Below, one piece after another: positions 1-34,738 of a stretch of 34,738 nucleotides of DNA. Location: the NCBI GenBank assembly GCA_018238625.1, contig JABCSY010000039.1, positions 1-34,738 on the forward strand. Direction: 5' to 3'. Numbering within the stretch: position 1 is the stretch's first letter; every line of letters starts with the position of its first letter. The position numbers were made by a program, and so were the translations under genes. The notes under the pieces are model-generated. The model did no database searches. It was not told where the DNA came from and was given only the letters and a program-made list of their open reading frames with translations. The DNA is from Promethearchaeota archaeon. Its GTDB lineage: Archaea; Asgardarchaeota; Lokiarchaeia; Sigyniarchaeales; SOKP01.

Positions 1-351
1 CAAAAAAGCACCAGCTAGTGTTAAAAGCCCTATATACACCTCGGTATAGCCTCCAAGTATAATCCCAAAAAAGATTATGAAATCTCCAATTCGGTCTAAC
101 GTAGAATCTAAAAACGCACCTAGCATTGTTGGTCCTTGAAGTCGGGCAATTACCCCATCTAACTGATCAAAGAATTCGACAAGAAATAAACAAATTATAA
201 TGAAAATTAAATTTTGGAAGAGAAATCCAAAAAAAGTTAATAACGAAAAGAAAAGACCCAATATAGTTATTACATTTGCCGGTATTTTAGTTAGCTTTTT
301 ACCGAGAGGTAGCAAAAGTTTTTCTGAGAATTTCTTAACGCGTAATAACAT
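1..351 (-). CDS. CDP-alcohol phosphatidyltransferase (PgsA/archaetidylinositol-phosphate synthase-like), 3' end runs off the window
   Basis: Not in the ORF track. Manual translation gives MLLRVKKFSEKLLLPLGKKLTKIPANVITILG...FDQLDGVIARLQGPTMLGAFLDSTLDRIGD, matching the DxxDGxxAR...GxxxDxxxD signature. SD-like AGGTG at 361-365 (minus strand). Confidence 0.93.
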   Translation of the reverse strand, partial: MLLRVKKFSEKLLLPLGKKLTKIPANVITILGLFFSLLTFFGFLFQNLIFIIICLFLVEFFDQLDGVIARLQGPTMLGAFLDSTLDRIGDFIIFFGIILGGYTEVYIGLLTLAGAFL

Positions 352-418
352 CTCGTTTTACACCTATGTAATTAAAGAGTTGTATTATTTTTTAAATAAA
401 AGATTTATGGTAATTTAT

Positions 419-452
419 AATTAATTAGTCCTTAAAATCATGAATAAAAAAA
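419..452 (+). repeat. 34-bp direct repeat, copy 1 (AATTAATTAGTCCTTAAAATCATGAATAAAAAAA)
   Basis: Identical to 1569-1602; the two copies bracket the 543-1526 gene. Confidence 0.95.
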
Positions 453-542
453 ATAATGAAAAATAAATTCATGAAGAAATATGAAAAAAATTCTGATGAA
501 AAACTTTTTTTGATATGATCTGATTTTATCAATAAGATCGAA

Positions 543-1526
543 ATGAAAATTCTTATTATAGGGGGTTCAGGGTTTTTAGGAAGTCGCATTTTACATTATC
601 TCTCTTTAAGAATCCATGAAATTACCGTCGTCACAAGGGGTATTCATAAAATAGACGCAAAAGAAACTTACAAGTATATCCAAATTGATCGAAAAAAACG
701 CACTAAATTTAAATCTTCACTAATGAAATATGAATTTGATTGGGTAATTGATGTTTGTGCAATGGAACATCAAGATACTAAAGAAATTATCGAGATATTC
801 AAAAATCGGATATCTCACTTTCTTCATATAAGCACTGATGCAGTATATGACTACGCACATTTGGATGATTATTCAACTTTTCCTATTTTTGAATCAGATA
901 AACAAGGGGATCTCACAGATAATCACGATTATCGACGAGAAAAGCGAAAATGTGAACAACTATTGATGCAAGCATATGAAAAAAGTAAATTTCCAGTTAC
1001 AATTATTAGACCAACATATATTTATGGTCCAAATAATTATAAATATCGAGAAAAATACTTTTTTGATAGAATTTCCGCTAAAAAAAACCTTTTTATTCCA
1101 TATCCAGGGAATGCTTATGTAGGTTTAGTCCATGTCGATGATGTTGCATCATTATGTGTCGCATGTCTTCATAATCCAAAATCTATTGGTGAAATTTATA
1201 ATGCTTCTGGAGGTGAATTAATTTCTGGAGAATTATTAGCAAAATTAGTGGGAAATATCATTGGGATTGAGCCTAATATTGTGTATTATAAAGATGACGA
1301 TTTGAAAAAATCCAGATGGCCAGAAAATAAACGTCTTTACCCATTTATAAGTAAAGGTATTAAATGCATTTCTAATCAGAAAGCAATTCACCAGCTTGGT
1401 TGGATACCTCGGATTCGTTTGAGAGAAGGGATAAATCAATGCTATAAAACATATATGGAGAAAGGATTTGAAGAAATTAATTGGAAAGATGAAGAACAAT
1501 TATTCAATATTATTTCAAATAACTAA
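543..1526 (+). CDS. NAD-dependent epimerase/dehydratase (extended/atypical SDR)
   Basis: N-terminal GGSGFLG Rossmann motif, ISTDAVY, YRREK (YxxxK), RPTYIYGP, VHVDDVA, GEIYNA. Confidence 0.93.
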   Translation: MKILIIGGSGFLGSRILHYLSLRIHEITVVTRGIHKIDAKETYKYIQIDRKKRTKFKSSLMKYEFDWVIDVCAMEHQDTKEIIEIFKNRISHFLHISTDAVYDYAHLDDYSTFPIFESDKQGDLTDNHDYRREKRKCEQLLMQAYEKSKFPVTIIRPTYIYGPNNYKYREKYFFDRISAKKNLFIPYPGNAYVGLVHVDDVASLCVACLHNPKSIGEIYNASGGELISGELLAKLVGNIIGIEPNIVYYKDDDLKKSRWPENKRLYPFISKGIKCISNQKAIHQLGWIPRIRLREGINQCYKTYMEKGFEEINWKDEEQLFNIISNN

Positions 1527-1568
1527 AAAATCCTACAAAACAAAAATGAAATCCAATTATAGGATGTG

Positions 1569-1602
1569 AATTAATTAGTCCTTAAAATCATGAATAAAAA
1601 AA
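1569..1602 (+). repeat. 34-bp direct repeat, copy 2
   Basis: Identical to 419-452, 1150 bp downstream. Confidence 0.95.
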
Positions 1603-1655
1603 TAAAGAAAAAAAATAAAAAATTAAATACTCATAAAGAAAAAAAAGATAATTAT

Positions 1656-3971
1656 TTAGAATTTAGAACTAATCCTCTTTTTAGGTAAAATCACCAAAGT
1701 AATTGCAATTCCAATTAAGGCAACTAGCTGAACGGTTAAAGTGTTCACAGTAATTAATGAGGGAATGGAAAGTATTTGCGAATATACAATTTTTCCAGGA
1801 GAAATTACTTGGATTGTATCTTTACCTCTGAATGTTTTCTCATCTTCTAGTATTCCTGTGATAATAATAGTTACTTCTTCTCCTACTTGCAGTTTTTCTT
1901 GAACATCAAATAGATCAAATTTAACCATAAGGTCAGGAATCCCATCCAAATCATAATCACCTATTTCGTTTGGCGTTAGTTTGGCGTTAATTTGATCATT
2001 TAAAAGGATGCTACTGATATCAATCTCGCTTATATCATATCCATGTCCAATTGGTAATTCGATATAAACTGTAACCCACTCTCCTGAACTTTGCAGATTT
2101 AAAGTATCTGGATCAAAATCTACTGTTGCTGGAATAATTGGAATTATTTCTGTTTCTGTCGAACTAATAATATAGGGTTGATTTGGAATTTCATCAATCT
2201 GAACATTATCGGCGAGAATTTTAGTTATCCCATCAGCAGAAACTTCAAGAGTGTAAGTATCTGTAGGGTGAGTTCCAAACTCTGGTATTACTGTTATTAA
2301 ATATTCACCAATCTTTTTCTCTGGAATAAGAATTATATCTTCAAAAGATCCGTCTCGATCAATGTCACTTTCAATATAATAAGATTCTGGAATTTCAGCT
2401 ATTTCTTTACTCCTACATAGGTTATTCGGATCGATAACAACTAAATCTACGGGAGAGTAGCTTATTATGCTTATTCCTTCTCCCCCATCTAGATATTCTT
2501 CTCGATGACCATGTATATCCATTGTATCTGCATCTAAGTATATGTCATCAGGAGAAACTGAATTATCTGCAAAAAACACACCCTCAACATCATCAATGTC
2601 TATATCTATATATTGATTAAAATACGCAGCCCACACTAACTCTGAGCAATACCAATTTGGTTCAGAAGGATCATATGATTTACCTACAATGTTTAGCGTA
2701 TAACTTGGTTTATTTTCTCCTTCTCTTTTTGCTTGTTGAAAAGCCCATTGAGCTGCTGCAATTCTTTGTTCCGATGAAGCCGATACAACGCGAAGCAGTG
2801 AAACATATTTTTCATTTGGAAAATCCCAATCAGATATATCATAATCGCTAATACCTCCATCCACTTCCCTTCGAGCTTCTACTACTAAACCATTTCCAAC
2901 ATATATCCCCGCGTGTGTCCAAAAAAGTCCTGCGATACTAAGCCAACCCTTGCTTCTACTTAATAGTATATCACCTGGCAGAATATCTCTTCTCCATATA
3001 GGATCTAGACATTCATTATCAATTATGGCATTTCCTATACAATCACTGGATTCTGAAATACATAGATAATTGTGTAAGAGATTATTAGAACAAATTAAAT
3101 TATAATTTGACCTGTCAAGACCAATACCAGCTGGACTATAATGAACTTCATTTTCTGAAACTTCATTAGCATCACTTAAACATAATTGTATCCCTGAGTG
3201 TTTATTTTCTTCTAAATAATTACCTGAAATTGTGCTATCACGACATCTCTCTAAATACATTCCATTCCAACCATTATTATTTACATAATTACCAGATACA
3301 ATGTTATTATCTGTCGTTCCTAGATTAGATTCAATAAGTATTCCGACTTGAGTATTATCATCAACAATATTTCCCGTAATAGTGCTGCGATCACATTCCA
3401 TAATAAACATCCCCCATCCATAATTATTATTTACAATATTATCAGAGATAATATTATCAACATCGAAATTCATAGATATTCCAGCCGCCACATTTTCATT
3501 CATAGTATTCCCTATAACTTTATTATTTTCTCCATAATTAACGACAATACCATTTTTGCTGTTGTAAGAACAGTCATTATCAATTAACTGCCCATTTTCT
3601 GTTCTTTGTAACCATATTGCTGTTTCTTTATTATATATAATACAATTTTCAATGATGAAGTAGGCATCAGAATTTTCAATTAAAATGCCGTATCCACTCC
3701 CATCACCAATAATAATTAAATCTCGAATCACATAGGGATCTAGAAGAATACCAGACCCATCGCATCGCCCTTCTAATCTAAAATCTATCCATTCTAGATT
3801 ACCGTTTATATGAATTTCAGCCGGTTCTTGACTAGATTTAAGTTTTGAGTTTGGTAAGGCTTCGTTTGAATTTACATTAACATTTAATGGAGATATCATT
3901 AAAAAAACAGAACCAAATAGTAAAACTAGCAGAAAACCATTTAATATTCTATTTTGAATTTTAAACTTCAT
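1656..3971 (-). CDS. Membrane-anchored surface protein: NosD/CASH beta-helix + permuted papain-like NlpC/P60 (YaeF/YiiX, C92) domain + acidic C-terminal domains
   Basis: N-terminal hydrophobic signal/TM segment; repeated 'N.I.GN....N...GI' beta-helix units; PGDILL...HAGIYVGNGLVVEA...WYCSELVWAAY (His before Cys); DxDxDG motifs (DIDRDG, DYDLDG); C-terminal TM followed by KKR. Confidence 0.88.
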   Translation of the reverse strand: MKFKIQNRILNGFLLVLLFGSVFLMISPLNVNVNSNEALPNSKLKSSQEPAEIHINGNLEWIDFRLEGRCDGSGILLDPYVIRDLIIIGDGSGYGILIENSDAYFIIENCIIYNKETAIWLQRTENGQLIDNDCSYNSKNGIVVNYGENNKVIGNTMNENVAAGISMNFDVDNIISDNIVNNNYGWGMFIMECDRSTITGNIVDDNTQVGILIESNLGTTDNNIVSGNYVNNNGWNGMYLERCRDSTISGNYLEENKHSGIQLCLSDANEVSENEVHYSPAGIGLDRSNYNLICSNNLLHNYLCISESSDCIGNAIIDNECLDPIWRRDILPGDILLSRSKGWLSIAGLFWTHAGIYVGNGLVVEARREVDGGISDYDISDWDFPNEKYVSLLRVVSASSEQRIAAAQWAFQQAKREGENKPSYTLNIVGKSYDPSEPNWYCSELVWAAYFNQYIDIDIDDVEGVFFADNSVSPDDIYLDADTMDIHGHREEYLDGGEGISIISYSPVDLVVIDPNNLCRSKEIAEIPESYYIESDIDRDGSFEDIILIPEKKIGEYLITVIPEFGTHPTDTYTLEVSADGITKILADNVQIDEIPNQPYIISSTETEIIPIIPATVDFDPDTLNLQSSGEWVTVYIELPIGHGYDISEIDISSILLNDQINAKLTPNEIGDYDLDGIPDLMVKFDLFDVQEKLQVGEEVTIIITGILEDEKTFRGKDTIQVISPGKIVYSQILSIPSLITVNTLTVQLVALIGIAITLVILPKKRISSKF

Positions 3972-4058
3972 TTAATCACTTTTTTTAGATTTTCAATCAT
4001 TTTTTGGTAAATTAATAAATCTTAGGATATTTTTGTTAATAAACTTTTAGGTAGTAAT

Positions 4059-4076
4059 AAACCCAGTGATGGGTTT
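4059..4076. promoter_or_regulatory. Palindrome AAACCCA-GTGA-TGGGTTT, candidate operator in a divergent intergenic region
   Basis: Perfect 7-bp arms with a 4-bp spacer, GC-containing in a very AT-rich spacer, about 90 bp upstream of the surface-protein start. Confidence 0.5.
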
Positions 4077-4373
4077 TAAATTTCTTATATAAATAGAGGT
4101 TTTAGTAGTATTTAATCTGAAAAAATAATTTTGAGTATTATTTTAAAAATTCTATTTTTTATTTATGTTTTTAAAGAAAATTAGCATAAGTTTTGAAAGT
4201 TATATGCTCAATTTGAAGGTAGTTTTATTTAAATGTTTGTGTTTTAAATAAACATTTCTAGATACAATTATATATTTATATTTTATAAAATAAGTTATTA
4301 TCATTTATTTTATACTACTCTAAACTATTCAAAATCACTCAAATATTTAAACATAAAAATAAATTTTTATAAT

Positions 4374-6926
4374 ATGCCAAGAAAGAATACAAAGAAAAAA
4401 AATTCATTTTGCAGTAAAAACCCAACTTTTCATAGACATGATAATAGTATGTGTTCTAATGAAGAAATTTATATACCCCCTAATGATGAATTTTTCGAAG
4501 CTGATTTAGCTAATAAAATATCTAATATTGAAATCAATTCTAAGAATTCATTTCCTATAAAGATTTCCAGCACTTTAGATTCTCCTCAATCGTCTTTAGA
4601 TAAATATCTGCTACCAGAAGCTCAAAAATGTCTTCTACTTATTGTTGATCATGTAATTTCTTGTTATATGCAACGAGTTAATGAAAATAGAAAATTATTA
4701 CCTAAATATGATCCTAATTTACCTATATCAAAATTTATAGTAGATTTATCCAGTCTAGATCCAACATTAATTAATAACATTGTTAACAAAAAGGGAAAAA
4801 GCAAATATCAATGGTGGGGGTTTATTTACGAATGGGTAGATATGTGGACAAATGTCACTATGACTGGTAAAACTACTCGACCTATTCCAATTCGGAAATG
4901 GGAATATATATGGAGGGCTATTTATATACCCCCTAACATAACATCTTTAAAACAAAAATATAAAAATCATTTTTATAGAGATATTAATCATAAAATACAT
5001 TATGATAGTTTAAATATCAACCCAGAAATTAGAAACGATATTACAGAAGAAATTATTAAACAGATAAAGATTAACGGTTTAATTTTTCATCATTTAAGAA
5101 AAACCAATTTAATACCTCAAAACATTACTGGACTAAGAGATATTAGTCCTTATGATTATTCGTTAATTGAAACAGCTATAAATAATAGATTTCATTTTCG
5201 AATTTTAGAGCTAACATTTAGCAACAATTCTCTATCTGCTTGTGAAATTAGACGAGTTCATCACCAACAAGGATTAGGAATTGCGCTTAATAGAGATGAT
5301 AAATCATCGGGATCTAACTCTATCCATAATGCTATTATTTTAGATATTTTGAGGTGTGTAGCTAGCGGTTTAAAAACAAAACAAATTCATAAAGAATTAT
5401 TAAAAAAAGGCTATAACCTTGATGAAAGTACCATCAGTACCACATTAGAGGATGTTTTTGGAGGTATGCGGAAAGCTCAAGACAATCTTTTAAACTCCGT
5501 TTTAGATTTATTTTTTGAAAAATATGAACAACATTTAATTACAATTTACGATTTTTTTGAACGCGGTTTTAGCTCAGATATTATTGCTAGTTTGTCAGGT
5601 TTAGATAAAATTTTTGGAGACTCCGCCGAGATCGTCAGACGGGTTATTAAAAAAAAATATTCCCCACATTATAATAATTGTAAATCCTATACACAATTGC
5701 GTGCTATGGTATTTAAAGATTTATTTACGAAAGAAATAAAATTAGGTAAAAAAAATTATTCAGATCTTTTAGAAAAATTCGATGGATTTTTTGATCCTTC
5801 AGATCGGAATAAAACAAGAAGAATTTCTGATTATTTTATTACCGTTTTTGATGGAAAACTTCTTTCCGAAATTTTATTAGATTTGGGAAGAGAAAACTTT
5901 TCAGAAAATGAGGTCGTGCGTTTAAATCGACAAATTATAAATAAGGAAAAAGTCAAAAATCCAAATATATATCAAGATTTTATTAATAAGGTAGATCAAA
6001 AAGAGTTACTCCTAAAGGCACTCAAATTATTAAAAATAAAGATTTGGGACGAAGGCATCACCAACTATTCTAGTAATCAATTATGCTTAGATCTGAATTT
6101 TGGCAATATATTTCTTTTAACAACAAAAAATATTAAAAGCTCACCTAAAAAATTAATTAAAGAATTTATGGGTAAATCTTTTCATGAATTAATAGTCCAA
6201 GCATTAAATTTAAGAGATAAAGCTATTCATTTAGTTTATGATCACATTGATAAAATTGCTACGACAAGTGGCGTTTTTGGTTATAATTGTATAAATATTC
6301 TTACAGATTTAGGATTTGATCGGTTCTATACAAATAATACTTTAAAGACTAAACATAAACAAATAATTAATAAATTTTTGGGATTTTCGTCGTTTCAAGG
6401 AATAATTGATGTTGTCATTGAAGATCCCTTATATGAAGTATTCGATTTTACTGATATTAGTTCAGATTTTTATGTTAAAAATGTTCAAGAAATTTACGCT
6501 GAATCGTTAAAATTAGTAAGACATAATATTATAGAAAAAACGACACGGTATAATTCGTTTTTGTTATGTAAAGATCTTGCTTCAAAAGGTAAATTACATG
6601 GTTTTTCTAATAGGACTGTTAAATCTGATGCCGATTATATAATTCAGACTCTTTTTAAAATGTCTTTTGATCAGTTTAGAATAAAAGCATTGAATTTTCG
6701 AGAAAAAGCTTTAATATTAATTCATAAACATATAAATGAAATTGGAACTATTTTACCATCGGGACAACGGAGAGGAGCAACCTATAAAAAAAGTGATCTT
6801 TTACTGGATTTAGGATTTGATGAATTTCTTAGTAAAAAAAACATTATTTCTGAATCAAATCCAAAATTCGAGAGATATATAGGACTTACATTTGACGAAT
6901 TAGTAGAAATTGTTAAAAATAATTAA
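4374..6926 (+). CDS. Large hypothetical protein with a divergent GIY-YIG-like nuclease domain, HTH-like segments and four C-terminal ~68-aa repeats
   Basis: 850-aa ORF. GFIYEWVDMWTNVTMTGKTTRPIPIR and FHFRILE...ACEIRR...GIALN resemble GIY-YIG motifs; internal repeats are visible at aa ~548-850. The CDS is solid, the function tentative. Confidence 0.6.
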   Translation: MPRKNTKKKNSFCSKNPTFHRHDNSMCSNEEIYIPPNDEFFEADLANKISNIEINSKNSFPIKISSTLDSPQSSLDKYLLPEAQKCLLLIVDHVISCYMQRVNENRKLLPKYDPNLPISKFIVDLSSLDPTLINNIVNKKGKSKYQWWGFIYEWVDMWTNVTMTGKTTRPIPIRKWEYIWRAIYIPPNITSLKQKYKNHFYRDINHKIHYDSLNINPEIRNDITEEIIKQIKINGLIFHHLRKTNLIPQNITGLRDISPYDYSLIETAINNRFHFRILELTFSNNSLSACEIRRVHHQQGLGIALNRDDKSSGSNSIHNAIILDILRCVASGLKTKQIHKELLKKGYNLDESTISTTLEDVFGGMRKAQDNLLNSVLDLFFEKYEQHLITIYDFFERGFSSDIIASLSGLDKIFGDSAEIVRRVIKKKYSPHYNNCKSYTQLRAMVFKDLFTKEIKLGKKNYSDLLEKFDGFFDPSDRNKTRRISDYFITVFDGKLLSEILLDLGRENFSENEVVRLNRQIINKEKVKNPNIYQDFINKVDQKELLLKALKLLKIKIWDEGITNYSSNQLCLDLNFGNIFLLTTKNIKSSPKKLIKEFMGKSFHELIVQALNLRDKAIHLVYDHIDKIATTSGVFGYNCINILTDLGFDRFYTNNTLKTKHKQIINKFLGFSSFQGIIDVVIEDPLYEVFDFTDISSDFYVKNVQEIYAESLKLVRHNIIEKTTRYNSFLLCKDLASKGKLHGFSNRTVKSDADYIIQTLFKMSFDQFRIKALNFREKALILIHKHINEIGTILPSGQRRGATYKKSDLLLDLGFDEFLSKKNIISESNPKFERYIGLTFDELVEIVKNN

Positions 6927-6943
6927 AAATTAAAGATTAAAAA

Positions 6944-8437
6944 TTAGAATCCATAAATTGGATAAAACTTCTTTTCTATGTATTCTATGAAATAGTTTGG
7001 ATTTAAATCTTCCCCTGTAATTTTCTTAATTAAATCGTTTGCTTGATAAATTTTACCATATTGGTGTACATTTTCTCGTAAGTAAGTTAATAAGTTTGAA
7101 AAATTACCTTTTTCGTATTCCTCTGGTAAAGTTGGATTCTTTTTAAGGGCGTCCTTATAAATCTGTGCTCCGTAAAGATTACCAAGATAGTAAGTGGGAA
7201 AGTACCCCACATAACCACTGGACCAATGTACATCTTGTAAGACGCCGTCTGCATCGCTTGGTGGAGTGATTCCCAATAGTTCTTCCATTTTTTCGTTCCA
7301 TAACTCTGGTAGCTCACTAACCTGTACTTTACCTTCTATAATGTCTTTTTCCATTTCAAATCTGAGAATAACGTGCATACCATAAGTAACTTCATCAGCG
7401 TCGACACGAATCAACGAAGGTTGTACTGTATTTATACTACGATAAAAGTCTTCCATAGATTTCCTCTTTAAATTTTTTGGAAACCTTTTTTCTAATTTTG
7501 GATACCAGAATTTCCAAAACTCTTTACTGCGTCCAACCATGTTTTCCCACATGCGAGATTGAGATTCGTGGATACCCATCGAACATCCGTCTGCTATAAT
7601 TGTGTCGTGAATTTTTTCCATAAATCCCATTTGATAAAGACCGTGCCCACATTCGTGAATAGTCCCAAAAAGGCATGTTGAGAAGAAATCTTCATTTATT
7701 CGAGTAGTAATTCGCGTATCTGTCGACGATAAAGACGTTGTAAACGGATGAGCCGATTTGTCTTGACGACCATGTTCGAGATCAAAATTCAGTTTTTTTA
7801 TAACTTCAATACTAAATTTCCACTGCTCATCTTTGTTCCATTTTTGAGTGAGAATAGAAAAATCAGGTTTATCGTTTGAAGAATCCAATTTTTTAATAAT
7901 TTTAATGAGTTTCGGTCTTGATTCATTAAAGATGTTCGCAATCCAATCGTTTGTAGCACCTGGTTCGTAGAGATCAATTAGAGTAGAGTATGGATCGGGG
8001 TGCGTTTCTAATTTATTAGCGACTTCAATTTGTAGACCAATCATCTTTTCTAAAAGCGGTTGAAAAATTGAAAAGTCGTCCTTTTTCCTCGCTTCCATCC
8101 ATTTGCCATGTCCAAGAGAAGCGGTTTTTGAGATCTCTTCCACTAATTCGGTCGGTAATTTAACTTTCAGTTCATATTCTCTTTTAGCTTCGCGTAAAGT
8201 GGCAGCATCAATTAAATTTAAATCAGTTTGTTTTTCAGCTTTCTTTATTAGCTTTCCTATTTTATCTGAAACTAATTTTTCATGCACAATTTTACTCATT
8301 AGTGCCCTTTGCGCACCTCTCCCCTCAAACGCTCCGTGAGGTAGGTTGACTTGCTCATCCCACCCTAGTAAAGCACGGATATAATTAAGACGAGTTATTT
8401 CGGTAAATTCTTGTTTAAGTTCTTCTATAGGATTCAT
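6944..8437 (-). CDS. Carboxypeptidase, M32 (Taq/PfuCP) family
   Basis: HPF, DTRITTR, HECGH (HExxH), HESQSR, IRVDADE, GVLQDVHW, GYFPTYYLG. Confidence 0.97.
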   Translation of the reverse strand: MNPIEELKQEFTEITRLNYIRALLGWDEQVNLPHGAFEGRGAQRALMSKIVHEKLVSDKIGKLIKKAEKQTDLNLIDAATLREAKREYELKVKLPTELVEEISKTASLGHGKWMEARKKDDFSIFQPLLEKMIGLQIEVANKLETHPDPYSTLIDLYEPGATNDWIANIFNESRPKLIKIIKKLDSSNDKPDFSILTQKWNKDEQWKFSIEVIKKLNFDLEHGRQDKSAHPFTTSLSSTDTRITTRINEDFFSTCLFGTIHECGHGLYQMGFMEKIHDTIIADGCSMGIHESQSRMWENMVGRSKEFWKFWYPKLEKRFPKNLKRKSMEDFYRSINTVQPSLIRVDADEVTYGMHVILRFEMEKDIIEGKVQVSELPELWNEKMEELLGITPPSDADGVLQDVHWSSGYVGYFPTYYLGNLYGAQIYKDALKKNPTLPEEYEKGNFSNLLTYLRENVHQYGKIYQANDLIKKITGEDLNPNYFIEYIEKKFYPIYGF

Positions 8438-8643
8438 TTTAAATAAGTTAGTTCTATATAATTTTTAATTTGAAATATATGACTTATATCAATGTATTCA
8501 ATGTATCCAAAAAATATTTCTGTTTTACAAAAAAAAAAAAATTAAGAGTTCAGAATCTGTATTAATTAAAGTTTTTAAATTAAGTGATAAATTATTTATT
8601 AATCTCTTTCAATTATCATCATTAAAATTAGCGTGAAAAATCA

Positions 8644-10167
8644 GTGTCTTACGACTTAGAGAATTTGATGAGTATTTCTTTTATAGGAATTTTCATATTA
8701 ATTTTTCTTGTACTTATCATTAGGGATAAAAAAGAAAGCAGAAATTTAGTAATTCAAATTTTGTTAATATCTACTCTTATTTTCATAAACTCGTTTATTC
8801 GATTTCCTATATTTAACTTTATTATTTTAATTGTTATTGTCGTTTTGTTTTATTTTCTGTTAGTAGTATTACTTAAACCATACGTGTTACTCAAGAAATA
8901 TAAAAATTTGTTCTTAAAATTTCATAAGATAGCAAACGAAAATATTGAAAACTCTAAATCTTCAAATAAAGGTCTATACGATTTTCTTGTGTTAATTGTT
9001 ATATTTGGGTTAATTGGAATCGTTTTAACGACAAATGTAATGTCAATAATCTTATGGTTTTTGTTTCTCTATTTAATTTTTGGCGTAATCTTCTTCATCG
9101 ATAATTTCAAAAAAGAGTTAGAATTGTTGAAACTATATTTTATTGTTCTAATCATCAGCGCAATTTGCTTGATAGGAGCAACAATTTTAATTTATTTAGC
9201 CACCGGAAGTTTGGAGTTAGGTGTAATAAAAGGAAGTCAGATCTCTGAAGAGCTCAGTAATTTTATCTCAATCGCTTTATACTTAGGAATCGGTTTATTA
9301 TGTGGATTAGTTCCTTTCTCAATATTTCATTTGAAAAACTTTTTTCAAGATAATTCATACGCTAACTTGCTTCTTTTTTCAATTTTTATTTACATTATCC
9401 CTTTTATTGTGATTAAAATTCTTAGCGTCTTAAGCCCCGCGTCTTTGATAATCAGTTTTACGCTAATGACTCTTTTAATTTTGGGAATAATATTATCTAT
9501 GGTTTATATTATAACGGAGTTATTTACCCACATAGATGGAAATACTTATTCTATAAAAAAAATATTTGGATATTCGGTTGTGTTAGATTTTAATATGGTT
9601 TTACTATTCTTTGTATTTTCTAATCTACTAACAACCTCCATTAATGAGGTTTTTCTAAATTCTATAATTTATTTTTTACTAATTATTTTTTCTGTTAAAT
9701 TGTTAATTTTTTATACTTTATATCCTGTCATAATTAATACTTACGAAGATAACATGAAGTTATTAGGTGGCTTTAAGAAAGAGTATAGAAAATTTGGCAC
9801 GGTTATATTAGTTTCGGGTTTGATCATTATTTTGTTATTAGGCTTTTTGTTTTTAAATAAAGCTTTACCTATTCTATTTAATTATGAAGTTGTTTCTAAT
9901 TCTTTGTATTCATTAACAGCAAGTATTGTCCTAACCGTCTACATTCTTTTTCTAATAGTAATTCTCATTTTTATATCTACAACTTTCAATTACTTATACA
10001 ACCAGAATGAGGCCCAATATTTACAAAGGGATAATGCGAAAAAAATGCGTTCAATTGATTTTATGCCTATTATTGTCTTTTTCGCTATAATTATTTGTCT
10101 CAGTCTAAGCTATATCTTTATTGATAACTTCTTTTACGATTTATTCAAAGATTTCTTTTATATGTAA
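8644..10167 (+). CDS. Polytopic membrane protein, distantly like Mrp/complex I antiporter-like subunits (MnhD/NuoN-type)
   Basis: About 13-14 hydrophobic segments. LIYLATGSL, LGIGLLCGLVPF, IKKIFGYS and KLLGG echo the proton_antipo_M pattern. Confidence 0.6.
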   Translation: MSYDLENLMSISFIGIFILIFLVLIIRDKKESRNLVIQILLISTLIFINSFIRFPIFNFIILIVIVVLFYFLLVVLLKPYVLLKKYKNLFLKFHKIANENIENSKSSNKGLYDFLVLIVIFGLIGIVLTTNVMSIILWFLFLYLIFGVIFFIDNFKKELELLKLYFIVLIISAICLIGATILIYLATGSLELGVIKGSQISEELSNFISIALYLGIGLLCGLVPFSIFHLKNFFQDNSYANLLLFSIFIYIIPFIVIKILSVLSPASLIISFTLMTLLILGIILSMVYIITELFTHIDGNTYSIKKIFGYSVVLDFNMVLLFFVFSNLLTTSINEVFLNSIIYFLLIIFSVKLLIFYTLYPVIINTYEDNMKLLGGFKKEYRKFGTVILVSGLIIILLLGFLFLNKALPILFNYEVVSNSLYSLTASIVLTVYILFLIVILIFISTTFNYLYNQNEAQYLQRDNAKKMRSIDFMPIIVFFAIIICLSLSYIFIDNFFYDLFKDFFYM

Positions 10168-10197
10168 AGAATCAGCTCAAAGTTTAAAGGAGTACGC

Positions 10198-11715
10198 CTA
10201 TAAGGAGTCGTGTTTTACAAATATTTCAGCTGCTAACTCGACATCCTCAATAGTAAGAGGTCTTGCCATGGTTTTTTGTAGTTCAGTTATCAATTGTAAG
10301 CATAACTTTAAACTTAGCGAACTTCCTTTCTTTTCGATCATCCTTTGAAGCGTGCTTGATAATTCCTCACCAACCTTTTTCTCTTCAAGTATAGGTCGCT
10401 TTTCTTCAGGAATAACCAAGTTTATATCAAGCGTGATATCCTCTTTGTCCAATTCAGCTTCTTTTGACTCAACCGTAGAATCTGGTTTTGAAAATAACAT
10501 CAAATCCTCAGCTTTTTTCTCGATTTTTTGCGATGTTTGAGCTCCGTAAGTAGTTTTTGGTACTTCTGCTGACGGGGGTAGCGGAGCTTTTATCTCTGAT
10601 CTTTTTGAAGGTAAAGGCTGTACTTTAATATTTCTAGCGAACTGAATCTTTCCAGGGATTTCAAATTTCATTTTCTTGTCTGCTTTCTTCCTAAGTTCAG
10701 TTTGTTCGGCTATTCGTTTTTGTAAATCCTCTAAATTTTTCTTGAGCTCATTTATGTAAGTAAAGTCTTGATAGTTGTTACATATTTTTATCAATTCTTT
10801 ATACTTGGAAATAGCAAGTACTAAGTTTCCCTCTCTATCTAGATTTTTAGCTTCATTCAATAATTCTGTAAAATAATGAGGTAACAATTTTTTTAAACTT
10901 AGCATTTTAGCAATTAAGGATTTGATTTTTTTTTTGATGTTTACTTCTACTAAAGAAATTTCTTCAAAATGTGGAATGTTTAATTCGTTCTTTATGAGTT
11001 TAATATCTTCATCTTCAATTAAGTCGCGCTTAGTTCCGAGGATCAGTAATTTTGAAAATTTGCTTTCTTGTTTTTGCAAGTTCAAGAAGTGATTTATCAC
11101 TCGTATGTGGTAATTTGATAAATCAAATAGTAGGATGACTAAATCGGAGCCTTTTATAAATTTTGACCATAGAAGCGAGAAGTTATCTTTTAGCGCAAAA
11201 TCCCAAATGTCAAATTTTAGGTTGTCAACCACATAAATAGACGCTCTAGCAAAATTCATAATTGCACGCTCCTCATCGCTTTTCAACATGGTATAAAGCA
11301 AGGTTTTTCCTGAATTAGTTGGACCAATTATTGTAACTTTTGAGTGTAGCTCGTATTGCTGTTCTCTCAAATAATTTACGAATTCCCGCTTAATATCATT
11401 TGAGATTTTTATATCTATCGGATTTGGGAACAACTCTTTAAACTTTTTAGTTGTATTTTCTATCGATGGACCGATATAGTCAAGACTATCAACCAAGTCG
11501 GTTATAAATAAAAATAGTACATTCCCATCTGATTTGTGAAATATTTGAAAATTATCTGATACCGGCCGATGAAATATTTTACCCGGTATTGGCATTTCGA
11601 TGTAGGACTGAATAATCTTTGTCACATTATCCAACTCAGCGTCTGCTAAAGCTAAAGCGTATGTATGATTGTAAACGCAATCCTCCCCAACAAAAATATG
11701 AATTTGTCTCAGCAT
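10198..11715 (-). CDS. Multidomain small-GTPase protein: longin-like N-terminus + Ras-superfamily (Arf/Rab-like) G domain + MIT/TPR-like helices + Pro-rich linker + small helical domain
   Basis: G1 GPTNSGKT, G3-like IWDFAL, FIKGSDLVILLFD, G4 GTKRD, EEISL. The N-terminal ~120 aa have a longin-like beta/alpha pattern. LLNEAKNLDREGNLVLAISKYKELI is MIT/TPR-like. Confidence 0.82.
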   Translation of the reverse strand: MLRQIHIFVGEDCVYNHTYALALADAELDNVTKIIQSYIEMPIPGKIFHRPVSDNFQIFHKSDGNVLFLFITDLVDSLDYIGPSIENTTKKFKELFPNPIDIKISNDIKREFVNYLREQQYELHSKVTIIGPTNSGKTLLYTMLKSDEERAIMNFARASIYVVDNLKFDIWDFALKDNFSLLWSKFIKGSDLVILLFDLSNYHIRVINHFLNLQKQESKFSKLLILGTKRDLIEDEDIKLIKNELNIPHFEEISLVEVNIKKKIKSLIAKMLSLKKLLPHYFTELLNEAKNLDREGNLVLAISKYKELIKICNNYQDFTYINELKKNLEDLQKRIAEQTELRKKADKKMKFEIPGKIQFARNIKVQPLPSKRSEIKAPLPPSAEVPKTTYGAQTSQKIEKKAEDLMLFSKPDSTVESKEAELDKEDITLDINLVIPEEKRPILEEKKVGEELSSTLQRMIEKKGSSLSLKLCLQLITELQKTMARPLTIEDVELAAEIFVKHDSL

Positions 11716-12018
11716 ATTCTTTTAAAAAAAATTCTTTTTATCAACCTTAATAATTATTAGATAACACTTCCTAATATAGTTTACATTAGATTCGATTTAT
11801 TTTATATTTTAGGATATTTTTATTATTTATGTAGTGAATTAGCTTCTAACATAAGTGAATATATAATTAAGTTATAGAAAATAAAATACAAATATATTAA
11901 ATTTTAAATAATCTTTTTTCTTTTTTTGTTTAAGTGTTTAGAGATTTTTTCAAAAAATTTAACTTTTTCTTATCATTTTACTTATTAATTACAATTTCAA
12001 TATTTTAAAATCTCGATA

Positions 12019-12975
12019 ATGCCTTTGGAACAAGACCACATTGCAAATTTTCTCAAGGATAATTCAAATCCTCGACATAAATCTGAATTATTCAATCTTC
12101 TTAGAGATAGGATCGAAACGTTATGTGAGATTTGTTCAAAAGATCGTATCCGAAATGTACTCAACCCAATGTGCCATCATCGCTTTTTACTTTCATTAAG
12201 GATCCTGAATGGGTTAGGAATTGAAGACCAACCTGAATTTTGTTATGGCGTTCACAAGGATATAGTTTTTCGAGATTTTAGGAATAAAACGGTAATATAC
12301 AAGCCAAACGATGCGTATTTGTATTTAATAGATTTTTTTGATGATTTTTTCCATGGGGACTATAGAAAATTAACAAAATTCTTTTCTAAAAAAGATTTTA
12401 AAGAAGCTAATAAAATCTTTGACGATAGAATAAATAATAGAGATGAACACTTTCAATATCTATTAACCGATGATAAAAACTTTATGGTATTCAAGTACGA
12501 AGATAAGATTCATGTCGCTTTTATTAAGGAGAATTACGCTCTCTGCAACGCTACCCGAGAAAATATCACAGATTTAGAACTCTTATTTGGATTATGTAAA
12601 CTCTTCGCGCGAATTTATTTTCCAGAAATAAAGTTAAAATTGATTCCAACCAAGTGTGTAGAGATTAAAACCATTATTCCAAAAGAAACTCTTCTAAAGA
12701 TTAGCGCTACAGACCCTACAGATGAAGGTTCTAAACGAGATAGATACATATGGAATGTTTTTCCTGATGAGCTTGATACGTTAAGTCAATTTTCTAAAGA
12801 AATAAACATTTATTTAAATAAAAAGAAAGATTTGGTAATAAGATTACATATTGGCATAGAATCTGAAGGCATTCTCAACCGATCTAAACGCAATTTATTA
12901 CGTTATCGAGATTTGAGATTAATAATTAACATCCTTTATCGTTTGTATAACGATTTCTATGTACTCCATGTATAA
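12019..12975 (+). CDS. Hypothetical protein with an N-terminal Cys/His cluster
   Basis: 318-aa ORF with CEIC...CHH...CYGVH; no family recognised. Confidence 0.8.
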   Translation: MPLEQDHIANFLKDNSNPRHKSELFNLLRDRIETLCEICSKDRIRNVLNPMCHHRFLLSLRILNGLGIEDQPEFCYGVHKDIVFRDFRNKTVIYKPNDAYLYLIDFFDDFFHGDYRKLTKFFSKKDFKEANKIFDDRINNRDEHFQYLLTDDKNFMVFKYEDKIHVAFIKENYALCNATRENITDLELLFGLCKLFARIYFPEIKLKLIPTKCVEIKTIIPKETLLKISATDPTDEGSKRDRYIWNVFPDELDTLSQFSKEINIYLNKKKDLVIRLHIGIESEGILNRSKRNLLRYRDLRLIINILYRLYNDFYVLHV

Positions 12976-13016
12976 AAATAATATGATTTAAAAAAAAAGG
13001 TTATAAGTTGGTAAAA

Positions 13017-14252
13017 ATGAGCGAAAAAGACCAAAACAATCCCGAAATTACCAAAATAAAGGACTTCGTAAAAGATGGACGAATAGACGATGCAGTCAAA
13101 ATTATTGCACTCTATCTTGGAGATTCAACTCAAGAAGATTATATAGAAAGACTTGAAGATATAATCGAAATGCTGTTATCTCTCCATGGTGGACAAACAG
13201 TTTTAAGGTTTCTAATAGAGCAGTTTATTATTGACATTCCCTCTTTGTTAGAAAACCTCTCAAAGCGAGATTCAGTCTTAAGATATAGCTTTCTCTTGCT
13301 CTTGAAAACGATGTGTGAGCAAGAATGCTCCATTTTTCTCCCCCATAGTGAAGATTTATTAAGTTCTGAAGATCCAAACGTTAGAGAAGCAGTTTTACAG
13401 CTTGTAATTTTTATGGCAGGAGGAGAAAATGAGATCGAGGACGAATCGTTGATTGGAAAGATCGCTGATACCTTAACTGATGAAAAGGAATTCGTAGTTG
13501 AGAAAGGAGTTCAAGCCTTAAAAGTTATAGGTAAAAATAATCCATCCTTAGTGACCAAAATAATTACTCTTAAAGTTAAAGAGAATCCAGAGAACGAAGG
13601 ATTAAAAAAGGTAGTAGATAATGTGCTAAAAGGCGTTGTAACGGTTGAAAAAATCGATGAATTAGTTGATGATAGCGAGAAAAAGGAAATAACAGATAAG
13701 GAATTAATAGAAAAAGAAGAGGCAGAAATTATCGATAAGGAACTCGAACTAAAAAAGAAAGAAATAGAAATCAAGAAAAAAAAATTGGAATTAGAAGAGA
13801 AGGAAAAAGAAATAGAAAAGAAAATTATTCTAGAAAAGGAAAAAACACTAAAACTAAAAGAAGAAATCGTTGATCAAGAGAGCAAAGAACAACCTGACAT
13901 TGAAAGTGATGAAATCCCCAAAAAAGTAAAAAAAAAATTAAAGAAAGAAGAATCTGAAATCCTCGACAAAGAAATCCTTCTAAAAAAGAAGGATTTAGAA
14001 ATTAAAAAGAAAAAACTGGAATTAGAATTTAAAGAACGCGAGATAGAAGAGTTGGCTATAATCGAGAAAGAGAAAACTTTGAAGCTCAAAGAAGAACTAT
14101 TAGAAAAAGAAAGTGAATTATCGCAGGTAGAAATCGAATTGCATCAAAAGAAAATCGAAGAGAAAGAGAAAAAACTTTTAGAAGTTGAATTAGAAAGAGC
14201 TGCAGAAAAATTAAAGGACCTTGAAAAAGAAGATGAAAATGGCGAAGACTAA
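13017..14252 (+). CDS. HEAT/ARM-repeat protein with a long K/E coiled-coil tail (ATG 13017 preferred; track start TTG 13008)
   Basis: LLSSEDPNVREAVLQLV and LTDEKEFVVEKGVQALKVIG are HEAT-like units; the C-terminal ~190 aa are K/E/L/I-rich with an internal duplication. Confidence 0.85.
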   Translation: MSEKDQNNPEITKIKDFVKDGRIDDAVKIIALYLGDSTQEDYIERLEDIIEMLLSLHGGQTVLRFLIEQFIIDIPSLLENLSKRDSVLRYSFLLLLKTMCEQECSIFLPHSEDLLSSEDPNVREAVLQLVIFMAGGENEIEDESLIGKIADTLTDEKEFVVEKGVQALKVIGKNNPSLVTKIITLKVKENPENEGLKKVVDNVLKGVVTVEKIDELVDDSEKKEITDKELIEKEEAEIIDKELELKKKEIEIKKKKLELEEKEKEIEKKIILEKEKTLKLKEEIVDQESKEQPDIESDEIPKKVKKKLKKEESEILDKEILLKKKDLEIKKKKLELEFKEREIEELAIIEKEKTLKLKEELLEKESELSQVEIELHQKKIEEKEKKLLEVELERAAEKLKDLEKEDENGED

Positions 14253-14275
14253 TTATTTTTAACATCTACTAATTT

Positions 14276-15325
14276 CTATTCTTCTTCTTCGTCATCAACC
14301 GCATCTAAATTAATGCTTGAATCTGGTTTATTCTCGCTTATTGGCGTTACATATAATCTTTTCACAATTGCCCTAATAGTTTCTATTTTTAAACTATCAG
14401 GTGGCAAGCCTTTTTGGATGTCCTTTGCGAGCTTGTAAGCAAGTTCTATATATTTTAAATCTTCGAGAAATTCTACAATTTGTATCTTATAATCGTTATC
14501 ATCGATTCCAGATCCATATTCCAACAATTTTTCTTTCAATAAAATGTCGATTTTTTCAGTCCTCTCAAGGTAGCGTACTTTTTTAACTAATTGGTTGAAC
14601 GAATTAAAAATATTATATAATTCTGAACGGGGATAATCGTCTATATTTTTTAATATGTAAAATAAAAAAAGTTCTGCTTTTTCGTACCGTTTGATTTTTA
14701 AACTCGCTTCAAAGAGATCAAGAAGTGCTTGCTCGTAAAGAAATTTACTTTCGATATTTGGAACGATTTTATCGAAGATCCAATCAATTAAGTTTGGCTG
14801 ATTAAATCTTTCAGCAACATCAATTAAAAGTTTAATCACAGAAAAATAAAGCTTAGCATTTTCTGTTTTTGTAGCTGTTAGAAACGAAACTAACGCATAC
14901 TTGATTCGTCCCATAGCATCTTCTAAGTTAATAGGTGTTTCGGCGAACTTGTAAAATGCCGATTCTAAGATGGGTTGGATTTTTTCTCTATTTTTAAAAT
15001 CGTAAACAAAATATTCGCCCCAATTTGGACCAACTTTTTCAAGTTTTTCCACTCCTTTTTTCTCTGCTTTTTTAATTTTAACAGGTTTGGGAGTTCTCGA
15101 TTTTGATTCTTTAAACTTTTCTAACTGAACTTTTGCTTCTTCTTCAGATAAAAATTCAAGAATTATTTTGTTTTTCTCGCTTGGAACAATGATTTTAAAG
15201 AAGATTTCCTCGTCTTCGCTAAAGAGAGCTTCTCTTAATTCTTTTGGAAACGTTACACCTGTTTTAGTTTTTTTTATGATGTCCTCAAAAAAAATATCGT
15301 TAGATTTCTTCTCTTCTTGTGCCAT
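14276..15325 (-). CDS. Hypothetical protein: AbrB/MazE-like N-terminus + alpha-solenoid (TPR-like) C-terminus
   Basis: KKTKTGVTFPKELREAL...IFFKIIV...KIILE resembles a swapped-hairpin DNA-binding domain; the remainder is helical repeats with an acidic tail. Confidence 0.65.
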   Translation of the reverse strand: MAQEEKKSNDIFFEDIIKKTKTGVTFPKELREALFSEDEEIFFKIIVPSEKNKIILEFLSEEEAKVQLEKFKESKSRTPKPVKIKKAEKKGVEKLEKVGPNWGEYFVYDFKNREKIQPILESAFYKFAETPINLEDAMGRIKYALVSFLTATKTENAKLYFSVIKLLIDVAERFNQPNLIDWIFDKIVPNIESKFLYEQALLDLFEASLKIKRYEKAELFLFYILKNIDDYPRSELYNIFNSFNQLVKKVRYLERTEKIDILLKEKLLEYGSGIDDNDYKIQIVEFLEDLKYIELAYKLAKDIQKGLPPDSLKIETIRAIVKRLYVTPISENKPDSSINLDAVDDEEEE

Positions 15326-15439
15326 ATTTATCCTTAGAAAATATAATTTTTTAATTGTATGTTGTAATCCTGAGAAAATTTGTTAATTTTATTTGTGTAC
15401 AAACAATTTGGATTTGAGCTAAATTAGTTTCAAACGGTT

Positions 15440-16033
15440 TTACCCTGTTATATTTACTAATTCTACCCCTCTAACGGCGTAGTTTTTATCTATAAAACAG
15501 AGAATCGCATGTCCTTTATGGATATAAACAAGTGGAACTGGATATGATTCAGAGTCCTCAATGAAGCTTCTCTTGACTATGATCGGGAGTACTGTATTAC
15601 ATACTCTACATGGAACCATAATTTCATTGACCAAATCGAGAGAATTAAAGTCTTTAATTATTTTTTTAATCTCTTCTTTAAATGGATTGAACACAGTTAT
15701 GGAGAAGTTTCCATATTTTATGTAGGAATCAATGTCATATATTTCGTTAAAAATCTTCGAGACTTGTTCTATTAAGGCTTCCAACAATTGGTATTGAATC
15801 TCTGTATTAGAACCCGCCGTATATATTAAATTATTTAATCGTATATGGACAACTTTCAAATTACCTCTGAATAAATGAAAGAAAATATTACTAACTGGAT
15901 TCTGTTTAACAACATTTAAGTCTAAGATATAACTTTTCAATGATCTTGGGGGTTTCCATTCGAATATAGTAAATTCGTCTGTACTGATGTTTACGAACTC
16001 GAGGTTTTGCAGTATTTTCGTATAGTCTACCAT
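15440..16033 (-). CDS. Hypothetical protein: longin-like N-terminus + C-terminal CxxC/HxxH zinc-binding domain
   Basis: PCRVC...VYIHKGHAILCFIDKNYAVRG. The N-terminal part has strands followed by an amphipathic helix (LLEALIEQVSKIFNEIY). Confidence 0.6.
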   Translation of the reverse strand: MVDYTKILQNLEFVNISTDEFTIFEWKPPRSLKSYILDLNVVKQNPVSNIFFHLFRGNLKVVHIRLNNLIYTAGSNTEIQYQLLEALIEQVSKIFNEIYDIDSYIKYGNFSITVFNPFKEEIKKIIKDFNSLDLVNEIMVPCRVCNTVLPIIVKRSFIEDSESYPVPLVYIHKGHAILCFIDKNYAVRGVELVNITG

Positions 16034-16184
16034 TCAAATCAGATTGCTTAAAATTAATTTTTTTCTCGATTTAATTGAATTATTATTATTTATATTATTT
16101 AACCTTATACGCTATTATAATGATTTAAATATGTGTATATTATAAGTAGAGAATGTTATTGAAGAAAATAAAAAAAATTAGTTT

Positions 16185-17861
16185 TTATTGGATTGGATAT
16201 TTTCCGGATGTTTTTAGCGTTCTCATAATAGTTTTCATGTTGTTTACAGGTAATTCACGGGGGATTTCACATCCAAATGCCAACCAATATCCGCCTCCTT
16301 CAGCGGCTATCTTTAGTTTCTTAACACAGTCGTCAGAAACCCGTTTGGCATCAGCAATTGTGTGTAAATTATAATTTAGGTTGCCCATTATCGTAACTTC
16401 TCCTCGTAAAAGCTCTTTAGCTTTTACTAAATCAACTTGATAATCAAATTGAATTGCTCCTCCAGGATTAGTTTCTTTTGAAAAGTGTATACATTGAGGC
16501 ACATATCCACAACAATGAATTAGAGGGACCATCCCAAGTTTCTTAATCGCGTGGCACGCTTTTTTTTCCGGTTCTAAGCAAAATTCTTTGAAAAATGTGG
16601 GAGACATAAAATAAGCGGAGGTTTCTCCTACACCGATAATATCCGCACCCGCTTCATACATCGCTTTCGCGACCTCAATTTCGAAATCCGCATACCAATC
16701 CACAATTTCCTTAAATTCGTCAACATGATCAAAAATATAAAAGAGAGAGAGAGGATCAGCTCCAGATAACAAAGTAATCCCTTGAAATGGTCCTTCTGTC
16801 CAGCCAATTATAGGGACTTCGTCCCCAACTTCCTTTTTAGCTAGCTCTATAGCTTTAATTGACTCTGTTAACCTCCCAGCTTTATTTAAGTCCGGCATCT
16901 TTAGTTTTTGAAAATCTTTATACATAGTTGAGTGATTAAGTATTGGTTTTACAATTCGAGGGACATCGTCGTGAGGAAATTCGACTTTTGCTCCTAAAGC
17001 GCCCGCATACATTCCTACATCTGAAGAGAAGCATAAAGCGTCCCATCCAAAAGCTTTGTAAGCCTTCATTTGTCCTTCTACAAATTTCTCTGCTTTACTT
17101 ACATATGCAGAAAAAGGAATTTCAGCAAATTTTGCTGTGAATGTCTGAGCAAAGGGCATAAATGGAACCCTATCTGGTTCTTTATGCTTTACAGAGGTCA
17201 TAACGCGATCGTATGATGTCATTTCATCTTTTAAATCTTTAGAATATTCTTTTACTGTTTTCATCAATTCATTTACATCTTTAACGTATGCATCTACGTT
17301 GTATTTCGCAGCCATTGCTGGAGAACCCGCAGGACCGCTCAAAATAGTCCTTATTTTGTGGCGCACTCCAAGCTTCCACAATTCGTTTTCTAATTTTTCG
17401 ACTTGATCTTTTGATTGCATGAGATAAATCGCTGATGCTAGTATTCTAGCGTTAGATTCTTTAACTACTTGAGCAATTTTCTCGGGAGATACATCCGACC
17501 CCGCGTTGATTACTTCATACCCGTTAGCTTTAAGATTTGCTGATACAATATTAGTACCAATCGTCCAGGGTCCACCCATGACTCCAAGGACTATCTTCTT
17601 TTCGGGTTCTTTAGGTTCGTCAGATAAACCCAACGACTGTATTCCTACTTCAAAAGCTCCAGCTGATTTTATAATGTCGTCAAGATACATTCCTTTAATT
17701 TTATACTTCTTACTTACATCAGATAAGCCAGCTGATAAAGCTTGTATGATGTCTTCGCGTGAATCTCCTTGTCGAGAGGCCTTTCTTACTAGTTTTCCGA
17801 CACTTTTATAATCGCCCTTTGAAGTTGCTTCCGTTATTTGCTCAAGATTATCGTTTGACAT
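16185..17861 (-). CDS. Fusion of a corrinoid-protein-like domain (cap + B12-binding) and an MtaA/CmuA-type methyltransferase (uroporphyrinogen decarboxylase fold)
   Basis: The N-terminal ~210 aa resemble MtaC/MtmC (LSAGLSDVSKKY...YLDDII...IGTNIVSANLKANGYEVINAGSDVSPEKI). The C-terminal part has MTSYDRV...EPDRVP, EGPF, IHCCG, IMGNL and GCEIP. Confidence 0.9.
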   Translation of the reverse strand: MSNDNLEQITEATSKGDYKSVGKLVRKASRQGDSREDIIQALSAGLSDVSKKYKIKGMYLDDIIKSAGAFEVGIQSLGLSDEPKEPEKKIVLGVMGGPWTIGTNIVSANLKANGYEVINAGSDVSPEKIAQVVKESNARILASAIYLMQSKDQVEKLENELWKLGVRHKIRTILSGPAGSPAMAAKYNVDAYVKDVNELMKTVKEYSKDLKDEMTSYDRVMTSVKHKEPDRVPFMPFAQTFTAKFAEIPFSAYVSKAEKFVEGQMKAYKAFGWDALCFSSDVGMYAGALGAKVEFPHDDVPRIVKPILNHSTMYKDFQKLKMPDLNKAGRLTESIKAIELAKKEVGDEVPIIGWTEGPFQGITLLSGADPLSLFYIFDHVDEFKEIVDWYADFEIEVAKAMYEAGADIIGVGETSAYFMSPTFFKEFCLEPEKKACHAIKKLGMVPLIHCCGYVPQCIHFSKETNPGGAIQFDYQVDLVKAKELLRGEVTIMGNLNYNLHTIADAKRVSDDCVKKLKIAAEGGGYWLAFGCEIPRELPVNNMKTIMRTLKTSGKYPIQ

Positions 17862-17870
17862 AAATTTCCC

Positions 17871-18014
17871 TTTTAATTTTCATAATTTTCTTTTTAATTT
17901 TCATAAATAGATGAATAAATATTGCATTAAGATGTTAATAAAGCTATATTTGCAAGGCAATTTTAAACAACAGATTTTCAAAAAGCTATATATAAAACTT
18001 TGATTAAAGTATAT
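17871..18014. promoter_or_regulatory. Divergent promoter region with phased repeats and BRE/TATA-like boxes
   Basis: TTTTAATTTTCATAA at 17871-17885 and 17892-17906 (21 bp apart); AAAGCTATAT at 17940-17949 and 17982-17991. Confidence 0.5.
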
Positions 18015-18058
18015 TTAGTCTACAAATTAAAATTTATAAAAAAATATAGTGAATAAAA

Positions 18059-19450
18059 ATGAGTAATGAAGAAAAATCAGAATATTCCAAAAAAAAAGGG
18101 ATATTATTTGGTATCGGACAATTTTCTGATGCCATTGCTTCACAGATGTTTACAATTTACGTTTTCACATTCTACTACGCTGTAGTGGGTTTAGACGTTA
18201 ATCTGATTACGCTTGGATTTATATTATGGTCTATTTGGAACGCCATTAACGATCCTCTGCTAGGTGCTTTATCAGATCGGACGAAAACTAAATGGGGTAG
18301 AAGAACACCATACATAATTGCGTCTATTATCCCATTATGCATTATAATAGTATTATTATGGACACCCCCAACTAGTACACCGATCGCCTCTTTCATATAT
18401 TTCCTAGTTGTTATGGCATTATTTGACACATTCTATACGATGTACGACCTAAACTATTGCGCCTTATTTCCAGAGATGTTTCAAGGTTTAAGCGAAAGGG
18501 CAAAAGCGAGTGCCGTTAAACAAATTTTTACCGTGCTTGGTTTGCTTTTTGCTTTTCTATTGCCTACATTTATAATTACTGATTTAACGGATAGCGCTTA
18601 TATTACTGAATATATGTACGCTGGAATAGTGATGAGCGTTATAGTCTTGGTAGGAGCAATTATAATGATAAAGTTTGGAATAAAAGAAAGAACAGAATTT
18701 TCCGAGGATTACAAAACGGCACCATCGATAATTTCCTCGCTCAAGTTCTCGTTGAAAAACAAATCTTTTAGGATATTTATTATTATGAATGTATCATATT
18801 GGTACGTCGTAGGAATGCTTCCAATGGTCGCGCCCCTTTACGGAAAGTCTGTTTTGGGCATAAGTGATGCAATGCTACTCGGTATATTGCTAGGATTAGC
18901 TTTTATTTCAGCAGCGTTTTTTATGGCATTTTGGCGCTTTATCATTAATAAATTCGGAATGAAAAAGGGAGTTATGATCTCAATGGTTGTTTTCATAGTT
19001 TCTTTAGCCCCGTTTATGTTTATTTTCGATATAGCGACTGCTTTTATCGCGTTTATTTTTGTAGGAATAGGAATTTCAGGGGCAATATATTTTGGAGACA
19101 TCCTTCTTGCGGCAATTATTGACGAAGACGAATTAACAACTGGTACGAGACGAGATGGTGGTTATTACGGCATAAACGCTTTACTTACCAAATTATCTAC
19201 GATTTTAGTAATTCTTAGTATTAATGTTGTTTTCAATAGCGTCGGATGGGCCACCTTTGACCCAGTAGGAACGACTGAATACACAATTTTTGGACTTAGA
19301 AGTTTAATGTTCATTTTTCCCGCTGTTGCGTTAATAATAGGATTAATAGCAATTAGAAAATTCCCGCTAACAAAAGAAAAGTATGAAGACATAAAAGTTA
19401 AGCTTGAAGAACTACACGACCAAAAACGAGAGAAAACTCGTAGTAATTAA
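18059..19450 (+). CDS. MFS transporter, glycoside-pentoside-hexuronide (MelB/GPH) family
   Basis: WNAINDPLLGALSDRTKTKWGRRTPYI, IIDEDELTTGTRRDGGYYG; about 12 TM segments. Confidence 0.95.
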   Translation: MSNEEKSEYSKKKGILFGIGQFSDAIASQMFTIYVFTFYYAVVGLDVNLITLGFILWSIWNAINDPLLGALSDRTKTKWGRRTPYIIASIIPLCIIIVLLWTPPTSTPIASFIYFLVVMALFDTFYTMYDLNYCALFPEMFQGLSERAKASAVKQIFTVLGLLFAFLLPTFIITDLTDSAYITEYMYAGIVMSVIVLVGAIIMIKFGIKERTEFSEDYKTAPSIISSLKFSLKNKSFRIFIIMNVSYWYVVGMLPMVAPLYGKSVLGISDAMLLGILLGLAFISAAFFMAFWRFIINKFGMKKGVMISMVVFIVSLAPFMFIFDIATAFIAFIFVGIGISGAIYFGDILLAAIIDEDELTTGTRRDGGYYGINALLTKLSTILVILSINVVFNSVGWATFDPVGTTEYTIFGLRSLMFIFPAVALIIGLIAIRKFPLTKEKYEDIKVKLEELHDQKREKTRSN

Positions 19451-19460
19451 ACTTTAATTC

Positions 19461-19471
19461 TTTTTTTTTTT
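19461..19471 (+). terminator. Archaeal oligo-T terminator candidate (T11)
   Basis: Run of 11 T starting 10 nt after the MFS stop codon. Confidence 0.55.
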
Positions 19472-19515
19472 CCTATACTAAAACATAAATATTAAAGAAT
19501 AGATTTTTTAAAATT

Positions 19516-20346
19516 ATGAGCTTCGCAAAGATCAACGGTTTAAAATTGTCTTATCAGGTTTACGGAATAGGTTTCCCCGTAATCTTTATTCACGGTTATG
19601 GTGCAAAAAAAGAAATATGGAGAACTCAAGTAGTAGATATAAGTAAAGAATTCCAAACAATTACATTTGACATTCGCGGAACTGGAAAGTCAGATCGACC
19701 TAATATCCCATACACCATGAAAATGCTAGCTGAAGATGTGAAGGGCTTAATGGATTTTATTGGCGTTGAAAAAGTTCATTTAATAGGTCGTTCCTTTGGT
19801 GGAATGATTGCCCAAAATTTTGTACTACAATATCCTGAAAAAGTCGAAAAATTAGTGTTGATCGCTACTAATTTTGGTCGGACTGATACAGATTGGGTCG
19901 AGATTCCAAAAAAAGGGCGCCTTGAGGAGGTTGAGACGATAAAACTTGACCCATCAAAAGCTTTCAAGCAAAAATCGCGTTGGGTCTTTCACGTAAAGTT
20001 CAGAAAAGAGATGGAAGCTAATCCAAGCAAAAAATTCTTCGACATTTTTTCTATGGAAGATTTAATCAGAGAAAGTACAATCAATCCATCAAGACCCCAA
20101 GACATAATCAATCAAGCAGAGGCAATGAAAACACATTATACGCTAGAAAGATTACATGAAATTAAAAATAAAACTCTTTTGATAGCAGCTTCTCACGATC
20201 GACAAACGCCCGTTTCAGTTATGACTGAAATGCTTAAAAAAATCCCTAATAGCGAATTAAAAGTTATAAGTGAAGCAGGTCATTTTATGACGCTTTCAAG
20301 AGCATCGGAAGTTAACGATATAATTCTAAACTTTTTAAAAAATTAA
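19516..20346 (+). CDS. Alpha/beta-fold hydrolase
   Basis: FIHGYG, DIRGTGKS, nucleophile elbow GRSFGG, HDRQTP (Asp), AGHF (His). Confidence 0.95.
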   Translation: MSFAKINGLKLSYQVYGIGFPVIFIHGYGAKKEIWRTQVVDISKEFQTITFDIRGTGKSDRPNIPYTMKMLAEDVKGLMDFIGVEKVHLIGRSFGGMIAQNFVLQYPEKVEKLVLIATNFGRTDTDWVEIPKKGRLEEVETIKLDPSKAFKQKSRWVFHVKFRKEMEANPSKKFFDIFSMEDLIRESTINPSRPQDIINQAEAMKTHYTLERLHEIKNKTLLIAASHDRQTPVSVMTEMLKKIPNSELKVISEAGHFMTLSRASEVNDIILNFLKN

Positions 20347-20459
20347 TATTTCTTAGTTAATCTAATTAATTTTAAAGATTTTTTTCTCTGTTAAACAAAT
20401 AGATTTTTATATCTTTAGAATAAAACTGTTTATTAAACAATTATATTAAAATTAATTTT

Positions 20460-22163
20460 GTGTTTAAAATGAAGGATTATTCAGATTGGGAACCGATTTA
20501 CGATTATGAAAATGAATCTCCGTATCTCGAAAATCACGAACGTCCATGGTTAAAGTATAGGGAGTCAAACATCCCAAAATCGATAAAATTTGACCCTATC
20601 CCGGTTCACGAATTTATTAAATTAGCAGCTAAACAATTCCCTAATAACGTGTGTGTTTATCACTTAGCAACTGATAAAAAATACACTTATCGCGAATTAA
20701 TTTATATTTCTGATAGATTAGCAAACGCTTTGGTACAATCGGGAGTAAAGAAGGGAGATCAAGTTGGAATTATGACAGGTAATTGTCCTGAATTTTTGTT
20801 TTGCGTTCTGGGTATAATGGAAACGGGAGCTATAGTAGTACCAATCAATCCCCTACTTAAAGAAGGCGACGTTGCTCACATTGTTAAAGAATCTGGAAAT
20901 ATGAATACGGTATTTGTGCATAAAGCGAACTTTAGAACTATAAAAAAGGTTCAAAAGAAAATAAAATTAGAAAATGTAATATTACTGCAAGCGGAAGCAG
21001 CTAAAGAAGGTACTATAACTTTCGAGGAATTTATAGAAGGTATAGCCCCAATCCAGCCAGATATAGAAATTGACCCCTCTAACGATCTAGCTGCATTATT
21101 GTTTACTGGGGGTACTACGGGATTACCAAAAGGGGTTATGTTAACTCATACTAATTTCGTTTCTTGTGCGCTTTCAACTCTGTTAATGGCAGGAGAAACA
21201 GAAGAAAGTGAGAGTACTTTTGGTAAAACCGTTAATTTATCAGTTATACCTTTATGTCATTCTTTTGGTTTTCTAGTTTTGATAGCAGCTTCTTTTGGAG
21301 CGGCCATGCTTGTAATGTTTCCCTCATTCAACGCTCCTGATATTCTAGAAGCAATTGAATATTATCGAGTTACTAATTACATTGGGGTTCCTGTTATGTA
21401 TCAAATGTTAATAAACTCCCCTGATTTTACAGAGCGAGACCTTTCTAGCCTTGAAGAAGCAAACTCTGGTTCGGCAGCTTTAGCTCCTGAATTGGCTAAA
21501 AAATGGGAAAAAACTGTTGGTACTAAAGTAGGTCAAGGTTTTGGCTTAACTGAAACATCGCCAATTACACATATAGCAGCAAAGTGGATGCCTGAAATTA
21601 TATCAAAGAGCATAGGCGTACCCATCATTGATACGGATGCAAAGATTGTTAATCCCGAAACCTTAGAAGAACTTAAACCGAACGAGATTGGGGAATTATT
21701 GATAAAAGGACCTCAAGTAATGAAAGGATACTGGAAAAGCCCCGAGGAAACTAATAAAACTATAAAAGACGGTTGGTTAAGGACGGGAGACCTCGCAAGG
21801 ATGGATGACCGAGGATATTTCTATATCGAAGGCCGAACTAAAGATATAATTAAATATAAAGGATACAAGGTTATGCCCCGAGAAGTCGAAGAAAAATTGT
21901 ACGAACACCCAGCTATTTTAGAGGCTGGAGTTGTATCCGCTCCAGACCCAAACATCGGCGAAACAATTAAAGCGTATGTAGTGTTAAAACCAGAATACAA
22001 AGATGGAAAAATTACTGAGCGAGATATTCTTGAATGGGCCAAAGAACGGTTAGCAGGATATAAATATCCTCGTAAAATTGAGTTTATAAATGTTTTACCA
22101 AGAACTACTGTAGGAAAAATATTCAGACGAAAATTAAGAGAAAGAGCCTTCAAAGAAAATTAA
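20460..22163 (+). CDS. fadD: Long-chain fatty acid--CoA ligase (AMP-binding, FadD-like)
   Basis: FTGGTTGLPKG, GFGLTETSP, GPQVMKGYW, WLRTGDL, GRTKD, LPRTTVGK. Confidence 0.92.
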   Translation: MFKMKDYSDWEPIYDYENESPYLENHERPWLKYRESNIPKSIKFDPIPVHEFIKLAAKQFPNNVCVYHLATDKKYTYRELIYISDRLANALVQSGVKKGDQVGIMTGNCPEFLFCVLGIMETGAIVVPINPLLKEGDVAHIVKESGNMNTVFVHKANFRTIKKVQKKIKLENVILLQAEAAKEGTITFEEFIEGIAPIQPDIEIDPSNDLAALLFTGGTTGLPKGVMLTHTNFVSCALSTLLMAGETEESESTFGKTVNLSVIPLCHSFGFLVLIAASFGAAMLVMFPSFNAPDILEAIEYYRVTNYIGVPVMYQMLINSPDFTERDLSSLEEANSGSAALAPELAKKWEKTVGTKVGQGFGLTETSPITHIAAKWMPEIISKSIGVPIIDTDAKIVNPETLEELKPNEIGELLIKGPQVMKGYWKSPEETNKTIKDGWLRTGDLARMDDRGYFYIEGRTKDIIKYKGYKVMPREVEEKLYEHPAILEAGVVSAPDPNIGETIKAYVVLKPEYKDGKITERDILEWAKERLAGYKYPRKIEFINVLPRTTVGKIFRRKLRERAFKEN

Positions 22164-22287
22164 GATAAAAAAAATATTTTAAATTATTTAACACACTTTT
22201 TTTAATTAAATTCATCAGTAATTTATGTTTATATATAACGTTAGCATAATTTACTTTAATAAGTTAAGATAAATTTAGGCGAAAAAT

Positions 22288-23703
22288 ATGAATAAAGAAG
22301 ATATTTGTTTTATGTCCGCTTGCGATATGGTTGATGCGATAAAAAACCAAGAACTAACATCCGAAGAAATAACCGAAACAATTATTGAAAGAATTGAGAA
22401 AATAAACCCAATTATTAACGCGTATTGTACTCCTACTTTCGATTTGGCAAGAGAGATGGCGAAAAAAGCCGACGATGCGGCTAAAAAAGGTGCCAAATTA
22501 GGTAAATTGAACGGTGTTCCAACATCAATTAAAGATCTTGCAATGACTAAGGGAATTAGAACGACTTTTGGATCGAAAATATACGAACATTTTATCCCAG
22601 ATGAAGATGTTACTTATGTAAAAAGACTTAGAGAGGCAGGTTGTGTTATTCTAGGAAAAACTAACACCCCAGAATTTGGGTTTAAAGGAGCTACAGATAA
22701 TCTAATTTTTGGTATCACACGCAATCCATGGAATCTAAAAAAGACTTCTGGAGGATCGAGTGGCGGGGCTGCTGCCTCAGTCGCTTCTGGGATGGGGCCA
22801 TTAGCGCAAGGGTCCGATGGAGGGGGCTCTATTAGGCATCCCGCTGGTTTTTGCGGAGTATATGGCATTAAACCAAGTTTTGGTCGAGTAGCTATATATC
22901 CTAGAAAAACACTTATGGCTCAAACTTTATCTGTTGCTGGGCCTATTGTAAGATATGTAAAAGACGCGGCGCTGATGTTGGATGTTATGAAAGGCTTTTA
23001 CGAAGGAGACAGATTTTCAATACCATCAGATAATATCAAATATTTAGAGTTAATGAACGAAAAACCTGAAAAATTAAAAATTGGCTAAACCTTAGACTTA
23101 GGCTTCGCGAAAGTTATTGACCCTGAAGTAGAAAACTCAATATTAAATTCGATAACTAAATTTGAGGAATTTGGTTGGAGTATTGAAAAAGTCAAAATGA
23201 AGTTAAAACCTGAAATGCCATTTTATACTTTTTGGATTTCAATGCTTGCTTATGATTTGAAACAAAAATTAAAAGAATGGGAAGACAAAATGGATCCCGA
23301 TATAGTAAAAATGGTCAAAGGAGGATTAGGATACGATGGGATGGCGCTACCAAAAGCGTTCGCTGCTCGTAACAAAGTACATGATATAATTTTCAAAATT
23401 TTTCAAGAATTCGATATTTTAATAACCCCTACAACGGCTGTTCCAGCTTTTGATTTAGGTATAATGTTTCCCAAAAAAATTAACAACATTAATGTTTCAC
23501 CCACAGGTTGGCAACCATTTTCGTTCCCTTTCAATTTATCAGGAAACCCCGCCGCAACGATTCCATGTGGATGGTCTAGCGAGGGATTACCTATCGGGAT
23601 GCAGATTGTCGGAAGAAGATTTGACGATTTAAAAGTGTTACAAGTTTCAAAAGCTTTTGAAGAAATAGCACCTTGGCAAGATAAAAAGCCTAACTTTGAT
23701 TAA
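22288..23703 (+). pseudogene. Amidase-signature family enzyme interrupted by one in-frame TAA at 23086-23088 (471 codons if repaired)
   Basis: Track ORFs 22288-23088 and 23197-23703 are in the same frame, and the gap reads KLKIG*TLDLGFAKVIDPEV... with no other stop. SIKD, GGSSGG and GSDGGGSIR catalytic motifs are intact. Confidence 0.9.
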
Positions 23704-23775
23704 TTTAATTTATTTCTCTTTTTTATTTTCATTTTAAACAAAATTTTTTACATCTAATTAATTTGATAATCACGG

Positions 23776-24162
23776 CTAAATTTCCCGGATTTTTGCATAG
23801 ATAAAAGTTTCAAATACTGCCATTACAAGCCAAGACAAGCTAAGGATTAAAAATAGTGCATTTCCGTATGGATCTAAGATGAAAAATAAAAAATGAGCCA
23901 CACATACAATATATCCAAGAATTAAAGCAATCAGATAGAGATTATTATCTTTCCTTACTTTAAGATGGGTTAATTTCCCCTTTAAGAGGAGAATTGTTGT
24001 GCTTACTCCTATAATCAAAATAGTAATGGATACGAAGAAACCAAATCCGTCAACAATAATGAATGTGTAAAAAAAAAAACCAAAAATGCTAATGATGATC
24101 AATAAATAAGAAAAGATCAGTTTTTCTTTTTTTATTAGGATTTTTTCTTTAGATTTATTCAT
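23776..24162 (-). CDS. Small four-TM membrane protein (likely start ATG 24162, 128 aa)
   Basis: Four hydrophobic segments after MNKSKEK. AG-rich AGAGAGAAG upstream of 24162; the longer track start runs through AT-rich promoter-like DNA. Confidence 0.7.
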   Translation of the reverse strand: MNKSKEKILIKKEKLIFSYLLIIISIFGFFFYTFIIVDGFGFFVSITILIIGVSTTILLLKGKLTHLKVRKDNNLYLIALILGYIVCVAHFLFFILDPYGNALFLILSLSWLVMAVFETFIYAKIREI

Positions 24163-24289
24163 AATATTTCTTCTCTCTAACCAAAAATAAATTTCGCTAT
24201 TAAAAATTAATCGCCTTAAATATTTAAATGTTAGTTTACATCTAATTAATTTACTAATCATGACTTAACTCAACAAAAGCGACAATAAT

Positions 24290-25132
24290 ATGAATAAGAA
24301 ACTTCTAAAAAATAATATATCCACTTTCCAAGAAACTCAAGTAGCAGAAGAATACCGCAACTTAAACTTTTCAATTGTTCTAATTCAACCAGAACACGCT
24401 GCTAATATCGGAGCTATAGCCCGAGTAATGAAAAATTTTAACTTTAAAAGATTAGTAATTTTTAGCCCAATCGAAAAAACAGATAAAATAAAAAGCTATA
24501 AAACTCAAGGGTACGCCATGCACGGTAAAGATGTTTTGTTTAACTCTGAAATTATAACTATCAATGACAAAAAAGATTATCTAACCAAATATAAAGAATT
24601 AATGGAGCGATTTGATTTAGTAATCGCTACTACGGCAAAAGGAAAGCATTTTAGGAACATCAGGAGGCTATCTATCTTCCCAAACGATCTAACCCTACCA
24701 ATCTCTGAGAATCCACTACAAATTGCTTTAGTTTTTGGAAAGGAATCGCATGGACTAACGAACGAAGAGATTGAAGTTGCTGACATCTTGTTGAGGGTCC
24801 CTACTAGCAATTCCTATCCTACTTTAAACCTTTCTCAAGCGTGTGGCATAATTTTATACGAGATTTTCAAAAAAATTAATATTATTAATATTGGTCGAGG
24901 AGTAAAACCCGTTTTGTTGGCAAATAAGAACGAGAAGCATGTGCTTTACGATATTATCAATCAATTAATTGCGAAACTGAAAATACGCACACATAAAAAA
25001 GAGAACGTTTTCTTCGCATTTAAAAACGTATTTGAAAGGGCTTTTATATCTAGGAAAGAAATAAGCCTTATATTAAGCGTATTCTCAAAATTAGATTCCT
25101 TAATAAAAAAGAGAAAATTATATAAAAATTAA
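24290..25132 (+). CDS. trmJ: tRNA 2'-O-methyltransferase, TrmJ/LasT SPOUT family
   Basis: IVLIQPEHAANIGAIARVMKNF, ALVFGKESHGLTNEE, YPTLNLSQA. Confidence 0.92.
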   Translation: MNKKLLKNNISTFQETQVAEEYRNLNFSIVLIQPEHAANIGAIARVMKNFNFKRLVIFSPIEKTDKIKSYKTQGYAMHGKDVLFNSEIITINDKKDYLTKYKELMERFDLVIATTAKGKHFRNIRRLSIFPNDLTLPISENPLQIALVFGKESHGLTNEEIEVADILLRVPTSNSYPTLNLSQACGIILYEIFKKINIINIGRGVKPVLLANKNEKHVLYDIINQLIAKLKIRTHKKENVFFAFKNVFERAFISRKEISLILSVFSKLDSLIKKRKLYKN

Positions 25133-25136
25133 GATT

Positions 25137-25355
25137 TCATAACGCTCTATAGTGTCGGGGCTTTTTGCTAGAATTTACTCGAATTTTATCGGGCATATCA
25201 TTCACAATTCTTCTAATAACTTTGGCGAGAGCATTATGAGTCTCATAACCCATAGCACTTGCCCATTCACTGGCTGTAGAAACGCCCAATTCCTTCAATT
25301 TATCCAAACACATTTGTTCATAAGTTCTGGGAACTACTCTTTTTAATTTTAACGT
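25137..25355 (-). CDS. Small basic HTH/winged-helix-like protein missed by the ORF track; 72 aa from ACG 25355 or 58 aa from ATG 25313
   Basis: (T/M)LKLKRVVPRTYEQMCLDKLKELGVSTASEWASAMGYETHNALAKVIRRIVNDMPDKIRVNSSKKPRHYRAL. Coding-like composition; GAGGT 8 nt before the ACG. Confidence 0.75.
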   Translation of the reverse strand, partial: TLKLKRVVPRTYEQMCLDKLKELGVSTASEWASAMGYETHNALAKVIRRIVNDMPDKIRVNSSKKPRHYRAL

Positions 25356-25512
25356 TTTTTTCTACCTCACTTTTTAGTTATCTTATTTTTTTGTTTATAG
25401 AAAATTGCGAAAATTTTTATCCCACCGCAATCTTCTTTTTTTCCACTAAATTTTCTTATCGAATAAAAGTTAGAAGAAAGGCTATTTAAAGAATGATGTT
25501 GCTCATTTGTAA

Positions 25513-25550
25513 ACGAATACATGTTTTTTGTAATAGGATTTTAGTTGACC
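25513..25550 (-). repeat. 38-bp element, copy 1 (minus strand GGTCAACTAAAATCCTATTACAAAAAACATGTATTCGT)
   Basis: 32/38 identical, ungapped, to 28012-28049 in inverted orientation; last 23 nt 22/23 identical. Confidence 0.85.
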
Positions 25551-25761
25551 AATTACATTCTTTAAAGACTGATGTGGTTGATATATTGCTATAATTATAT
25601 TCTTTTTGACAAATTAGTATTTAAATTGAAGCAGACTATCAATGATTTTAACTAGCATAGGAAATATTGAAATATTAAACTATTAAACTATCTAACTATA
25701 AGTTTTTATTTTGATTAGAATAGTTTTACAAATTATACTTCAATTTGAAAGATAAAAAAAA

Positions 25762-27903
25762 ATGTCTCAAAAAAAAAATCCAGCTGAAGAATTCGTATTT
25801 GAATTTTTTGACGACGATTACGCTGAATCTTTAGAAAAAAAAGGACCCGAGATTATCGAGAAATATAATGATATCGATTTTGAGGGCGATTTAAACGAAG
25901 AGCAGCTCGAAATAGTTAATAACATTAAAGGTCCGATGTTAATAATAGCGGGAGCAGGTTCGGGTAAGACGAGAACTATTGTTTATTCGGTCGCTAAATT
26001 ATTAGTGTCTGGAGTGAAACCTAGCGAGATAATGCTTGTCACCTTTACAAATAAAGCCGCTAAGGAAATGATTAAACGGGTAGAAATCCTCTTGGGTAAG
26101 CGTCCAAAAGGTATATGGGCTGGAACATTTCATTCCATGGGAAATCGATTTTTAAGAAAGTACGCTAAAACGCTAGGTCTTAAGCCAAACTTTACGATTA
26201 TGGACCAAACTGATTCGAAAGGCTTGATGAAACTATCGATTAATCAAGCAAATGTAAAAGAGTTTGAAGAAAGGTTTCCTAGTTCCGCAGTTGCTAAAAG
26301 TATTTTATCTTTTTCAATTAATTGTAACAAATCTATTCGCGAAGTTATACTTTGGAAATATCCGCAATTTGACAAAGATCAAATTATTACAAAATTAAAA
26401 GAAGTGTTGAACGTCTACAAAACCAAAAAAGCACGCGATAATTTAGTAGATTTTGACGACCTACTAGTTTTTTGGAATAGGCTATTAGACGAAAGGATGG
26501 TTGCTAAATCAATCGCTCAACGCATTAAATATGTGCTAGTTGACGAATACCAAGATACTAATTATATTCAAGACGAAATTATTAGCAAAATCGTAAAAGA
26601 AAATCCTAACCAAAATGTTATGGCCGTAGGAGATGACGCTCAGAGTATTTACGCGTTTCGAGGTGCTAACTTTGAAAACATTTTAAATTTTGAAAATAAA
26701 TACAAGGATTGCAAAAGATACGTTATAACTTGCAACTACAGGAGCGTCCCTCAAATTCTCGACTTGGCGAACGATTCAATAAGACATAACAAAAAGCAGC
26801 ACACGAAAAACATGAACCCCGTCCGCTCTGAGGGGGACTCCCCATTTCAGGTAAATGTAGAAGATGAATGGGAGCAAGCACGCTTTATTTCTAATCAAAT
26901 ACTAAAATTACATACTGATGATTATAAATTTTCAGAAATGGCGGTTCTTTGCCGAGCTAGTTTCCATTTATTGCAAATCGAATTAGAATTACAAGCTAAA
27001 AACATCCCATACGAAGTGAGAGCAGGAGTTGCGTTTTTTGAAAAAGCCCACATTAAAGATTTATTGGCTCATTTGCGTATTATCGAAAATCCTTACGACG
27101 AAATTGCGTGGTCGCGTGTTTTTTCTATAGTCCCTGGAATTGGGGGCGCTTCAGCAGAAAAAATATTTCTTTCAATATCAAACACCAGTAACCCCCTCGA
27201 AACATTATTGAATAAATCTTTTTTTACTTTAAAAATGAAAGGAGCTCGAATTCCAGAAAAAGGAAGGAAAAAATTAATCTTACACGCAAAAAACTTGAGG
27301 GATTTTACTTCTCAAGATGTTCCTGAAGAAATCATAAAAAGTTTAGTGAAAATTTTAGAGGATTATATTAGATCTAAATACGAAAATTGGCAAGAAAGAA
27401 TAGACGATTTGACTCAGCTTGGAGTTTACGCTCAGAAATATCCAACAATTCGGAAACTTTTAGAAACTCTTAGTCTAAATGTGTCTTCTCTTGAATCGAA
27501 ATCCATACGAATGGGCATTCAATCAGAAGACGAAAAACCGTTAGTTCTTTCTACAATCCACCGCGCTAAAGGTCTTGAATGGCGAGTAGTGTTTATTCCT
27601 ATGCTGTGCGAAGATTTCTTTCCTTCAAGTCGAGTTGTAGGAGACGCCGATGCCTACGAGGAAGAACGGAGGGTCTTTTACGTTGCCGCAACAAGAGCGA
27701 AAGACCAATTGTATATGGTATCACCCTCTATGGTTAGAACGTATAGAGGTTATCAAACGAGTAGATTATCACAATTTATAACTGAACTTAATCCAAATGT
27801 GTATCAGAAATCCTCGGTTCAATTTAAATCTACAAATGAAAAAAACAAAAGAAAAAATGCAAAATCAAATTTTACAAGCGCTTTCGACATTTATGAAAAA
27901 TAA
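25762..27903 (+). CDS. uvrD: ATP-dependent DNA helicase, UvrD/PcrA/Rep (SF1A)
   Basis: AGAGSGKT, TFTNKAA, GTFHS, LVDEYQD, VGDDAQSIYAFRGA, NYRS, STIHRAKGLEW, EERRVFYVAATRAK. Confidence 0.96.
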   Translation: MSQKKNPAEEFVFEFFDDDYAESLEKKGPEIIEKYNDIDFEGDLNEEQLEIVNNIKGPMLIIAGAGSGKTRTIVYSVAKLLVSGVKPSEIMLVTFTNKAAKEMIKRVEILLGKRPKGIWAGTFHSMGNRFLRKYAKTLGLKPNFTIMDQTDSKGLMKLSINQANVKEFEERFPSSAVAKSILSFSINCNKSIREVILWKYPQFDKDQIITKLKEVLNVYKTKKARDNLVDFDDLLVFWNRLLDERMVAKSIAQRIKYVLVDEYQDTNYIQDEIISKIVKENPNQNVMAVGDDAQSIYAFRGANFENILNFENKYKDCKRYVITCNYRSVPQILDLANDSIRHNKKQHTKNMNPVRSEGDSPFQVNVEDEWEQARFISNQILKLHTDDYKFSEMAVLCRASFHLLQIELELQAKNIPYEVRAGVAFFEKAHIKDLLAHLRIIENPYDEIAWSRVFSIVPGIGGASAEKIFLSISNTSNPLETLLNKSFFTLKMKGARIPEKGRKKLILHAKNLRDFTSQDVPEEIIKSLVKILEDYIRSKYENWQERIDDLTQLGVYAQKYPTIRKLLETLSLNVSSLESKSIRMGIQSEDEKPLVLSTIHRAKGLEWRVVFIPMLCEDFFPSSRVVGDADAYEEERRVFYVAATRAKDQLYMVSPSMVRTYRGYQTSRLSQFITELNPNVYQKSSVQFKSTNEKNKRKNAKSNFTSAFDIYEK

Positions 27904-28011
27904 ACCCCTTCTTAAAAAATCTTAAAAACCTCAAAGCCTTTTGCGCTAAATTCTTGTCAGGTTTCTAATAATACCTAATTTGGCATTAATTATAAAAAAT
28001 ACTTTTATTTA

Positions 28012-28049
28012 GCTCAAATAAAGCCTTATTACAAGAAACATGTATTCGT
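28012..28049 (+). repeat. 38-bp element, copy 2 (GCTCAAATAAAGCCTTATTACAAGAAACATGTATTCGT)
   Basis: Inverted match to 25513-25550; ends 89 nt upstream of the 28139 gene. Confidence 0.85.
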
Positions 28050-28138
28050 ACCATATCTTACTGTAATCGTATCTGCAAAATCCGTGAGTATATTTAAAAT
28101 AAAAAGATATATATAGCCTATTATAGTATTTTTAATTA

Positions 28139-28603
28139 ATGTCTCAATCGTATAAAGATTTTTTAAAAAAATATAATATTGACGATTTTAAAACGAAATT
28201 ACAGCTTACTGGACGCACAAAAATAGATTTCTATAACGATATTGACAAATTATTAAGGAGCATGTGCACAATTTTCGATAAACTATCAAATATTGCGCCG
28301 ATGAGGGGCGCACAGGTATTAATGGGGTTAGCAAAATTGCATGGAACTAACAACGTTATAAATAAAACGGATGTCAAAAATTGTCTAAATATTGATAGAT
28401 TAGAGAAATTAAAATATGCTTTTGATTATTTGGAAAAAGCCGGTTATATTACGATTGAGAAAAAAACAGAAAAATTTCATATTGTAAAATTAAACGAAGA
28501 AGATAATCCAGACTTGACAGTATTTAAGGAGATCGTTCAGAAATACTGGAAATCCCCTCAAGAAGAAGTAAAACAAGCGAAGAAGTGGAGTGAAGAAAAA
28601 TGA
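28139..28603 (+). CDS. Winged-helix DNA-binding protein (putative)
   Basis: INKTDVKNCLNIDRLEKLKYAFDYLEKAGYITIEK...HIVKLN fits HTH plus wing. Confidence 0.75.
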   Translation: MSQSYKDFLKKYNIDDFKTKLQLTGRTKIDFYNDIDKLLRSMCTIFDKLSNIAPMRGAQVLMGLAKLHGTNNVINKTDVKNCLNIDRLEKLKYAFDYLEKAGYITIEKKTEKFHIVKLNEEDNPDLTVFKEIVQKYWKSPQEEVKQAKKWSEEK

Positions 28604-29601
28604 GAAATTCTTTGAAAAGCGTAGTAGAGCTGAATTTTGAGGATGAACAAGGTTTTAAAGATTCCATAAAGACAATAAGATCAGAATACATTAAAAAAGC
28701 GCTAAAATCTATTGTATATATTGCTATAGTTTTATCCGTGGCGCTTAGTTATTTACTCTACTGTTATTTACCCTATATCGAGAGTAATTCTTTTAATAAT
28801 CTACTAGCTTACGAAAGTTTTAGTTTAGAAGGAAATATATTTCCATTGAATTTAACTTTAAGTTGGACGCTTTTTAGTACGTGTATTTTCTTAGTTGTAT
28901 ATTATATTCGATTAACTCAAGTAAAATTTACACCTTCTCTAATTAAGTATATCGAACGAGAAACTAAATATGCGGGATTTGAATTTACAAAGAAAATTGA
29001 AAGCGTGGGATTATTTATGATTCTAACAGCAATTTCTATCGCAATTTTATTTTATATTGATACTAAACTTATACAATTTAATGGTTCTTTTTTGAGTATT
29101 ATCTTTCAACATAGCTTTTTCGTCTATTTATTAGTAAATTTAATTCTCCCTATCATTTTCATATTTAAAAACGATAAATTTGCTATAAAAATAAAGGATA
29201 ATGTTTTCGTTCTTTGTAATCTACATTATAATTTTCGGAAAAATAAGGAATACGATCCAAATTTATTAGGAATAATTCTAACTTCAAATCGTTTGTGTTC
29301 TAAATTTGATAAATCAGGAAAATATATATATTCTAAAATATCAGGAAACCGTTGGCTGATTAGAAACGAGCCTTCCACCATATCACCATTCCTTCGTTTT
29401 GAAGAATACTCCGTCCCATTTAACTTCCAAAAGCAATTTCTAAACATTGTGTTAGCACTTAACGAATGGGAAAATAATTATATTTCAAATCTCGTTTCAT
29501 TGAATTATTATTTTTCAAACACAGTTCTAAATTATAAATATGGGACGAAACAAGATGAAAATCCAAACCAACTTATCTATTTGAAGTTCTTAAATCAATA
29601 A
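28600..29601 (+). CDS. Membrane protein (four TM) with a soluble C-terminal domain
   Basis: Four hydrophobic segments; ATGA overlap with the upstream gene implies translational coupling. Confidence 0.82.
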   Translation: MRNSLKSVVELNFEDEQGFKDSIKTIRSEYIKKALKSIVYIAIVLSVALSYLLYCYLPYIESNSFNNLLAYESFSLEGNIFPLNLTLSWTLFSTCIFLVVYYIRLTQVKFTPSLIKYIERETKYAGFEFTKKIESVGLFMILTAISIAILFYIDTKLIQFNGSFLSIIFQHSFFVYLLVNLILPIIFIFKNDKFAIKIKDNVFVLCNLHYNFRKNKEYDPNLLGIILTSNRLCSKFDKSGKYIYSKISGNRWLIRNEPSTISPFLRFEEYSVPFNFQKQFLNIVLALNEWENNYISNLVSLNYYFSNTVLNYKYGTKQDENPNQLIYLKFLNQ

Positions 29602-29669
29602 CACTATTTTTTCTGTAAAGAATTATACAAAAAGTTATGAAGAGTAAAATTATTGATGTATAATTAGAA

Positions 29670-30320
29670 TTAAATAAAATATTTTTGTTGTAGAACTGCA
29701 TACTCGTTATAATCTGTAAACTCTTCATCAACAAGCGTAGCAACTATTTCGTACAATTGTCGGAAAAGCTCTTCAGGAAAAGCTTTGTGCTCAAATGTAA
29801 TGTCACAAACTAACTCTTCTGTTAATATTTGTGAATTAATTGGCCGATTATACAGTAAAAATTTCATCATGGAAGCCTCGATTTTGGATTTTACAATATT
29901 TTTAATCATATTTAAGCTTAAATCTCGCTTAGGGTCGATAAAATAAGGAAAATTCATATCATCTAAAATTTTAATGTACCCTAAAGTAGAGGTTATTTTA
30001 TCAACGCAATATTCTAACGAGCTCATTTGAAGGGAAAACTTATCGCAAAAACCCTTTTTCTTATCGTGGGCAGGAAACGCAAACGGATGTCTTGTAACGA
30101 TATAATAAGCGGCTATGAAAAATTTATATAGATTATGGGGTATTTTTTCTTTAATTCTTAGATATCTATAGATTAATGAGACCGTGTCAAGAATGAAATC
30201 TTGATTGATGTCAAATCTTTTTAAGAATTCTTCTCCGTCCTTAATTAAATCAACTGTTATTCTATCTTTCGTGTTTATTATTTCATAATTAGCAGGATAT
30301 AATTCTAACATTTCACACAC
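29670..30320 (-). CDS. Hypothetical protein with a cyclin-box/TFB-core-like helical repeat (alternative start ATG 30311)
   Basis: DTVSLIYRYL...FFIAAYYIVTRHPFAFP...KGFCDKFSLQMSSLEYCVDKI parallels TFB repeat spacing; no Zn ribbon. Confidence 0.65.
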   Translation of the reverse strand: MCEMLELYPANYEIINTKDRITVDLIKDGEEFLKRFDINQDFILDTVSLIYRYLRIKEKIPHNLYKFFIAAYYIVTRHPFAFPAHDKKKGFCDKFSLQMSSLEYCVDKITSTLGYIKILDDMNFPYFIDPKRDLSLNMIKNIVKSKIEASMMKFLLYNRPINSQILTEELVCDITFEHKAFPEELFRQLYEIVATLVDEEFTDYNEYAVLQQKYFI

Positions 30321-30404
30321 GCAACCTTAACATTTACATTTTTTTCAAAGAAATATCTAAATATCACTTCGATAATATACAAATAACACTTGAATTATTT
30401 AAAT

Positions 30405-30423
30405 GTGATGCAACTTGCATCAC
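30405..30423. promoter_or_regulatory. Perfect palindrome GTGATGCAA-C-TTGCATCAC, candidate operator between divergent genes
   Basis: 9-bp perfect arms, abutting TTTAAAT (30398-30404) and overlapping an 11-bp direct repeat ATCACTTCGAT (30363-30373, 30419-30429). Confidence 0.75.
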
Positions 30424-30499
30424 TTCGATGCATTTTTCACAATATTTAAATATGAAAACTTTTTCTTACAAATTATACTTTGTATAATTTTCGACAATA

Positions 30500-30964
30500 T
30501 TGAGATCAAAAGGTATGACGCCCGACAATAGTGAAACTAGTAAAAAGCGAATAACAGTTAATTTAGAAAATATTGACTATCAAATAATTGATGCGTTAGA
30601 GGGCGTTATTGCTAATTCTAAAGCCGCAGTCATTTATCAAATGATAAAAGAATGGATAAACCAAAATTCGGATCGGATAATGAACACATGGGAAATAGAC
30701 TTAGCTGGTATTAGGAGACAAGTAATAGCCGAAACTAAAGGTTTATCGATTAAAAAGGATTTAAAGGATTTAGATAAAGAGATAATTAATCAATTACCTG
30801 AACTTTTTGAAACAATATCGAGCATTAAAGCAATAGAATTAGCTGAAATTCTCGAAATTAATCAAAAAACGCTTCAAAGGGTAATATTCGGGCATAGAAA
30901 CGAACTTTTAAAGTTAGGTTTAAACTTAAAATATGAAGATGGTTTGATAACCAAAAAAGAATAA
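30500..30964 (+). CDS. Ribbon-helix-helix (CopG-like) regulator with a C-terminal HTH-like domain (alternative start ATG 30515)
   Basis: KKRITVNLENIDYQIIDALEG...SKAAVIYQMIKEWI is RHH-like; IKAIELAEILEINQKTLQRVI is HTH-like. Confidence 0.8.
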   Translation: MRSKGMTPDNSETSKKRITVNLENIDYQIIDALEGVIANSKAAVIYQMIKEWINQNSDRIMNTWEIDLAGIRRQVIAETKGLSIKKDLKDLDKEIINQLPELFETISSIKAIELAEILEINQKTLQRVIFGHRNELLKLGLNLKYEDGLITKKE

Positions 30965-30991
30965 AACTAAATAAAAAGAGGGATGTATTAA

Positions 30992-31180
30992 TTGAATTCT
31001 AAAAAAATTATTTACCAAGGATTTAAGAATAACAATCACAATGTAATGAAAATATCGCTTAATAATATTGACATCTATTCTGGGGAGGAAACTATACGAT
31101 TTAATAACCGACATCCCATTTACAAAACCTTAATGAAATTAGAGTTTGAAGACATTCTTCGGAGCTTTCTAAGAAAATAA
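30992..31180 (+). CDS. Small hypothetical protein (62 aa)
   Basis: TTG start with GAGGG upstream; co-oriented and closely spaced between 30500 and 31204. Confidence 0.55.
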   Translation: MNSKKIIYQGFKNNNHNVMKISLNNIDIYSGEETIRFNNRHPIYKTLMKLEFEDILRSFLRK

Positions 31181-31203
31181 TTATTAATTAAGGGAAGTCT
31201 AAA

Positions 31204-31422
31204 ATGAGCACTGAAAATATTAGAAAAGCAATTCTTAAAAGATTAGAAGAAATCTACAAGGCAGATTCAGAATTTCAATATAATCTTTCGAAAGTTGTAA
31301 TACCCTTTTCTGAATTCTTTAAAAAACCAAATTTAGTTGGCGACGAGAAAGAATCTTCAAGTGAAAGTAAAGAAGAATACAAGAAGCTATTAATGCAAGA
31401 GCTTCAAGTCAATTTGAAGTAA
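31204..31422 (+). CDS. Small hypothetical protein (72 aa)
   Basis: ATG with AAGGGA upstream; amphipathic helices at both ends. Confidence 0.7.
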   Translation: MSTENIRKAILKRLEEIYKADSEFQYNLSKVVIPFSEFFKKPNLVGDEKESSSESKEEYKKLLMQELQVNLK

Positions 31423-31630
31423 GTTAATTTTATTATATTGTTTTAAAACATTATAAAAAGAAGATTTCCTATTCATCGGGGATCTTTTCAAATCAATAAG
31501 AGCACGCTCAAATCATAAAAAAAAATATAGGTTCATTCTTATCTAAAAATTTAAAAAATCGTTATTTAATTATTATTTAATAATAAATACGAATTTTAAA
31601 ATTGTAATTAAATGATTTGAAGGTAATTTT

Positions 31631-32005
31631 ATGGCGAATGAAGAAGAAGAAGGGCAAGATAATGGTTACGCGTTAGATAAGGCAGAGTTAGAATTATTTC
31701 ACGAAGTGCTTTTCAAACGAATAATGGACGTGATGGATAAGCCAGAAGTCGATACAAATCCATTCGAGGAAATGATAAAGATTTTAAGCAGATTAAGCGA
31801 AATCTTTAGCTTTAAAAGCATGATTTCTATAATTCCTGAATTAGTAGCATATGCAGTAAGATATGGTATGATGGTAGAAGAAGCTTACGATAAAAACCCT
31901 ACTAGATTGAAGGAAGACGAACAAGGCTATAACGCAGAGAAGGAAGAAAAGAAGAGAAGGTCCTTAATAAAAAAGGATTTAGACAAACTTAGCCTATACC
32001 TATGA
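31631..32005 (+). CDS. Acidic helical hypothetical protein (124 aa)
   Basis: GAAGGT SD-like site before the ATG; purine-rich coding composition. Confidence 0.8.
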   Translation: MANEEEEGQDNGYALDKAELELFHEVLFKRIMDVMDKPEVDTNPFEEMIKILSRLSEIFSFKSMISIIPELVAYAVRYGMMVEEAYDKNPTRLKEDEQGYNAEKEEKKRRSLIKKDLDKLSLYL

Positions 32006-32178
32006 CTTATTCAGACTTATAGCTTATAGTTATAAACTAATAATTTATAATTTTTTATCTCTCTATACTTGTTCAATTTTATGCAGACTAAAAGTAACAT
32101 TTATTATTTAGTGTAGCCTAAAAGTATATTAAAACTAAGTGAATTTTTAAATTTTAATTATAATTTAGTAAGAAATCC

Positions 32179-33081
32179 GTGAAAATTTTTATGAAAGAAC
32201 TACAAACTGAAGGTCTCACTTTTTATATAGTAGATGTCTTTGCTGAATATAGATACTCGGGAAACCAGCTAGCAGTAGTTATTAGTGGAAATAAGCTCTC
32301 GGATGAAGAGATGCAATTAATAGCTAAAGAAATGAACTTTTCAGAAACAAGCTTTATTACGTCCGTCGAAAATTACGACGTTAGGATATTCACTCCTAAA
32401 GTAGAGCTACCATTCGCTGGACACCCCACGATTGGAACGGCATATGTATTGCAGCAAGAATTTATAAAATCGAAAACAAAAACGCTTTCTTTAAACTTAA
32501 AGATTGGTCAAATTGCCATATTATTTAAATACAAAGGGGAGATTACTTCTGAGATTTGGATGGAACACAAGGAGCCAACATTCAACGGTTTTTTCGCTCC
32601 CGATTTAGTAGCGAGCGTTTTGAACATAAATGAAAGCGATATTGACGGAAGATTTAGAATTCAAGGCGTTTCTACTGGGGTTCCTACGATCATTGTGCCT
32701 TTAAAGTCGTTAGATGCCGTAAAACGCGTAAAAATTGATCTCGAAAAGTATTACGCTTTAATCGAAAATACTCAAGCTAAGACCATCTTGGTATTTTGTC
32801 CCGAAACTTATAACAAAAAAAACGATTTAAATGTTCGGTACTTTGCTGATTTTTACGGTGTTCCAGAGGACCCCGCAACAGGCTCTTCAAACGGTTGTTT
32901 GGCCGCCTATTTGGTAAAACACGAATATTTTGGCAAGAAAAGGATTGATATACGCGTCGAGCAAGGCTATGAAATAGGGAGAGAATCTCTACTTCTATTA
33001 AGAGCTGAAGAAAAGGAAGGAAAATATTTTGTAGCCGTAGGCGGTAAAGCTATAATAGTAGCTAAAGGAAAATTAATGTGA
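32179..33081 (+). CDS. PhzF-family isomerase/epimerase
   Basis: VDVF, GNQLAV, EMNFSETSF, RIFTPKVELPFAGHPTIG, EDPATGS, EQG. Confidence 0.95.
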   Translation: MKIFMKELQTEGLTFYIVDVFAEYRYSGNQLAVVISGNKLSDEEMQLIAKEMNFSETSFITSVENYDVRIFTPKVELPFAGHPTIGTAYVLQQEFIKSKTKTLSLNLKIGQIAILFKYKGEITSEIWMEHKEPTFNGFFAPDLVASVLNINESDIDGRFRIQGVSTGVPTIIVPLKSLDAVKRVKIDLEKYYALIENTQAKTILVFCPETYNKKNDLNVRYFADFYGVPEDPATGSSNGCLAAYLVKHEYFGKKRIDIRVEQGYEIGRESLLLLRAEEKEGKYFVAVGGKAIIVAKGKLM

Positions 33082-33167
33082 AAGCTACTAGCTATATAAA
33101 TATTTCAGAGGATCGTTAAATCGTTAAGCTTATCTTCGCTTAGCTAAGAAAAATAAAAAAAAGTTAA

Positions 33168-33184
33168 GAGCGATTAATTCGCTC
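33168..33184. terminator. Hairpin GAGCGA-TTAAT-TCGCTC between convergent genes
   Basis: 6-bp GC-rich stem, with an A-run upstream and T-rich sequence downstream. Confidence 0.5.
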
Positions 33185-33210
33185 GTTATTTTATTGATAG
33201 TTTTTTTGCT

Positions 33211-34599
33211 CTATAAATTCTGTTCTTTTATTATCTTTTGATTCTCGGCAACTTTCTCAGGAGTTAGGTCGTACCACTTCCAAAATACGAATGTACCAAC
33301 CAAAATACATATCATTGGCACTACAGCTAAATGTATGTGAATACCTAATTTGGCAGCATCACCATATGGATCAGCAGAAAAGTTGGTGAGGACATGGGCT
33401 AATGTGAAACTTAGAGCTTGGAAAAAAATTGCTAAGCGTCCAAAAAATTGTTGGAACCCAGCATAAACGCCCTCTTGTCGTCTCTTAAGCACAACTATAG
33501 ACTCATCTACAACATCGGCTAAAACAGGGGCAATCATGGCCCAATAACCACCAATTGAAAAACCCCAAATTATCATGGCAATAATTATAGCCAATAATTC
33601 TTCAAGAAATATTAATGGTATTGTAAAAATGCCCATTAGTAATCCACAATATACCATAATCTTTTTATTATTGTTTGTCTTGTGAGCCGCCATGACCCAG
33701 AAGGGCGTTGAGATTATAGCACCTATAAGAAAACCGGCAAATATTGGAGTGGTTGCTTTTTCGCCTACGCCTAATATATTATCTACTAAATACGGAACTG
33801 AAGCGGTCATTGATTGTACTAACGTACGATATAAGGTGTATGACACAATAAAAGCAATAAAACTCTTTTGTTTCAAAGCAGCACCCAAGGATTTAAAAAA
33901 CGGAGGTCCTTTTTCTCGAGTTTCATATGTCTCTAAATATCGATCAACTGCGTCTTGGTCGTCTCTTACGCCCGGAATTGCCAAACCTATAGCTATCAAT
34001 CCAACGATAATAACAGCTCCTCCTTGAACCACATAAGTTGAAGGGAATCCTATTGTAAAAAAAAGAGGAGGCAAAATCGCACCGAGAGCTACACCTACAA
34101 GACCTACGGGTATTTGTAACCCCGTAGCAGTTCTCCGTTCTTTAACTGAACGAAACTTATCAGGGAACAGGGCTGAAAAGTTAACCCAAAAAATTGAGTT
34201 AAATGTGTCAAATAGACAAGTTGTGAAAACTAGCCATAAAAATAGTATCCAAGCGCCTGATTCAGGATTTACCGCAGGTGGCATAAAAATAAGTATATAA
34301 CTAAAAATAAAGGGAACTGCTCCCATTAGAATCCAAGGAAATCTTCGCCCCCATTTTTTCGTAAATTTAAAGGGTCTGTTAGTTAAATAGCCAACGAGAG
34401 GGTCGTTAATTGCGTTATAAACGGCAAATATAAAGAATCCTAAACCTACTAATACCACATTTAAGCCGAGTTCTATCTCGTAAAAATAAAAGGCCCAAGT
34501 ACCAAATGCCATCGCTAAAAACTCGTTCATAAAGTTTCCGAAGCCATAAGAAGCCATGTTTTTTTTTGAATGTCTTACTTCACTTGTTTCTTTTGTCAA
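33211..34599 (-). CDS. MFS transporter, GPH/MelB family (paralog of 18059-19450)
   Basis: YNAINDPLVG...KKWGRRFPWI, LADVVDE...RRQEGVYAG; about 12 TM segments. Confidence 0.95.
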   Translation of the reverse strand: MTKETSEVRHSKKNMASYGFGNFMNEFLAMAFGTWAFYFYEIELGLNVVLVGLGFFIFAVYNAINDPLVGYLTNRPFKFTKKWGRRFPWILMGAVPFIFSYILIFMPPAVNPESGAWILFLWLVFTTCLFDTFNSIFWVNFSALFPDKFRSVKERRTATGLQIPVGLVGVALGAILPPLFFTIGFPSTYVVQGGAVIIVGLIAIGLAIPGVRDDQDAVDRYLETYETREKGPPFFKSLGAALKQKSFIAFIVSYTLYRTLVQSMTASVPYLVDNILGVGEKATTPIFAGFLIGAIISTPFWVMAAHKTNNNKKIMVYCGLLMGIFTIPLIFLEELLAIIIAMIIWGFSIGGYWAMIAPVLADVVDESIVVLKRRQEGVYAGFQQFFGRLAIFFQALSFTLAHVLTNFSADPYGDAAKLGIHIHLAVVPMICILVGTFVFWKWYDLTPEKVAENQKIIKEQNL

Positions 34600-34738
34600 A
34601 TATAATCACTTAATTTGTTTTTAAATTATTATTGTTATTCTTAATATTCGTCAGTTTTCTTTTTAAAATTATAACTTTATTTCGTTTTTTTTAACTAATT
34701 TAACAATTTTTAATTGTTTTAATAATTCCAATAAAAAA

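Follow-up and report, generated by a model that had tools for sequence, protein, structure and literature searches.

In the textbook view, methyl-transferring B12 proteins shift their cobalt between Co(I) and methyl-Co(III) by means of a lower axial His. The window analysed here, which is the whole stretch of 34,738 nucleotides from an Asgard archaeon, holds a gene whose product joins a corrinoid domain to an MtaA-like methyltransferase and has Trp where this His is expected, and the question is whether such a protein still binds a corrinoid and what it does with it. A sequence-only reading of the locus had offered two answers, either His-off corrinoid chemistry or a docking domain that has lost its cofactor. 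We lean towards a single-chain, His-off and Trp-floored corrinoid methyltransferase, which would act on an imported methylated compound.

The fusion gene (P0001; 16185..17861, minus strand) has an intact frame and encodes 558 aa, as given by the ORF, its translation and Pfam and NCBIfam domain searches, which place a corrinoid cap first, a B12-type Rossmann domain second and an MtaA/URO-D methyltransferase last. The helical cap (B12-binding_2, residues 6-74; 17640..17846, minus strand) is a borderline match to PF02607 (23.1 bits, cut-off 23), and M58 and L60-D61 of its GMYLD segment are invariant by column counts in the family alignment. The Rossmann-type B12-binding domain (residues 88-200; 17262..17600, minus strand) matched PF02310 over residues 91-191 with 39.2 bits (cut-off 32.1) and matched 4jgi_B, 7xcn_N and 3ezx in Foldseek; for the N-terminal half, HMMER and Foldseek gave 1y80, 7xcn and 4jgi as the best solved relatives, and in the ESM Atlas residues 1-208 matched only clusters of ordinary corrinoid proteins (score 0.90). 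The methyltransferase domain (residues 213-558; 16188..17225, minus strand) matched URO-D PF01208 over residues 216-550 with 191 bits against a cut-off of 23.9, and its closest solved structure is MtaA 4ay7 (E 7.5e-18; Foldseek TM 0.87-0.88 on the target for 4ay7/4ay8). The AF2 model of the whole protein has a mean pLDDT of 86.4 and a pTM of 0.81, and its distant fold matches include MetE structures. Against the NCBIfam models the protein stays under the cut-offs: 151.3 bits for MtaA/CmuA TIGR01463 (cut-off 235.4), 82.2 bits for the cognate corrinoid protein TIGR02370 (cut-off 215.3), against which other corrinoid/methyltransferase fusions score 101-219 bits, and, far below, 104 versus 400 for the MtaA equivalog and 102 versus 600 for MtbA.

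The replacement of the cobalt ligand lies in the ‘His loop’ G93-G102, GVMGGPWTIG (17556..17585, minus strand), which is one residue below the canonical length. W99, whose codon at 17565-17567 reads CCA on the plus strand, falls on the His position when the protein is aligned by HMMER with either of two corrinoid proteins of solved structure (1y80 and 7xcn), and in a MAFFT alignment with ten His-bearing corrinoid domains and CmuA it occupies the His column, where CmuA has Gln. The D-x-H of DxHxxG is thus replaced by G-P-W in G97-P98-W99-T100-I101-G102, and the DxHxxG motif is absent from the protein; the change from GDxHDIG to GGPWTIG that had been read from the letters, with Trp99 at this codon, agrees with the coordinates and with both kinds of alignment.

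To judge how general this state is, we used a family set of 45 full-length sequences, 34 from Asgard archaea and 11 from bacteria, with identity down to 43%. G97, P98, W99, T100 and I101 are identical in all 45, so that orthologs, the check proposed in the sequence-only reading, retain GPW throughout and have DxH in none, and 24 of 24 aligned database proteins carry the same GPW motif. A conserved His was sought as a substitute in residues 1-212 across the 45 sequences, and none was found, the nearest being H168 (41/45) and H113 (25/45); this answers, at the level of sequence, the other check proposed, for an alternative axial His. Isolated decay, a sequencing error or a pseudogene, which could in principle produce a single aberrant loop, is ruled out by the intact frame and by a motif kept in 45/45 sequences, which come from independent assemblies and two domains of life, and in 24/24 database proteins, and we give this explanation practically no weight. 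The His-less state is confirmed as real and family-wide.

The family forms one clade on a long stem (SH-aLRT 100 in a quick ML tree), with stand-alone MtaA-like proteins of ∼33% identity as its nearest tree neighbours, and has members in at least five phyla of bacteria besides the Asgard archaea. Its distribution is patchy: the fusion was present in 25 of the 301 sampled genomes of the phylum and in 6 of 27 further genomes from the genus of the host. Mean identities of the Rossmann domain are 0.73 among archaea, 0.64 among bacteria and 0.47 between the two, and those of the methyltransferase domain are 0.75, 0.69 and 0.50, respectively; the Rossmann domain is conserved as strongly as the catalytic domain.

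The two downstream cobalamin motifs are changed as well, as had also been noticed before, and the alignments define how. The place of SxL is taken by A144-I145-Y146 (17424..17432, minus strand), with Ala or Gly for Ser in 45/45 and an invariant Tyr for Leu (Y146, 45/45), and that of the GG motif by S175-G176-P177 (17331..17339, minus strand), again in 45/45 family members. The spacing, xxWxxG-41-AxY-28-SG, is nevertheless canonical, since the published spacing of the B12 motifs, in the available text of PMC4915002, is DxHxxG-41/42-SxL-26/28-GG; only the residues differ. In MetH, as PMC9204698 describes in the text available, the Leu packs under the His, the Ser hydrogen-bonds the benzimidazole base, and the nucleotide-tail pocket is lined by Gly802, Ser804, Gly833 and Gly834. 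The Ser that bonds the benzimidazole is absent from the fusion protein, and the four pocket equivalents remain small (Ala in 44/45 with one Thr, Ala/Gly in 45/45, Ser in 45/45 and Gly in 45/45).

These observations bear directly on whether a cofactor is bound. The N-terminal half could be a pseudo-corrinoid domain that has lost its cofactor and serves for docking, regulation or as a scaffold, with the MtaA-like domain exchanging methyl groups with separate, His-bearing corrinoid proteins. Consistent with this, all three classical cobalamin motifs are altered, more than they are in CmuA, the corrinoid-model scores are weak (39 bits for PF02310, and 82 versus 215 for TIGR02370), and the genome encodes five canonical corrinoid proteins with which the enzyme could pair. 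However, the ligand loop and the tail pocket would be expected to relax in such a domain and are instead its most conserved parts (GPWTI, Y146 and SGP in 45/45), the pocket residues are still small and the motif spacing is retained, the Rossmann domain matches the catalytic domain in conservation across two domains of life, and the His-less domain of CmuA accompanies a corrinoid-dependent activity. We regard the cofactor-less domain as an unlikely explanation. The earlier alternative, His-off corrinoid or no corrinoid, stands in its premise, the family-wide lack of His, and conservation makes cofactor binding the likelier of the two at the level of sequence.

A bound corrinoid could also have another lower ligand: Tyr146, either as phenolate or through a water that it holds, His168, or, in a base-on state, the base of the cofactor itself. 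Trp99 would then do no more than pack on the ring or on the substrate. In favour of this are the invariance of Y146 and its alignment with the Leu that lies beneath His in MetH, the presence of H168 in 41/45 sequences, and the case of OxsB, in which, in the text available of PMC9204698, an Asn of this downstream motif holds a water. Yet H168 is Gln or Asn in 4/45 and hence no universal ligand, the Rossmann-type binders reviewed in the available texts of PMC4915002 and PMC9204698 hold cobalamin extended and base-off, and a side chain as bulky as Trp, placed exactly where the His is expected, would fill the site. We consider such a ligand improbable, and prefer the cobalt to be His-off above a floor of Trp99 and Tyr146.

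The methyltransferase half keeps the zinc-type H-x-C...C signature. H449-C450-C451 (16509..16517, minus strand), the H-x-C half of a putative zinc site, aligned with H-I-C of 4ay7, and G530-C531-E532 (16266..16274, minus strand), which carries its distal Cys, aligned with G-C-G, so the HCC (His449) and GCE (Cys531) that had been read from the sequence are found where MtaA has its counterparts; H449, C451 and C531 correspond to the H, C and C that we take to be the zinc ligands of MtaA. H449 and C451 are present in 45/45 and C450 in 41/45, and C531 and E532 in 44/44 sequences spanning the site.

What this enzyme might act on is suggested by its neighbours. Divergent from the fusion gene and 197 bp upstream lies a gene for a GPH-family (MFS_2) transporter, a candidate substrate importer (18059..19450, plus strand; PF13347, 208 bits; TIGR00792, 169 bits and under cut-off), followed by an alpha/beta-fold hydrolase of esterase/lactonase type (19516..20346, plus strand; PF00561; its best NCBIfam matches are PcaD-like and under cut-off) and an AMP-forming acyl-CoA ligase, whose presence in this gene island varies (20460..22163, plus strand; PF00501; NF004837, 438 bits versus a cut-off of 476). 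Of 36 archaeal loci, including that of the window, 18 have a divergent MFS_2 gene upstream; in the other 18 the available DNA shows no MFS_2 gene, several of them having too short an upstream flank for one to show. Fifteen archaeal loci and one bacterial locus, 16 in all, have a member of the hydrolase cluster of the window, which lies beside the fusion gene or beside the transporter. Archaeal fusion genes adjoin a GPH transporter or an esterase. The acyl-CoA ligase cluster is represented in 6 loci, of which L051 is bacterial. Since the archaeal loci share synteny, the transporter linkage within them is not independent evidence.

In bacteria, an MFS_2 gene lies downstream on the same strand in six loci, in operons that comprise a MarR-type regulator upstream, the fusion and the GPH transporter; the MarR Pfam match was scored for the L045 copy only, and those of L050 and L051 belong to the same cluster, the L050 copy having no Pfam match. 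A second type of alpha/beta-hydrolase is present near the bacterial copies in loci L042 and L050, and in Abyssobacteria a sugar-type ABC transporter lies downstream of the fusion. These MarR/transporter operons look catabolic. Between bacteria and archaea, the identity of the MFS_2 neighbours is 25%, compared with 28% for a paralog in the window, and because they are no closer than this paralog, the link between fusion and transporter holds at the family level only; with only 25% identity, a co-transfer of fusion and transporter between the two domains of life is unsupported. In the annotated loci, RACo, MtrH or a second methyltransferase gene was not found beside the fusion.

The host genome as a whole (97.9% complete) bears on the likely partners. 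The host makes heavy use of corrinoid methyl transfer, with five His-bearing GDxH[DS]IG corrinoid proteins, two of which adjoin URO-D genes, 16 URO-D matches, one RACo/RamA-type activase, one MtrH and one CobS. No match to McrA or ComA was found in it, which at this completeness makes CoM an unlikely partner and bears out, as far as searched, the earlier view of the host as a probable non-methanogen. If the acceptor thiol were homocysteine, the fusion would serve the cell as methionine synthase or as some other thiol methylase with a housekeeping role; the H-x-C...C signature suits thiol activation, the search for MetE (PF01717) in the host genome found none, and MetE structures are among the distant fold matches. 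But contig C199 carries a gene with a homocysteine S-methyltransferase domain directly after a canonical corrinoid protein, and this pair is the better candidate; moreover, a patchy distribution (25/301 and 6/27) is wrong for a housekeeping enzyme, and the bacterial operons have their catabolic look. We consider a housekeeping role very unlikely.

Taken with this context, the single-chain His-off enzyme could work as follows. The cap and the Rossmann module would bind a cobamide in extended base-off form and keep it permanently ‘His-off’, and Trp99, on the rigid, shortened Gly-Pro-Trp loop, would join Tyr146 in an aromatic floor beneath the cobalt that does not coordinate the metal. Such a floor may admit neither a sixth ligand nor solvent, so that four-coordinate Co(I) would be favoured and methyl-Co(III) would become a better donor. 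The neighbouring GPH-type transporter would import a small methylated compound, and in the MtaA-like TIM barrel the zinc site of His449, Cys451 and Cys531 would activate its heteroatom. By analogy, our first guess for this substrate is an S-methyl compound, for example methanethiol or methylmercaptopropionate, and an O-methyl compound or a halomethane is possible. The methyl group would then probably pass from the substrate to the enzyme's own cobalt and on to an MtrH-like methyltransferase or a thiol. The sequence-only reading had a thiol as acceptor; in the transporter context, an MT1-type demethylation that feeds an MtrH-like enzyme fits equally well or better.

More broadly, and only tentatively, the family may be a distinct class of corrinoid methyltransferases in which the cobalt is never ligated from below and the His-Asp-Ser ligand triad gives way to an invariant Trp/Tyr floor on a Gly-Pro-Trp loop of reduced length. 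It is possible, though doubtful at present, that this raises the Co(II)/Co(I) potential, reduces the need for ATP-driven reductive reactivation, and lets Asgard archaea, and anaerobic bacteria of several phyla, pass methyl groups into the Wood-Ljungdahl pathway from an imported metabolite that has so far escaped notice, an S-methyl or O-methyl carboxylate or glycoside. An invariant Trp for His in a scaffold of retained geometry is a natural experiment on how a protein tunes cobalt reactivity, and it points to an undescribed mode of tuning B12 chemistry; a description of a Trp-for-His corrinoid domain was not found in the CC-licensed PMC and bioRxiv main texts. The family also flags an uncharacterised entry of methyl groups into the carbon or sulfur metabolism of sediment Asgard archaea.

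Among known systems, corrinoid/MtaA fusions that lack the His have a precedent in CmuA of Methylorubrum extorquens CM4 (pCMU01). CmuA likewise joins an MtaA/URO-D methyltransferase to a cap and Rossmann corrinoid domain, has no cobalt-ligating His (GNTQDIG, as read from the pCMU01 plasmid record, L056) and carries the H-x-C...C signature as HTC ... GCD. It differs in its order, methyltransferase before corrinoid domain; in having Gln where the window fusion has Trp, and Asn in place of the Asp of the motif; in a loop of normal length with G-x-S-x-M and GG retained; and in overall sequence (∼24% identity in two tblastn pieces). Its host is an aerobic methylotroph, and its gaseous substrate requires no transporter. 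The earlier contrast with CmuA was right about the opposite domain order and overlooked that CmuA itself lacks the His. In the text available of PMC13222342 and PMC3621897, CmuA is the methyltransferase I and corrinoid protein of chloromethane dehalogenase. A CdmB-type haloalkane methyltransferase, as described in part of PMC13222342, gave a weak partial match (E 4e-5, residues 217-281) and belongs to another family.

The fusion architecture also has earlier examples, which the sequence-only reading overlooked: in MtsD, MtsF (CmtA) and MtsH of Methanosarcina acetivorans, according to the available text of 10.1101/548461 and PMC7374477, a corrinoid domain is fused to an MT2 domain for methyl-sulfide metabolism. 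Compared by description only, they share with the window fusion a corrinoid and an MtaA-type methyltransferase domain on one polypeptide, and differ in acting with coenzyme M in methanogens, whereas the present host has no McrA/ComA match. Two fusions of the same domain order, P0197 and P0239, retain DxH and are only 24-26% identical to the window fusion.

Compared with the canonical corrinoid proteins MtaC, MttC, MtmC and CobDH (TIGR02370; PF02607 and PF02310), the fusion has the same cap and Rossmann fold with identical motif spacing, but GPW in a shorter loop, AxY and SG instead of DxHxxG, SxL and GG. CobDH, in the text available of PMC3727330, binds cobalamin base-off/His-on through DxHxxG (His102). 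The lower axial His is retained in 1y80, 7xcn and CobDH, and the exceptions found were CmuA (Gln) and corrinoid iron-sulfur proteins. A parallel to the proposed floor comes from an unrelated class, the cobalamin-dependent radical SAM enzymes with an Fe-S/SAM partner domain: in the part of PMC9204698 available, Trp76 of TokK is the residue closest to the cobalt and blocks ligation, and Arg69 has this blocking role in TsrM. A bulky, non-coordinating side chain under the cobalt that excludes solvent and a sixth ligand is the role we propose for W99 and Y146; in TokK and TsrM, however, it is the beta3-alpha3 ‘downstream’ motif that supplies the blocker, and their His loop is longer, whereas the Trp of the window fusion sits at the His position itself in a shortened loop.

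For the gene context, a precedent is the mtpCAP locus of M. acetivorans, which in the available text of PMC7374477 encodes a corrinoid protein, an MtaA-family methyltransferase and an MFS transporter for methylmercaptopropionate, and of which MtpA is described in 10.1101/548461, as far as available, as a substrate:cob(I)alamin MT1. Compared by description, both systems assemble a corrinoid protein, a methyltransferase and a major-facilitator transporter into one functional unit, in mtpCAP as separate genes and in a methanogen host.

The fusion gene lies on the minus strand at 16185–17861 and, by its ORF and translation, encodes 558 aa, in which Pfam places a B12-binding_2 cap at residues 6–74, a B12-binding Rossmann domain at 91–191 and a URO-D domain at 216–550. 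The Trp read earlier at the cobalt-ligating position was borne out by translation, with the loop GVMGGPWTIG at residues 93–102 and the W99 codon at 17565–17567. In two HMMER alignments W99 stood opposite the cobalt-ligating His of corrinoid proteins with known structures (1y80 and 7xcn), and it again fell in the His column of a MAFFT alignment of 10 family members, CmuA, which has Gln there, and 10 His-bearing corrinoid domains (five from the host genome, three from distant fusions, and one apiece from Thiodictyon and Peptoclostridium). By these three alignments W99 is the equivalent of the His, in a loop one residue shorter than the canonical length. Set against the published cobalamin fingerprint DxHxxG-41/42-SxL-26/28-GG (PMC4915002), the fusion reads xxWxxG-41-A144/I145/Y146-28-S175/G176, in which spacing is exact and all signature residues are changed, including the S.L and GG motifs that the sequence-only reading had called altered.

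Conservation of GPW in orthologs, proposed earlier as a check, held in 24/24 relatives aligned from a word-indexed search (186 relatives), whose full-length members carry record names of Lokiarchaeota/Promethearchaeota, Hod-, Thor-, Hermod- and Freyrarchaeum and, at ~49% identity, bacteria. A genome-collection scan gave 47 loci, and the full-length set, window included, comprised 45 sequences (34 archaeal and 11 bacterial), leaving out the contig-end fragments L054 and L055, which lack the N-terminus, and L034, which is split over two ORFs and has GPW in its N-terminal piece. G97, P98, W99, T100 and I101 are invariant in 45/45 sequences, as are Y146 and S175-G176-P177, and G102 is replaced by Ser in one (L029). 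Decay as the cause is ruled out by GPW in 45/45, and Trp-for-His is, as judged from these sequences, a family trait. A substitute axial ligand had also been considered, and no universal His column was present within residues 1–212 of the 45 sequences, the nearest being H168 (41/45) and H113 (25/45). Mean identities within archaea, within bacteria and between the two were 0.73, 0.64 and 0.47 for the Rossmann domain and 0.75, 0.69 and 0.50 for the catalytic domain.

The methyltransferase half keeps HCC (residues 449–451) and GCE (530–532), as had been read, and H449, C451 and C531 align with one His and two Cys in 4ay7 (MtaA), which we take to be its zinc ligands. H449 and C451 are present in 45/45 family sequences, C450 in 41/45, and C531 and E532 in 44/44. 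Its two best NCBIfam families both scored under their cut-offs, MtaA/CmuA at 151 bits against 235 and the domain of cognate corrinoid proteins at 82 bits against 215. The AF2 model was confident (pLDDT 86.4, pTM 0.81), and the predicted barrel matched MtaA and the predicted N-terminal half matched CobDH/MttC.

An exhaustive representative search returned one full-length cluster representative (44% identity, E 7e-147, motif DGPW) plus fragments, and then, after a gap, stand-alone MtaA-like proteins at ~33% identity (E 6e-48 and weaker). Distant fusions retain His, both with the same domain order (P0197, GDVHDLG; P0239, GDFHDIG) and with the opposite order (P0161, HDLHDIG). In a quick ML tree of methyltransferase domains (55 rows: 44 family members, omitting one truncated row, eight stand-alone relatives and three other fusions), the family formed a single clade on a long stem (SH-aLRT 100), divided into bacterial and archaeal subclades (99 each), and the other fusions fell elsewhere on long, unreliable branches. 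Copies from Thor-, Hod- and Hermodarchaeota-titled records (L021, L027, L028, L037, L040 and others) nest among Promethearchaeota copies, with 72–75% identity and synteny in common, which may reflect inconsistent submitter phylum labels or gene movement between lineages.

A same-strand MFS_2/GPH transporter gene lies downstream of the fusion in six bacterial loci (Syntrophomonadaceae, Spirochaetota and 'Deltaproteobacteria'; gaps −3 to 109 bp). One small-protein cluster has members just 5′ of the fusion in L045, L050 and L051; of the two copies scanned, that of L045 is MarR by Pfam and that of L050 has no Pfam match. In Abyssobacteria an alpha/beta hydrolase is upstream and a sugar-type ABC transporter (binding protein, two permeases, MalK-like ATPase) downstream, and in L055 (Syntrophomonadaceae) a methionine-gamma-lyase-like gene follows. 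The archaeal loci are mutually syntenic and, because of common ancestry, count as about one observation. Their fusion adjoins a variable island of amidase, acyl-CoA ligase, alpha/beta hydrolase and MFS_2 genes in differing combinations, the divergent upstream neighbour being MFS_2 in 18/36 archaeal loci, window counted, and alpha/beta hydrolase in eight others. Bacterial and archaeal MFS_2 neighbours share 25% identity, compared with 28% for the window paralog, and thus the transporter link holds at family level only. That paralog, a second MFS_2/GPH transporter adjoining a PhzF-family gene (32179–34599), is 28% identical to the fusion-side one. An amidase gene in the window (PF01425; 22288–23703, plus strand) is interrupted by one in-frame TAA (23086–23088), beyond which the same frame continues; relatives in related loci are unbroken ORFs of 471–489 aa, and the TAA may stem from a nonsense mutation or an assembly error, or mark a pseudogene. 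Two conserved genes of 197 and 349 aa (14276–16033, minus strand) without Pfam or NCBIfam match always follow the fusion in Asgard loci, in its own orientation, their positions shared in 21–24 archaeal loci. Past them come genes for a coiled-coil protein rich in K and E, for a protein of 318 aa and for an Arf/Ras/Roc-family GTPase of 505 aa; these downstream genes are a stable Asgard synteny block. Farther off are a 771-aa protein with right-handed beta-helix/NosD repeats and a C92 permuted papain-like amidase domain (1656–3971, minus strand) and an adjoining 850-aa ORF without family match (4374–6926, plus strand).

Asgard hallmarks such as an Arf/Ras-family GTPase occur in the window. The host genome (4.29 Mb, completeness 97.9%, contamination 7.6%) has eight B12-binding domain matches, five of them open frames of ~213–243 aa with GD[IVN]H[DS]IG or DVHSIG, two of these His-bearing proteins being followed by URO-D genes (contigs C76 and C42); the window protein is its only fused and His-less corrinoid protein. 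There are also 16 URO-D matches and one each of a RACo/RamA-type activase, MtrH and CobS; ComA, McrA and MetE were not found at this completeness. With neither ComA nor McrA found, and from the corrinoid/URO-D inventory, the host is read as a non-methanogen, as had been thought probable, that has an extensive network for corrinoid methyl transfer. On contig C199 (21229–22496), a His-bearing corrinoid protein (224-aa open frame, GDIHSIG) is directly followed by a homocysteine S-methyltransferase domain gene (298-aa open frame), and the pair resembles a methionine synthase of the MetH type split in two, MetE having given no match in this genome. The fusion gene is accessory, occurring in 25/301 sampled genomes of the phylum, the host counted, in 12/90 high-quality ones, in 21/68 of its own family and in 6/27 other genomes of the genus.

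We think that the N-terminal module would still bind cobamide, base-off and permanently His-off, above an aromatic floor of W99 and Y146. Retention is suggested because the ligand loop and tail-pocket positions are the most conserved of the N-terminal half, because small residues stay where the nucleotide tail passes, because motif spacing is exact, and because CmuA offers a precedent. A cofactor-less docking domain is a serious rival, against which these same points weigh and with which the changed signature residues would be compatible. In the His-off reading, the substrate activated by the zinc barrel would be an S-methyl, O-methyl or halo-methyl compound, this choice being a guess, and the neighbouring transporters speak for a polar compound taken up from outside and for an MT1-type role that supplies MtrH. 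Of the earlier proposal of His-off or docking chemistry toward a thiol acceptor in a non-methanogen, a part is supported: the host and the missing His, now seen family-wide, stand, whereas the context fits this MT1-type role as well as, or better than, a thiol acceptor.

Among known systems, the lower face of His-off cobalamin is blocked by Trp in TokK and by Arg in TsrM, and four-coordinate Co(I) is held to be favoured when the lower ligand is lacking (PMC9204698); CobDH is described as His-on (PMC3727330). Methyl sulfides are served by the corrinoid–MT2 fusions MtsD/F/H, and methylmercaptopropionate by mtpCAP, in which a corrinoid protein is coupled with an MT1 of the MtaA family and an MFS transporter (10.1101/548461, PMC7374477). 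On a Peptoclostridium acidaminophilum plasmid (L058, 1–4641), separate genes for a His-bearing corrinoid protein and a URO-D protein form a pair that comes straight after genes for a carbohydrate ABC transporter and a DUF4091 protein, which hints that methylated sugars may be substrates of corrinoid/URO-D systems in other anaerobes. A plasmid of the purple sulfur bacterium Thiodictyon syntrophicum (L057, 2890–6223) has in a row a corrinoid protein, a URO-D methyltransferase with H-T-A, not H-x-C, and an ASKHA (RACo-like activase) gene. Literature searches in open-access text turned up no account of a corrinoid domain with Trp in place of His. A precedent is CmuA, the methyltransferase-I-plus-corrinoid protein of chloromethane dehalogenase (PMC3621897, PMC13222342), whose His loop reads GNTQDIG in the plasmid pCMU01 sequence; Asp and His are both missing, as in the fusion, but CmuA keeps G-x-S-x-M and GG. 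His-less corrinoid/MtaA fusions are hence already known as a kind, and the Trp-for-His version is a new form of it, of moderate to high interest.
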